This document shows, piece by piece, positions 1 through 64,000 of a DNA stretch of 64,000 nt (the first letter of the stretch is position 1; each line of letters starts with the position of its first letter). Source of the DNA: an uncultured Gemmatimonadaceae bacterium. Its GTDB lineage: Bacteria; Gemmatimonadota; Gemmatimonadetes; Gemmatimonadales; Gemmatimonadaceae. Below the pieces are notes generated by a model. That model was not told where the DNA came from, ran no database searches, and was given only the letters and a program-made list of their open reading frames with translations. The stretch is from positions 544,001 through 608,000 of the forward strand of contig CAVXGK010000002.1 of assembly GCA_963761305.1 (NCBI GenBank). The letters are read 5' to 3'. The translations under genes were made by a program, and so were the position numbers.

Positions 1-1280
1 TTCCACGATTCGACGACGTGTTCGCCGACGTCGGTGACGAGCAGTCGATCGAGGCGAGCCTCTCCACGTTCAGCGCGCACGTCAAGAACCTCGGCGAGAT
101 CCTGCGTCACGCGACGGCCGATTCGCTCGTGCTCATCGACGAGCTGGGGTCGGGCACCGATCCCACGGAAGGCGCGGCGCTGGGGTGGGCAATCCTCGAG
201 AACCTCACCGCCCGCGGCACGCTCACCGTCGCGACCACGCACCTCGGCGCGTTGAAGGAATTGGCCGGACAGGTCGGCGGCGTGGTGAACGCGTCGCTGC
301 AATTCGACGCCGTCGCGTTGGCGCCGACATACAGACTGATCAAGGGTGTGCCGGGCCGATCGTACGGCATCTCGATCGCTCGTCGCCTCGCGTTGCCCGA
401 CGCCGTGGTCGCGCGCGCCGAGGAGCGCGTGCCGCAGCACGAGCGTGAGGTCGCCGCGCTCGTCGAACAGCTCGAACGTCGCGACGAAGAGCTGGCGGCG
501 CGCGAACGCGAGGCCTCGACGATTCTCGACGACGCACGCGAGCGAATGGCGACGCTCGCCAAACGCGAGCACAGTGTCCGGGAACGCGAGCGCATGGCCG
601 AGCGCGAGGCCCGACAGGATACCCGCCGCTATCTGCTCGATGCGCGCGCCGAGATCGACCGCACGATTCGCGATCTCAAGGCGCGCGCGGCCGGTGAGCT
701 GGACGAGGCGGGTCGCGAGGCGCGCCAGCGCGCCGAGCAACTGGCGTCGAAACAGAACGCGGAGCTCGAGCGACTCGATCGCGAAGACGCCAACGTCAAA
801 CGCCGCGATACGCCGAGAAGCGCCGAAACGATTGCCTCCGCGATCACGGCCGGCACGGCGGTCGCCGTCGCCACCCTCGGCGGAAAGGTCGGGCGTGTCG
901 TCGAGCTGCGGGATGCCGCCGCGGTCGTCGTCGTGGGTGCGCTGAAGCTGACCGTCGAGCGCACGTCCCTCACTCCGGTGGACGCCTCCGAGTTGCGCGA
1001 GGTGAGCGGCTGGACAGGTGATCTCCCCGACGTGCACGTTCCCTCGGAGATCGACGTGCGCGGCATGCGGCCCGACGAGGCCGAGGCCGCGGTGCTCCAG
1101 GCTCTCGACGGCGCTGTGCGCGCGGATCTGCGAATGCTGCGAATCATCCACGGCAAGGGAACCGGCGCGCTGCGCGAACGCGTCGGCGAGATGCTGCGCA
1201 AGGACACGCGCGTCCGCGAATTCCGCCTCGGCGCGTGGAACGAAGGCGGCGCCGGCGTCACCGTGGCGGAGCTCGCGTGA
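1..1280 (+). CDS. mutS2: Endonuclease MutS2 (5'-truncated by window edge)
   Basis: MutS ATPase motifs (DVGDEQSI, LIDELGSGTDP, TTH), coiled coil and C-terminal Smr domain (IDVRGM...IIHGKGTG). Confidence 0.95.
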   Translation, partial: PRFDDVFADVGDEQSIEASLSTFSAHVKNLGEILRHATADSLVLIDELGSGTDPTEGAALGWAILENLTARGTLTVATTHLGALKELAGQVGGVVNASLQFDAVALAPTYRLIKGVPGRSYGISIARRLALPDAVVARAEERVPQHEREVAALVEQLERRDEELAAREREASTILDDARERMATLAKREHSVRERERMAEREARQDTRRYLLDARAEIDRTIRDLKARAAGELDEAGREARQRAEQLASKQNAELERLDREDANVKRRDTPRSAETIASAITAGTAVAVATLGGKVGRVVELRDAAAVVVVGALKLTVERTSLTPVDASELREVSGWTGDLPDVHVPSEIDVRGMRPDEAEAAVLQALDGAVRADLRMLRIIHGKGTGALRERVGEMLRKDTRVREFRLGAWNEGGAGVTVAELA

Positions 1281-3100
1281 TCCCTGACGACGTCGTCGAT
1301 CGCGTTCGGCAGGAAGCCGACATCGTGGCCATCGTCGGCGAGTACGTGAAGCTCAAGCGGGTGGGGAACAGCTTTCGCGGACCGTGTCCGTTTCACCACG
1401 GCAAGGGGCCGAACTTCTCCGTCACGCCGCGCGGCTACAACTGTTTCGTCTGCCACGAGTCGGGCGACGTCTTCACCTTCGTCGAAAAGCACCTCGGGCT
1501 CGATTTCATCGAAGCCGTGAAGTGGGTCGGCGCCAAGAGCGGCGTCGAGGTCCGCGAGGTGAGTCGCTCGCGCGACGAACGCGATCCTCGCGAGCCGATG
1601 TGGGAGGTGAACGCAAGCGCCGCCGATTTCTTCCGGAATCAGTTGTGGGAGTCGGAGCAGGGCAGCGTGGCTCGCGCGTACCTCGCGTCGCGCGGACTTT
1701 CGCACGACGACGCGGATCGTTTCGGACTCGGCCTCGCGCCGCGCGATCCCGCCGCGATGCGAAAAGCGCTCGGCGCACTCGGATTCGACGATGACCGCCA
1801 ACGCGCCGCCGGACTGCTGCTCATGCGTGAAGGCGAAACCGAGGTGCGCACGCGATTCCGCGGGCGTCTCATGATCCCGATCTACGACGCGTCCGGACAC
1901 GTCGCTGGATTCGGTGGACGGGTGCTCGACGATCGTGAGCCGAAATACCTCAACTCCGCCGAGTCGGAGCTCTTTGCGAAGCGTTCGCTCCTGTACGGAC
2001 TGAACTGGGCGAAGCAGGCGATTCGAAAGGCCGACCGGCTCATCGTCGTCGAGGGCTACTTCGACCTGATCCGCCTTCACCTCGCCGGCATCGTCGAGGT
2101 CGTCGCGCCGATGGGCACCGCGCTGACCGAGCAGCAGACGGCGCTCATCCGCAAGTACACCAAGAACGTCTTCCTTCTCTACGACAGTGACAACGCGGGG
2201 CTCAAAGCCACGTTCCGCTCGGGCGACGAGCTGCTGCGCGCCGGCGCGACGGTGCGCGTGATCACGCTGCCCGCAGGCGAGGACCCCGATTCGTTCGTCG
2301 CGAAAGCCGGCGCCGAGGGATTCGAGCGTGCGGCTGCGGCGTCCATCGACCTCTTCGACCGAAAGATCCAACTGCTCGAGCGCGGCGGATGGTTCTCCGA
2401 TCTGCGGCGCAAGCGCCAAGCGCTCGACAAGCTGCTGCCGACGATTCGCGTCACGGCCGATCGCTTGCTGCGGGACCTCTACGTCTCGCGCACAAGCGAG
2501 GTCGCGGGTATTCCTCCCGAAGCGATCACGCGCGAGCTGGATGCTCCGGCGCCGCGCGGCGCCGCGGCCGGACGAGACAAGCCGGAGCGAGAGGAAGCGG
2601 CGCAGGCCCGATCGGCGCCCCCCAATCGCACCGCTCGCCGCGTCGTCGGTCCACGCGCGGAGCGAGAGCTCGTGCGTGCGCTCCTGCACCGTCGCCGCTA
2701 CGTGGAAGCCGCCGCCGAGCGAGTCGACCCCGAGGCCTTCACCGATTCGACCTACCGCGCGATCTTCGAGCGGCTGGCGGTGTTGGACCCGGAGGCCCCG
2801 ATCGACGAGCTGGCGCTCACGCTCGACGACCAAACGATCGAGGTGATGCAGCAACTCCTCGAGGAGACGGGCGGATTGGATCACGCGGCGGAGACGGTCG
2901 ACGCGAGCATCAACGACTTCGCCCGGCGTCGGATTGGCGCGCGCATGACCGAGATCGATCGCTTCCTTCCCCTCGCCGACGCGAATGCGAAGGACGAATT
3001 GATTCGCGAAAAACGCCGTTTGGCGGCCGAACTGCAGGCTCTCGGGCGGCCTCGTTGGAAAAACTTCACCGCCTCGACGCCACCCGCGATACCTTCCTGA
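1277..3100 (+). CDS. dnaG: DNA primase
   Basis: CHC2 zinc finger (CPFH...CFVC), PKYLNS motif, TOPRIM VVEGYFD and YDSD; GTG start overlaps the mutS2 stop (GTGA). Confidence 0.95.
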   Translation: MIPDDVVDRVRQEADIVAIVGEYVKLKRVGNSFRGPCPFHHGKGPNFSVTPRGYNCFVCHESGDVFTFVEKHLGLDFIEAVKWVGAKSGVEVREVSRSRDERDPREPMWEVNASAADFFRNQLWESEQGSVARAYLASRGLSHDDADRFGLGLAPRDPAAMRKALGALGFDDDRQRAAGLLLMREGETEVRTRFRGRLMIPIYDASGHVAGFGGRVLDDREPKYLNSAESELFAKRSLLYGLNWAKQAIRKADRLIVVEGYFDLIRLHLAGIVEVVAPMGTALTEQQTALIRKYTKNVFLLYDSDNAGLKATFRSGDELLRAGATVRVITLPAGEDPDSFVAKAGAEGFERAAAASIDLFDRKIQLLERGGWFSDLRRKRQALDKLLPTIRVTADRLLRDLYVSRTSEVAGIPPEAITRELDAPAPRGAAAGRDKPEREEAAQARSAPPNRTARRVVGPRAERELVRALLHRRRYVEAAAERVDPEAFTDSTYRAIFERLAVLDPEAPIDELALTLDDQTIEVMQQLLEETGGLDHAAETVDASINDFARRRIGARMTEIDRFLPLADANAKDELIREKRRLAAELQALGRPRWKNFTASTPPAIPS

Positions 3101-3134
3101 TTGGCAGGATGCTCTCACCCTTGTTGGAGGTCTC

Positions 3135-3839
3135 GTGCACCCAGACGTTGGCGCACTGCTGGCAGTACAGGACGATGATGTCAACATTCGACAGCTCGAG
3201 AATCAGCTCGCCCAGTTGGGCCCGCAACTCGACGCGCTCGCCAGAGAAAAAGACGCCGCTAGCGCGTTGCTCGAGCAGGCGACGCAGACCGCCGACACGG
3301 AGGAGCGCCGGCGACACGAAGTGGCGGCTCGCGTGGCGCAGCATCGCTCGCTGCAGGAGAAGAATCAGGCGACGCTGAACAGCGTGACGTCGATGCGCGA
3401 AGCCACCGCCGCCACCGCGCAGCTCGAGCAGGCGAAGCGAATGATCGACGAAGACGAGCGCGAGTTGGCGGCCATCGGCCAGCGCCTCGTCGCGGCGCGC
3501 AAGCTCGCCGAGGACCGAAGCCACGTCGTCGCGGAGCTCGAGGTGGCGCAGGCGGAGAAACACAACTCGCTGTCGGCCGACCGCGAGGCGCTCGAGACAC
3601 AGATCGCCGAGGCGCGTGCGGCGCGCAATGCCAAGGCAACGGCCGTCCCGCGCAGTCTTCTCTCGACCTACGATCGGATTCGTCTGCGGAGACCGGGACC
3701 CGCCGTCTTTCCGTTGCGCGGCCCGTCGTGCGGCAACTGCGATACGATGATTCCCTTGCAACGCCGAAGCTCGATGGTCGGAAGCGGCGACACCGTGATC
3801 TGTGAAGGTTGCGGCGTGATGCTGTACGCGACGGAATGA
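3135..3839 (+). CDS. Coiled-coil protein with C4-type zinc ribbon (DUF164-like)
   Basis: Long coiled coil followed by CGNC...CEGC; GGAGG Shine-Dalgarno upstream. Confidence 0.85.
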   Translation: MHPDVGALLAVQDDDVNIRQLENQLAQLGPQLDALAREKDAASALLEQATQTADTEERRRHEVAARVAQHRSLQEKNQATLNSVTSMREATAATAQLEQAKRMIDEDERELAAIGQRLVAARKLAEDRSHVVAELEVAQAEKHNSLSADREALETQIAEARAARNAKATAVPRSLLSTYDRIRLRRPGPAVFPLRGPSCGNCDTMIPLQRRSSMVGSGDTVICEGCGVMLYATE

Positions 3840-3877
3840 TGATTGTTGTGACCCTGTCGCGTCCCTAGCTTGTTGGC

Positions 3878-5611
3878 GTGAGCGCTTCCGAAGTCGCTGC
3901 TCCCGCCCCGGTTCGTCCACGCGCCCGCTGGCTGCTGCCGAAGGAGCCGGACGCATCGATCGTCGCCCAGCTCCAGGACGAGCTTCGACTCCCGCACGCC
4001 GTCTGCCGGTTGCTCGCGATCCGCGGATTCGGCGAGCCGGATCACGCCAAGGCGTATCTTCGTCCGCGGCTCGACCATCTGCACGAGCCGGCCAAACTCG
4101 CCGATCTCGATCGCGCCGTCGAGCGGCTCTCGCGTGCGATTCGCGACAAGGAGACGATCCTCGTCCACGGCGACTACGACGTGGACGGCATCTGCTCGAC
4201 GACGCTCATGGTGCGTACGATCCGAATGCTCGGCGGAACCGTCGTCCCGTTCATTCCGCGGCGTTCCACCGACGGCTACGACCTCGGCGACGCCGGCGTG
4301 CGTGCGGCGGAGGCGTGCGGTGCGGGTCTCGTCCTCACGTGCGACTGCGGCACCAGCGCGCACGCGCCGATCGCCAAGCTCCAGTCGGCGGGCGTCGACG
4401 TAATCGTCGCCGACCACCACCTGCCGAGTGGGCCGCTCCCACCCGCGTACGCGGTGCTGAATCCAAAGCGCCCGGGATGTGAATCGCCGGACAAGGATCT
4501 CGCCGCCGTTGGCGTGGCGTTCAAGCTCGCGCTCGCGCTGACGCGCGCGATGAACGGCAACGTGAATTCGGTGTTCGCGATGCTCGACTTGGTCGCGCTG
4601 GCGACGATCGCCGACGTCGCGCCCCTGCGCGGCGAAAACCGCGTGCTGGTTCGGTACGGGCTCAAGCTGCTCAATGAACCCGTGCGCGCCGGCATCCGCG
4701 CCATGGTTCGCGCGACGGGTCTCGAGGGACGAGCGCTCACCGCGGGCCGCGTCGGGTTCATTCTCGCGCCTCGCTTGAACGCCGCGGGCCGCCTCGAGAG
4801 CGCGCTGCGCGGCGTCGAGCTCCTGCTCGCGACGAGCGACCAGGAAGCGAACCCGATCGCCCGCGAGCTGGAGGAGTTGAACGCGCGACGGCAAGAGATC
4901 GACCGCGCCACGCTCGAGCAGGTGCGAGAGCGCGTCATCGCGCTGGACTTGCCGTCCACGTACGGCATCGTGCTGGCGGAGCAAGGCTGGCATCCCGGCG
5001 TGATCGGCATCGTCGCGTCCCGAGTCGTGGAGGAGTTCGGACGGCCGACAATGCTCATCGCGCTCGAGGGCGACACTGGGAAGGGATCTGGCCGTTCGAT
5101 CAGCGCCTTTGATTTGCACGGGGGGCTGTCCGAGTGCCGCGACTTGTTGCTGCGGTTCGGCGGACACAAGTCGGCGGCCGGCATCACGATCGCGGCGGAC
5201 CGCGTCGACGCGTTCGCGGCTCAGTTCAACGCGGTCGCGCGCTCGAAGCTCACGCCGGCGGATCTGATCCCCGAGCTGCGCGTCGATCTCGAGGTGCCGC
5301 TCGAGCAGGTTAACGAGGACCTCGAGTCGCTGCTCCGGCATCTCGAGCCCTGCGGTATGGGAAACCCGTCGCCGCTGCTGCTGACGCGCGGAGTCACCGT
5401 TGCCGCGCCGCCGCGCGTCGTCGGTACGGACGGCCTCAAGCTCGTCTTGAGCGACGGCGAGAGGCGCCTCACCGCGCTCGGCTGGGGGATGGGTCCGAGG
5501 CTTCGCGAGGTGGAGGAAGGCGCGACGATCGACGTCGCGTACCGCCTCGAGCGCGACGTATGGAACGGGGAGTCGCGCCTCCAGGCCCGGCTGTCGGACT
5601 TCCGCGCCTAG
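3878..5611 (+). CDS. recJ: Single-stranded-DNA exonuclease RecJ
   Basis: DHH-family motifs GDYDVDG, DCG, DHH, PRLNAAGR, GSGRS, FGGH. Confidence 0.95.
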   Translation: MSASEVAAPAPVRPRARWLLPKEPDASIVAQLQDELRLPHAVCRLLAIRGFGEPDHAKAYLRPRLDHLHEPAKLADLDRAVERLSRAIRDKETILVHGDYDVDGICSTTLMVRTIRMLGGTVVPFIPRRSTDGYDLGDAGVRAAEACGAGLVLTCDCGTSAHAPIAKLQSAGVDVIVADHHLPSGPLPPAYAVLNPKRPGCESPDKDLAAVGVAFKLALALTRAMNGNVNSVFAMLDLVALATIADVAPLRGENRVLVRYGLKLLNEPVRAGIRAMVRATGLEGRALTAGRVGFILAPRLNAAGRLESALRGVELLLATSDQEANPIARELEELNARRQEIDRATLEQVRERVIALDLPSTYGIVLAEQGWHPGVIGIVASRVVEEFGRPTMLIALEGDTGKGSGRSISAFDLHGGLSECRDLLLRFGGHKSAAGITIAADRVDAFAAQFNAVARSKLTPADLIPELRVDLEVPLEQVNEDLESLLRHLEPCGMGNPSPLLLTRGVTVAAPPRVVGTDGLKLVLSDGERRLTALGWGMGPRLREVEEGATIDVAYRLERDVWNGESRLQARLSDFRA

Positions 5612-5622
5612 AAGACCCATCC

Positions 5623-6144
5623 GTGCGCATCGTCGCCGGCCGGTGGCGCGGGCGAAGAATCGCTGCGCCGAAGGATGCGCGCGTTCGCCCCACCGCCGAC
5701 CGCGTCCGCGAGGCGTGGATGAGCATCGTCGGAGCATGGCTGCCTGACGCGCGTGTCCTCGACCTGTTCGCCGGATCCGGGGCGCTCGGACTCGAAGCGC
5801 TTTCGCGCGGAGCAGCCGTCGTGGATTTCGTCGAGATCTCACCGGCGAGCATCGCGGCGATCCGCGACAACGCCGCCCATCTCGACGCCGGCGATGCAGC
5901 GATCATCCACCGCGCCGATGCACTGCGTTTCGCCGAGAAGCTGAACGCCGGCGCCTACGACCTCGCCTTCGCTGATCCGCCATACGACATCGCGCTGGCC
6001 ACCCGTCTCGCCGAGCAGTGGCTGGTCACGCCGTTCGCGTCGATCCTCGGCGTCGAGCACCGGTCGTCGGAGACGCTTCCCGGTGATCCGGACCGGCGCC
6101 GCTACGGCGACACGGCAATCAGCTTCTACGGCCTCGAGCGGTGA
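5623..6144 (+). CDS. rsmD: 16S rRNA m2G966 methyltransferase RsmD
   Basis: MRIVAG start, RPTADRVRE, LDLFAGSGALG, DPPY. Confidence 0.92.
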   Translation: MRIVAGRWRGRRIAAPKDARVRPTADRVREAWMSIVGAWLPDARVLDLFAGSGALGLEALSRGAAVVDFVEISPASIAAIRDNAAHLDAGDAAIIHRADALRFAEKLNAGAYDLAFADPPYDIALATRLAEQWLVTPFASILGVEHRSSETLPGDPDRRRYGDTAISFYGLER

Positions 6145-6184
6145 CGAGCGACCCTCTCCCGTTCGGACTATAATTCTCCGCGCC

Positions 6185-6667
6185 ATGCGAACCGCTCTCT
6201 ACGCCGGCAGCTTCGACCCGATCACTCGCGGCCATGAAGATCTCATGCTGCGGAGTCTCGCGTATGTCGACCGGCTCATCGTGGCCGTCGCCACGAATTC
6301 GACGAAGAACCCGATCTTCACGGTGCAAGAGCGCGTCGACTTGATTCGGGCGACCGTCTCGAACGAGTCCCGCATCACCGTGAAGAGCTTCGATGGGCTT
6401 CTCGTCGAGTTCGCCGCGCAGGAAGGCGCGCAGCTTCTCATCCGCGGCCTGCGCGCGGTGAGCGACTTCGAGTACGAGTATCAAATGGCGCTCATGAACC
6501 GCCATCTCTCGCCCAAGCTCGAGACCGTGTTCATGGTGCCGTCGCTCGACACGACGTACATCAGCGCGAGCCTGGTGCGCGAGATCGCTCGCTACGGCGG
6601 CGACGTGTCGAGCCTCGTGCACCCGGCGGTCGCCGCGGCGCTCAAGGCGCGTCTGTCGCCGAAATGA
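6185..6667 (+). CDS. coaD: Phosphopantetheine adenylyltransferase
   Basis: YAGSFDPITRGH, RGLRAVSDFEYE; TATAAT just upstream. Confidence 0.95.
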   Translation: MRTALYAGSFDPITRGHEDLMLRSLAYVDRLIVAVATNSTKNPIFTVQERVDLIRATVSNESRITVKSFDGLLVEFAAQEGAQLLIRGLRAVSDFEYEYQMALMNRHLSPKLETVFMVPSLDTTYISASLVREIARYGGDVSSLVHPAVAAALKARLSPK

Positions 6668-7689
6668 ATTTCTTAGCGTCGCTGCACGGCCGCGCGGCGG
6701 CGGCCGCGCGGCGCATTATGTTTCCTGAATCCGCGGACGAGCGGACGCGAGCCGCGGTGTCCGAGCTCGCCCGCCGTGGAATCGTGCGCCCGATCGTGGT
6801 GCTCGATCACGGAGCGCCGGAGAGCCACGCCGCGGTTCGCGCATTGGGTGTGGACGTGCTGGACCCGATGCAGCAACCACTTCCGGAGACTGCCCTCAAC
6901 GATTTTCTCAGCCGGCACGGGGCGCGCGGTATCACAAAAGAAGAAGGACGTTCCATTCTCCACACGCCGCTGCACTACGCCGATGCGATCGTCGCGCTGG
7001 GCGGTGCGGACGGCTGCGTCGCCGGCGCGATGCACACCACCGGCGACGTGCTGCGCTCGGCGCTCTGGCTCGTGGGTCCGGCGACCGGAGTGCGCACCGT
7101 CTCGAGCGCCTTCTACATGGTCGTGAAAGCGTTCCGTGGACCGAGCGAGGAGGTGCTCACCTTCACCGACTGCGCGGTCGTCCGCTACCCGACGTCCACG
7201 CAGCTCGCCGACATCGCCGTTGCCGCGGCCATCGACCGGCGGCGCATCGTCGGTGACGAGCCGATCGTGGCGTTTCTTTCGTTTAGCACGCGGGGCAGCG
7301 CGTCGGGCACGTCGGTGGACACCGTTCGCGACGCGGTCGCCGAGGTGCGAGCGCGAATGCCCGGGCTCGCGGTGGACGGAGAATTGCAAGGAGACGCAGC
7401 GCTCGCTTCGGCCGTGGCCGGTAGGAAGGCGCCGGATAGCGCCGTTGCGGGACGCGCTAACGTACTGGTGTTTCCATCGCTCGATGCGGGAAACATCGCG
7501 TACAAGTTGGTGCAGCGATTGGCTCACGCGAATGCGATCGGGCCGATCGTGCAGGGATTGAGTCGGCCGTGCAGCGATCTTTCGCGCGGCGCGGTCGTGG
7601 AGGACATATTCAACGTGGCCGCTGTGACGGCGCTCCAATCCGTGAGCGTCCCGGCGGTGAACGAGGCCCGCCAGGAGAGTACGACATGA
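6664..7689 (+). CDS. pta: Phosphate acetyltransferase (Pta family)
   Basis: FPES..R, DGELQGDAA, FPSLDAGNIAYK, DLSRG motifs. Confidence 0.88.
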   Translation: MNFLASLHGRAAAAARRIMFPESADERTRAAVSELARRGIVRPIVVLDHGAPESHAAVRALGVDVLDPMQQPLPETALNDFLSRHGARGITKEEGRSILHTPLHYADAIVALGGADGCVAGAMHTTGDVLRSALWLVGPATGVRTVSSAFYMVVKAFRGPSEEVLTFTDCAVVRYPTSTQLADIAVAAAIDRRRIVGDEPIVAFLSFSTRGSASGTSVDTVRDAVAEVRARMPGLAVDGELQGDAALASAVAGRKAPDSAVAGRANVLVFPSLDAGNIAYKLVQRLAHANAIGPIVQGLSRPCSDLSRGAVVEDIFNVAAVTALQSVSVPAVNEARQESTT

Positions 7690-8018
7690 GCTTCTCGATC
7701 AAGAAGGACGGGCAGGTCGTAGTGGTGGACGTGGAGGGCCAGCTGATCGTCGGCAATCGCCAGGAGCTGAAGCAGAAGGTGCTCGACGAGTTGGAGCGCG
7801 GTGAACGCCGATTCTTGATCGACTTCGCGCAGACGGGATACATCGACAGTTCCGGCCTTGGCGTGCTCGTTTCACTGTCGAAGAAGATTCGTGAGCAGGG
7901 CGGTGAGCTCCGCCTGGCGAATCTCAATGACGACCTCAAGACGCTGTTCGAGTTGACGAAGCTGGACACGCTGTTCCAAATCGCCGACACCCGCGACCGA
8001 GCGTTGAAGAGCTTCTGA
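7686..8018 (+). CDS. STAS-domain anti-anti-sigma factor (RsbV/SpoIIAA-like)
   Basis: IDSSGLGVL phospho-serine motif, 110 aa; ATGA overlap with pta. Confidence 0.92.
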   Translation: MSFSIKKDGQVVVVDVEGQLIVGNRQELKQKVLDELERGERRFLIDFAQTGYIDSSGLGVLVSLSKKIREQGGELRLANLNDDLKTLFELTKLDTLFQIADTRDRALKSF

Positions 8019-8497
8019 CACATCCGGACGGCCGTCCCATCCAGCCCGGTTCCCCGGGCCGCTCCGACCATTCCGGCGACCCCGCTCGGGTCGTTGAACT
8101 CGACATTCCCAACGACGTTCGCTACATCGAGAACGTCGTTGAACTGGTGCGCCGCGAGTGCATCGAGCTGTCGTACGGCCAGCGACAGCTCATGCTCAAC
8201 GTCCCCGTCGCGCTGACCGAAGCGTTGTCCAACGCGATCCTGCGCGGCAACGGCGACGATCCGGCCAAACACGTCCACGTCCGGGCCGAAGTCGACTCGG
8301 AGCGGCTCGTCGTCGAGGTTGCCGACGAGGGCGCCGGGTTCGATCTCGACGCCTCGCTCGTCGACCCGACCACTCCGGGAAACATCGATCGCGAGGACGG
8401 CCGCGGCCTGTTCCTGATGCGAAAGCTCATGGACCGCGTCGAGCGTATCGAGGCTCCCCACGGAAGCGTCGTGCGCATGACGCTGCACCGCGAATGA
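8015..8497 (+). CDS. Anti-sigma factor / Ser kinase (RsbW-like HATPase); start uncertain, possibly CTG
   Basis: EALSNAI..GN, DEGAGFD, GRGLFLM motifs. Frame is open upstream of the first GTG (8147) and includes the VELDIPND N-terminal segment. Confidence 0.82.
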   Translation: MTHPDGRPIQPGSPGRSDHSGDPARVVELDIPNDVRYIENVVELVRRECIELSYGQRQLMLNVPVALTEALSNAILRGNGDDPAKHVHVRAEVDSERLVVEVADEGAGFDLDASLVDPTTPGNIDREDGRGLFLMRKLMDRVERIEAPHGSVVRMTLHRE

Positions 8498-10089
8498 CCG
8501 AGCTGTCCGAAGTCCTCGAGGCCTTCGAGGCCGCGACGCAGTGCGAGGCGGCGATCTGGATGCACGCCGCCGGAGATCCGCGGTCGATCGTGCGCGTCGC
8601 GTCGACCCGCGCGTCGCCGGAGATCCACGAATTCCCTGAGCCGGTCGAAGGGGAACGGGTGGTGCCGATCCCCGACGGTGAGGCGATCGTGTCCCTCGTG
8701 CCAGGTCCGCGCCGCGCATGGCTGGTCGTTGGACCCTCCCACACCGCGAGTGACGCGCGCCTCCTCACCCGGCTCCTCCTGCCCGTCGTCTCCCACTACC
8801 TCCAGTCCGCGCTCGAAGTCGAGCACGCCGCCAACGAGCTCGCCGAACGCTACGAGGAGATCAATCTCCTCTACACGATCAGCGAGATTCTCGGACGCAC
8901 GGTGTCGCTCGAGGAGGCGACGAAGACGATCCTGTCCGAAGTCTCCGAAACGGTCGGCGCGCGCCGCGCCACGGTGCTGGTTCTCGACCGGCCCACCAAC
9001 ACCCTTCGAGCCGTCGCCGCCCTCGGCGTCGACCTCATCGACGTCCCGCCAATTTCCGTGGACGATGCGTGCAGCGTGAGCGCGCAGGTGTTTCGGTCGC
9101 GCCACCCGGCGCTCCTCGACGGCGACGAATCGCTGTGCCCCGAAGAAGCCAGCTATCGTCGCGGCGCCATGCTCTCGGTGCCGATCATGTGGACGGCACC
9201 CGTGCCCCGCGAACCCGAGACGCTCGGCGTGGTGAATCTCTCGGACCGGCGATCGGGACAGCCGTTCACCGCCGGCGACCAGAAGCTCATCGCCGCCATC
9301 GCGACGCAGATCGGCACCGCGATCCAGAACGCGCGGCTCGTGCGCGCGTCGATCGAGCAGCAGCGGCTCGCGCACGAGATGCAGCTCGCGCACGACCTGC
9401 AGATGAAGCTCCTGCCCGACAACCAGATCGTGAGGGCGAACGCGCATGTCGCGGCGCGCGTCATTCCGGCCGAAAGCGTCGGCGGCGACTTCTACAACCT
9501 CTTCCACCTCGGCGAGTCGCGCACCGGCGTCATGATCGGCGACGTCTCGGGCCATGGCTATCAGGCGGCGCTCATCATGGCGCTGACCATGAGCGCGTCG
9601 GCGATCCATGCCCAGGCGACGACCGATCCGGGCAAGATGCTCCAGGCCCTGGCCCTGACGCTGCGCGAAGAGCTGACGATGACCGAAATGTTCATCTCGG
9701 CGTTTTACGCCGTGATCGATCCGCTCGCCGGCGAGCTGCGGTACTCGAACACGGGGCACCCGCACGCCTTCGTCTTGTCGCCCGGCAAAGGCATCGAGCG
9801 CCTCGCCGCGACCGATCCGCCGCTCGGCATGGACGAGCGCGCGCCGACTACCGTGACGCGATCCTGGAACCGCGACAAGGATCTTCTCGTCCTCTTCACC
9901 GACGGCGTCAGCGACGCGCGCAATCGAGTCGGCGAACGGCTCGGCGAGAATCGCGTGCTCGACGTCGTGCGGTCATTCGCGGACGCGGAGCCGCCGGCCA
10001 TTCTCGATCACATCATCGACGAGCTGAACACGCACCGCGACGGCGCCCCGCTGCGCGACGATCTCACGATCGTATTGCTGCGCAGCTGA
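8494..10089 (+). CDS. GAF + PP2C (SpoIIE/RsbU-type) serine phosphatase
   Basis: GAF region followed by VGGDFY, GDVSGHG, FTDG and DDLT motifs. Confidence 0.92.
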   Translation: MTELSEVLEAFEAATQCEAAIWMHAAGDPRSIVRVASTRASPEIHEFPEPVEGERVVPIPDGEAIVSLVPGPRRAWLVVGPSHTASDARLLTRLLLPVVSHYLQSALEVEHAANELAERYEEINLLYTISEILGRTVSLEEATKTILSEVSETVGARRATVLVLDRPTNTLRAVAALGVDLIDVPPISVDDACSVSAQVFRSRHPALLDGDESLCPEEASYRRGAMLSVPIMWTAPVPREPETLGVVNLSDRRSGQPFTAGDQKLIAAIATQIGTAIQNARLVRASIEQQRLAHEMQLAHDLQMKLLPDNQIVRANAHVAARVIPAESVGGDFYNLFHLGESRTGVMIGDVSGHGYQAALIMALTMSASAIHAQATTDPGKMLQALALTLREELTMTEMFISAFYAVIDPLAGELRYSNTGHPHAFVLSPGKGIERLAATDPPLGMDERAPTTVTRSWNRDKDLLVLFTDGVSDARNRVGERLGENRVLDVVRSFADAEPPAILDHIIDELNTHRDGAPLRDDLTIVLLRS

Positions 10090-10109
10090 TCGTCCGTCAT
10101 CGGCCAGCC

Positions 10110-10934
10110 ATGCCGCGCGAACCGCGTCCGCCGCGCGGACTTCCCCCAATCCGGAAGAGTCTCGGCCAGCATTTTCTCGACGATCGGCGCATCCTCGACC
10201 GGATCGTCGACGCGCTCGAGCCGGGCGAGAACGACACCGTCATCGAGATCGGGCCGGGGCGGGGGAGTCTCTCCGACGCGCTCGTGCGGCGCGTCGGTCG
10301 CCTGATTCTCGTCGAGTACGATCGCGCCCTCGCGGCGCGGCTTCGCGAGCGCTACGCTGGAACGCCGAGCGTGTCGGTCGTCGAGGGAGACGTGCTCGAG
10401 GTGTCGTTCGGACCGCTCGCCGGCGGACCGTTCAAGTTGATCGGCAACGTGCCCTACTACATCACGACGCCGATTCTCTTCCACGCGCTCGAACCGCCGC
10501 GCGCGTCACGCGTCGTGCTGCTCGTTCAACGCGAGGTCGCCGATCGCATCGTCGCGCCGCCGGGGACGAAGACCTACGGCGCGCTCTCGGTCAACGTGCA
10601 GGTCGTGGCGAGCGCCAGGATCGCGTTTCGCGTCGCGCCGGGCTCGTTCAACCCGCCGCCCAAGGTGGAAAGCGCCGTGGTGGTGATCGAGCCGCGGGCC
10701 GATCCGGTCGTCAGCGCTGAGGAAGAGGACTCGCTTCGGCGATTCGTGCAGGACGCGTTCGGCATGCGTCGCAAGCAGATGCGGCGCGTCGTGAGGTCGA
10801 TCGCCTCAGTCGACGCCGAACGCGCCGAGGCGGCATTGGCGCGCGTGGGGATCGATCCCGCCGTGCGGCCGGAGACATTGTCGCCCGTCGAGTTCGCGCG
10901 TCTCCGGAGAGAGTTGTTCAGTCGCGGTTCGTGA
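10110..10934 (+). CDS. rsmA: 16S rRNA dimethyltransferase RsmA/KsgA
   Basis: KSLGQHFL, EIGPGRG, GNVPYYIT, FNPPPKVES. Confidence 0.95.
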   Translation: MPREPRPPRGLPPIRKSLGQHFLDDRRILDRIVDALEPGENDTVIEIGPGRGSLSDALVRRVGRLILVEYDRALAARLRERYAGTPSVSVVEGDVLEVSFGPLAGGPFKLIGNVPYYITTPILFHALEPPRASRVVLLVQREVADRIVAPPGTKTYGALSVNVQVVASARIAFRVAPGSFNPPPKVESAVVVIEPRADPVVSAEEEDSLRRFVQDAFGMRRKQMRRVVRSIASVDAERAEAALARVGIDPAVRPETLSPVEFARLRRELFSRGS

Positions 10935-11541
10935 GCGCGAAGCTCAATCCCTCGAGCTCCATCGCCATGTTCACCGTCTTGAGCGTGACGTCGGCCGGCG
11001 CGTGGAGCTGCGTGGGCGCGAAGTTGAGGATTGCCTTGACGCCGGCCCGCACGACGCGGTCCACGACACGCTGCGCTTCTTCTCCCGGCACCGTGACGAC
11101 GACGATGTCGGGCCGCTCCCGATTCGCATCGCGCTCGAGGTGCTCGATGTCGCGAATCGAGATGCCGTCCAGGTTCCGGCCGATCTTCTCGGGGTTGTTG
11201 TCATAAGCCGCGAGAATCGTGAAGCCGCGCTGACGGAAGCCGCGATACTGCGCGAGCGCCGCGCCGATTTTTCCCGCGCCGACGATCACGACGCGCCACT
11301 CGCGTCCCAGGCCGAGAATCTCGCGCAGCCTGCCCGCGAGCTCCGGCACGGAGTAGCCAAGTCCGCGCTTGCCGAAGGACCCGAAGAACGACAGGTCCTT
11401 CCGGACCTGCGCCGACGTGGTCCCGCCGCGATTGGCGAGCTCCTCGCTCGAGATGGTGGTCAGCCCGCGTTGCTCGAAGTCCTCCAGAAAACGGAGGTAC
11501 GCCGAGAGTCGTCGGACCGTAGAGTCTGCAATGCGTTTCAC
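10918..11541 (-). CDS. rex: Redox-sensing transcriptional repressor Rex (alternative ATG start at 11568)
   Basis: STVRRLSAY, QVRKDLSFFG..GKRGLGY, VGAGKIG, ILNFAP. Confidence 0.95.
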   Translation of the reverse strand: MKRIADSTVRRLSAYLRFLEDFEQRGLTTISSEELANRGGTTSAQVRKDLSFFGSFGKRGLGYSVPELAGRLREILGLGREWRVVIVGAGKIGAALAQYRGFRQRGFTILAAYDNNPEKIGRNLDGISIRDIEHLERDANRERPDIVVVTVPGEEAQRVVDRVVRAGVKAILNFAPTQLHAPADVTLKTVNMAMELEGLSFALTNRD

Positions 11542-11556
11542 GTAAACGGGCGCTGC

Positions 11557-11574
11557 TTGTGAATTCATTCACAA
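11557..11574. promoter_or_regulatory. Rex operator TTGTGAA-TTCA-TTCACAA
   Basis: Perfect match to the TTGTGAANNNNTTCACAA Rex box, directly upstream of rex. Confidence 0.9.
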
Positions 11575-11624
11575 GTTAAATGAAGGCGTAGGACGACACC
11601 AGCGGCGCGGCTAGGTTTGGACCC

Positions 11625-12863
11625 ATGCCGCCGGTCCACGTATCGTCGGAAATCGGACAGCTCAAGTCGGTCCTCGTCCACTCGCCGGGACCAGAACTGC
11701 TCGCTGTAACTCCAAGCAATCGGGCCGATTATCTCTACGACGACATCATCGAGGCCGAGTCCGCCCAGCGGGAGCATCGACGATTCATCACCGTCCTGGA
11801 ACGATTCGCCAAGGTCTACCAAGTCCGCTCGCTGCTCGCCGAAACACTCGGCACCCAGGAGTCGCGCGAGCTGTTGATTCGCGAGACGATGGACATCGTC
11901 CCGTCCGAGCCGTTGGCGCGCGACATCGGCGAGTTGGACGCGTCCGCACTGGTGCAAATGCTCATAGAGGGGCGCGACGAGCCGCCCGGCCCGATTGCCC
12001 GGGCACTCAACGAGCCCGGCCACGTCCTGCCGCCGCTCCCCAACCTGTTCTTCACGCGTGACAGCTGCGTCGTCGTGGGCAATCACGTCCTCGTCGGGTC
12101 GATGCGCTACGCGATCCGCTGGACGGAAGCGATCATCATGAAAGCGCTGTTCATGCACCATCCCGAGCTGCGCAACGCCGGCATTCTCTACGACGGCGCC
12201 GCCGAACGCCGCGTGAACTACACGATCGAAGGCGGCGACATCCACCCGCTGCGGCGGGACCTGGTGGTGATCGGCTTCAGCGAACGATCCAGCCCGGCCG
12301 CGATCGACCAGCTCGCGTCGACGCTGTTCGACGAGACTGAAGTGCGCGACGTCGTGGTCGTGGTCATGCCGAAGGAACACAACGCGATCCATCTCGACAT
12401 GATCTTCACGCAGGTCGATCGCGAACTGTGTGCGGTCTTCCCGCCGCACTTCATCGGACCGGAACGCCTGCCCGTGCTGCATTGGCGAAAGGGCGAGCAG
12501 ACGATCCACGAACAACCGAACATGTTTGCCGCGCTCTCGGAGTGCGGCATGCCGTTGGAACCGATATTCTGCGGCGGCGACCGTCGGACGCTGCAGGAAC
12601 GCGAGCAGTGGGCGTCCGGATGTAATTTCATCGCGATGCGTCCGGGGCTCATTCTTTCTTATCAGCGCAACGAGGCCACGCTGCACGAGCTGCGTCGCAT
12701 GGGATTTCGCCTCGTCGCCGCGTCGGCATTTCTGAACGGGGACGAGCGGATCGCCGAAGGCGAGCGCGCCGTGATCACGTTCGAAGGGAACGAGCTCGTT
12801 CGCGGTGGCGGCGGGCCGCGATGCATGACGTGCCCGGTGTTGAGGGAAGATCCGTGGAACTGA
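11625..12863 (+). CDS. arcA: Arginine deiminase
   Basis: SEIGQL, PNLFFTRD, EGGD, HLD and catalytic GGGPRCMTCP. Confidence 0.9.
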   Translation: MPPVHVSSEIGQLKSVLVHSPGPELLAVTPSNRADYLYDDIIEAESAQREHRRFITVLERFAKVYQVRSLLAETLGTQESRELLIRETMDIVPSEPLARDIGELDASALVQMLIEGRDEPPGPIARALNEPGHVLPPLPNLFFTRDSCVVVGNHVLVGSMRYAIRWTEAIIMKALFMHHPELRNAGILYDGAAERRVNYTIEGGDIHPLRRDLVVIGFSERSSPAAIDQLASTLFDETEVRDVVVVVMPKEHNAIHLDMIFTQVDRELCAVFPPHFIGPERLPVLHWRKGEQTIHEQPNMFAALSECGMPLEPIFCGGDRRTLQEREQWASGCNFIAMRPGLILSYQRNEATLHELRRMGFRLVAASAFLNGDERIAEGERAVITFEGNELVRGGGGPRCMTCPVLREDPWN

Positions 12864-12891
12864 AGCGGATGGTCCACCTGTCCACCCGCCG

Positions 12892-13812
12892 ATGAGCCCT
12901 ACCCTCGGCACGGCAGACACTATCCTCACCGAGCGCGCGGCGGGCTATCTCGCCGGCGGGCCCGCCGATTCACAAACGCTCATCTCGCACGTCTGCCAGC
13001 TCCCGGGCGCTCCGCCGATGATCGCCGAGCACATGGCGGCGGCGCTGTTCGCCGGGCACCAGCGGTTCACCCGCACGACGGACGGGCGGTGGACGCTGCG
13101 CGAGCGCGCCGTGGACGGCGCGACGTGGACGCCGGCCTCGAAGCGGCGAGGGGCGCAGGTCGTCGTGCGGAGATCTCCGCTCGACAACGAGTCGTTCATC
13201 GTCGTGGACGTCGAGGCGACGGGCTCGCGCGCCAGCTACGGCGATCGCATCACGGAAATCGCCGCGGTCCACGTGCAGCGTGGCGTCGTGACGCCGGTCT
13301 TCGAGACGCTGGTGAATCCCGAACGGCCGATTCCGCCGATGGTCGTCGCGCTCACCAAGATCACCGCCGAGATGGTCCGGCGCGCGCCGAAGTTCGCCGA
13401 GATCTGCGGCCAGTTGCTCGGCGTGCTCGAAGGGCACGTCTTCGTCGCGCACAACGCGGGCTTCGACTGGCGGTTTCTCTCGGCCGAGGTCGAACGCGCG
13501 ACCGGCCGGCCACTGCTCGGACGACGCGTGTGCACGGTGCGACTCGCTCGGCGGCTTCTTCCGCAGTTGCGCCGGCGGAATCTCGACGCCATCACGCACT
13601 TCTACGGCATTGAAAACCACGCGCGGCACCGCGCGGGCGGCGACGCGCTCGCCACAGCCCGTGCCTTCGCCAAGCTCCTCGACGCGGCGCGCGACCGCGG
13701 CATCGCGACCGTGGACGAGCTCGATCGCCTTTCTCGAACGCCGTCCGGGCGGCGGAAAAAGCGCCGCCCGCCCGCGATGCCTCACCCCGTTTCGGACGAC
13801 ACGACCTCATGA
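12892..13812 (+). CDS. DEDDh 3'-5' exonuclease (DNA Pol III epsilon/PolC-exo-like) with N-terminal extension
   Basis: VVDVEATG, VAHNAGFD, HRAGGDA motifs. Confidence 0.85.
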   Translation: MSPTLGTADTILTERAAGYLAGGPADSQTLISHVCQLPGAPPMIAEHMAAALFAGHQRFTRTTDGRWTLRERAVDGATWTPASKRRGAQVVVRRSPLDNESFIVVDVEATGSRASYGDRITEIAAVHVQRGVVTPVFETLVNPERPIPPMVVALTKITAEMVRRAPKFAEICGQLLGVLEGHVFVAHNAGFDWRFLSAEVERATGRPLLGRRVCTVRLARRLLPQLRRRNLDAITHFYGIENHARHRAGGDALATARAFAKLLDAARDRGIATVDELDRLSRTPSGRRKKRRPPAMPHPVSDDTTS

Positions 13813-13819
13813 GCCCAGA

Positions 13820-14752
13820 ATGAGCACCGAAGCGAACCCCGTCGTCGCGCGCCATGGCGACTCGAGTGCGACGCCCGACCATCTCGTGCCGTCGGTGCAG
13901 ACGCGCCAGGTCGGCGGCCTGACGGTGCACGCGATTCAAGCGGGCGGGCAAAAACTCGACGGCGGAGCGATGTTCGGCGTCGTGCCGAAGCCGCTCTGGG
14001 AGCGCAAGGCGCCGGCCGACGCGCGCAACCGAATTCAGCTCGGCATGCGCTGCCTGCTCGTCGAGCATCCGATCGGCCTCGTGCTGATCGACACCGGGGT
14101 CGGAAACAAAGAGAACGAGAAGTTCCGGGACATTTACGGAATTGAAAACGCGGGGCAGGCGGGACCGACGTGGCTCGAGGACGGATTGGCGTCGCTGAAG
14201 CTCGAGCCCGACGACATCGCGATGGTGATCAGCAGCCACCTGCACTTCGATCACGCCGGCGGCAACACGACCAAGGGCGCCGACGGCGTGATTCGCCCGA
14301 CCTTTCCGAAGGCGCGCTACGTGATGCAGAGCGGGGAGCTCGACTACGCCAGGCACACAAACGAGCGAACGGCGGCGAGCTACTTCCCGCACAACTTCGA
14401 GCCGTTGGCGGCCACCGGGCAGCTCGAGTTGATCGACGGCGACCGCGAGATCGTCGCCGGAATTCACTCAGTGCTGACGCCGGGACACACGCCGTATCAC
14501 CAAGGCCTGCTCATCGAGTCGAATGGCGAGCTGGCGTTCTACATCGCCGATCTCGCGCCGACGGCGGCGCATTTGCCGCTGGCGTGGATCATGGGCTACG
14601 ACGTCGAGCCGCTGGTGACGCTCGAGACCAAGCGGCGGATTCTCAAGCGAGCCGTGGACGAGCGCTGGCTGGTCGTCTTCGAGCACGACCCGAAGAACGC
14701 CTGGAGCCGGTTGGGCTATGACGGGCGGACGTACGGACTTGCCACTTCTTGA
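13820..14752 (+). CDS. Metallo-beta-lactamase-fold hydrolase (YtnP-like)
   Basis: LDGGAMFGVVPKPLW, SHLHFDHAGG, TPGHT, FEHD. Confidence 0.9.
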   Translation: MSTEANPVVARHGDSSATPDHLVPSVQTRQVGGLTVHAIQAGGQKLDGGAMFGVVPKPLWERKAPADARNRIQLGMRCLLVEHPIGLVLIDTGVGNKENEKFRDIYGIENAGQAGPTWLEDGLASLKLEPDDIAMVISSHLHFDHAGGNTTKGADGVIRPTFPKARYVMQSGELDYARHTNERTAASYFPHNFEPLAATGQLELIDGDREIVAGIHSVLTPGHTPYHQGLLIESNGELAFYIADLAPTAAHLPLAWIMGYDVEPLVTLETKRRILKRAVDERWLVVFEHDPKNAWSRLGYDGRTYGLATS

Positions 14753-14777
14753 CCTAAACGGCCTTCGGGCCTAAGTT
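14749..14777 (+). promoter_or_regulatory. Sigma70-type promoter of the infC operon
   Basis: TTGACC-17 bp-TAAGTT. Confidence 0.7.
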
Positions 14778-14783
14778 TAGCCC

Positions 14784-14926
14784 ACAATCAGAAAAGCGGA
14801 CCGACCCTCGGTCCCACCCTCTGGCCCTCGCCGTTGGCGAGGCGTGCTGCAGGAGTCCATGAGATCCTGGCATCCCGATGGGAATGCCGGGCGTCGCGCG
14901 GACTCTTTTGGGTCCGCGTTTTTCGT
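14784..14926 (+). ncRNA. Structured infC-rpmI-rplT leader (candidate L20-type attenuator)
   Basis: Terminator hairpin CGCGGACTC/GGGTCCGCG plus T-run at 14897-14923; competing 5' segment AAAAGCGGACC; hairpin GGACCGA/TCGGTCC. Confidence 0.6.
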
Positions 14927-14948
14927 TTGTCTCAACGAGGTTTTCTTT

Positions 14949-15464
14949 ATTCAGGACACCACAAAGCGCGTACGAGTCAATCGACAGATTCGTATCAGTC
15001 CGGTTCGCGTCATTGGAGCAGACGGGTCGCAGCTCGGCATTCTGGAAGTCGACGCCGCGCTTCGCATGGCGGAAGATCTGGGACTGGATTTGGTGGAGGT
15101 CGCCGCGACCGCCAGGCCGCCCGTGGTTCGCATCATGGACTACGGGAAGTACAAGTTCGAGATGGCCAAGCAGGCGCGGCTGGCGAAGAAAAAGCAGCAC
15201 GTGATCGAGCTCAAGGAAGTGAAGTACCGACCGGGCATCGACGATCACGACTTCGACACCAAGACGCGGCACGCGCGCCGGTTCCTCGAAGAGAAGAACA
15301 AGGTGAAGGTGACGATGATGTTCCGCGGGCGTCAGGTCGCGCACCCCGAGCTCGGCCAAGCCGTGCTCGACCGGGTCGCGTCGGCGCTCACCGACATCGG
15401 CAAGATCGAGAGCGCGGGTCGTCTGGAAGGGAAGTCGATGACGATGATTCTCGCGCCAAAATGA
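14949..15464 (+). CDS. infC: Translation initiation factor IF-3 (ATT start)
   Basis: [33 protein letters not shown] followed by in-frame ATT, as is typical for infC. Confidence 0.93.
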
Positions 15465-15483
15465 AATTTCAGAGGGACTGACG

Positions 15484-15678
15484 ATGAAAATGAAAACCCA
15501 CAAGGGCGCGAAGAAGCGCTTCAAGGTGACCGGTACCGGCAAGGTCCGCCGCTACAAGGCGTTCAAGAGCCACATCCTCACCAAGAAGACCGCCAAGCGG
15601 AAGCGCCGCCTGCGACAGGCCGGTCTGGTGTCCACGCACGGTGAAGAAAAGCGACTGAAGCGCCTGCTGCAGGCCTAG
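15484..15678 (+). CDS. rpmI: 50S ribosomal protein L35
   Basis: [19 protein letters not shown]. Confidence 0.97.
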
Positions 15679-15696
15679 GAACGGGAGAAGCCACCA

Positions 15697-16059
15697 ATGC
15701 CTCGTGCCGTATCGAACGTTCCGCGCCTGAAGCGGAAGAAACAGATCATGAAGGCCGCGCGCGGCGCTTTTGGCGCGCGCAGCAAGCTGTGGCGTCCGGC
15801 GAAGGACAACGTCGAGCGCGGATGGAAGTACGCCTATCGCGATCGCAAGAACAAAAAGCGCGACTTCCGCAAGCTCTGGATCACCCGCATCAACGCCGGG
15901 GCCCACCAGAACGACATGAATTACAACACGCTCATGAACGGCCTGAAGCTGGCAGGGATCGAAGTGAACCGAAAGATCCTCGCCGATCTCGCCGTGCACG
16001 ATCCCGAAGCGTTTACCGCGCTCGCCGTCAAGGCGCGCTCCGCGTTGAACGCAGCGTAA
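15697..16059 (+). CDS. rplT: 50S ribosomal protein L20
   Basis: YAYRDRKNKKRDFRKLWITRINA, NRKILADLA. Confidence 0.97.
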   Translation: MPRAVSNVPRLKRKKQIMKAARGAFGARSKLWRPAKDNVERGWKYAYRDRKNKKRDFRKLWITRINAGAHQNDMNYNTLMNGLKLAGIEVNRKILADLAVHDPEAFTALAVKARSALNAA

Positions 16060-16075
16060 GGTCTCGCTCTTCACT

Positions 16076-16115
16076 CGACGGCGGCAGCGCGACCTCGGTC
16101 GTTCTGCCGCCGTCG
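16076..16115 (+). terminator. Strong GC hairpin downstream of rplT (no U-tract)
   Basis: CGACGGCGGCAG / CTGCCGCCGTCG 12-bp stem with an inner stem. Confidence 0.5.
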
Positions 16116-16124
16116 TCGCATTGT

Positions 16125-16164
16125 CGGTGGACCGGTGGACCGGTGGACCGGTGGACCGGTCGAC
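16125..16164. repeat. 8-bp tandem repeat (CGGTGGAC)x4 + CGGTCGAC
   Basis: Directly visible between rplT and pheS. Confidence 0.95.
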
Positions 16165-16197
16165 CGCTCGAGCCCTCAGCACTACATCCCGATCTCG

Positions 16198-17226
16198 ATG
16201 GATCTCAACGACTACCTGGCCGACGCCGACAACGTCGAACGAGAAGGGGCGACCGCCCTCGCGAGCGCCGCTGATGCCGACGCCCTCGAGGCGGCGCGCA
16301 TCGCCGTGCTCGGCGACCGGCACGGCCAGGTCAAGGCGCTGCAGGAAAGTCTCAAGGCGATCGCCAAGACCGACAAGCCGGCGGCGGGAAAGCGGTTCAA
16401 CGAGGTCCGTACGCGGCTCGAAGCCTTGCACACCGAACGCAAATCCGCGCTCGACCGAGCGCGCGACGGCGCCAAGGCTGAAGACCTCACCCTGCCCGCG
16501 CGGCGGCAATGGCGCGGCGCCAAGCATCCGGTCACCATCGTCAACGAGGAGATCGAAGCGATCTTCCGCGAGCTCGGGTTCACGATCGCGACGGGGCCCG
16601 AGGCCGAGACGGAGTGGTACAACTTCGGCGCGCTGAACTTTCCGCCGAATCATCCCGCGCTCGACGCACACGACACGCTCTACCTCGAGGGCGGTGGCGT
16701 ACTGCGCACGCATACGTCGCCGGTGCAGATCCGCACGCTCCAGTCGTATCCGCCGCCGATCCGCGTGCTCATCCCGGGCACCGTGTATCGCCGCGACTTC
16801 TTCGACGCGTCGCACGCACCGGCGTTCCCGCAGATCGAAGGCCTGTGTGTCGACGAAGGCATCAGCTTCGTCGACCTCAAGTCGGTTCTCAACCGATTCG
16901 CCGAGCGCTTTTTCGGCGCGTCGCGCACGCGATTCCGTCCGTCGTACTTCCCGTTCACCGAGCCGTCGGCCGAGATGGACGTGCAGTGCGGCGTGTGCGG
17001 CGGCACCGGCTGCGCGGTGTGCAAGGGAACCGGTTGGATCGAGATCCTCGGCTCCGGCATGGTGCATCCCTCGGTGCTCGAGGCGTGCGGTGTCGACAGC
17101 GAGCGATACACCGGCTGGGCGTTCGGCATGGGACCGGCGCGCATCGCCGTGAGTCGCTACGGCATTCCCGACATCAGACTCCTCTACGATTCGGACGTGC
17201 GCTTCCTGGAGCAGGTCTCCGAATGA
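16198..17226 (+). CDS. pheS: Phenylalanine-tRNA ligase alpha subunit
   Basis: LRTHTSPVQ, RPSYFPFTEPS, GWAFGMG. Confidence 0.97.
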   Translation: MDLNDYLADADNVEREGATALASAADADALEAARIAVLGDRHGQVKALQESLKAIAKTDKPAAGKRFNEVRTRLEALHTERKSALDRARDGAKAEDLTLPARRQWRGAKHPVTIVNEEIEAIFRELGFTIATGPEAETEWYNFGALNFPPNHPALDAHDTLYLEGGGVLRTHTSPVQIRTLQSYPPPIRVLIPGTVYRRDFFDASHAPAFPQIEGLCVDEGISFVDLKSVLNRFAERFFGASRTRFRPSYFPFTEPSAEMDVQCGVCGGTGCAVCKGTGWIEILGSGMVHPSVLEACGVDSERYTGWAFGMGPARIAVSRYGIPDIRLLYDSDVRFLEQVSE

Positions 17227-19721
17227 ACGTCTCGTACGAGTGGCTCAAGGCGTTCGTTCCCTTCGAGCAGTCGCCCGGCGAGCTGCGTGAGCTCATCACG
17301 TCGCACGTGGCGACGGTCGACGAGCTGATCGCGTTGCGGCAGGAGCTGGCGCCATTCGTGATCGCGCGCGTCGTCGAGGAAACGGCGCACCCGGATTCGG
17401 ATCACCTGCACGTGACGCGCGTCGACATGGGCACCGGCACGTTGCTCGACGTCGTGTGCGGCGCGCCCAACGTGCGCGCGGGAAAGCTCTATCCCTTCGC
17501 GCCGACGGGCACCATGATGCCGAGCGGCCTGACGATCCAGAAGCGGAAGATCCGCGGCGCGATCTCGGACGGCATGCTCTGCTCGGCGCGCGAGCTCGGA
17601 CTCGGCGACGAGCAGGACGGCATCCTCGAGTTGAACATCGACGTCGCGCCGGGCACGCCGCTGTTGCGCGCGCTCCCGCTCGGCGACACGCAGCTGGTGA
17701 TCGACGTCGGCGCGAATCGACCGGACTTGCTCTCGCATCTCGGCATCGCACGCGAAGTCGCCGCGCTCACCAAGAAGCTGCTCGCCCTGCCGGCGATCGA
17801 GAACCTTGGCGCGTCGGTGCCGCCGGCTGTGCGCGGCGAGGACTCCGGCCGGGCCGACGATCTCTCCGTCCGCGTGGCCGAGCCGGGACTGGTGCATCGC
17901 TTCATGGGCGTCGTGATTCGCGGCGTGAAGGTCGGACCGAGTCCGTCGTGGCTGGTGAAACGCCTCGAGTCGGTCGGCTCGCGGTCGATCAACAACGTGG
18001 TGGACGCGAGCAACTATGTGCTCCACGAGCTCGGACAGCCGACGCACGCGTTCGACCTGTCGAAGCTAGGCGGAGGTTCGCTCATCGTGCGACGGGCCGC
18101 GGCCGGCGAACGCATCACGACGCTCGACGGCGTGGACCGCGCGCTCCGAGACGACATGATCGTCATCGCCGACGCGCAACGCCCGCAGGCGGTCGCCGGC
18201 GTAATGGGCGGCCGCGACAGCGAAGTCACCGAGGCGACGACCGACATTTTTCTCGAGGTCGCGAACTTCGATCGCGGCCGCGTTCGCGCGGCACGTCGCG
18301 CGCTCGGGCTCTCCACGGACGCGAGCTACCGGTTCGAGCGCGGCGTGGACGTCGAGCTCGGACCCAAAGCGCTCGAGCGCGTGGCACTGATCGTCACGTT
18401 GCTCGCCGGCGGAAGCGTCGCCGGCGCGCCGGTGGATCTCGCCGGGCCGTCGGCCAAGCCGGAGAAGAGACCCAGCATCGCTGTGCGCCCGTCGCGCGTG
18501 TCGGCCGTGCTCGGCTCGACGATCGGCGGCGGCGAGGTCGAGACGCTGCTCCGAAGCGTCGGGTTCGACGTTCAGCTCGCCGCGGACCACCTCAAGGTCA
18601 CGTCCCCGTCGTGGCGGCAGGACGTGTCTGCGGAGGTCGATCTCATCGAGGAGGTCGCGCGCTTGCGCGGCTACGACAGCTTCCCCCTCGAGATTCGCCC
18701 GTTCAGAGCCGGGACGGTGCCCGACGATCCGTCGTGGATCACCTCCAAGCGCGTGCGCGATGCGCTCGTCGGCGCCGGGATGCTCGAGCTTCGGCCGATG
18801 CCGTTCGTCGCGGGCGGCGAAGGGTTCGTGCGCGTCACGAACCCGCTGGCTGAGAACGAGGCATATCTCCGGCGCAGCGTGCTCGACTCGCTCGCGCGCC
18901 GCGCCGAGTACAACCTGGCGCGCATGCAGGGGAATCTGCGCCTGTTCGAGATCGGGTCGGCGTTCGAAGCGGGCGGCGGACGTCTTCCGCTCGAGGAGCT
19001 TCGCGTGGGCGCGCTCGTGATGGGGCGGCGGCAACCGCCGCACTTCACCGATCCCAAGTCCAATGACTTCGCCGCCTGGGCGGCGTACGACGAGTGGGAC
19101 GCGAAAGCGCTCGCGAGCACCATCGCGCGTGCGGTGTTTCCGGGCGGTACGATCGGCATTTTGGCGAGCGACGCCAACGACGGCGACAGCGCAGTCTCGC
19201 GCCTGACCGGCGGGGCCGACTCGAGCGTGCTGTGGACGGTGAATGTCGACGGGCGGAAGGTGGGCGTGGTGCGACGTCTCGAGTTGGACGCACCCGTTTG
19301 GGCGGCGCCGGCGTTTGGCGTCGAGGTGTCGCTCGGCGTGATGTCGTCAGATGACGTGGCGCCGGTGGGGAAGTCGGCATACCGAGCAGCGGAGAAGCCG
19401 CGGCAACTCGGGCATCGCTTCACGGCGCTGCCGTCGATGCCGGCCTCCGAGTTCGACCTCGCGCTTTCAGTGCCCGACGGCGTGCAGGCCGAGCAGGTCG
19501 AGACCGTCATGCGACGCGTGTCGGGCAAGCTCCTCGAAAGCGTAGAATTATTCGACCGCTATGTTGGCGCTGGAGTTGAACCTGGGTATCGCAGCCTCGC
19601 GTGGAGGTTGACGTTCCGCCATTCGGAGCGCACTCTACGGGATCGCGAGTTGGACGCACGCCGCTCCGAAATCCTTCGCGCCCTGGCCGACGAGCTCAAT
19701 GTCAGACAACGAGCCACTTGA
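17223..19721 (+). CDS. pheT: Phenylalanine-tRNA ligase beta subunit
   Basis: VVCGAPN, GMLCSARELG, NRPDLLS, SYRFERGVD, DLIEEVAR and C-terminal FDX-ACB domain. Confidence 0.96.
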   Translation: MNVSYEWLKAFVPFEQSPGELRELITSHVATVDELIALRQELAPFVIARVVEETAHPDSDHLHVTRVDMGTGTLLDVVCGAPNVRAGKLYPFAPTGTMMPSGLTIQKRKIRGAISDGMLCSARELGLGDEQDGILELNIDVAPGTPLLRALPLGDTQLVIDVGANRPDLLSHLGIAREVAALTKKLLALPAIENLGASVPPAVRGEDSGRADDLSVRVAEPGLVHRFMGVVIRGVKVGPSPSWLVKRLESVGSRSINNVVDASNYVLHELGQPTHAFDLSKLGGGSLIVRRAAAGERITTLDGVDRALRDDMIVIADAQRPQAVAGVMGGRDSEVTEATTDIFLEVANFDRGRVRAARRALGLSTDASYRFERGVDVELGPKALERVALIVTLLAGGSVAGAPVDLAGPSAKPEKRPSIAVRPSRVSAVLGSTIGGGEVETLLRSVGFDVQLAADHLKVTSPSWRQDVSAEVDLIEEVARLRGYDSFPLEIRPFRAGTVPDDPSWITSKRVRDALVGAGMLELRPMPFVAGGEGFVRVTNPLAENEAYLRRSVLDSLARRAEYNLARMQGNLRLFEIGSAFEAGGGRLPLEELRVGALVMGRRQPPHFTDPKSNDFAAWAAYDEWDAKALASTIARAVFPGGTIGILASDANDGDSAVSRLTGGADSSVLWTVNVDGRKVGVVRRLELDAPVWAAPAFGVEVSLGVMSSDDVAPVGKSAYRAAEKPRQLGHRFTALPSMPASEFDLALSVPDGVQAEQVETVMRRVSGKLLESVELFDRYVGAGVEPGYRSLAWRLTFRHSERTLRDRELDARRSEILRALADELNVRQRAT

Positions 19722-19998
19722 ATCGCAAGCGGTCGCCGAGCTGGACCAACTCGTTCGGCATCTCGCCGACGAGTTGGCGGCCTTTCGCCGACGCGCGCTG
19801 ACGGCGGAGTCGAGACTCAAAGAGGTCGAGAGTCAGGACGGCGGCGCGATCGCCCTCGACCTGTCGAGCAGAGTGACGACCCTCGAGCGCGAGAACGAAC
19901 GGCTGCAGAACCGGCTCGACGAGGCCACGGCCCGCGCGAAGCAGATGCTCGAGCGGGTCCGGTTCCTTCGCCAGCAAGCTCGCGGGGGTGAGCGATGA
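19699..19998 (+). CDS. Coiled-coil protein (ZapB-like)
   Basis: 99-aa coiled coil between pheT and zapA; call rests on synteny. Confidence 0.65.
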   Translation: MSDNEPLESQAVAELDQLVRHLADELAAFRRRALTAESRLKEVESQDGGAIALDLSSRVTTLERENERLQNRLDEATARAKQMLERVRFLRQQARGGER

Positions 19999-20294
19999 GC
20001 GCCAAGAAAAACACGACACGCGTCACGATCCTCAACGAGGAGTACGCGATCCGCACCGACACGGCGCCCGAGCACGCGCACGCGGTCGCCGAATACCTCG
20101 ACTCGGCAATCCGCCGGATTCTGGGCAGCGGCGCCGTCGTCGAGTCGAACCGCGCCATCGTGCTCGCCGCGCTCCAGGTCACCGGCGAATTGTTCGACGC
20201 GCGCGCTTCACTCGACGCGACGAATCAGTCGATCACGGATTTGAGCGAATTCGTGCGGCCGCTGCTTCCGCCGGCGAAACGCGCGCACGGTTAG
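19995..20294 (+). CDS. zapA: Cell division protein ZapA
   Basis: VTILNEEY...VAEYLD...IVLAAL pattern; located after pheT. Confidence 0.85.
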   Translation: MSAKKNTTRVTILNEEYAIRTDTAPEHAHAVAEYLDSAIRRILGSGAVVESNRAIVLAALQVTGELFDARASLDATNQSITDLSEFVRPLLPPAKRAHG

Positions 20295-20323
20295 ACGCCG
20301 GTGGCACGGCGGGCGCGGCTTCA

Positions 20324-20352
20324 TTGCCTTTTGCTGCGAGAACCCATAGCTT
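20324..20352 (+). promoter_or_regulatory. Sigma70-type promoter
   Basis: TTGCCT-17 bp-TAGCTT. Confidence 0.65.
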
Positions 20353-20359
20353 AGCGCTC

Positions 20360-20490
20360 ACAAGCCGAGCTGGCCCGTAGGTCCAAGCGCGCTCTGTGTT
20401 TAGCGGAGCCCACGTGATGCCCTTCGTCGGTATCGCGCCGGATTCGCCGCCTCACGGCAAGAGTGCGCTGGCGGGACAGCCGTGGTTTTA
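20360..20490 (+). ncRNA. Rod-like structured RNA at the zapA-rny junction (candidate 6S RNA or rny leader)
   Basis: Nested pairings AAGCC/GGTTT, GCTG/CAGC, CCCG/CGGG, AGCGCGCTCT/AGAGTGCGCT and CGTGATGCC/GGTATCGCG; begins just after a promoter. Confidence 0.5.
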
Positions 20491-20531
20491 CCGCATCCGC
20501 GGACCACCCCGCGGTGGAGCATAGATTCCAT

Positions 20532-22115
20532 ATGAACGTGTACGCGATCATTGCCGCGCTTGGCACTCTCCTCGTTGCCGCGCCGGCTTTTTTCATTTCT
20601 GGCCGGTCGCGAGGCCGCGGCGCGGAGCGCCAACGCCAAGCCGACGCGAAGGCCACTGCCGAGGAGACCTCGAAACGCATCGTCGGCGAGGCTGAACGAG
20701 ACGCGGACAACCTCCGAAAAACCGCCGTCGTCACCGGCAAGGAAGAAGTGATCCGCCTTCGCGAGAGCTTCGAGAAGGAGGTTCGCGGGCGCCGGGAGGA
20801 GGTCGAGCGCGAAGAGCGGCGCGTGTCGGAGCGTGACACCGTGCTCGACCGCAAGTTCGATCTGCTCGAGCAGCGGGACAAAGAGCTGGGCAAGCGCGCC
20901 AGCGATTTCGGTCGACGAGAAAAATCCGTCGCCGAGCGCGAGCAGGAACTGGAGAAGATGGTCGGCGAGGAGCGCCGCCGTCTGGAGCAGATGGCCGGCA
21001 TGTCCGCGCAGGACGCCAAGAACGAGCTGCTGCGGCGGATGGAGGAAGAGGCGCAGGCCGACGCCGCCAACCGGATTCGCGAGATCCGCGAAAGCGCCAA
21101 GCGAAACGCCGAGCGCGAGGCGAAGAAGATCGTCGCCCTCGCCATCCAGCGCATCGCCGCCGACCACACAGCGGAAACGACCGTCTCGGCCGTTTCACTG
21201 CCGAACGACGAGATGAAGGGGCGGATCATCGGCCGCGAAGGGCGAAACATCCGGGCGTTCGAGTTGGCCACGGGTGTCGACGTGATCATCGACGATACGC
21301 CGGACACCGTCGTGGTGTCCTGTTTCGATCCCGTCCGCCGCGAGATCGCGAGGCTGGCTCTCGAAAAGCTCGTGTCCGACGGCCGAATTCATCCGGGCCG
21401 GATCGAGGAAGTCGTCAACAAGTCGCGCAAGGAAGTCGACACGCAGATCACGGAAACGGGCGAGCAGGCGGCCTACGATTCCGGCGTGCACGGACTTCAT
21501 CCCGAGCTGGTGAAGCTCGTTGGACGTATGCGCTGGCGAACGAGTTACGGGCAGAACATCCTGCAACACTCGAAGGAAGTCGCGTGGCTCGCCGGCATCA
21601 TGGCCACCGAGCTCGGCCTCGACATCAGCATGGCGCGGCGCGGCGCACTACTGCACGACGTCGGCAAGGTTCTGACGCACGAACACGAAGGCACGCACGT
21701 CCAGCTTGGGGTCGAGGTCGCGACGAAGTACGGCGAGCATCCGCTGGTCGTGAACTGCATCGCGGCGCATCACGACGACGTCCCGCACGAGAGCGAGATC
21801 TCGGTGCTCGTGCAGGCGGCCGACGCGATCTCCGGGTCACGGCCGGGCGCGCGGCGCGAGGCGTTCGAGACGTATGTCAAGCGACTCGAGGGTCTCGAGC
21901 GTATCGCCTCCAGCTACAAGGGCGTCGAGAAGGTCTTCGCCATCCAGGCGGGGCGAGAAGTTCGTGTCATCGTGCTGCCGGACGACGTGGATGACGCGCG
22001 CATGACGACGATGTCCGAAGAGATCGCGCGGCGCATCGAAGCCGAGTTGCAGTACCCGGGACAGATCAAGGTCGTGTTGATTCGCGAAACGAGGGCCGTG
22101 GACTTTGCACGCTGA
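20532..22115 (+). CDS. rny: Ribonuclease Y
   Basis: N-terminal TM, coiled coil, KH domain ([12 protein letters not shown]), HD domain (LLHDVGK), SRPGARRE. Confidence 0.97.
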
Positions 22116-22134
22116 ACCAGCGGTCGCTTCGGCG

Positions 22135-23031
22135 ATGGACAACAAGCTCGACAACAAACTCATCGACGGCGCGGCCCTCGCCGCCAAGATGCAGGCGGAG
22201 GTGGCCGTCCGCGTCGCCGCGCTGCGCGCAAAGGGCGTGACGCCCGGCCTCACCGTCGTTCTCATCGGCGACGATCCGGCGAGCGCCGTGTATGTCGGCG
22301 CCAAGGAACGCACGTGCAACGAGCTTGGAATGCGCGGCGAGACGATTCGCCTTCCGGCGTCGACGAGCCAGTCCGAGCTCGTGGCGATCGTCGATCGGTT
22401 GAACGCCGATCCCGCGGTGCACGGAATCCTCGTCCAGATGCCGTTGCCCAAGGGCATCGACCCCGACGAGATCGTGCGCCGAATTCGCCCCGACAAGGAC
22501 GTCGACGGCTTTCATCCCGTGAACGTGGGCAAGCTGTCGATCGGCGAGCGTGACGGATTCGCGCCGTGTACGCCCTCCGGCGTGTTGTACATGTTGCAGT
22601 CGTACGGTGTGAAGACGGCCGGCGCGGAATGCGTGATCATCGGCCGGAGCAACATCGTCGGCAAACCGATGGTGGCGCTGATGGTTCAGCCGGGCGTCGA
22701 CTCAACGGTCACGGTGTGCCACAGCCGCACGCGGGATCTCGCGGCCCACACGCGCGAGGCGGACATTCTCATCGTCGCGGCGGGTCGGGCCGAGATGGTC
22801 ACCGGCGACATGGTGAAGCCGGGGGCCGTGGTGATCGACGTCGGCGTGAATCGAATTCCCGACGCCACCAAGAAGTCGGGCACGCGGCTCGTCGGCGACG
22901 TGGCGTTCGAGTCGGCGCGCGAAGTCGCGTCGCTCATCACGCCGGTGCCGGGCGGGGTCGGGAAGATGACGATCGCGATGCTGATGTCGAACACGGTGAA
23001 AGCCGCTGAGCAGTTGGGAGCGACGGGATGA
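22135..23031 (+). CDS. folD: Bifunctional methylene-THF dehydrogenase/cyclohydrolase
   Basis: [29 protein letters not shown]. Confidence 0.96.
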
Positions 23032-24320
23032 CTCCGCGGCGTCCCGCCCGCGGTGCCGAAGGCGAAGGCGGCGACCTCGATCTGTTTCCGGCGCCGCCCT
23101 CGGAGCCGCGCGAGCGCACACCATCGCCGGCGCCGTCGGTGCCCGCCGTCGCCGCCGCACCAGCTCGATATCCGGGCGAGACGGCGCAAAGCGCGATCAC
23201 GATCGGAACGCTAACTGAAACTGCTCGGGAGCTGTTGGAAGGCGCCTTCATACCGCTCTGGATTCGCGGCGAGGTCGGCGACTTCAAGGCCCACCGCAAC
23301 GGCCATTGGTACTTCACGCTGCGCGACCGGACGTCGCAGATCCGCGCCGTCGTGTGGAATCGCGACCAACGCCGAATCGCGGCGCCGCCCGATGACGGCA
23401 TGCAAGTCGTCGCGTTCGGCAGACCGACGGTTTACCCGGCGCGCGGAGAGCTGCAGTTCACCATCGTCAAGCTCGACGCCGAAGGCGACGGGCTGCGTCG
23501 CAAAGCGCTCGAGCGGACGCGCCAACGCCTCGAGGCCGACGGCTTGCTCGCACCCGAGCGCAAGCGACAGCTCCCACGATTTCCGCGCGTGATCGCGGTC
23601 GTCACCAGTCCCGACGGCGCGGCGCTGCACGACATCGTGGCCGTCGTGCGCCGGCGGCAGGCGGTCGTACGGTTGGTCGTCGTTCCCGCCGCGGTCCAAG
23701 GCGATTCGGCGCGCGTCGAGCTGTGCGCGGCGTTGCGACGCGTCTCCAACTGGGGCCGCGCCGACGTCGTCATCATTTCGCGCGGCGGCGGCGCGAAGGA
23801 GGACCTCTCCGTCTTCAACGACGAGAAGGTGGCGCGCGCCGTTGCGGCGTGTCCGGTGCCCATCATCTCCGCCGTCGGACACGAGATCGACGTCTGCATG
23901 TGCGACCTGGTCGCCGACGTTCGAGCGCCGACGCCAAGCGCCGCGGCCGAAGCCGCGACGCGCTCGCGCGCCGAGCTCGAAGCCGAACTGCGGCGCATCG
24001 GGACGCGACTCACGACCGGTGCGCAATCGGCGATGCGCGCGCGGCGCGATCGGCTGCGGCACACGGGGCGGGATCTGGCCGGTGCGGGTGAAGGCGTCGT
24101 CTCTGCGCACAAGAACGCGATTCGATCGGTGGCGGGCCGTCTCAACGCACTGAGTCCTCTCGCCACGCTCGCCCGCGGCTACGCGGTTCCGCGCGACCTC
24201 GCCGGCGCAACGCTCACGTCCGTCGATGCGTTCGCCGACGGTATGTCGTTCGACCTCGTCGTGCGCGATGGCGTCGTTCCGTCGGTCGTGCGCGGCTCGC
24301 CGATCGAGAAGCCGCAATGA
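23028..24320 (+). CDS. xseA: Exodeoxyribonuclease VII large subunit
   Basis: [38 protein letters not shown]. Confidence 0.95.
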
Positions 24321-24529
24321 CGTTCGAAAAACGTCTGGCGCGGCTCGAAGCGATCGTGGCGCAACTCGAACGCGAGGGCGTCGATCTGGCGCAGGCGTTG
24401 GCGCTGTTCGAAGAGGGCGTCGAGCATCTGCGTGCCGCCACCGCGGATCTCGCCAACGCCGAAGCGACCGTGCACCGGCTCGTGGAGCGCGCCGATGGGA
24501 CGTTCGATGTCGTCGATCGGCGTGAGTGA
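24317..24529 (+). CDS. xseB: Exodeoxyribonuclease VII small subunit
   Basis: [13 protein letters not shown]...FEEGV. Confidence 0.93.
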   Translation: MTFEKRLARLEAIVAQLEREGVDLAQALALFEEGVEHLRAATADLANAEATVHRLVERADGTFDVVDRRE

Positions 24530-25424
24530 GCGGCCCCCCGCGGTGGTCGACTGGGCGCCGCAACGCTCGGCGATAGACCGCGAGCTGGCCGACCTGTGCG
24601 ACCGCTTCGCCGGAGAGCTTGGCCCGCGACTCGCCGAGACCGTACGATACGCGCTGCTCGGCGGCGGAAAACGGCTGCGCGGTCTGTTACTCGTCGCCGC
24701 GTATAAGAGCGCCGGTGGGACGAAAGACGCCGCGGCACTCGCGGCGAGTGTGGAAGTCGTCCACGCCTACTCGCTCATTCACGACGACCTGCCGTGCATG
24801 GACGACGACGACATCCGTCGCGGACGTCCGACGGCACACAAGGCGTTCGGCGTGCGCACGGCGACGGTGGCCGGCGTGGCGATGGTTCCCGTCGCCGCGC
24901 TCACCGCATTCCGTGCGGCCGGCGACCTCGGGCTGTCCGAGAGCGAGCGCGCAGCGATCACGCAGGAATTGATGCGTGCGTCGGGTGCCGGTGGAATGAT
25001 CGGCGGGCAACTGCTCGACCTCGACGCCGAGGGAAGCGATCCGACGTTGGCGGACCTCGAGCGCATACACCGCGCAAAGACCGGCGCGCTCATTCGCGCG
25101 TCGGTCGTCATTGGCGGGCTGGCGGCGCACGCATCGCCGGCGAAACTCGCGGCGCTCGCCGAATACGGCGAGTCGATCGGCCTGGCGTTCCAGATCGCCG
25201 ACGACGTGCTCGACGTCACGGCGACGACCGACCGCCTCGGGAAGACGGCGGGACGCGACCTCGATCTGTCAAAAGGGACCTATCCGCGCATGCTCGGCGT
25301 CGCGGGGGCCGAGCGGCGGGCGGTGGAGCTCGTCGCGCAGGCATGCGACGCCCTCCGGCGCGAAAACCTGCTCACCGACGAGCTCGAAGCCTTGGCGCGC
25401 TTTGCGGTCGAGCGCGCTTCGTAG
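24522..25424 (+). CDS. ispA: Polyprenyl (farnesyl) diphosphate synthase
   Basis: GGKRLR, SLIHDDLPCMDDD, GQLLD, KTGAL, FQIADD. Confidence 0.92.
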   Translation: MSERPPAVVDWAPQRSAIDRELADLCDRFAGELGPRLAETVRYALLGGGKRLRGLLLVAAYKSAGGTKDAAALAASVEVVHAYSLIHDDLPCMDDDDIRRGRPTAHKAFGVRTATVAGVAMVPVAALTAFRAAGDLGLSESERAAITQELMRASGAGGMIGGQLLDLDAEGSDPTLADLERIHRAKTGALIRASVVIGGLAAHASPAKLAALAEYGESIGLAFQIADDVLDVTATTDRLGKTAGRDLDLSKGTYPRMLGVAGAERRAVELVAQACDALRRENLLTDELEALARFAVERAS

Positions 25425-25463
25425 CCCGTCGCTAATTTTGAGAGCGACAATGCTCACTCACCC

Positions 25464-27359
25464 ATGAGCGTCCTCGACCGCGTCGCATCGCCCGCGGATG
25501 TTCGCAGCATGAGCCGCGACGAGCTGCGCCACTTGGCCGACGACGTGCGCGCGCGCCTCATCGACGTGTGCTCGCGAACGGGCGGCCATATCGGGGCGGG
25601 GCTCGGCGTCGTCGAGCTGACCATCGCGCTTCACTACGCGTTCGACACGCCGCGCGACCAGCTCGTGTGGGACGTCGGCCACCAGGGCTACCCGCACAAA
25701 CTGCTCACCGGACGCAACACGCGCATGGAGACGCTCAGGCAGGAGAACGGCGTCTCAGGGTTCCTCAAGCGCAGCGAGAGCGAGTACGACGCCTTCGGCG
25801 CCGGCCATGCGGCGACGTCCATCTCGGCCGCGCTCGGGATGGCGGTCGGACGCGACGTGAAAGGCGAGGACTTCAAGGTCGTCGCCATCGTCGGCGACGG
25901 CGCGCTCACGTCGGGGATGGCGTACGAAGGACTCAACAACGCCGGCCACTCGAGCCGTGACATCGTCGTCGTGCTCAACGACAACGAGATGTCGATCGCG
26001 CCCAACGTCGGCGCGATGTCCAAGTACCTGAATTCGATTCAGCGCAACTCGCTGTACAACCGCGTGCGGTCGGCGATCGGCGAGATCGTGGATCACGCGC
26101 CGGGGCCGCTCTCGTCCGTCGGTACGATCGTCCGCAAATGGGAAGAGAGCGTCAAGACGTTCCTCACGCCCGGCGTGCTGTTCGAGGAGCTCGGGTTTCG
26201 CTACTTCGGTCCGATCGATGGACACGACATCGGCGCGATGATCGACACGTTCGCCGCCGTGCGTGCCATGAAAGGCCCGCGACTGGTGCACGTCCTCACG
26301 CAGAAGGGAAAGGGGTTTCCGGCCGGCGAGCGAAGCGTCGAGAAGTGGCACGCGTTGCCGCCGGGACACGATCCGGCGACGGGCGCGCAGCGCAAGCAAT
26401 CGACGTCGAATCCGAACTACACCAAGGTTTTCGGCGCGGGGCTCGTCGAGCTGGCGAATCACGACAAGACAGTCGTTGCGATCACCGCGGCGATGCCGAG
26501 CGGCACCGGGACCGACGCGTTCGCGAAGGCCCATCCCGACCGGTTCTTCGACGTCGGCATCGCCGAGGGACACGCAGTCACGTTCGCGGCGGGAATCGCG
26601 ACCCGCGGGGTGCGGCCGGTCGTCGCCATTTACTCGACCTTCCTCCAGCGCGCCTACGACAGCATCGTGCACGACGTCGCGATCCAGTCGCTGCCGGTGA
26701 TCTTCTGCATGGACCGCGCGGGGCTGGTCGGCGAAGACGGCGAGACGCACATGGGGCTGTACGACATTGCCTATCTGCTCGCCGTGCCAGGAATGACCGT
26801 CACGGCGCCGGCCGACGCCACGGAGATGCTCCGCCTCCTCGCCAGCGCGGTGCAGCACCGCGACGGCCCATTTTCGATTCGCTATCCGCGCGACAACGCG
26901 CCCGACGTTCCGGCGACGACGGCCGTGCTCGATCCCGTACCGTACGCGACGTGGGACGTGCCGCGCCGCGGCAGCGACTTCGCGATCTTCGCCGTCGGCA
27001 CGATGGTGCGGCCGTCGCTCGAGGCGGCGAACTCGCTCGCCGCGGAAGGGATCAACGTGAGCGTCGTGAACTGCCGCTTTCTCAAGCCGTACGACGAAGT
27101 CACGCTCGCGGCAATTCTCGCCGACCATCGCCACATCCTGGTCGTCGAGGAGGGCACGATGGTGAACGGTTTCGGCGCGTTCATCTCGTCGGTCATCGCG
27201 CGGCACGACGCGAGCGTTCGCGTGTCGGTGCACGGTGTGCCGGACCGGGTGATCCAAGCCGCGCCGCGTGCGCGACAGCTCGCCGCGTGCGGGCTCGACG
27301 CCGCCGGAATCGCCGAACGCGTTCGCGCGCTGCACGAAAGCGAGGCACTGGCCGGGTGA
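25464..27359 (+). CDS. dxs: 1-deoxy-D-xylulose-5-phosphate synthase
   Basis: WDVGHQ, GDGA...NDNEMSI, DVGIAEGHA, YSTFLQRAYD. Confidence 0.97.
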   Translation: MSVLDRVASPADVRSMSRDELRHLADDVRARLIDVCSRTGGHIGAGLGVVELTIALHYAFDTPRDQLVWDVGHQGYPHKLLTGRNTRMETLRQENGVSGFLKRSESEYDAFGAGHAATSISAALGMAVGRDVKGEDFKVVAIVGDGALTSGMAYEGLNNAGHSSRDIVVVLNDNEMSIAPNVGAMSKYLNSIQRNSLYNRVRSAIGEIVDHAPGPLSSVGTIVRKWEESVKTFLTPGVLFEELGFRYFGPIDGHDIGAMIDTFAAVRAMKGPRLVHVLTQKGKGFPAGERSVEKWHALPPGHDPATGAQRKQSTSNPNYTKVFGAGLVELANHDKTVVAITAAMPSGTGTDAFAKAHPDRFFDVGIAEGHAVTFAAGIATRGVRPVVAIYSTFLQRAYDSIVHDVAIQSLPVIFCMDRAGLVGEDGETHMGLYDIAYLLAVPGMTVTAPADATEMLRLLASAVQHRDGPFSIRYPRDNAPDVPATTAVLDPVPYATWDVPRRGSDFAIFAVGTMVRPSLEAANSLAAEGINVSVVNCRFLKPYDEVTLAAILADHRHILVVEEGTMVNGFGAFISSVIARHDASVRVSVHGVPDRVIQAAPRARQLAACGLDAAGIAERVRALHESEALAG

Positions 27360-28222
27360 TCCGACTCGGCGTCGTCGGACACCGCGGATACACCGGTCTG
27401 CCCTCGGTCCTCAGGACGCTCAGCGAGCTCGCGCCGGCGCTCGGGCTCGAGCTGTCGTACGAGGAAGAGCTTTACGAGGTCGCCGGCGGCAATCGTCTCG
27501 ACGATCCGTCGCGGCTCGACGCGCTGCTCACGCTCGGCGGCGACGGCACGCTGCTGCGCGGCGCCCGCATCATCGCGCCGCATCCGGTGCCGATCCTCGG
27601 CGTGAACCTCGGACGCCTCGGCTTCCTCACCTGCTGCAACGCCGACCAGCTCTCGAATGCGCTGATGCGGTTCGCGCGGCACGACTACGTGGCCGAGCCG
27701 CGCATGGCGCTGCGTGCGCGGGTGCTCGACGTGCACGGCGTGGAACGCGAGCGATGGATCGCGCTCAACGACGTCGTGCTGCACAAGGGCGGCTTCGCGC
27801 GCGTCGTCTCGATTCGCGTGTCGGCGAACGGCGAGGCGGTCGCGAGCTACGCGGCGGACGGCGTCGTGCTGTCCACGCCGACCGGATCGACCGCGTACAG
27901 TCTCTCGGCCGGTGGACCCGTCGTCTTCCCGACGCTCGAGACGATCGTCGTCACACCGGTGTCCGCGCACACGCTCGCGATCCGCACGGTGATCCTGCCG
28001 TCGAGCGCCGAAGTCACGCTCAACGCCGACGACGGTCCGGCCGAGCTGCTGGTGACGGTCGACGGCCAAGTCGGGACGACGTTCGCCAGCGGCGAGACGC
28101 TGAGCATTCGTCGCGCCGAGGGCGATGTGTTGATCATTCGCTTCCCGGGCTCGACGTTCTTCTCGACGCTGCGCCAGAAGCTGGGCTGGGGAGGGCTCGC
28201 CGAGCGAGATTCGGCGGGCTAA
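27356..28222 (+). CDS. nadK: NAD+ kinase
   Basis: LGGDGT, GRLGFL, LND, TPTGSTAYSLSAGGP. Confidence 0.95.
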   Translation: MIRLGVVGHRGYTGLPSVLRTLSELAPALGLELSYEEELYEVAGGNRLDDPSRLDALLTLGGDGTLLRGARIIAPHPVPILGVNLGRLGFLTCCNADQLSNALMRFARHDYVAEPRMALRARVLDVHGVERERWIALNDVVLHKGGFARVVSIRVSANGEAVASYAADGVVLSTPTGSTAYSLSAGGPVVFPTLETIVVTPVSAHTLAIRTVILPSSAEVTLNADDGPAELLVTVDGQVGTTFASGETLSIRRAEGDVLIIRFPGSTFFSTLRQKLGWGGLAERDSAG

Positions 28223-28232
28223 GGGAACGCGG

Positions 28233-29909
28233 ATGCTGAGCGAGCTGCGAATCCGGAATTTCGCGATTATCGAAGTGCTCGCGTTACCGCTCGCACCCGG
28301 CTTCAACGCGCTCACCGGCGAGACGGGAGCGGGGAAGTCGATCATCGTCGGAGCGCTCGGCCTTCTGCTCGGCGAGCGCGCCAACGCGGATGTGATCCGC
28401 AGCGGTGCGGACCGCGCGACGGTCGAGGGCACCTTCGACATCGCCGAACAGCCCGAGATCCGCGCGCTGCTCGACCGGCACGGAATCGACGTCGACGACT
28501 CGGTGGTCGTGCTCAAGCGCGAGGTCACCCCCGGGCGCGCGCGCGGCTGGATCAACGGCACGCCGGTCAACGCGGGAATCCTCGCCGAGGTCGGACGCGC
28601 GTTGGTCAACATCCACGGGCAGCACGAGGCCCAGACGCTGCTCGACGGCGAATCGCAGCGTCGGATCCTCGACGCATTTGCCGGCGCCGACGCCGATGCC
28701 GCGACGGTCGCGCGGGCGCACTCGGAGCTCAACTCCGTCGTCCGCGAGATCGCCGATCTCACCAAGCGCCGCGCCGACGCCGAGCGACGCGCCGACTATC
28801 TGCGACACGTCGTCCGCGAGATCGGCGACGCGAAGGTCAAAGAGGGCGAAGACGTACGGCTGGAAGACGAAGCGCGCCGGCTGGAGAATGCCGACGAGCT
28901 TCGCGCGCTCGCCGCCGGCCTCGCGTCGGCGCTCGACGGCGACGAAGACGCCGCCCTCCAGCGACTCGGCGCGATCTCCAAACAGCTGGCGTCGATTCAA
29001 CGGATCGATCCGTCGCTCGCGCGGATGCAAGAGATGTTCGACTCGGCCTTCTTCGCGATCGAGGCGCTGGCCCGTGAATTGTCGGACTATGAGTCGTCGG
29101 TGGAGCTCGATCCGGCTCGCCTCGAGGAAGTGCGGCGACGTCGCGACTTACTGTTCCGACTGACCAAGAAGTACGGCGGGTCGCTCGCCGAGGTGATCCG
29201 CACCGGCGCCGAGGCGCGCGCCGAGTTGGAGTTGGCGGATTCGGGCGGACTCGATCTGCGCGAGCTGGAGTCGCGGGAACGAGCGGCGCGCGTGGCGCTG
29301 GAGACCGGGGCTCGCGCGCTCACCAAGAAGAGGGAAACCGCCGCGAAGAAGCTCGCGCGCGCCGTCGACGAGGTGTTGCCGGACCTCGGGATGCCCGACG
29401 GTCATCTCACCGTGTCGCTGAATCGTCTGCCGCACATCGGCGAACACGGCGCCGAAGACGTCGAGTTTCGCGTCGCGCTGAACGTCGGCCACGAAGCCCG
29501 CGCACTCAGCCGCGTGGCATCGGGCGGCGAGCTGTCGCGCGTGATGCTCGCCCTCAAGACGATCCTCGCGCGCCTCGACCGCGTCCCAACGCTGGTGTTC
29601 GACGAAGTCGACGCCGGGATCGGCGGGCGGGTCGGACTACAGGTCGGCGACACGCTCCGCCGCGTGGCCGACGACCATCAGGTCTTCGCCATCACCCACC
29701 TCCCACAGATCGCGGCGCGGGCGCACCATCACATCGTCGTCAGCAAGGGCGCGAAGGGCGGCGTGACGACCGCCGATGTCGCGGTGGTCGCCGAGGACGA
29801 GCGGGTGATGGAGGTGGCGCGGATGCTCGGCGGGGATGCCGAGAGCGCGACGAGCCGGGCCCACGCGAGAGAATTGCTGGCGGCGGGGAAGCGCGAGCCG
29901 GTGGGCTGA
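28233..29909 (+). CDS. recN: DNA repair protein RecN
   Basis: TGETGAGKS, ASGGELSR, FDEVDAGIGG, ITHLPQIA. Confidence 0.97.
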   Translation: MLSELRIRNFAIIEVLALPLAPGFNALTGETGAGKSIIVGALGLLLGERANADVIRSGADRATVEGTFDIAEQPEIRALLDRHGIDVDDSVVVLKREVTPGRARGWINGTPVNAGILAEVGRALVNIHGQHEAQTLLDGESQRRILDAFAGADADAATVARAHSELNSVVREIADLTKRRADAERRADYLRHVVREIGDAKVKEGEDVRLEDEARRLENADELRALAAGLASALDGDEDAALQRLGAISKQLASIQRIDPSLARMQEMFDSAFFAIEALARELSDYESSVELDPARLEEVRRRRDLLFRLTKKYGGSLAEVIRTGAEARAELELADSGGLDLRELESRERAARVALETGARALTKKRETAAKKLARAVDEVLPDLGMPDGHLTVSLNRLPHIGEHGAEDVEFRVALNVGHEARALSRVASGGELSRVMLALKTILARLDRVPTLVFDEVDAGIGGRVGLQVGDTLRRVADDHQVFAITHLPQIAARAHHHIVVSKGAKGGVTTADVAVVAEDERVMEVARMLGGDAESATSRAHARELLAAGKREPVG

Positions 29910-29923
29910 CGGATCGCCCGGCG

Positions 29924-31588
29924 TTACCGCCCGACGAACACTCGCAGCGTGATCTGATCCCTGAACGTCTTGGGGATCGGCCCGCCCGTCCCGGTCAGCG
30001 TCTCGAGATGGCTGAACGACACCTCGAACGGCATCGTTCGCGGCACGGGATTGGCGATGCCGGTCGTCGAATATGAGAACCCAAATCCAAGCGCTTGCGT
30101 CGTCGCCGCGGCGTTGCCCAGCGGGAGATTGCTCGCCACGGTGGTGACCGGCACGTAGTTGTCCGCGCCGACGTTGGTGAGCATGTACTCGCCGTTCAGC
30201 ACGAAGTAGCCGGCGAATCGCCACCGCGGGAGGACGCTCAGCGACAGGACGTTGCCCGCCGAGTACGTGCCGGGGATGGCGGGCGTGAGGGGGAACAGCA
30301 GGCTCGCCGGCGTCGGAACGCGGGCGACGTCGATCGTGCCGAGCTGCGCCGTATACGATCCGAGCACCGTTGCCGACAGGTGGCCTCCGAACAGCACATC
30401 GGCCGCGCCGCCGACTTCGACGCCCGGCTGGCCGTAGCCCGTGCCGATATCGAACAGCAGGTTGCGGTTCGCCGGCTCGCCCGTCGCGAAGCGGTATTCA
30501 CCGTGAACGGAAACGCGCGCCTGCGGTCCGGTTTTCGTTGAATCGTGAAACGTGTTGAACAACTGCAGCGTCGCGCCGACCGACACGTCGCCGATGGACG
30601 ACCGGTCGACGAGCTGTAGCGAGTCGCGTCCGACGATTGCCAGCATTTGCTGCATCTCGTTTCGCGCGCCTGGACCGCCGGCGCCGGCGACGGTGCCCGA
30701 GATGACGGCCGACGGCAGGAACGTCTGATACTGCGTCACGAGGCCGTTGATGCGCGCCTCGATGGCGCTCTCGGTCGTGCTGCCGGCCAGCGGAACGAAG
30801 AGCTGGCCCGGATGCGACGGGTCGCCGCCGTAAAGCGTTTCGATCGCCGTGGCCGTCGTGCTCGTCGTCTGGATGAGCGCCGTCACGGCGGATGGGTCCG
30901 AGAGCAGCGACGAGCAATCCGACGTCGGATTCGTCTGACATTGCGTGAGCCGCGCCTGCAACGCGGTCGCCGCGGCGCGAAACGACGCCACGAGCTGCGC
31001 CTCGGACGAGCGGAGGTCCGGGTTGGTGAGTCCGGGATTCGGGCCGACGTTGGCCCCGAAACCGAACAGGCACGGCGGCGGAGTCGATGGTGCGTTTGCG
31101 GGCGGTTTCCCGCACAACTTCGGATTGAGCTGGCCGTAGGTCGTCGAGCGCGTTTCCACGAGCGGCACGACAGCGCCGATGGTGAGCCAGCGCGTGAGCC
31201 CGTACTGGAGGATCAGCGGCGCCGTGACGATTCGCGAATTGGCCGTCGAGACGAGATTCCCGGCCGAGAGGCGGAACGCCGGGTCGGCGGCCAGCGTGCG
31301 GATCGCGTTCTCCGACGGCACGAGCTGCGGCGCGACCGTCGTCGTCATCGAGTCGGCGTTGAAGCTATACGCGATGTTGCGCGGGCCCTGGCCGAGTCCG
31401 GGCGCCGTGCCGAACAGCTCGTCGTAGCGAGTCCACGACGTCAGGCCGCTGATCGAACCGACGCCGCGCGGCAGCACCGACGCGTCGACTTGCGGATTCG
31501 TAGTCGCCTGGGCGACGGACCGATGCGGAAGCAAGAACCCAAAGACGAGACCAACCGCACTCGATCGGATGAACTGACGAACCGTCAA
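29924..31588 (-). CDS. Hypothetical secreted / outer-membrane beta-barrel-like protein (start uncertain)
   Basis: Signal-peptide-like segment ending SVAQ, amphipathic beta-strands, C-terminal ITLRVF; strong coding frame. Confidence 0.7.
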   Translation of the reverse strand: MTVRQFIRSSAVGLVFGFLLPHRSVAQATTNPQVDASVLPRGVGSISGLTSWTRYDELFGTAPGLGQGPRNIAYSFNADSMTTTVAPQLVPSENAIRTLAADPAFRLSAGNLVSTANSRIVTAPLILQYGLTRWLTIGAVVPLVETRSTTYGQLNPKLCGKPPANAPSTPPPCLFGFGANVGPNPGLTNPDLRSSEAQLVASFRAAATALQARLTQCQTNPTSDCSSLLSDPSAVTALIQTTSTTATAIETLYGGDPSHPGQLFVPLAGSTTESAIEARINGLVTQYQTFLPSAVISGTVAGAGGPGARNEMQQMLAIVGRDSLQLVDRSSIGDVSVGATLQLFNTFHDSTKTGPQARVSVHGEYRFATGEPANRNLLFDIGTGYGQPGVEVGGAADVLFGGHLSATVLGSYTAQLGTIDVARVPTPASLLFPLTPAIPGTYSAGNVLSLSVLPRWRFAGYFVLNGEYMLTNVGADNYVPVTTVASNLPLGNAAATTQALGFGFSYSTTGIANPVPRTMPFEVSFSHLETLTGTGGPIPKTFRDQITLRVFVGR

Positions 31589-31676
31589 TCGAAAGCTCGC
31601 GTCGCGCTTTGTGGGAAGTGGGGCGTAGCCCGCCCGGCTATCATTCCTCGGTCGCCAACAAGATACACACAGGCTC

Positions 31677-33488
31677 GTGTCACTGCTCCCGCCTCCGGCC
31701 ATTCCCTGGCAGATCACGGGCAATCATTGGATTGCCCTGCCGTGCATTCATCCGGCCGACGCGTCCATCCACGCCGTCGGCATGCTGCACCGCGGCGCGC
31801 GATCTGCCATCGAGTTCGCCGGCGGTGCGGAGTTCGTGGCCGGCAACGAGCCGCCGCTCGCCCGCCCCTCGGTCGGCGTGGATGGCGTACGCCACCGCCT
31901 CTCGGAGGTTCCCATCGCCTGGGAGCGCGCGCTCGGCTGGATCCCCACCTTCACGTGTACGGTCGCCGAGTGCCTGGTGCGCGGAACGATCTTCGCGCCG
32001 TACGGCCGCGATGCCGACGTCTCGGGCGCGGTGTACGCGCTGTCGATCGAGAATCGCGGCGGCGCGACGCGGTCGATCGAAGTATCGCTCGACGGCACGG
32101 CAGGGCACCGTCAGTTGCGCGTGCAGACGCCGCGCCCGTTCGAGGATGCGGTGCGCGTCATCCGCGGCGACTCGGGCGCCGTGCTGATCGAAGGGTCGTC
32201 GCTGCCCGGACTCGCGACGCTGGCGATCCTCCCCGACGGCGACGCCGACGTCGAGATCAACGGCGCGAATTTTTCGATCCGCCGGACGATCACCGTGGAC
32301 GCCGGCTCGCGCGAGCAGGTCGCGTTCTACTTCGCCGTCGGCCCGGAGCGCGACGGTGCGGAGTCCACGGCCACCGTGCTGCGACGACGCGGCTGGCGCG
32401 AGCTGCTCGCCGCCACGCGCGATGCGATCCAGGCGCTCGAGCAAACGTCGGGCAACGAGGCCATCGACCGGCTCATCAACCGAAATCTCTTGTTCGCGTA
32501 CTTCTACGCCGTCGGCCGAGCGCTCGACGACGCGCAGTACTATCTGGTTCGTTCGCGCGTGCCGTGGAATGGGCACGGCGTGACGGTTCGCGACTGGGAC
32601 GCGCTGTCGTGGACGATTCCGGCCGTGCAACTCGCCGACTCGGGGCTGGCGCGCGAGCTGCTGCTTCGCATGTGCGAGCTGCACGGCTACGCGCCGGGCC
32701 GCGGCGTGCACTACCTCGACGGCACGCTGTTCGAGCCGGGGTTTGCGCTCGAGGGCGTCGCCGGCTATCCGATCGCGACCGACCGCTACATCCGCGACAC
32801 CGGCGACGATCGGGTGGTCGACGAGCCGGTGCTCGCCGACACGTTGTATCTCGCCGCCGACGATCTCGAGGCGCGTCGCGACAAGCGCATCCCGCTGTAC
32901 TCGACGGAAGTGAGTCCGTCCGGCGCGCCGGCCGCACATCCGTACACGCTCCACGCCAACGCCACCGTCGCGCTCGCGCTGGATGTTCTGCGTCGCACGC
33001 TCGACGAAGAAACGGCCAAGGAGCTGCAGGATCCCGACGCGGTGCGCGCGGCGATTCACCGGCATTTTCTCATCGAGCATGCGGCGAAACAAGCGTCGGG
33101 TGCGGCAGCGACGGCCGGCGGCAAGTCGACCTTCGCGTCGTCGATCGATCTCGCCGGCGCGACGTCCGAAGCCGACGATCCCTCGGCGTCCGCGTTTTGG
33201 CTGCCGATCTACGAGGCGGTGCCGCGACAGGATTCCACCTATCGTCGCACGGTGAAGGCGATCGACGTCACGCCGCAGTCGCTCGTTCAGCAGTGCGCGC
33301 GGCTCATCGGGCCCGACGCGGCGAACGTGTTGCAGTGGCTGCGCCGCGCGCCGCTCGACGGCGGCCTCGCCGCCGAGGTGATCGACGCCGACGGCAAAGC
33401 GGTCGCGAATGGCGGCGACGCGTCGCTGTCCGGGCTCCTCGCGTGGACCGCGTGGTACGCCGTGCACGCACTCGGCGAGCGTCCCTGA
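31677..33488 (+). CDS. Hypothetical protein, possible (alpha/alpha)-barrel glycoside hydrolase (GH125/GH15-like)
   Basis: 603-aa ORF with beta-rich N-terminus and helical C-terminus containing a VRDWDA motif; family call is tentative. Confidence 0.55.
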   Translation: MSLLPPPAIPWQITGNHWIALPCIHPADASIHAVGMLHRGARSAIEFAGGAEFVAGNEPPLARPSVGVDGVRHRLSEVPIAWERALGWIPTFTCTVAECLVRGTIFAPYGRDADVSGAVYALSIENRGGATRSIEVSLDGTAGHRQLRVQTPRPFEDAVRVIRGDSGAVLIEGSSLPGLATLAILPDGDADVEINGANFSIRRTITVDAGSREQVAFYFAVGPERDGAESTATVLRRRGWRELLAATRDAIQALEQTSGNEAIDRLINRNLLFAYFYAVGRALDDAQYYLVRSRVPWNGHGVTVRDWDALSWTIPAVQLADSGLARELLLRMCELHGYAPGRGVHYLDGTLFEPGFALEGVAGYPIATDRYIRDTGDDRVVDEPVLADTLYLAADDLEARRDKRIPLYSTEVSPSGAPAAHPYTLHANATVALALDVLRRTLDEETAKELQDPDAVRAAIHRHFLIEHAAKQASGAAATAGGKSTFASSIDLAGATSEADDPSASAFWLPIYEAVPRQDSTYRRTVKAIDVTPQSLVQQCARLIGPDAANVLQWLRRAPLDGGLAAEVIDADGKAVANGGDASLSGLLAWTAWYAVHALGERP

Positions 33489-33508
33489 ACCGGGTATATT
33501 CTCAGGAC

Positions 33509-33581
33509 GCGGGAATAGCTCAGTTGGTAGAGCACAACCTTGCCAAGGTTGGGGTCGCGGGTTCGAGTCCCGTTTCCCGCT
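33509..33581 (+). tRNA. tRNA-Gly (GCC)
   Basis: GCGGGAA/TTCCCGC acceptor stem, TGGTAGA D-loop, TTGCCAA anticodon loop, GGTTCGAGTCC T-arm; CCA not encoded. Confidence 0.97.
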
Positions 33582-33694
33582 CTCGAGTGCGCGAAGGTGG
33601 ATGCGCGCGAGTTGTTCAAGGTTCGAGTATGTCCTCCCGACGCGTTGCGCTGGATGCGACGTACTGGTCCTACGTTCGCCGTTGGTGAGCGACG

Positions 33695-33778
33695 GCCAGG
33701 ATGGCGAAACGGGTAGACGCGAGGGACTTAAAATCCCTTTCCCGCAAGGGAGTCCCAGTTCGAGTCTGGGTCCTGGCA
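33695..33778 (+). tRNA. tRNA-Leu (TAA)
   Basis: GCCAGGA/TCCTGGC acceptor stem, AGGGA-CTTAAAA-TCCCT anticodon arm, long variable arm, GTTCGAGTC T-loop. Confidence 0.96.
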
Positions 33779-33820
33779 TAAGCACTTAGCATGCGTCATC
33801 TCATCTCGTTTCTCTCCGCT

Positions 33821-33841
33821 GGTCGCCATTTTGGTCACCAG
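33821..33841. repeat. Arm-type repeat GGTCGCCA-TTTT-GGTCACCAG (partner at 36495-36515)
   Basis: 19/21 identity to GGTGGCCATTTTGGTCGCCAG at 36495-36515. Confidence 0.75.
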
Positions 33842-33898
33842 TCTCGCGAAAAACGCGACTTCGACGCTCGCGGCCAACTTCTCGCCGAGGCTGAACCG

Positions 33899-34264
33899 AT
33901 GCATCCCGTCCCACGCGCAGTCACGCCGACCGCGTTCGCCCTCGCTCTGTCGTGCGCCGTCGCCTCGTCTGCGCTCGCCCAACTGGTCGGCGTCGAAGCG
34001 GGGGGCGGTTTCGGGACGAGCACAACCGCTGCACGCGAGTTCGTGCTCCACGGCTACGTGGTCGCTCGCCACGCGTTGTCAGGACGACTCGCCGTTGGCG
34101 TCGAGGGGTTGATTGACCGGAACAGCGAAAGCGTCTGCGTAGAGTTCTATCCATGCATCACGGTCGCGGAATCGATGCCGTCGAGCTTTCCGGACTTCTG
34201 GGTCCGCAACTGTACGTCCGCCAACCTCGCGCGCTGTACGCGGACCTCGACGACGCTGTCATGA
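33899..34264 (+). pseudogene. Probably truncated secreted beta-barrel-like protein
   Basis: Signal peptide ending SSALAQ and a few beta-strands, then runs into an unrelated out-of-frame sequence. Confidence 0.45.
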
Positions 34265-34841
34265 GCGACATAGTGACACGGTTTCTTTCTTCGCCTCGTG
34301 AGCCCAGCGCGTCCGGCGAGAAGGCGGTGATCGTTCGCTCACGACGGGCGTTGGATCGCGCCATCCGAGGCACTGGCTTCCCGGCATCCCTCGTCGCCGA
34401 ACACGTGAGGCCGAACACGTGAGGCCGAACACGCTGTACGGCGATCGGATCGAGCGCTTGGCCGTCGGCCATCGGATTCCGTACATCTCGCGCGCGCTTC
34501 GCGCACCCGGACGCGACGTTCTCGTTGATTGCGTCGCAATTGAACGCGGCGAACACACGCGCGACATCCGTGAAGTTGCTGGTCGGGTGACGCATGCGTT
34601 CTTCCTGTACCGTCGGCTGCGAGAGGCAATCCAAAGGCGCGCGAACACCGAAATCCGCACGGTCGGCGTCCTGTACGTGCCACCCGGCCAGAATCGACCG
34701 GACCTTGTGGATTTGAGAGAGTTGTACCGTGAGCAGTGGGCCCAACAGGGCGCGGACGTCATCGAGGGTTCACGCGACGAAGTTGTCGCGCCGCTCAAGG
34801 CACATGCCGAGTGGGCGCGCGAGGGGCAGAACGGGAGGTAA
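34153..34841 (+). pseudogene. Hypothetical gene frameshifted by a 14-bp tandem duplication
   Basis: ORFs 34153-34422 and 34419-34841 join into one frame if one GCCGAACACGTGAG copy is removed. Confidence 0.7.
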
Positions 34842-35275
34842 CTCGACGGAGGAAATCCGGCGGCAGGTGACGCAAGCCGACGGCGAGGGCGCACTTGATC
34901 GATTCCAACCTCTCGATATCATTAAAGTCTGGGCGCACTTCATGTCAGACCAAATCAGATCAGGTCAGGACAGATCAGCCCGTCAGACGTACGGTTCGCA
35001 CGATAAGGGCCCTCGTCCTTCTCCTTTTCTTCTTTTCCCGCCCAGATCAAACGAGCGGCCCGGCCTCGGGCCGCTCGTCGTTTCACCGTCTGAGAGGATC
35101 TCACCTCCGGGTCCCTGCGATGACGTCGGACCGGCGGGGTAATAGTTGGGATCGAGGAACGGGTGAGGTGGCATGCCGCCGAATGGCTCTCTTCTCGCTA
35201 TGGATGAGCATCGGGTCGCGTTGGCCGCGTGCTGTGACTGGTGTGCGCTCGCGCTGAACGCCGTGGCGAGGACTG

Positions 35276-36460
35276 ATGACTGACCTGCTTGGGCGGCGGC
35301 GGCGATGCGCGACCCCAACACTGGTCGTCGGCTGTTCCCTGATCGCAGCGTGCCACTGGTTTGAGTCGACTGCGGGGGACTATCACCCCACCACGTCCGC
35401 CGCGTGGCACGTGAGCGGTGTAGGGCGTGGTACGCCAGCGTTTGACGGATCGTTGGTGTACTTCATCGGCGGCGATCACTCGGTGTCCGCTCTGAACGGA
35501 ACTACGGGCGCACTTCTTTGGAAATCGGCGACCGGCAGCAGCGGGGCGCCACCCGCCGCTACCAGTAGCTGCCTCGTGTCGGACGCACTGGTCGTGTGCG
35601 GCGACGGTGGCGTCATCGCATTTCGACGCTCCGATGGGTCCCAGCAGTGGCGCTTCGACGGAAACGGGGATCATCCGGGGACCTTTCTCCTCCGAGCGAC
35701 GCACGGTCTCATTTTCACCGGCTCATCCGGGCATGGCACTATCTACGCGTTGGACGCCGCCACGGGCGCCATGAAGTGGGCGGCATTGACGCTCGGCACC
35801 GAACCGTCCGGAGCGAACGTTCCCAGCCTTGCCGTGGATTCCGATATCGTGGTGGGAACATTCTTAAACGGCGCGAATCCAATTGGCGGAGGCGTGATCG
35901 CGGTCGATGCCAACACGGGCGCCACCCGTTGGGTCACCCACTTTCCGCAGGCCGCCCCTGATTCGTCCTCGGGGGGGTATTCCGTCGCACTCTGGGAAAA
36001 CGTGGTTCTTGGCTCCAGCCTCGACGGAAAGATCTTCGTGTTGGATCGCGAAACGGGAACGATTCAGAGTTTCTTCCCCGGCGTCGGCCAGCGCGCGAAC
36101 GTCGTCGGAATCACAGGGCCGGTCGGCGAAGACTTTCGGTCGATTGTGGTATCAAGCTCGGTGCTCTTTGCTGGCTCGACCGGCAACTGGCTCGTCGCGT
36201 ACGACCTATTCGCGCACCGCGAGCTTTGGAGAATCGTGTCGCCGCTCGGCTCATTTGATGGATCGGCGCTTGTTACCGACGGTGCGAAGGTCTATGGGTT
36301 GATCGGGTTCGGTTATCTCACCGCCTTCTCCGCGACGAACCCACACGTCGACTGGACCTTCGGGGACCCGAATACGCCGATCTTTGGAGCAAGTTTCGCT
36401 GTATCGGCGGACGCCGTGTTCGGGACGGGACCGACCGGATTCTGGGCGATTCGAAAGTAG
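35276..36460 (+). CDS. PQQ-like (BamB-type) beta-propeller lipoprotein
   Basis: LIAAC lipobox; repeated ALNGTTGALLW / ALDAATGAMKW / AVDANTGATRW blades. Confidence 0.85.
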   Translation: MTDLLGRRRRCATPTLVVGCSLIAACHWFESTAGDYHPTTSAAWHVSGVGRGTPAFDGSLVYFIGGDHSVSALNGTTGALLWKSATGSSGAPPAATSSCLVSDALVVCGDGGVIAFRRSDGSQQWRFDGNGDHPGTFLLRATHGLIFTGSSGHGTIYALDAATGAMKWAALTLGTEPSGANVPSLAVDSDIVVGTFLNGANPIGGGVIAVDANTGATRWVTHFPQAAPDSSSGGYSVALWENVVLGSSLDGKIFVLDRETGTIQSFFPGVGQRANVVGITGPVGEDFRSIVVSSSVLFAGSTGNWLVAYDLFAHRELWRIVSPLGSFDGSALVTDGAKVYGLIGFGYLTAFSATNPHVDWTFGDPNTPIFGASFAVSADAVFGTGPTGFWAIRK

Positions 36461-36599
36461 AAACCGGCGTCCACCGATTCAGCCTCCTTTTGGAGGTGGC
36501 CATTTTGGTCGCCAGCGACACCGACGTAGATGGATTTTGCTAGATGTTCTTGGACACTCGGCTCGCTAGCGGGACTGCGCTATGAGAGGTCAAGGCCGT

Positions 36600-36652
36600 C
36601 TTAAAATCCCTTTCCCGCAAGGGAGTCCCAGTTCGAGTCTGGGTCCTGGCAT
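36600..36652 (+). repeat. att-core copy 2 (3' half of tRNA-Leu)
   Basis: Identical to 33727-33779. Confidence 0.97.
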
Positions 36653-36685
36653 CCCATTGCATCGCAGTAGCTTGGGAGCTCGCGT

Positions 36686-36886
36686 TCATGTCGCATCTCC
36701 AACAGCTCGAAGGGGCGATTGTCCCCCTTTTGTCCCCTTCGCCCGTTTCGGCGGCCTCGATTTCGGCTCGGTTTCCTCGATGACGGCGGGACCGGCCAGG
36801 TGCGTGGCGAGCTTGGCAACGCCCGCCGAAAGGTCGGCCTCGTTCACGATGTTGCAGCGGTCGAACACCTTCCGCGTCTTGTGGCC
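36686..36886 (-). pseudogene. C-terminal remnant of a tyrosine recombinase/integrase
   Basis: GHKTRKVFDRCNIVNEADL resembles the box-II GH...Y motif, with Cys (TGC) at the Tyr position; adjacent to att. Confidence 0.75.
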
Positions 36887-36888
36887 GC

Positions 36889-37169
36889 GGCGTACATCCG
36901 CTTGAGCTTCGCGTTCTCGGCTTCGAGCTCTCGGAGGCGGCGTAGCTCGGTCACGCTGGCCCCGCCGTACTTCGACTTCCAGTTGAAATAGGTCGGCCGA
37001 CTAATCCCGTACTTCCGAAGAATCTCCGCCACCGGCACGCCGGCCTCGCCCTCTTTCAGAATCGCGACGATCTGCGACTCCGTGAACCGCGACTTTCGCA
37101 TCGAGATGCCTCCCGTCAGGCACCCCCGAAAGTCTACTCTTTAGTGTCTATCCGATAGGGAAGCTTTCC
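36889..37169 (-). mobile_element. IS3-family remnant: left end plus truncated OrfA (ATG at 37101)
   Basis: MRKSRFTESQIVAILKEGEAG...YGIS..TYFNWKSKYGG...RLRELEAENAKLKRMYA; no OrfB. Confidence 0.9.
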
Positions 37170-37336
37170 GAAGCTTTCCTCTGCCATAGGAACCGAAACG
37201 TCGGCTTGATTACTGCAGCAAACAGACCGGTTCCTGAGCGTGGTGACCTAGAACCGTCCGGTGAGCGGATCGCTCGCGCTGGCTCTGATCGCGCGCTTTA
37301 AGAGGAGATGACCGGCAACCGAGACAATCGGTCCGA

Positions 37337-37567
37337 TCAGGGTGCGCGGAATTTCTTGGAGCCGTCCGGGAACATGCACGCAATGACCCTCCCCGGTGGG
37401 AGAGTGGCGGCGTAAACGGAGAGGGGGAATCGCCAGAGATAGTGGACGATCGAATCTCCCGCGAGTCGGCCCGTGAGTCGCCAGATGCCGACCCCGAACA
37501 CCACCCCTACGACGAGGGGTGCGATCAGCACCAGCCACAAGATCGGGTTCGCTTCCTTTCGAGTCAT
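37337..37567 (-). CDS. Small hypothetical membrane protein (possibly frameshifted)
   Basis: Hydrophobic N-terminal helix ILWLVLIAPLVVGVVFGVGIW. Confidence 0.4.
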   Translation of the reverse strand: MTRKEANPILWLVLIAPLVVGVVFGVGIWRLTGRLAGDSIVHYLWRFPLSVYAATLPPGRVIACMFPDGSKKFRAP

Positions 37568-37725
37568 TCGTGGAACGCTATCGCGCTACGCACACGGTTT
37601 TTCGCACTGACCGCACGTCCCAGTGGCATCGGCAGCTCAAGGTGTCGGCAGAGATTCGGGCGTTGCCACGGAAACCTGGCGACACCTGCGACACGCCACT
37701 GCGCTACGTCGACGTTGAGCGGCAC

Positions 37726-38244
37726 TTAAGGCATCAACGGCCGAGAAGGATTCACATTGACCCGCGTTCCCGCGACGATCGCCGGAGTCCGCGGAGTCAT
37801 CGTGCCGCAAGCACGGCCATCGACGCCTGATGAACCGGGGGCGCGTGACGCGAAATATTCGAACGCGTCACCGCGCCCTCGGATTCCTCGATCCTCGTAC
37901 ACTCTATCCAGCATTCGATCGATTGCCTTCCTGGCCGGAACGATGCCATGCATGACGGAAAGGCGCGCCTGCTCGCACCAGGCTAGTTGGACCAAGTCAC
38001 CCGGAGCGCGTGACTGTAATGCGACACGGTACAATGCGCGGAGTGAGTCCGTCCTAACGAGACGCGAGAGGGAGTCAAGCACGCTGGAGTCGCGCCGGTA
38101 CTGCCGGAGCAAAGCAGCGTGCGCGGAGTCCGGGGGCCGCGAGGAAGATGACGTCCGACACCCGCCACCGAGCATGGCGAAGATCATCGCCGCCCGCGGA
38201 ACGCGCGCCCACGCTCCAACTGAGACTAGTTGGGTGATTTGCAT
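37726..38244 (-). CDS. Hypothetical lipoprotein
   Basis: Hydrophobic stretch ending LGGGC, followed by a Ser-rich linker. Confidence 0.5.
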   Translation of the reverse strand: MQITQLVSVGAWARVPRAAMIFAMLGGGCRTSSSSRPPDSAHAALLRQYRRDSSVLDSLSRLVRTDSLRALYRVALQSRAPGDLVQLAWCEQARLSVMHGIVPARKAIDRMLDRVYEDRGIRGRGDAFEYFASRAPGSSGVDGRACGTMTPRTPAIVAGTRVNVNPSRPLMP

Positions 38245-38729
38245 TCGTTGTACAGGTCACCCACATAGCCGACTACGAGAGGTTGTAGACGACTAGCCAG
38301 GTAGTTGTTGTCCACATCGTGGATCTTCACCCCCCATTTTCTTTGGACAAATAGCGTCGTACCAGGGAACGCTGCGGCGATTGCAACGTCGGCCGAATCA
38401 GACGTTTCGTTAGTGAATCGGGGGGGCGGGTTCTGGTCCTCGTACGGCGGAAAATTGTTGGGAAGTCCAATCTGGAGAAGAATATCGTTCTTGATCGTCA
38501 AGCCGCGCAGGTAATCCTGATCAATGTTGAAGTTCTCTTTGTTGATCGACGCGGCCATCGACTCGGAACGCAGCGAGCAAAGGGACATCGGACCGATGCG
38601 AATCGGACCGGTCGGCGTCGGTTGAACTGCTTGCGGGCCTCCGGGGGCGGTAGCCAGCCAGGCGAATAGTGACGGACGCCATATTGCCGCCGGTTGAGCA
38701 AACGGCCGCGCGGTTCGCGCGTACCGCAT
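38226..38729 (-). CDS. Hypothetical protein (start uncertain, lower GC)
   Basis: C-terminal half has protein-like composition. Confidence 0.4.
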   Translation of the reverse strand: MRYARTARPFAQPAAIWRPSLFAWLATAPGGPQAVQPTPTGPIRIGPMSLCSLRSESMAASINKENFNIDQDYLRGLTIKNDILLQIGLPNNFPPYEDQNPPPRFTNETSDSADVAIAAAFPGTTLFVQRKWGVKIHDVDNNYLASRLQPLVVGYVGDLYNECKSPN

Positions 38730-38867
38730 GACTCGGGAGGTCGCTCACCCAGTGTGGATGCCGCTCCGCATCGGGGTGGAGCGGTCGCTCCGCTGCGCCA
38801 TCGAGCAAACTTGGCAACATGTAAATGGCGTTCGCCATGTGCCTGCGCTTACCAGCGCCGCGTTCAC

Positions 38868-39458
38868 TCACGGCAGGCGCAGCCCAACACTGATCGGGAC
38901 GAACCGAAGGCTCGCGTAAGGCAGCCTTTGGTAACGAGCCTCCACAAAGATCACTGCACGTGTCAGCGGTGCTTCGAGGCCTAGCGCCGCGTCGGGGCCG
39001 TTCATCCCGAGAATCGTATTCTGTCCTATCCCCGGCGGATGGCCTTGGTCAAGCCAATAGCGGCCGAATCCGAGCAATGCGTACGGGCGTATCGCGGTTT
39101 GCAGGTGGGGCGCTCGGAGGGCGAGATTCACGGTACCCGAAAACAATCGACTCGCGAGCGGCGTAGAGGTGACTGTCGTGTTCGTAACCGGGTCGAAACC
39201 TTCCAGCGGTTTGACGGCGAGCCCCTGATACCCTCCGTCGATCCGGATGGCGATCCACGAGACGGGCGTTCGTACCTCTGCGAGTCCGCTGAACTGAAAG
39301 CCGTTTCGGTACGAATCCCTACCAGACCCGGTGGGAACGCTCTCGCCCCCCGTAATCCCGAGCGAAACGGCGGACGGTTCGGATGTCTGAGCTGGTGCGA
39401 CGGCAGCGAGTGCGCTCGCCAGAACAAGGCTGAGCAACGTGGGGCGCATTACGGGCAT
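38868..39458 (-). CDS. Small outer-membrane beta-barrel protein
   Basis: Signal peptide (AVAPAQ), RPYALLGFG, FVEARYQ and terminal strand VPISVGLRL. Confidence 0.78.
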   Translation of the reverse strand: MPVMRPTLLSLVLASALAAVAPAQTSEPSAVSLGITGGESVPTGSGRDSYRNGFQFSGLAEVRTPVSWIAIRIDGGYQGLAVKPLEGFDPVTNTTVTSTPLASRLFSGTVNLALRAPHLQTAIRPYALLGFGRYWLDQGHPPGIGQNTILGMNGPDAALGLEAPLTRAVIFVEARYQRLPYASLRFVPISVGLRLP

Positions 39459-39926
39459 GGCGTGCCTCGGTGATGATTCCTCAATCGGTCGGAGGCAGCG
39501 TCGCACACCGGGTCGTCATTGTACCGCCCAATTACAAAGACAGGATCGGCCAGCGCAAGTACGCTAAAAAGTTCTTGTTGGAACGGTCCCGGCAGCCAAC
39601 TTGACGGTGCATTCGAGGCTTCAGATTGGAGGCTTGTCGAAAGGATCTCAGGGGCGCCATTGCGGGCGAGCGATTCGGCCAGCGGCTGCCACGAGATGTC
39701 GTCGGGCATTCGCCGACTCGTTCCAATGCGGAATGGCTCCCTCTCTTTCCGTGAAAGGCCGGACCTACAAGGCGACCTGTGCCTCGATGCGAGTTGAGAA
39801 CAACGCGACTGGCCGCCAAGGCGTCGCGCGTTTCTCGCGAATCCGTGCCTCCAAACATCGAAGCATCTGCCTCTGACACCGCGCGTAGTTACGCCTGACA
39901 ACGCATGCGAGAATGCCGTGATTGAG

Positions 39927-39978
39927 CTTAAATCCCTTTCCCGCAAGGGAGTCCCAGTTCGAGTCTGGGTCCTGGCAT
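39927..39978 (+). repeat. att-core copy 3 (3' half of tRNA-Leu, one A missing in the anticodon-loop run)
   Basis: CTTAAATCCCTTTCCCGCAAGGGAGTCCCAGTTCGAGTCTGGGTCCTGGCAT. Confidence 0.95.
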
Positions 39979-40124
39979 CGTCCGACCGATGCATGAGTAG
40001 CGTGAATCGATTCACGCGACCGCTCGACCGTGTTGCGCGCAACGAGGGGCCCGCGACCAACGCGGACCCCTCGCCGTACTACGACACGCCTGGACTTCTT
40101 CCGGCGTGTCCTAGAAAAGAACGA

Positions 40125-41012
40125 TCAGAACTGAATCGATAGCGCTCCACCGGCTCGCGGACGGTTGTTCGGAGCACCGACGTCGAACGTCGGAACGAGC
40201 GACACCGAAGCCACCGCGGCCCGGCGCTCCGCGTCGCGCGCCACCACGAGATGACGCTGGTGGAGCGAGAGCGCCGACAACGCGATCCCGGCGGCGCCGA
40301 TCGACGTGCTCATGGCGCCGAGGGAACGGGGCAGGTCCGGGCTGTGGAGCAGGGCAACACCCGCGCCCAGCGACACCGCGCTGGACATGAACCCCAGGGT
40401 CGTGACCACGTGGCTATGACCATCCCGGTTTGTCGTCGCGTTCGCGAGGCCCGTCGCGAACGATGTGGCGCTGCCAACCGAGGCACCCAGCCCGACGGCG
40501 ACGGTACCGTACAATTGCGCCGACGACGTCGAATACCCATAAGCGACCTGGATCCGCGCCGCCTCCGCCAGAGTCAGCCCGTTGTCATCGAGCCAACGGC
40601 GAAAGGCCGTGTCGCCCGCCAACGAGGCCACGCGGACGTTGTTGTCGAGGTGGACGACGCGATCCACGATGTCGCTTCGTCCGGTGAACGCGAGCAGATC
40701 ACCCACGGCACACAACGTTCCGGTCTGGCGATCCCGGAAATACGGTACGAGCTGTCCGGGAAAGTCGTAGTTGTGCGGAAACTCGCCGCGGTTGCGATAG
40801 GCCGCGAGCTCCTCGACTAGCCGCGCGCGGCGCGTTTGCCGCTCGTCGTTCGCGGTTGGCACATAGTCCGTGCGCAGTTCGACCAACACGCTGTCGAGGT
40901 GACGACGGACGTGATCAGCGGCCGGATCCAACGAGGGGCGATCCGATCGCGCGGCCATGGCGAACACCACGGCGGGGAACACCGAAACTCCGATCCAACG
41001 AGACAGGCGCAT
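40125..41012 (-). CDS. Hypothetical exported protein with C-terminal membrane helices
   Basis: GGAGG SD, signal-like N-terminus, FPHN..PYFRD..LCAVG core, three hydrophobic segments. Confidence 0.75.
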   Translation of the reverse strand: MRLSRWIGVSVFPAVVFAMAARSDRPSLDPAADHVRRHLDSVLVELRTDYVPTANDERQTRRARLVEELAAYRNRGEFPHNYDFPGQLVPYFRDRQTGTLCAVGDLLAFTGRSDIVDRVVHLDNNVRVASLAGDTAFRRWLDDNGLTLAEAARIQVAYGYSTSSAQLYGTVAVGLGASVGSATSFATGLANATTNRDGHSHVVTTLGFMSSAVSLGAGVALLHSPDLPRSLGAMSTSIGAAGIALSALSLHQRHLVVARDAERRAAVASVSLVPTFDVGAPNNRPRAGGALSIQF

Positions 41013-41190
41013 ACAAACCTCCGGTTGAGTGTTGTCCAACAACACTCAATGGAACGCCCTGGTGGAAGTTTGGAAAGGACAATGATCACATACCGCTCAG
41101 GCCGTCGCCGCATGTTGAGCGTCAAACACGAGGTACGATCCGCACTGATCGTGAGGCTTTCCTGGCCTCGGCTTCGTCCGTCCCGAGGTA

Positions 41191-41263
41191 CAGTCTCGAT
41201 ACACGTGGCCAGGGGCACTCCGCGTACCTGACTGGCTAGTTTTGGCCGCATGACCGACGTCGT
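41191..41263 (+). repeat. Diverged duplicate of the M20 gene promoter/start region (45389-45459)
   Basis: 41225-41263 matches 45421-45459 at 38/39 nt; CAGTCTCGATAC is shared upstream. Confidence 0.9.
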
Positions 41264-41400
41264 GGGCCGTTGTAACGAGCAGCGCGACGGCCTCGATCAC
41301 GCCGGACCTCAATGGCCTTCTCGAGGCGCCTCTCTTCCTCACGTCTCGCGCCGAATGCCCGACGACGCGGCGCCCGGCCGAGTGTGCAAACAGACTTCCC

Positions 41401-44142
41401 CTATTCTAGCCGCAACGCCTCGAGCGGCCCGACCTTCGCCGCTCGTCGTGCCGGCAAATAGCTCGCGACGACGGCCGTCGCCACGAGCACGACGATCGCG
41501 ATGGTGAGCGACGGCGCGTCGATCGCGCCCACACCGAACAGCTGCGCGTGAATCAGCCGCGTTGCCGCGAGCCCCGCCGGCACGCCTACCACAATTCCGA
41601 TAGCGGCCACCCGCGCCGCCTCACCGAGCACCATCCTCGTGACGTCGCCGGGCTCGGCCCCGAGCGCGGCGCGCAATCCGAACTCACTGGTCCGCTGGCC
41701 GACCGAATACGCCGTGACCCCGTACAGACCGAGTGCCGCGAGCACCAAAGTGACGACGCAGAAGAACATGGTCATCTGCACGAGCAGCACGTCTTGCGAC
41801 ACGGTGCCGCGAACGAGGTCGTTCACCGGGTTGACAAGGATCGGCAGCGTGCGGTCGACGTCTTCGATCGCGCGGCGAATCGGTTCCACATAGCGCGCCG
41901 GATCTCCGCGCACGTGCACCGCGAGTTTGGCCTGCCCCCCGTTGCCCGTGGCTGGATTGTTGAACACGATGTACATCTCGCGCCGCGGGTTGCCGCGTAC
42001 ATTGCTACTCTGAAAATCCCGCACGACCCCGACGATCGTGTAGTACAGGGTGTCGCGCAGCGTCACCGTACCGCCGAGCGGATCGCGAGCACCGAAATAC
42101 TGCTTCGCCATCGTTTCGTTGATCACCACAGCGGGGGGCCCAGTCTCGAGATCGCGCGACACGATGTCGCGGCCGCGAATCAAGCGCGCGCCGATGGCGT
42201 GGAAAAAGTTCGGGCCGACCTGATCGAGTGACACGACGCGCTGGGAATCCGCTTGCGGAACAAAGCCCGATACATCGACGCGACCGCCGGCAAAGCCCCC
42301 GCTGAACAATCCGTGATCGGCGAACGCGGCCGCATCCACGCCCGGTACGCCGCCGATGCGGTCCGCGAGGTCGCGCCGGAATTGAGCGAGGCGGGCGCCG
42401 ACGTATGGCGAACGCGCTGTCGGCACGCGCACGGCGACCACGTGCTCGCGATCCGCTCCGATGTCACCATGCAGGAGCTGTTGCATGCTGCGCACGAGCA
42501 ACCCGCCGCCGATGAGGAGGAGCATCGACAACCCAATCTGCGCCACGACGAGTATGCGTCCGAACGGAATGCGACCGACTCGCGCCGCGCCCATGAGGTT
42601 GCGGCCCTGCGAGCGCAGCGACGTCGCGAGATCGACACGCGTCGCGCGGAAGGCAGGCAACACGCCGAACAGCAGCACGCACGCCAACGTAAGCGCCGCC
42701 GTGAACGCGAGCACCCGCGCATCGAGCATCGTGTCGACGGCGACCGGGCTTGAACCGCCAACGGTCGCGAGTAACGCCCGGGCCCCCCACATTGCCGCGA
42801 TGAGCCCGAGCACGCTCGACACGATCGCCAGCACCGCACCCTCGACAAGCATTTGCTGAATCAGCCGGTTGCGACCGGCACCGAGCGTCATGCGCACCGT
42901 CATCTCGCGGGTGCGAGCGACGGCGCGCGAGAGCATGAGGCTCGAGACGTTCGCGCAGACGACGAGAATAACCAAACCAACCGCCGCCATCATCACCCAC
43001 AACGCCTTCGCATACTCGGCGCGCCGCTCGGAGAACCCTCGGGCACCCGACACGACGTGAATGGGGTTCACTTTGAGGCCATCATCGAACTGCGACAGCG
43101 CCGGGCCGGAGAGGTTGTCGCGAATCGCATTCGCCTCGACGGCGCTCACCTGTTGACGCGCCTGCTCGAGCGTGACGCCCGGCTTCATTCGGCCCATCAT
43201 CACGACCCACGACCACGCGCGGTCGTCCAGCAAATCCATTTTCGGCTGAATCGCGGGGTCCATCATCATCGGGAGCCAGAAGTCGAGCGGCTGGCCGACG
43301 ATGTCGCCGCCGAACCCAGGCGGCGTGACACCGACGATCGTCACCGAAACGTCGTTCACGCGCATGACGGTGCCGATCGCGGCGGGCGAGCCCGAGAAGC
43401 GGCGCTGCCAGTAGTCGTAGGTCAGGACCGCCACGGGGTCTTGCCCCGGCGTCTGGTCTTCGGCCGCCGTGAAAGTGCGGCCGGTAAATGCGGGCACACC
43501 GAGCACGGAAAAGAAATTGCCGGTCACGAATCGCGCGTGTGGCTGTTCGGCGGTTGCGCCGGCCCCCGACCCAATCTGCACGTCGATCGTACCGGACCAT
43601 CCGGTCGCGTACATGTCGGTGAACACCGTGTTGCGGGCGCGCACGTCCTCGTAGAGCAGGAACGAGACGTAGTCGGTGAGCGGAGCGCCGTCGGTGTTCG
43701 TGTTCACCTGAGCGGGATCGCTCACGATCACAAGTTGCTCGGGATGCGACACCGGAAGCGGGCGCAAGAGCAGCGCGTCAACGAGTGTGAAGATCGCCGC
43801 ATTCGCGCCGATGCCGAGGGCGAGCGTGGCGATGACCGTGAGCGTAAACACGGGGCGGCTCTTGAGCGATCGAATCGCATACTGCAGGTCGCGCACGATC
43901 GACTCGAGCCGCGCCGTCCCCCGCGTGTCGCGGCTCGCCTCCTTCATCTGCTCGACGCCACCGAACGCGATGCGCGCGGCCCGTCGCGCCTCGTCGAACG
44001 ACAGGCCGCGCCGGATATTGCGCTCTGTTTCCCGCTCCAAGTGAAACTGCATCTCCTTCGACATGTCGCGTTCGAAGCGGTCGCGACGAAAGATCGCGCG
44101 CAGCCACATTCGCACCGCGGTCAGCGAGGACACGAGGGACAT
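41401..44142 (-). CDS. Duplicated MacB/FtsX-type ABC permease (ADOP-like orphan permease)
   Basis: Permease-prefix domain (A...FGG.EQ.KE), TLALGIGANAAIF, two MacB-PCD/FtsX halves, YLPARRAAKVGPLEALR. Confidence 0.92.
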   Translation of the reverse strand: MSLVSSLTAVRMWLRAIFRRDRFERDMSKEMQFHLERETERNIRRGLSFDEARRAARIAFGGVEQMKEASRDTRGTARLESIVRDLQYAIRSLKSRPVFTLTVIATLALGIGANAAIFTLVDALLLRPLPVSHPEQLVIVSDPAQVNTNTDGAPLTDYVSFLLYEDVRARNTVFTDMYATGWSGTIDVQIGSGAGATAEQPHARFVTGNFFSVLGVPAFTGRTFTAAEDQTPGQDPVAVLTYDYWQRRFSGSPAAIGTVMRVNDVSVTIVGVTPPGFGGDIVGQPLDFWLPMMMDPAIQPKMDLLDDRAWSWVVMMGRMKPGVTLEQARQQVSAVEANAIRDNLSGPALSQFDDGLKVNPIHVVSGARGFSERRAEYAKALWVMMAAVGLVILVVCANVSSLMLSRAVARTREMTVRMTLGAGRNRLIQQMLVEGAVLAIVSSVLGLIAAMWGARALLATVGGSSPVAVDTMLDARVLAFTAALTLACVLLFGVLPAFRATRVDLATSLRSQGRNLMGAARVGRIPFGRILVVAQIGLSMLLLIGGGLLVRSMQQLLHGDIGADREHVVAVRVPTARSPYVGARLAQFRRDLADRIGGVPGVDAAAFADHGLFSGGFAGGRVDVSGFVPQADSQRVVSLDQVGPNFFHAIGARLIRGRDIVSRDLETGPPAVVINETMAKQYFGARDPLGGTVTLRDTLYYTIVGVVRDFQSSNVRGNPRREMYIVFNNPATGNGGQAKLAVHVRGDPARYVEPIRRAIEDVDRTLPILVNPVNDLVRGTVSQDVLLVQMTMFFCVVTLVLAALGLYGVTAYSVGQRTSEFGLRAALGAEPGDVTRMVLGEAARVAAIGIVVGVPAGLAATRLIHAQLFGVGAIDAPSLTIAIVVLVATAVVASYLPARRAAKVGPLEALRLE

Positions 44143-44145
44143 CGG

Positions 44146-44478
44146 TCAGCCCTCGGCAATGAGGACGAAATCCACCGCATCCACGAAGCGGCGCCACTCG
44201 CGCTGCTCCGTACCGAGGGCCCGGCGGCCCGCGGCGGTGAGTTGGTAGTACTTTGCTTCCCGATTGTTTTCGGTCGTCGACCACGCGCTTTTGACGAATC
44301 CCTTGCGCTCGAGCCGGTACAACGCGGGATAGAGCGAGCCTTGGCCAATCCGCAGGACGTCGCGGGACAGTTGCTGGATGCGCTGGCTAATGCCCCATCC
44401 GTGCATGGGCGCAAGCGCCAGCGCTTTCAACACCAGCAGGTCGAGCGTCCCTTGGAGAACATCGGACGAGTCGGCCAC
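44146..44478 (-). CDS. PadR-family transcriptional regulator
   Basis: LQGTLDLLVLKAL...HGWGI...GSLYPALYRLE...KYYQLT. Confidence 0.93.
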   Translation of the reverse strand: MADSSDVLQGTLDLLVLKALALAPMHGWGISQRIQQLSRDVLRIGQGSLYPALYRLERKGFVKSAWSTTENNREAKYYQLTAAGRRALGTEQREWRRFVDAVDFVLIAEG

Positions 44479-44894
44479 AGGTACTCTCTTGTCGAATGGA
44501 CAAGGGAGACGGTAACACACTTCTGTCGAAGCAGCAAGGGAGGAAGAGACACGCGGTCCCGCCGCTCACTCCTACACTGACGTTCGGTGATGTGGATAAT
44601 TCCCGTACGCTCGCGGCATTCCCACGGTCGTCGGCTTCCTGGTCCCACGTATCGCCTTCGACTTCTTCGCGCCCGATCGCATCAGCCCTCACGCAACTCG
44701 CCGATGATCGATTTCACTTCGCGACGGATCGACGACACTTCGTCACTGCTCCAAATCAATCCGTGATCACGCGAAGTCAGATCGCCTGCGCCTGGCGTGC
44801 GCGCCACACGGCGCGATGCCAGTCGGCCACGCCTCGCTTTTTTGTCATCACGACCTGCGGTCAGTCGTCGACGGGTCGCGTAGAGTCGCCGAGC

Positions 44895-45373
44895 GACCGC
44901 GGTCCGACGCCGCACGACCGAACTCCGCTCTCGACGGAACGCATTCCGTCGTCGCCGGACCGCGATCAGGCCGTCGCCTCCTGCGGAGAATTCACATTTC
45001 CACACCCGACGCAGGCGGCGGTCGACGTGGCGTCGACGACGCCCTCCTCGACGTGAGCAACGACCGCTCAAACGCGCGCGACGGAACGCCGATCGACCGC
45101 TCACGACCGAACGACGCGACCTCGTGACCGTGCCGCGAGACCTCCATCCGGGATCGCGCCCGCTCCGCCCGGACCGAAGTCGTCTCCAGACCGAGTTCCG
45201 CCCCTCGAGTGTTGCGGGAACGCAGCAAAGGACCGAGCTCCGTGATCGAACCTCCGAGCTCCGTCGTCGAACGACCGAGCTCCGTCGTCGAACGAACGAA
45301 CTCCGTCGTCAAAGGACCGAAGTCCGTCGTCGAACGAACGAACTCCGTCGTCAAAGGACCGCTCCGTTGTCGA
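44895..45373. repeat. 21-bp periodic array; best-conserved units at 45231-45373, consensus GACCGAGCTCCGTCGTCGAAC
   Basis: About 6.8 near-identical units plus in-phase degenerate units at 44895, 44916, 44937, 44958, 45105, 45126 and 45189. Confidence 0.85.
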
Positions 45374-45445
45374 TCCCTCCCGATGTGTCAGTCTCGATAC
45401 GCGCGCCCGACGCGCTCGATTACCTGACTGGCTAGTTTTTGCCGC

Positions 45446-46441
45446 ATGACCGACGTCGTTTCGCTGGCTGCCGAACTCCTCGCATTGGACTCCTCCACGG
45501 GCGCCGAAAGCAGCGCGGTGGATTTCGTCTCGAAATGGCTCGTGGCGCGCGGTTGGAACGTCACCCTTCAGGAAGTGACAAAGGACCGCGCCAACGTCTG
45601 GGCGTCGCGCAAAGGGCGCGGCGTCACGTTCTCGACGCACCTCGACACCGTTCTTCCATACATCGCGCCGCGCCGCGACGGCGATCAGCTCATGGGCCGC
45701 GGGGCGTGCGACGCCAAGGGCATCGCCGCGGCGATGCTCGCTGCCGCCGATGAGCTCGCGGCCGACGGTGAAGAACGCGTTGACCTGCTCTTTGTCGTCG
45801 GCGAAGAGAAGGGCTCCGACGGCGCGCGCGCGGCGAACCATCTCGCCGCGACGAGCAAGTTCCTCGTCAACGGCGAGCCGACCGAGAGCAAGCTGGCGAG
45901 CGGCGCCAAGGGCTCTCTGCGCGTCACCGTGCGCACGCACGGCCGCGCCGCTCACTCGGCGTACCCGCACCTGGGCGAGTCGGCCATCACACCCATGCTC
46001 ACGCTGCTGCCGACGCTCGACCAGCTCGACCTGCCGCACGACGACGTGCTCGGCGACACGACGTACAACGTCGGCACGCTGCGCGGCGGCACGGCGGCCA
46101 ACATCATTCCGTCCGCGGCGGAAGCCGAGATCATGTTTCGACTGGTCGGTGACGTCGCGCCCATCCGGAAGCAGATCGAAAAGTGGGCGAAAGGGCGTGC
46201 CGAGCTCGAGTTCGGATCGCACATTCCGGCGCAGCATTTCCACACGATCCCCGGCTTCGAAGTTGCACCTGTCGCTTATACGTCGGATATCCCGCTGCTG
46301 TCGCGTTGGGGCACGCCGTTGCTCTTTGGTCCCGGCTCGATCCACGTCGCGCACACGCCCGGAGAGTTCATCAGCGTGCGTGAGCTCAAGGCGGCGGTGG
46401 GTTCATATAAGAAGATCGTGAAGACTCTGCTCGCGTCGTGA
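45446..46441 (+). CDS. M20 metallo-deacylase (ArgE/DapE family)
   Basis: STHLDTV, GRGACDAKG, VGEE, GEPT, AHT; first gene of the DAP operon. Confidence 0.9.
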   Translation: MTDVVSLAAELLALDSSTGAESSAVDFVSKWLVARGWNVTLQEVTKDRANVWASRKGRGVTFSTHLDTVLPYIAPRRDGDQLMGRGACDAKGIAAAMLAAADELAADGEERVDLLFVVGEEKGSDGARAANHLAATSKFLVNGEPTESKLASGAKGSLRVTVRTHGRAAHSAYPHLGESAITPMLTLLPTLDQLDLPHDDVLGDTTYNVGTLRGGTAANIIPSAAEAEIMFRLVGDVAPIRKQIEKWAKGRAELEFGSHIPAQHFHTIPGFEVAPVAYTSDIPLLSRWGTPLLFGPGSIHVAHTPGEFISVRELKAAVGSYKKIVKTLLAS

Positions 46442-46445
46442 GCCC

Positions 46446-47534
46446 ATGACCACGACCTCGCCCTCGACCAGCCCACCGACGCGCCGACGCGTCGCCATTC
46501 TCGGTGCCACAGGCGCCGTCGGCCAGGCGTTCATCCGCTTGCTGGTCGGCCATCCGTGGTTCGAGATCGTTTCGCTCGCCGCGTCCGAGCGGTCGGCGGG
46601 GAAACCGTATCGCGAGGCTGCGCGGTGGGTGGGCGCGGGCGACATGCCGCCGTTCGTCGCCGACATGATCGTGCAGCCGTGCGATCCGGACAAAGTCGAC
46701 GCCGACGTCATCTTTTCGGCGCTTGACTCGGCCGCCGCCGGCGACGCCGAACCGGCGTTCGCCCGCGCGGGACGCACCGTGCTGACGAACGCGAAGAACT
46801 ACCGGATGGACCCCGACGTTCCGCTCGTCATCGCCGAAGTGAATCCCGATCACCTGAGCGTGCTCGAGGCGCAGCGACGCGGCCGCAAATGGCCTGGCGC
46901 GATCGTCGCCAACGGCAACTGTTCGGCGATCGTGACGACGCTCCCGGTCGCGCCGATTCACAAGACGTTCGGCATCGAACGCATGATCGTGACCACGATG
47001 CAGGCCGTCTCCGGCGCGGGCTATCCCGGCGTGCCGTCGCTCGACATCATCGGCAACGTGATTCCGTTCATCGCCGACGAAGAGCCCAAGATCGAGGCCG
47101 AGGTGCGCAAGTTCCTCGGCTCGGCGGAGTCGTCGTCGATCAAGAGCGCGTCGTTCGCGGTGAGCGCGCACGCCAACCGCGTTCCGGTGGAGCATGGCCA
47201 CACGGTGTGCATCTCGGCGGCGCTCAAGAAGCGCGCGTCGGCCGACGACGTCACTCAGGCGATCGCCGAATGGCGCGGCGCGGAGGAAGCGCGGAACCTG
47301 CCGAGCTCGCCGGAGCGACCGATCGTCGTGACCGACCAACCGGATCGTCCGCAGCCGCGACGTCAGGTCGACGCCGGCGGTGGCATGACGGTCGTCGTCG
47401 GGCGTGTGCGGCCCGATCCGGTGTTCGACATAAAGCTGGTGGCGATGGGACATAACGTGATTCGCGGCGCGGCCGGCGCGTCGGTGCTGAACGCCGAGTT
47501 GATGGCGCGCTGCGGACTGCTCGCCGGCTCGTGA
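46446..47534 (+). CDS. asd: Aspartate-semialdehyde dehydrogenase
   Basis: LGATGAVGQ, NGNC, QAVSGAG, RVPVEHGH, HNVIRGAAG. Confidence 0.95.
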   Translation: MTTTSPSTSPPTRRRVAILGATGAVGQAFIRLLVGHPWFEIVSLAASERSAGKPYREAARWVGAGDMPPFVADMIVQPCDPDKVDADVIFSALDSAAAGDAEPAFARAGRTVLTNAKNYRMDPDVPLVIAEVNPDHLSVLEAQRRGRKWPGAIVANGNCSAIVTTLPVAPIHKTFGIERMIVTTMQAVSGAGYPGVPSLDIIGNVIPFIADEEPKIEAEVRKFLGSAESSSIKSASFAVSAHANRVPVEHGHTVCISAALKKRASADDVTQAIAEWRGAEEARNLPSSPERPIVVTDQPDRPQPRRQVDAGGGMTVVVGRVRPDPVFDIKLVAMGHNVIRGAAGASVLNAELMARCGLLAGS

Positions 47535-48895
47535 TCGTCCTCAAGTTCGGCGGAACGTCGGTCGCCGATGCCGCGGCGGTCAGGCGGGCGTCGGGCATCG
47601 TGACCACACGACTCGATCGCGGGCCGATCGTCGTCGTCTCGGCGCTCGGCGGCGTGACCAACGCGCTCCTGGCGCTCGCCGAACAAGCGTCGCGCGGCCA
47701 CCTGCTCGGCGCGCTCGCCGCGCTCGAGGGGCTGCGCGACCGACATCTGAGCGAGGCGGAAGGGTTGCTCGACGGGTCGGCCGCGGTCGACACGTGCGAA
47801 GAGTTGAGCGCGATGGTCGACGAGCTCGCGCATCTCGCCGAGGCGCTGTCGACGCTCGGCGACCTCACGCCGCGCAGCCTCGACGCGATCGCATCGTTCG
47901 GCGAGCGCATGTCGTCCGTGCTGTGCGTGGCGGCGTTCGTGCGAGATGGTCTGCCCGCGGTGCACGTCGACGCGTCTGACGTCATGATCACCGACGATTC
48001 GTACACGCGCGCCGAACCGCAGCGCGACGCGATCTCCGACGCCTGCCGCCGCGTCATTCTGCCGCTCGTGCGCGACGGCAGGGTGCCGGTGCTCGGCGGG
48101 TTCATCGGTTCGGCGGAAGGCACCAGGATCATCACGACGCTCGGCCGCGGCGGCAGCGACTACAGCGCGTCGCTGATCGGCGCGGCCGTGCGCGCCGACG
48201 CCATCGAGATCTGGACCGACGTCGACGGAATGCTGACGGCCGACCCGCGCGTCGTTCCATCGGCGCGCCTGATCGAGCAGATTGCGTTCGCCGAGGCATC
48301 GGAGCTGGCGTCGTTCGGCGCCAAGGTGCTCCACCCGAACACGATCGCGCCCGCGGTACGGCTCGGCATTCCGGTCTACGTGCTCAACTCGATGAACCCG
48401 CAGGGACACGGCACCAGGATCACCTTCGACTCGCCGCAGCGCGCCGTGAGCGCGATCGCGGGCAAGGGAGGCGTGACGCTCGTGCGCGTCGGATCGCCGC
48501 GCATGCTGCTCACGGAAGGGTTCCTGCGGTCGATCTTCGCGACGTTCGAGCGGCACAAGACGTCGGTCGACGTCGTGGCGACGTCGGAGGTGTCGGTGTC
48601 GCTCACAGTCGACGACGCGTCGCGTCTCGATTCGATCGTCTCGGATCTGCGATCGCTCGGCGACGTGTCGATCGAACGGAATCGCGGCATCGTCTCGGTG
48701 GTCGGCGGCGCGATCGCCGAAGGCGGCCGGGCGATGGCGCGCGCTCTCGAGGCGATCGGCGACGTGCGGGTCCACATGCTCTCACTCAGCGCGAGCCGCA
48801 TCAACCTCACGATGGTCGTCGACGACGAGCACGTAAAACCGGCGATGCAACGCCTCCACGCCGCGTTCTTTGACTCGCCAGAGGCCGTGGCATGA
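47531..48895 (+). CDS. lysC: Aspartate kinase
   Basis: LKFGGTSV, TTLGRGGSDYSA, WTDVDG, FGAKVLHP and ACT domains. Confidence 0.95.
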   Translation: MIVLKFGGTSVADAAAVRRASGIVTTRLDRGPIVVVSALGGVTNALLALAEQASRGHLLGALAALEGLRDRHLSEAEGLLDGSAAVDTCEELSAMVDELAHLAEALSTLGDLTPRSLDAIASFGERMSSVLCVAAFVRDGLPAVHVDASDVMITDDSYTRAEPQRDAISDACRRVILPLVRDGRVPVLGGFIGSAEGTRIITTLGRGGSDYSASLIGAAVRADAIEIWTDVDGMLTADPRVVPSARLIEQIAFAEASELASFGAKVLHPNTIAPAVRLGIPVYVLNSMNPQGHGTRITFDSPQRAVSAIAGKGGVTLVRVGSPRMLLTEGFLRSIFATFERHKTSVDVVATSEVSVSLTVDDASRLDSIVSDLRSLGDVSIERNRGIVSVVGGAIAEGGRAMARALEAIGDVRVHMLSLSASRINLTMVVDDEHVKPAMQRLHAAFFDSPEAVA

Positions 48896-49605
48896 GCCGC
48901 AAACTTGTCATCGTGGGCATGGGCAAGATGGGTCGTGCTATCGCCGACTTGGCGCCCGAGCGCGGCTGGACCGTCGTGGCGCGATTGGACGAACACGACA
49001 TGAACGCCGCGCCGACGCGCGAGTCGCTCGCCGGCGCCGACGTCGCCGTGGAATTCACGGTGCCCGCGGCGGCGCCGGCGAACATTCGCGCTCTGGTCGG
49101 GCTCGGCTGCCCCGTGGTCGTCGGGACGACCGGCTGGTACGACGCGTTCGATGCCGTGCGTCGCTTCGTGGCCGAGCGTCAGGGCGCGCTTCTCACCGCT
49201 CCGAACTTTTCGATCGGCGTGAACGCATTCGAGCAGATCGTGACCGAAGCGGCTCGCGTGCTGCGCGCCGCGACCGGGTTCGACGCGCTGGAAATCGAGA
49301 CGCACCACGCCACCAAGAAAGACGCGCCGTCGGGCACGGCCAAGACGCTCGCGGCCGCGGCGGAAAAGGCGTGGGGCGGCGCGATTCCGATCACGAGCGT
49401 GCGCACGGGATCAGTTCCGGGCACGCACGAGTTCATCTTCGATGCTCCGTTCGAGCAGATTCGATTGACACATACGGCGCGCGACCGGCGCGTGTTCGCC
49501 GAGGGCGCGCTCGTTGCCGCCGCGTGGCTCGTCGGCAAGCACGGTGTGTTCACCATGCGCGACGTGTTGGCGGGCGCACCGCCGGCAGCAGAGGGTTCTC
49601 AATGA
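48892..49605 (+). CDS. dapB: 4-hydroxy-tetrahydrodipicolinate reductase
   Basis: GKMG, VGTTG, PNFSIG, ETHH..KKDAPSGTA. Confidence 0.95.
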   Translation: MSRKLVIVGMGKMGRAIADLAPERGWTVVARLDEHDMNAAPTRESLAGADVAVEFTVPAAAPANIRALVGLGCPVVVGTTGWYDAFDAVRRFVAERQGALLTAPNFSIGVNAFEQIVTEAARVLRAATGFDALEIETHHATKKDAPSGTAKTLAAAAEKAWGGAIPITSVRTGSVPGTHEFIFDAPFEQIRLTHTARDRRVFAEGALVAAAWLVGKHGVFTMRDVLAGAPPAAEGSQ

Positions 49606-50501
49606 CGGACGCGAAACGACTGACCGGGTGCGGCACCGCTTTGGTGACGCCATTCAACAACGATTCGACCGTCGACGAGGGTGCGTTGCGCGCGCTCGTC
49701 GACTGGCAAATCGCCGAAGGCATTCACTTCCTCGTCCCTTGCGGCAGCACGGGCGAGGCCGCGACGATGACGATCGACGAGCATTGCCGCGTCGTCGAGC
49801 TGGTGGTGAAACAGGCGAAAGGCCGCGTGCCGATCGTCGCCGGCGCGGCGAGCAACGACACGCAGAAGGCGATTGACCTCTCCAAACGCGTGCGCGATCT
49901 CGGGGCAACGCATCTCTTGCACACGTCGCCGTGGTACAACAAGCCGCCGCAGCGTGGGATCGTCGCGCACTATGCGGCGATCGCGGCGGCGGTCGATCTG
50001 CCGATCGTCGTCTACAACGTGCCGGGACGCACGGCGAGCAACATCGAGGCGAAGACGACGCTCGAGCTGTCCCGCATTCCCGGCGTCGTCGCGACGAAAG
50101 AAGCGTCGGGGCTGCTGTCGCAGATCGCCGACGTGATCCGCGGCCGGACGCCCGAATTCTCGGTGCTCTCGGGCGACGACGAGCTCACGCTGCCCGTGAT
50201 GGCGCTCGGCGGCGACGGCATCGTGTCGGTCGTCTCGAACGCCACGCCCAAGCTCATGGCCGACCTGTGCAACCACATGTTGACCGGCGATTTCGTCGGC
50301 GCCCGCAAGATCCATATGAAACTGTTGCCGTGGATGCGCGCGGCGTTCGTCGAGTCCAATCCGATGCCGGTGAAGGCAGCGCTGGCCGCCATGGGAAAGA
50401 TCAAGAACGTGCTGCGATCCCCGCTGGTGCCGCTCGCCGATGCGCATCGTGACACAGTGCGCGCCGCGCTCTCGGCGGCGGGAGCCGAGTTCGCGTCGTG
50501 A
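49602..50501 (+). CDS. dapA: 4-hydroxy-tetrahydrodipicolinate synthase
   Basis: ALVTPF, GSTGE, YNVPGRT, KEASG, SGDD, NPMPVK. Confidence 0.96.
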   Translation: MTDAKRLTGCGTALVTPFNNDSTVDEGALRALVDWQIAEGIHFLVPCGSTGEAATMTIDEHCRVVELVVKQAKGRVPIVAGAASNDTQKAIDLSKRVRDLGATHLLHTSPWYNKPPQRGIVAHYAAIAAAVDLPIVVYNVPGRTASNIEAKTTLELSRIPGVVATKEASGLLSQIADVIRGRTPEFSVLSGDDELTLPVMALGGDGIVSVVSNATPKLMADLCNHMLTGDFVGARKIHMKLLPWMRAAFVESNPMPVKAALAAMGKIKNVLRSPLVPLADAHRDTVRAALSAAGAEFAS

Positions 50502-51340
50502 CCGACCTTCGCAAGCTCGAAGAAGAGATCGAGTCGCTCGCCGCGACCGCGGAAGGCGACACGCTGCCGCCAAGCACGGGTGACACGCTCGAATCGTTTC
50601 TGCTGGCGCTCGAGGCGGGGCAGATACGGTCGGCGAACAAGGGCGACGACAACGTGTGGCGCGCGAACCCGTGGGTGAAGCGCGGCATCCTGCTCGGTTT
50701 TCGGTTCGGCCGGCTGACGCGCTACGACGGCGAGCTCTCGTTCGTCGATAAAGACACGTACCCGATTCGCCGATTCGACGTGTCGCAGAATGTTCGCATC
50801 GTGCCGGGCGGTTCGTCGATCCGGCGCGGCGCGTACATCGCGTCGGGCGTCGTGTGCATGCCGCCGATGTACGTGAACGTCGGCGCGTACGTCGACGGCG
50901 GCACGATGGTGGATTCACACGCGCTGATCGGATCGTGCGCGCAGATCGGCAAGCGCGTGCACGTGAGCGCGGCGGCGCAGATCGGCGGAGTGCTGGAGCC
51001 GGTGAATGCGGCGCCGGTCGTGATCGAGGACGACGTCCTCGTGGGAGGGAATTGCGGCGTCTACGAAGGAACGATCGTGCGGTCGCGGGCGGTGCTGGCC
51101 GCCGGCGTCGTGTTGACGCGCGGAACGCCGGTGTTCGACCTGGCGCGTGAAACCGTCTATCGTGGCAGTGCGGACCAGCCGCTCGAGATTCCCGAGGCGG
51201 CGGTCGTTGTGCCGGGAGCTCGCGCCGTGACGAGCGGCTGGGGAGCCGAGCATCGTCTATCATTGCAGGCGCCGGTCATCGTCAAATACCGCGACGAGAA
51301 AACCGATCTGGCGACAACACTGGAGGCGTGGCTCCGATGA
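50498..51340 (+). CDS. dapD: Tetrahydrodipicolinate N-succinyltransferase
   Basis: WVKRGILLGF, YVNVGAYVD, GSCAQIG, IGGVLEP. Confidence 0.95.
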   Translation: MTDLRKLEEEIESLAATAEGDTLPPSTGDTLESFLLALEAGQIRSANKGDDNVWRANPWVKRGILLGFRFGRLTRYDGELSFVDKDTYPIRRFDVSQNVRIVPGGSSIRRGAYIASGVVCMPPMYVNVGAYVDGGTMVDSHALIGSCAQIGKRVHVSAAAQIGGVLEPVNAAPVVIEDDVLVGGNCGVYEGTIVRSRAVLAAGVVLTRGTPVFDLARETVYRGSADQPLEIPEAAVVVPGARAVTSGWGAEHRLSLQAPVIVKYRDEKTDLATTLEAWLR

Positions 51341-52593
51341 ACGTGTCTGGCACGCTCCGCGTTCCGGGCGACAAATCAATCTCGCACCGCGCGCTCATTC
51401 TCAGCGCGCTCGCGAACGGCCCGTCGCGCGTGACCGGCATCCTCGAATCCGCCGACGTGCACTCGACGGCCGGCGTCCTGCGCTCGCTCGGCGCGGCGAT
51501 TCCCGACCTGTCGCCGGATTTCGTCATCGAGGGGCGAGGAGTGGAGTCGCTCCACAGTCCCGAGTCGCCGCTCGACTGCGGCAACAGCGGAACGACAACG
51601 CGACTCGTCGCCGGCGTCGTCGCCGCGCGACCGATCACGGCAACGTTCGTCGGTGACGCGAGCCTGAGCCGTCGCCCGATGCGGCGCGTCGCCGAGCCGC
51701 TCGAGTCGATGGGTGCTCGCATCTCGCTGGCGGAGCACGGCGGACTGCCCATGAGCATCTGGGGCGGCCAGCTCCACGACGTGATGTGGCAGAGCAAGGT
51801 CGCCAGCGCGCAGGTGAAGAGCGCGGTGCTGCTCGCGGCGCTCGCCGCCGGTGTCACTTCCGAGGTGATCGAGCCGTACAAGTCGCGCGATCACACCGAG
51901 CGAATGCTCCTGGCGCGCGGCGCGCGCATCATCACGCATTCCACGGGAGTGCGGATCGAACAAGGCAGCTCGCTTCGATCGCTCGACGTCGCGGTGCCGG
52001 GCGATCCGTCGTCGGCCGCGTTCTTCGCCGCGCTGGCGGCGATGTCTGACGGCGGCTCGATTCGCCTCGAGCACGTGTGCGTGAACGAGACGCGCGCCGG
52101 ATTCTTCGATCTGCTCGAGACCATGGGTGCCACGGTCACGGAAGTCGACTCGCGGCTCGAGGACGGCGAGCCTGTGGCCGACATCGTCGTGTCGCCCGGC
52201 GAGCTGCGTCCGGCTACGGTCGCAGCCGCCGACGTGCCGTCGATGGTCGACGAGCTGCCGCTCCTCGCCTGCCTGGCCACCCGCGCGAACGGCGAGACGA
52301 CCATCTCGGGCGCGAAGGAGCTGCGCGTGAAGGAGAGCGACCGCATCGCCGCCGTCGTCGCCAACCTGCGGGCCCTCGGCGTGGACGCCCGGGAATTCCC
52401 GGACGGCATGGCGATTCGCGGACCCTCGGGCCCACTCGAGGGACGCGTCACGACGCACGGCGACCACCGGCTGGCGATGGCGTTCGGCATACTCGGCGCG
52501 GCGAGCGGCAATTCGATCGAGATCGACGACAAGGACTGCGTCGCGGTGTCCTACCCGAACTTCTGGAACGACCTGGCGAGCGTCACTCGATGA
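51337..52593 (+). CDS. aroA: EPSP synthase
   Basis: PGDKSISHR, CGNSGTT, SAQVKSA, RDHTERM, KESDR, DHRLAM. Confidence 0.96.
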   Translation: MNVSGTLRVPGDKSISHRALILSALANGPSRVTGILESADVHSTAGVLRSLGAAIPDLSPDFVIEGRGVESLHSPESPLDCGNSGTTTRLVAGVVAARPITATFVGDASLSRRPMRRVAEPLESMGARISLAEHGGLPMSIWGGQLHDVMWQSKVASAQVKSAVLLAALAAGVTSEVIEPYKSRDHTERMLLARGARIITHSTGVRIEQGSSLRSLDVAVPGDPSSAAFFAALAAMSDGGSIRLEHVCVNETRAGFFDLLETMGATVTEVDSRLEDGEPVADIVVSPGELRPATVAAADVPSMVDELPLLACLATRANGETTISGAKELRVKESDRIAAVVANLRALGVDAREFPDGMAIRGPSGPLEGRVTTHGDHRLAMAFGILGAASGNSIEIDDKDCVAVSYPNFWNDLASVTR

Positions 52594-53273
52594 CCGACGC
52601 GCGCCGCCCCCCGTTCGTGATCGCGATCGACGGTCCCGCGGCCTCCGGAAAATCCTCGACAGCCCAGTGGGTCGCACGACGACTCGGCTATCGCCACGTC
52701 GACTCGGGCGCTCTGTACCGCGCGGCGACGGCGGCGCGGCTGGCGCATCTCGGTGAGCCGGAACACTGGACCGAAGACGACGTTCTGGCGGCCGCGCGTG
52801 GCGTTGAGTTCGTGCCGCTCGGCGAATCCTTCGCCGTCGTCATCGACAGCGAGCCGGCTGACGACCGCCTGCGCGACGCGCAGGTCACGCAGCACGTGTC
52901 GCGGGTGGCGCAGATGCAGCGGGTTCGGCAGTGGGTGAACGAGCTCGTTCGGCGCGCCGCGGCCGGGCATGACGTCGTCGTCGACGGACGCGACATGGGG
53001 ACCGTCGTGTTTCCAACGGCGAAGCTCAAGATCTTCCTCATCGCCGACCCCTGGGAGCGAGCTCGGCGGCGGCTCGTTCAGCGACTCGGCCGCGGTCCGA
53101 CGGACGAAGAGATCGCTGCCGAAACGAACCGCATTGCCCAGCGCGACGCGCAGGACGCGACGCAGTCGGCCCGGGCGGCCGATGCCGTGCTGATCGATAC
53201 GACCTACCTCACCCAGGAGGACCAGGTCGATCGCATCGTGGCGCTGGCGCACGCGGCGGCGGAGCGGGGGTAG
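52590..53273 (+). CDS. cmk: Cytidylate kinase
   Basis: IAIDGPAASGKSS, DSGALYR, DGRDMGTVVFP. Confidence 0.95.
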   Translation: MTDARRPPFVIAIDGPAASGKSSTAQWVARRLGYRHVDSGALYRAATAARLAHLGEPEHWTEDDVLAAARGVEFVPLGESFAVVIDSEPADDRLRDAQVTQHVSRVAQMQRVRQWVNELVRRAAAGHDVVVDGRDMGTVVFPTAKLKIFLIADPWERARRRLVQRLGRGPTDEEIAAETNRIAQRDAQDATQSARAADAVLIDTTYLTQEDQVDRIVALAHAAAERG

Positions 53274-53338
53274 CCGCGGTCCTCCAGGCGGTCTGCGGCG
53301 CCGCGGCCTAAGTCCCGATTTTATGGGACCTTCTGACG

Positions 53339-53367
53339 TTGACGTGAGACGCCAACGAGAGTATCAT
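53339..53367 (+). promoter_or_regulatory. Sigma70-type promoter of rpsA
   Basis: TTGACG-17 bp-TATCAT. Confidence 0.75.
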
Positions 53368-53503
53368 TTCTGGTTCGCGGCTCGCACGTCGGCGGCCGCG
53401 CGATGGCGCGTTTGCGTCATCGGCAAAGCATGTCGTCACTCACGCCAACCTCGCCGCGGCGAGCGAAAAATCCGCGGACGTTTCAGGAGATCACTCGCTC
53501 AGT

Positions 53504-55318
<1,815 letters not shown>

Positions 55319-55344
55319 CCACGCGCGCGGTTTCTAGTTCGATT

Positions 55345-55385
55345 TCAAAGCGCCTCGACCTCGCGGTCGAGGCGCTTTGACTTTT
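55345..55385 (+). terminator. Intrinsic terminator after rpsA
   Basis: Perfect 16-bp stem TCAAAGCGCCTCGACC/GGTCGAGGCGCTTTGA followed by CTTTT. Confidence 0.85.
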
Positions 55386-55414
55386 CGACTCGGACGGGGG
55401 GAGGTGCGCTGCCG

Positions 55415-56455
55415 TTGTACGATCGAGTCTGGGAACGCATCGGCGACATCGCGCGACTCGCGCCGTCGCCGCACAACACGCAGCCGTTTCGCATCGTGCC
55501 GCTCGGTCCGCACGATGCGAACATCGTCGTCGTCCGCGATCGCCTGCTGCCGCGCGAAGACCACGGCAATCTCTACATGTCGTCGGCGTTCGGCATCTTC
55601 GTGACGGCGCTCGAGCACGCGGCGCGGTTCGTGGGACGCGACCTCGTGGTGGACGTGCTGCCGTGCATCGACGTCGACACGCTGCATTCGGGTCCGTCGC
55701 GCGTGCTGCTCGGGCGCGCCACGCTCACCGACCCCGGTCCGGTCAATCCGGCCGAGCTGCGCTGGACGATGCGCCTCGAACCGCGCCACGGCATCCGCAC
55801 GCTGCTCGAGGCGCGGCGAACTTCGCGTCTCCCGTATCATGATCGTCCCGTGCTCGGCGCGAGCGTGAGCGCGCTCGCGCAGGTCGCCGCGGTGTACGGC
55901 CATCGGTTCCTCGCCGTCGACGACGTGCGGCTCGTGCGTCGCGTGCTGCGGCTCAACGCCGACGCCATCATCGACAACCTGCAACTCGGCGACGAGCGCG
56001 AAGAGATTCGCGGCTGGTATCGGTACGGAGAGACGCCGCCCGACGGCGACGGTCTCTGGGAGCGGCCGATGAACCAGCCGGCGTGGGAACTGCGCTCCGC
56101 CTTCACCACGCCGTGGTTGTACCGACTCCCCGGATTCCGGCAATTCGCGCGACGTCGCTATCTTCGCACGCAGCGCGGCACGCGGCACGTGGGACTTCTC
56201 TGCGGGCCGTTCGCCGAGTGGATGGATCTCGTGCACTCGGGCCGCATGCTGATGGCCTTCTGGCTCGAGATGGCGGCGCACGACATCTACATGCAGCCGA
56301 TGGGGTCGATGCTCACCAATCCGAAGTACGCCGAAACGATCGCGCGGCTGTTCGGCGTCCGCGACTGCTGGCTTGTGTTTCGCTACGGGTACAGCGACGA
56401 GCCGCCGCGCGCCCCGCGGCTCCGCAACATCGTCGAGCGTGAATCGGTGGTTTGA
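55415..56455 (+). CDS. Nitroreductase-fold (Acg-like, tandem-domain) FMN-binding protein
   Basis: LAPSPHNTQPF motif; second-domain RRTSR..Y and GRMLMAFWL..AAH...QPM; TTG start after GGAGG. Confidence 0.78.
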   Translation: MYDRVWERIGDIARLAPSPHNTQPFRIVPLGPHDANIVVVRDRLLPREDHGNLYMSSAFGIFVTALEHAARFVGRDLVVDVLPCIDVDTLHSGPSRVLLGRATLTDPGPVNPAELRWTMRLEPRHGIRTLLEARRTSRLPYHDRPVLGASVSALAQVAAVYGHRFLAVDDVRLVRRVLRLNADAIIDNLQLGDEREEIRGWYRYGETPPDGDGLWERPMNQPAWELRSAFTTPWLYRLPGFRQFARRRYLRTQRGTRHVGLLCGPFAEWMDLVHSGRMLMAFWLEMAAHDIYMQPMGSMLTNPKYAETIARLFGVRDCWLVFRYGYSDEPPRAPRLRNIVERESVV

Positions 56456-57905
56456 TCCCGTCGCGGGCCGGGCGTTGAGCCGGCTCGGCGACGTCGCGCT
56501 GTCGTCGTGGGGCGCTTATAGGGCGCTGTTCGCGCCCGTTTTCTCGACCAGGACGCGCGACTGGGTTGCGCGCACGCGCGCGTCGGCCGCGTTCTTCAAC
56601 GCGCGTCGCCGCGTGCCCGCCTATCAGGAATTCCTGCGCGAGCACGGTGCCCTCGATGTGACGCGATTCGAGGACGTCCCGGCGATGGACAAGGCCAACT
56701 ACATCAAACGGTGGCCGATCGAGCAGCTCTGCCAGGGCGGACGGCTGCCGACGCGCGGCGCCGTCATCGACGAGTCGTCGGGGTCGAGCGGGCAGGCGAG
56801 CAACTGGATTCGCGGACCGAGCGAGCGCGCCGCCGCGAGACGGCTCCTTCAGTTCGCCACGCGATCGGCCTTCGGCGACGAGCCGTTCGTGCTGCTCAAC
56901 GCCTTCGCGCTGGGCCCGTGGGCGACCGGCATGAACGTCTCGATGTCGCTCGTCGATCTGTGCGTGCTCAAGTCGATCGGCCCCGACGCGGCCAAGGTGA
57001 TCGGCACGCTCCAGCTGCTCGGCCCCAAGTACAAGTACGTCATCGCCGGCTATCCGCCGTTTCTGAAAGGACTCGTCGACACCGCGGACTTTGATTGGTC
57101 GAAGTTCGATGTATGCGCAGTCGTCGGCGGAGAAGGGATGTCGCAGCCGCTGCGCGCCGCGCTGAACCGGCGCTTTCGCAAGACGATCTCGAGTTTCGGC
57201 GCGTCGGACCTCGAGATCAACATCGCCGTCGAGACCGACTTCACCATCGCGCTTCGCGACGCCATCGCGTCGACGCCGGCGCTGGGCGAAGAGCTGTATG
57301 GCCGCGAGTCGCTGCCGATGGTCTTCCAGTACGACCCGCTCAACTACTTCATCGAAAGCGACGAGAATCGCAATCTGCTGTTCACGATCAACCGGCTGGA
57401 GAACGTCTCGCCGCGAATCCGCTACAACATTCGCGACCGCGGCGTCGTTCGCCCGGCGGGCCAAGTCGCCGACGTGGCGGCGCGACACGGCGCGCGCCTG
57501 CCGGCCCTCCAGGTCGATCTTCCGCTCCTGTTTCACTGGGGACGCCAGGACAACGCCGTCGGGTTCTACGGCTGCAAGATCACTCCGGAGGACATTCAGC
57601 ACGTCATCCTCCGAATCGACCTCCTCGGGGAGGGCGTAACCAACTTCGCGCTGCACCCCTACGAGGACGACGACGCCAACAAACGCGTCGAGATCTGGTT
57701 CGAGCTCGCCAACACGGGGGATCTTCCGGACGCCGGCCTGCTGCGCGACGCCGTTTTGCGCGAGCTCGCGTCGGTGAATCAGGACTTTCGCGAATCCATC
57801 AAGATGGTCCCGGCGGACCGGCGCCCGGCGGTGAAGGTCTTCGCGCAAGGGCAAAGCCCGTTTCCGGCGCAGGACATTCGGCTCAAGCGGCAGTACATCC
57901 TGTAG
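56439..57905 (+). CDS. Phenylacetate-CoA ligase / coenzyme F390 synthetase-like adenylate-forming enzyme
   Basis: RVPAYQEFL, ESSGSSG P-loop, GYPPF, GGEG, SFGASD, IRYNIRD; overlaps the upstream gene. Confidence 0.85.
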   Translation: MNRWFDPVAGRALSRLGDVALSSWGAYRALFAPVFSTRTRDWVARTRASAAFFNARRRVPAYQEFLREHGALDVTRFEDVPAMDKANYIKRWPIEQLCQGGRLPTRGAVIDESSGSSGQASNWIRGPSERAAARRLLQFATRSAFGDEPFVLLNAFALGPWATGMNVSMSLVDLCVLKSIGPDAAKVIGTLQLLGPKYKYVIAGYPPFLKGLVDTADFDWSKFDVCAVVGGEGMSQPLRAALNRRFRKTISSFGASDLEINIAVETDFTIALRDAIASTPALGEELYGRESLPMVFQYDPLNYFIESDENRNLLFTINRLENVSPRIRYNIRDRGVVRPAGQVADVAARHGARLPALQVDLPLLFHWGRQDNAVGFYGCKITPEDIQHVILRIDLLGEGVTNFALHPYEDDDANKRVEIWFELANTGDLPDAGLLRDAVLRELASVNQDFRESIKMVPADRRPAVKVFAQGQSPFPAQDIRLKRQYIL

Positions 57906-57957
57906 GCCCCTCTCCCCGATTTTGGGTGGACGAGTGGGCAGGTGGACAGGCGGCTTC

Positions 57958-58178
57958 CGACACGAGGCCCTCTACTTAGGTATATCCGCGGACCGCACTT
58001 TGACTACACGGAATTTTTTGCCGGATGCTGAAGTTCGATTCCAGAATGTTTAGCGTCCTCCATTGGTCGAGAACTCCTATTCTTGCTTGCCAATGACCAT
58101 TGTTACAGGTTCGTGACGGAGCACGATGTAGTCAAAGTCGCCTCCGCGGATAAGACATAAGTAGGGGGGCTCTGGTCG
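57958..58178. repeat. Inverted-repeat-bounded element (arms 57964-58010 and 58124-58172) with AT-rich structured core
   Basis: Complementary blocks CTACTTA/TAAGTAG, TATCCGCGGA/TCCGCGGATA and ACTTTGACTACA/TGTAGTCAAAGT in nested order. Confidence 0.9.
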
Positions 58179-58277
58179 TTGGCTTTTCGCGCGGGTCCGC
58201 GAACGACGCCAATCCGGACTGACGCGATTTTTGGATGCCGCGGTCACCCGACTGGTTCGTCCGGCCAGCGCATCGGG

Positions 58278-58586
58278 ATGGACCGAGCCGCGGATCAGAT
58301 CGCCGTGTTCGCGCTCCGTTCACGCCGCACGCCGCTGATTCTCGACCGGATCCGCGATCTGGATCGTCGAGTCACCCGTTCGGAGCGCGCGACCGGCACG
58401 CTCGATTCTCCGGTCGCGGAACTCGCCGGGATGGATAGACGAGCAGTCGCTCCAACCAGGTTGTCGGTCGTCCCGGCCAACGATCCGGTTCGATCGGCCG
58501 ACTTCCCATTCGCCGCGGCCATCGAACCAGTCGTGACGCGACACGCCAGTTTTTTCGAGCGGCCGGCCAACTGGATTTCGTTGTGA
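58278..58586 (+). CDS. Possible small hypothetical protein (102 aa)
   Basis: Open frame with moderately high GC3; no recognisable motif. Confidence 0.3.
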   Translation: MDRAADQIAVFALRSRRTPLILDRIRDLDRRVTRSERATGTLDSPVAELAGMDRRAVAPTRLSVVPANDPVRSADFPFAAAIEPVVTRHASFFERPANWISL

Positions 58587-58781
58587 GCCGACCGGATCGC
58601 TCGGTCATCGCACCGTTCTCGACGAGCGCCGCAGCGGATTCTGCGCCCAGTCGAATGGCCAGTTCGGTCGGGACGGCGTGTACGTCGGCCGTTCGACCGC
58701 CGCCGTCGCACGGGTCAGCGCCGCACCCGCTTGCATCTTCCGCGCACCGTATCCATCTATCCGCTCCAGCCTTCGAGATCG

Positions 58782-60263
58782 ATGATTTTCGTTCGCGGAC
58801 TCCCACCTCTGCGCGCACTCAGGAATCTTCGTCCGACGCGACTCTTGGTCGGCGCCCTACTCGTGTCGACGTTGCCGGCGCGAACCGCGGCGGCCCAGAC
58901 CGGACGCCTCGTTGGACAGGTCGTCGACAAGCTCGCCGGCGTGCCGCTCCCGTATTCGGGCATCTCCATCCTCGGTCAGTCGACTGAACGCCTGACCAGC
59001 GACAGCGGCCAATTCCGCCTCGACCTCGACGCCGGGACCGTTCGGCTGCGAGTCCGCCACGTGGGATTCACGCCGGTCGACACACAACTCGTCATCCGCG
59101 CGAACGACACGACGCGAGTCAAGATCGAGCTGGCACGAATTCCGGTCAGGCTGGCCGCGATGCGCGTCACCGACGCTCCGTGTCTGCTGCCGGGTGCGCC
59201 CGCCGCCACCGGCGACGCGCTGCCCCAGATCTTCGAGCAGCTGCAGCTCAACGCGGAGCAGTTCCAACTCGTGAACAGGCAATATCCGTTCACCTCCGTC
59301 GTCGAACGGCAGTTCAGCCGCACGGCCACGGAGCCGAAGAAACCGGAAGCCAATCCCGCGGGCCTGAACTTCGACACGCTCGAATTCGTGACGAAGACCG
59401 ACTCGATCAAGGTGCCGAGCGATCAACGATGGCGCTACAAGCCGGGCGAGATCATCATCTCAGCGGGCGTCGGGCCGCTCGGCGAGCGGTACGCGCTGCG
59501 GATTCCGACGCTCGCCGTTTTCGCCGACCCGGAGTTCGTCAAGCATCACTGCTTCCGAGACGGCGGCGACGTCGCGCTCGACGGGCAGAACTTTCGCCGC
59601 ATCGATTTTCGCGCGGCCGAGAACATTCGCGATCCCGACATCGACGGCACGATGTATCTCGACCCACGGACGTTCGTGATTCGCCGGTCCACGGTCTCGC
59701 TCTCGCGAAAGTCTCGCTACACGAGCTCCTACGACTCGGTGACGGTCGAAACGTCGTTCGATGAATTGGTCAGCGGCGTGCCCGTGATCACGAGCGCCAT
59801 AGGACGCAGCCTGCTGACCGCCGACGCCGGTGATCCCGGAAGCCGGAGCGCGATGCCCGACGGAAGCCGATTCGTAAGCGATCTCGAACGGCAGCGAGTT
59901 CGGGAGATTCGTTTCCTGCACGAAGTCCCGGGCGTGAGCGATACGCCGGGATTTGCCCGGGATCGCCGCGACCCCAAGATCATTCGACTCAGCGGACCCG
60001 GCGGAAACGCTCGGGTGGTCGGCGTGTTCGATGCCGACTCGGGCGAGCCGCTTCCGGGCACCGTCGTGCGCGACTCGGCGAGCAGCCGGATGGCCGTGAC
60101 GACGCCGACTGGGACGGTCAATCTTGGCTTCGTCCCCCGTTCGAGCGCGGTGATTCTGTTCGAGCACGCGGGCTACGACCGGCTCTCGATGCCCGTGTCG
60201 CTCACCCCGGCCGATACACTGCCCATCACGGTCATTCTGCACCGGTCGCGCGCGCCTCGCTAA
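58782..60263 (+). CDS. Secreted protein with carboxypeptidase-regulatory-like (beta-sandwich) domains
   Basis: Signal peptide ending AAAQ; GRLVGQVVD...TSDSGQF...VRHVGF and a second GVFDADSGEPL...HAGY domain. Confidence 0.8.
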   Translation: MIFVRGLPPLRALRNLRPTRLLVGALLVSTLPARTAAAQTGRLVGQVVDKLAGVPLPYSGISILGQSTERLTSDSGQFRLDLDAGTVRLRVRHVGFTPVDTQLVIRANDTTRVKIELARIPVRLAAMRVTDAPCLLPGAPAATGDALPQIFEQLQLNAEQFQLVNRQYPFTSVVERQFSRTATEPKKPEANPAGLNFDTLEFVTKTDSIKVPSDQRWRYKPGEIIISAGVGPLGERYALRIPTLAVFADPEFVKHHCFRDGGDVALDGQNFRRIDFRAAENIRDPDIDGTMYLDPRTFVIRRSTVSLSRKSRYTSSYDSVTVETSFDELVSGVPVITSAIGRSLLTADAGDPGSRSAMPDGSRFVSDLERQRVREIRFLHEVPGVSDTPGFARDRRDPKIIRLSGPGGNARVVGVFDADSGEPLPGTVVRDSASSRMAVTTPTGTVNLGFVPRSSAVILFEHAGYDRLSMPVSLTPADTLPITVILHRSRAPR

Positions 60264-60338
60264 GGAATCCGCCCGGCGCGTCCGAGCCGGCGCGCAAGTC
60301 TAGAATGACGCCTCGGGCGGGCGTAGCTTTTTCCGCCT

Positions 60339-61885
<1,547 letters not shown>

Positions 61886-61889
<4 letters not shown>

Positions 61890-63406
61890 GCTTTTCGAAG
61901 ATTCTCGTCGCGAATCGCGGCGAGATCGCGTTGCGCATCGTGCGCGCGTGCCGCGAGATGGGAATCGGTTCGGTCGCCGTCTACAGCGACGCCGATGCAC
62001 GTGCGCCGCACGTGCGCGAAGCCGACGAAGCGGTGAACATCGGGCCGCCGCCGTCGGCCGAGAGTTATCTGCGCGGCGAGAAGATCATCGAGGCGGCGCA
62101 CCGCTCGGGCGCGCAGGCGATTCACCCGGGCTACGGGTTCCTCTCCGAGCGCGAGTGGTTCGCGCGCGCCGTGCGCGACGCCGGATTGGTCTGGGTCGGG
62201 CCGCCGGCGGAAGCCATCGCGGCGATGGGCAGCAAGACCGCGGCGCGACAATTGGCGATCGGCGCCAAGGTGCCCGTCGTGCCCGGCACCACCTCGGCGC
62301 TGAAGGATGCGGCAGAAGCGCGAGCCGTGGCCGACGAATTTGGCTATCCGGTGCTGCTCAAGGCGGCGGCCGGCGGCGGCGGCAAGGGCATGCGGGTGGT
62401 GCGAGATGCGAAGGACGTGGAATCGTCGCTCGACGCCGCGCGTCGCGAGGCGAAGAACGCGTTCGGCGACGACGCGGTCTACGTCGAGAAGTACATCGTC
62501 GGCCCGCGTCACGTCGAAATCCAGGTGCTCGGCGACCAGCATGGAACGATGCTCTCGCTCAACGAACGCGAGTGCTCCGTCCAGCGCCGCCATCAGAAGA
62601 TGATCGAGGAAGCGCCGAGCGTCGCCGTGAATCCGGAGCTTCGCCGCGCGATGGGCGAGACGGCCGTCCGCGCGGCGACAGCGGCCGGCTACGTGAACGC
62701 GGGCACGTGCGAGTTCCTGCTCGACCGCGACGGCAAGTTCTACTTCCTCGAGATGAACACGCGGCTCCAAGTCGAGCATCCGGTGACGGAGTTGGTGACG
62801 GGGATCGATCTGGTGCAGTGGCAGATCCGCATCGCGGCGGGCGAACGCCTCCCGTACAAACAAGACGACATCGTCCCGCGCGGCTGGGCGATCGAGTGTC
62901 GCATCACCAGCGAAGATCCCGCGAACGGATTTCTTCCATCGACGGGACGCATCAGCTACCTCCACGTCCCCGGCGGACCGGGCGTGCGATGGGACGGCGG
63001 CATCGAAGCCGGCAGCGAAATCGGATTGTTCTACGATCCGATGCTGGCCAAGCTGATCGTCCACGCACCCACGCGAGACGCTGCGATCGCGCGCATGCAC
63101 CGCGCGCTGCTCGAGTTGACGATCGAAGGCGTCGAGAGCTCGCGCGACTTCCACCTGCGAGTAATGGAAGATGCCGAGTTCAAGGCGGGCGCGATCGAGA
63201 TTCAGTGGCTCGAGCGACGGCTGGATTCGATCGTCCACGCGCCGGCGCCCGCCGCCACGGCGAAGGCAGCCGCGCTGGTCGGCGCGCTGATCGCCGACCG
63301 CGACCGGAAGACCGCGCGTCAGACGCCGGCGTCGAGCGTCGCCAGTGGTGGCGGCGGTCCTGTAGACCAGTGGCTGCGCGCCGGCCGTGTCGAGGGACTG
63401 CGATGA
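61886..63406 (+). CDS. accC: Biotin carboxylase subunit of acyl-CoA carboxylase
   Basis: [47 protein letters not shown]; no biotinyl domain. Confidence 0.9.
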
Positions 63407-64000
63407 CGCTCGCGGAGCTCGACATCGACTCGATCGCCGCCGGCGGTGATGGCGTCGGCCGAACCGACGGCGTCGTCGTGTTCGTGCCGCGCACTGCGCC
63501 CGGCGACCGCGTGCGCGCACGGATGGACGTGCGGCGACGGTTCGCGCGAGGCGAGATGGACGCGCTGCTGTCGCCGTCGCCCGACCGCACGTTGCCGGAG
63601 TGCGCGCACTATGTGGCCGACAAATGCGGCGGGTGTCAGTTGCAGCACATTCGTTACGACGCCCAGCTCGAGGCGAAACAGCGCATCGTCCGCGATTCGC
63701 TCGCCCGCATCGGCAAGCGCGGCGTGGACCTGCCGGCCATCGAGCCGAGTCCGCGCCAGTGGCGCTACCGGCGAAAGCTCACGCTCACGATGCGTCGAGC
63801 CGCGGGGCAGAGCGACGAGTGGACGATCGGTCTCCGCGCCTACGACGATCCCGACCACGTGTTTGCGCTGCGCGACTGTCCGATCACCGACGAACGCGTG
63901 CTCGCCGTCTGGAAGGCCGTCGCCGCCGCTCGGAGATTGCTCCCCGACGCGGACGAGCTGCGCGGCGCCGTGCAGCTCCTCGGCGACGACGTATCGGTCG
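63403..64000 (+). CDS. rlmD: TRAM-domain 23S rRNA m5U methyltransferase (RlmD/TrmA family), 3'-truncated by window edge
   Basis: [34 protein letters not shown] domain, C..Y...CGGCQLQH Fe-S motif, YRRK. Confidence 0.85.
   Translation, partial: MTLAELDIDSIAAGGDGVGRTDGVVVFVPRTAPGDRVRARMDVRRRFARGEMDALLSPSPDRTLPECAHYVADKCGGCQLQHIRYDAQLEAKQRIVRDSLARIGKRGVDLPAIEPSPRQWRYRRKLTLTMRRAAGQSDEWTIGLRAYDDPDHVFALRDCPITDERVLAVWKAVAAARRLLPDADELRGAVQLLGDDVSV

Follow-up and report, generated by a model that had tools for sequence, protein, structure and literature searches.

The window, a 64,000-nucleotide stretch of the genome that we call G000 (C2:544001-608000; genome 93% complete), contains an inverted-repeat element that probably consists of two promoters facing outwards, both read by a single ECF-type sigma factor. 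Sequence comparison points to the copy in the window being a gene-less insert. Elsewhere, the element belongs to a module consisting of an ECF-like sigma gene, the double-arm element, a 21-bp phased array and a gene for a helical protein of ~225 aa. We regard this sigma/21-base-repeat/helical-protein module as undescribed, the promoter type itself being known; no paper on it was found in a literature search that covered sources other than subscription papers.

The initial annotation described inverted arms in nested blocks around an AT-rich core. The arms were found as claimed: CCCTCTACTTA (57968-78), TATCCGCGGA (57983-92) and ACTTTGACTACA (57997-58008) have their partners at 58127-38, 58143-52 and 58158-68. 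TTGCCG (58018-23) and CAGAAT (58042-47), 18 bp apart, are present as quoted, and the three hairpins proposed for the + strand of the core appear in the computed fold. AT-rich is an apt term for the core but not for the whole element, which has 50% GC; the flanking genes have 65-66%. The + strand of the element folds with -109.6 kcal/mol (z -8.29, 0/200 shuffles) and the - strand with -88.6 (z -5.18), the core by itself giving z -2.44 and -0.03, respectively. A search of Rfam 15 gave no match over the element at E<=10. As had been noted, the three flanking ORFs contain no recombinase, transposase or reverse transcriptase family. In contigs from two other soil studies, the left arm again stands between left flank and core, indicating that the element is no assembly artefact. 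Further copies, as well as the 21-bp array next to the element, escaped the first reading. The features are listed below.

Features of the insert and its neighbours, in window positions
Feature	Position	Strand	Description
Upstream gene	56373..57905	+	510 aa, no Pfam or NCBIfam family
G-rich tract	57907-57917	-	outside left arm
Insert (element and array)	57909..58704	.	absent from relatives; ends approximate; ~790 bp
Worn octamer repeats	57924-57955	-	outside left arm
Left arm	57958..58011	-	predicted leftward promoter: TGTAGTC 58008-58002, 16 bp, ATATA 57985-57981, AAGTAG 57977-57972
AT-rich core	58012..58123	.	46% GC, three possible hairpins; worn homologue of family core
Right arm	58124..58178	+	predicted rightward promoter: TGTAGTC 58127-58133, 16 bp, ATAAG 58150-58154, AAGTAG 58159-58164
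Degenerate 21-bp phased array	58220..58700	+	autocorrelation 0.37 at 21 and 42, 0.34 at 63
Downstream gene	58782..60263	+	carboxypeptidase-regulatory-like domain, PF13620/PF13715; start set by alignment to relatives

Measured from motif to motif, the distance across the site is 890 bp in G000 and 105, 24, 102 and 98 bp in the relatives G019, G005, G017 and G022; it is likewise short in G015 and G029, and in all six relatives the two flanking genes lie near each other. No duplication was seen at the ends of the insert. The upstream gene was found in 12/31 genus genomes, and the element was present at none of the 11 loci of this gene in relatives (one locus stops 137 bp past the stop codon). Counting these loci, the element would have been gained in G000. 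The insert consists of the G-rich tract, the worn octamers, the element and the degenerate array, and carries neither a sigma gene nor a helical gene. Comparable G-rich tracts lie beside other copies, as well as before the sigma start codon in loci L039/L218; the tract and octamers at 57907..57955 are likely a relic of a sigma-gene leader. For the array, shuffles gave a mean autocorrelation of 0.276 and a maximum of 0.340 in 1000, and its 21-bp excess was 0.21, compared to a genome 99th percentile of 0.14. The native leader of the downstream gene spans ~58705-58781. The upstream gene is conserved at 66-89% across 11 relatives. At the site corresponding to window 57906-58781, G024 (L182/L059, C19) carries an independent ~600-bp array of 21-bp periodicity with another unit and no arm pair; two lineages, G000 and G024, thus bear 21-bp arrays at one intergenic site.

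BLAST and iterated profile searches of G000 gave 31 matches, corresponding to 27 elements (four long ones were each split in two), and the reversed genome, used as a control, gave none. Twenty-five elements are two-armed and two are single-armed. Their lengths range from ~180 to 475 bp, and their cores have a common layout that includes GTCA/TGAC repeats phased at 11 bp, which are likely operator sites. A 466-475-bp variant with ~250 bp of extra core and an inverted repeat of its own was observed at G000 C2:679469, C2:1923607, C2:2124123 and C1:1223363. Related elements were also found in loci of G005, G017, G019, G022 and G024. Scanning the genome collection with the exact pattern returned 1 locus, and with 2 mismatches the pattern was found in only 3/301 family genomes; the letters of the element are therefore clade-specific and fast-changing.

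The link between the element and the module is regular. An element lies 370-820 bp upstream of 10 of the 12 helical genes of G000, a 21-bp array adjoins 24/27 elements, each on one side only, and four of the 27 adjoin a divergent sigma-like gene. In sigma-bearing modules, the counterpart of the left arm faces the sigma gene. Sigma profile matches were obtained in 14/31 genus genomes. At the 29 sigma loci examined, the helical gene was divergent in 24, co-oriented in 2 and not found in the examined stretch in 3. In 15/24 divergent loci, the arm pair scores above the 99% level of the null, lying upstream of the cognate ECF gene and facing it; the window copy has no adjacent sigma gene. Among the nine divergent loci below the threshold, five have weak arms that are yet in register by eye, one has a short-loop repeat, one has the region deleted, one had a shifted test window and one has none. 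Neither of the two co-oriented loci has an arm pair; in one of them, L202, a lone arm lies upstream of the sigma gene. Where a module lacks the sigma gene, there is often just one arm, directed towards the array (L087, L117, L118, L120, G000 C1:277 kb and C2:3053 kb). In G291, from another genus, the same design was found with other boxes. In G015 (C96, L210/L156), a module has lost its element and array by deletion, along with the helical gene's first half, and the sigma gene stands beside the remnant.

The helical protein (~225 aa, all-helical) was found in 43/301 phylum genomes searched and in none of the viral contigs. It matches no Pfam family; its Atlas neighbours are unnamed, DUF6261 being only a lead (0.88). 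The single-sequence model was poor, while the model from the alignment reached pLDDT 92, and a fold search with this model returned nothing above generic helical bundles.

Read outwards, each arm displays a 7-bp box and, after 16 bp whose first part is an A/T tract, a 5-bp box; AAGTAG or a variant follows at a distance of 3-5 bp. Box limits were fixed by a rule of our own, and 35 elements were compared after 3/38 had been dropped for a missing anchor. The identity of arms within and between these elements was 0.81 and 0.62 for box 1, 0.51 and 0.58 for the spacer, and 0.84 and 0.59 for box 2. In 12 sigma modules, the corresponding values were 0.83 and 0.45 for the boxes and 0.39 and 0.46 for a 6-bp spacer. 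Two conserved boxes at 16+/-1 bp with a free spacer are what is expected of an ECF promoter. The 5 bp directly before box 2 were also alike within elements (0.83, 12 sigma modules), a likeness beyond what a plain -10 element would call for, which argues against promoters.

The boxes appear to follow the sigma factor. Between modules with helical genes 89-99% alike, the sigmas are only 45-55% alike. Across 18 pairs with helical genes more than 85% alike, pairs that share members and are thus non-independent, box identity rose with sigma identity (rho 0.86) and did not depend on that of the helical gene (-0.07). A Mantel test on all 12 modules did not separate the two (sigma 0.64, helical gene 0.73). 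The boxes of the window element best fit the sigma module at G000 C1:408 kb (0.75, among 11 sigma-bearing modules compared), the next-best G000 module reaching 0.44. This sigma passes the TIGR02937 cut-off (48 vs 42.9 bits) and has the region-2 motif. The upstream regions of 30 other sigma-region-4 genes were checked and did not show the arm motif. Outside elements, scanning with a matrix detected just 2 weak sites, so that the motif is private to the module. In 12 regions searched, a sigma-54 pattern occurred once, as a loose match at a distance of 737 bp from the gene.

According to the sections available of a study of ECF41 sigmas, a two-box motif, TGTCACA-n16-CGTC, with a spacing of 16+/-1 bp lies upstream of both the sigma gene and its target (PMC3426412); ECF sigmas usually autoregulate and have subgroup-specific motifs, as stated in the accessible part of PMC7826278. 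The arms resemble these promoters in all of these respects: two boxes 16 bp apart, a position upstream of sigma and target, and motifs specific to a subgroup (PMC3426412, PMC7826278). They differ from the ECF41 promoters, as far as the available text of PMC3426412 describes them, in being back-to-back copies round a repeat-bearing core, together forming a 54-bp inverted repeat, in their target, a 21-bp array and an unannotated helical gene, and in the letters of the boxes. Moreover, unlike autoregulated ECF promoters, most copies have no adjoining sigma gene.

Alternatively, the arms could be binding sites at which the sigma-like protein acts as a repressor or architectural DNA-binding protein, and not start signals. 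The long stretch common to the two arms and the absence of the motif upstream of the other sigma-region-4 genes checked are in keeping with this. So is a subfamily of sigma-like proteins (L070:1277-1834, L076:1321-1851 and L121; two in G000 and one in G017) that lack the N-terminal half of region 2 and retain both arms. However, the 7-16-5 geometry is that of an ECF promoter, one arm leads via AGGAGG straight to a start codon (C2:2409277), and the C1:408 kb protein has its region-2 motif. Altogether, we consider pure binding sites quite improbable.

If the arms are promoters, the sigma of a complete module would use one arm to transcribe its own gene and the other to transcribe the 21-bp array with the helical gene. 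Both arms would be bound to keep matching the same fast-changing sigma, and it is presumably because both must match one sigma that they form an inverted repeat. The hairpin would then be a by-product of paired promoters. In the window, the likeliest reader in trans would be the C1:408 kb sigma. Transcription from the right arm would cover the worn array and could continue into the secreted-protein gene; no terminator was called between this arm and 58782, so that read-through is possible. The left arm, directed antisense into the 3' end of the upstream gene, would fire into that gene. The earlier proposal that the element drives the downstream secreted protein survives as a candidate by way of the outward arm, and not by an invertible sigma-70 promoter. 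If the promoter reading is true, the orphan copy could place the neighbouring gene under the control of the module sigma.

The same arms had first suggested a structured non-coding RNA in which a long stem closes a multiway junction. The covariation is indeed real: 19/40 consensus pairs change on both sides, a result matched by 0/500 shuffles. The window copy adds a strong fold (z -8.3) with G-U pairs and is strongly strand-asymmetric (-103.8 vs -85.2). However, inverted DNA sites that change together for one protein yield the same covariation as RNA pairs, and the other signs of an RNA are missing across the family. G-U-type mismatches number 91 and 70 on the two strands, and the same strand folds better in 15/24 elements and 12/24 cores, so that no family-wide strand bias was seen. 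The consensus retains just the arms and one GTCA/TGAC stem, the four-way junction being lost, single-arm forms occur, and no Rfam family matches. Covarying arms are therefore what remains of this proposal, and a structured RNA is very improbable. A class of strong, covarying hairpins that look like a non-coding RNA is thus explained as likely pairs of promoters in DNA, by which screens for structure can be misled.

An invertible switch that phase-varies the downstream gene had also been put forward, and we find it extremely unlikely. The array lies on side A of the core in 10 elements and on side B in 14, so that old flips or flank exchanges did take place over evolution. Against a switch, the core has an identical orientation in all 8 family elements beside a sigma gene, the arms differ in their spacer, and no invertase family was found in G000 (93% complete). 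The sigma-70-like site on which the proposal relied was not called by the scanner, which called no sigma-70 site at all, and both arms carry promoter-like boxes that point outwards. Contigs of 4 runs, including two contigs of two studies, showed only the reference orientation, with no strand-change joint listed (contigs drop rare variants).

A further proposal was a MITE. More broadly, the arms could be the recombination or transposition ends of a non-autonomous mobile element, MITE-like or folded as a single strand like attC, with the enzyme encoded elsewhere. Terminal inverted repeats, several copies and empty orthologous sites are present, as in MITEs, and so the multi-copy, presence/absence-polymorphic part of the proposal stands. 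Filled and empty sites occur in both directions, elements can be tandem or nested, and a module copy, 97% identical over 1,942 bp, sits at a new site. However, at the ends of 25 double-arm elements the longest common words were 4-7 nt, as in random pairs, leaving no target-site duplication beyond chance. Homology continues past the arms, up to 80 bp beyond one and ~770 bp beyond the other, into the sigma leader and the array. Single arms, moreover, are located where a promoter is needed. A transposase with these ends was found neither in 182 neighbouring ORFs nor in searches of G000 (93% complete) with a non-exhaustive set of families: Y1, resolvase, IS110 and DDE_Tnp_1 gave no match, and the 4 rve matches have no arms alongside. 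The only tyrosine recombinases found in G000, two in number, resemble XerC and XerD, which we take them to be. We therefore regard a mobile element of this kind as unlikely, and a promoter pair remains the preferred interpretation.

Some known elements come close. The Correia elements are bacterial MITEs with promoter activity. The attC sites and REPINs resemble our elements in the imperfect long palindrome, conserved ends, unpaired spacer, variable top and a GTAG near the ends, and attC also fits the description of paired boxes round an unpaired spacer. They differ in that here neither an integron integrase nor PF01797 (RAYT/Y1) was found in G000 (93% complete), no strand bias was seen, and the link to sigma, array and helical gene is fixed. 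MITEAba12, a promoter-active bacterial MITE, is similar in being small and multi-copy, with inverted ends, a variable core, polymorphic insertion and possible outward promoters, as far as the available part of PMC6382973 describes it. Compared to MITEs of the type described there (PMC6382973, same part), the element here has no target duplication, has ends beyond the arms, has an arm sequence that tracks the sigma, and has no transposase found. A Xer/dif site was rejected after a by-eye comparison with the dif candidate at C2:886794, one box being partly alike and lost in other subfamilies. This candidate (G000 C2:886767-886794, -) lies 43 kb from the GC-skew maximum. The one reverse transcriptase of G000 is a group II intron maturase, far from the window; it lies at L082:2706-3944 (G000 C1 ~821 kb) between two rve-domain matches and is probably inserted in an IS.

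How the copies spread can be judged from a few cases. The 1,942-bp module, which is sigma-less, occupies two sites. The second, filled by a recent copy, lies within a tract of octamer repeats, and four relatives have this tract without the insertion. It is one of 191 octamer tandem tracts in G000. Such tracts lie within 300 bp of 2/27 elements, compared to 2% at random, the strict pattern missing the worn tract of the window; an enrichment of octamers beside elements was set aside because the cases are too few. One gene-less copy retains relics of a sigma start and of a helical gene, consistent with a complete module that inserted and then underwent deletion. Most likely, we tentatively suggest, copies would have spread through host recombination at short repeats, as whole or partial modules, and then lost their genes.

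Five of six gene-less copies, from two subfamilies, stop right after the leader hairpin of the helical gene, short of the gene itself (G000 C1:494947, C2:148593, C1:192014, C1:102199 and C2:2602676), an arrangement that suggests a defined 3' end after this conserved hairpin. Up to three elements can also stand in tandem with no gene in the cluster, which a promoter role does not predict. Plain decay explains hairpin-bounded ends and tandem stacking less well. Because of these ends, and because of the unrelated array of G024 at the same site, the non-coding core (double promoter, operator-like centre, array and 3' hairpin) may possibly be what functions and spreads in a sigma-driven system not described before. 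Copies without genes would be kept since the RNA or DNA of their array acts in trans for the helical protein, and new insertions would connect host genes to sigma regulons that are private and diversify fast. We hold this extension only tentatively and think it rather less likely than its negation.

For the outward promoter pair itself, the family would provide a natural series of sigmas and promoters, in which sigmas only ~50% alike stand beside neighbour genes 89-99% alike, making rules of ECF specificity testable. The sigma/promoter pairs could serve as orthogonal switches. The element would, moreover, mark the probable control region of a module made of array and helical protein.

Two further observations were made in G000. 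At C2:2409277-2409280 (L027), an arm ends in AGGAGG with a start codon 8-10 nt on, opening another carboxypeptidase-regulatory-domain gene, possibly a captured one. Finally, a second family of ~36 hairpin repeats (~100-130 bp), for which an integron integrase was not found, lies among RelE-, HigB-, AbiEii- and Uma2-like genes in an arrangement resembling a cassette array, at C2:3.367-3.397 Mb, C1:1.727-1.731 Mb and elsewhere.
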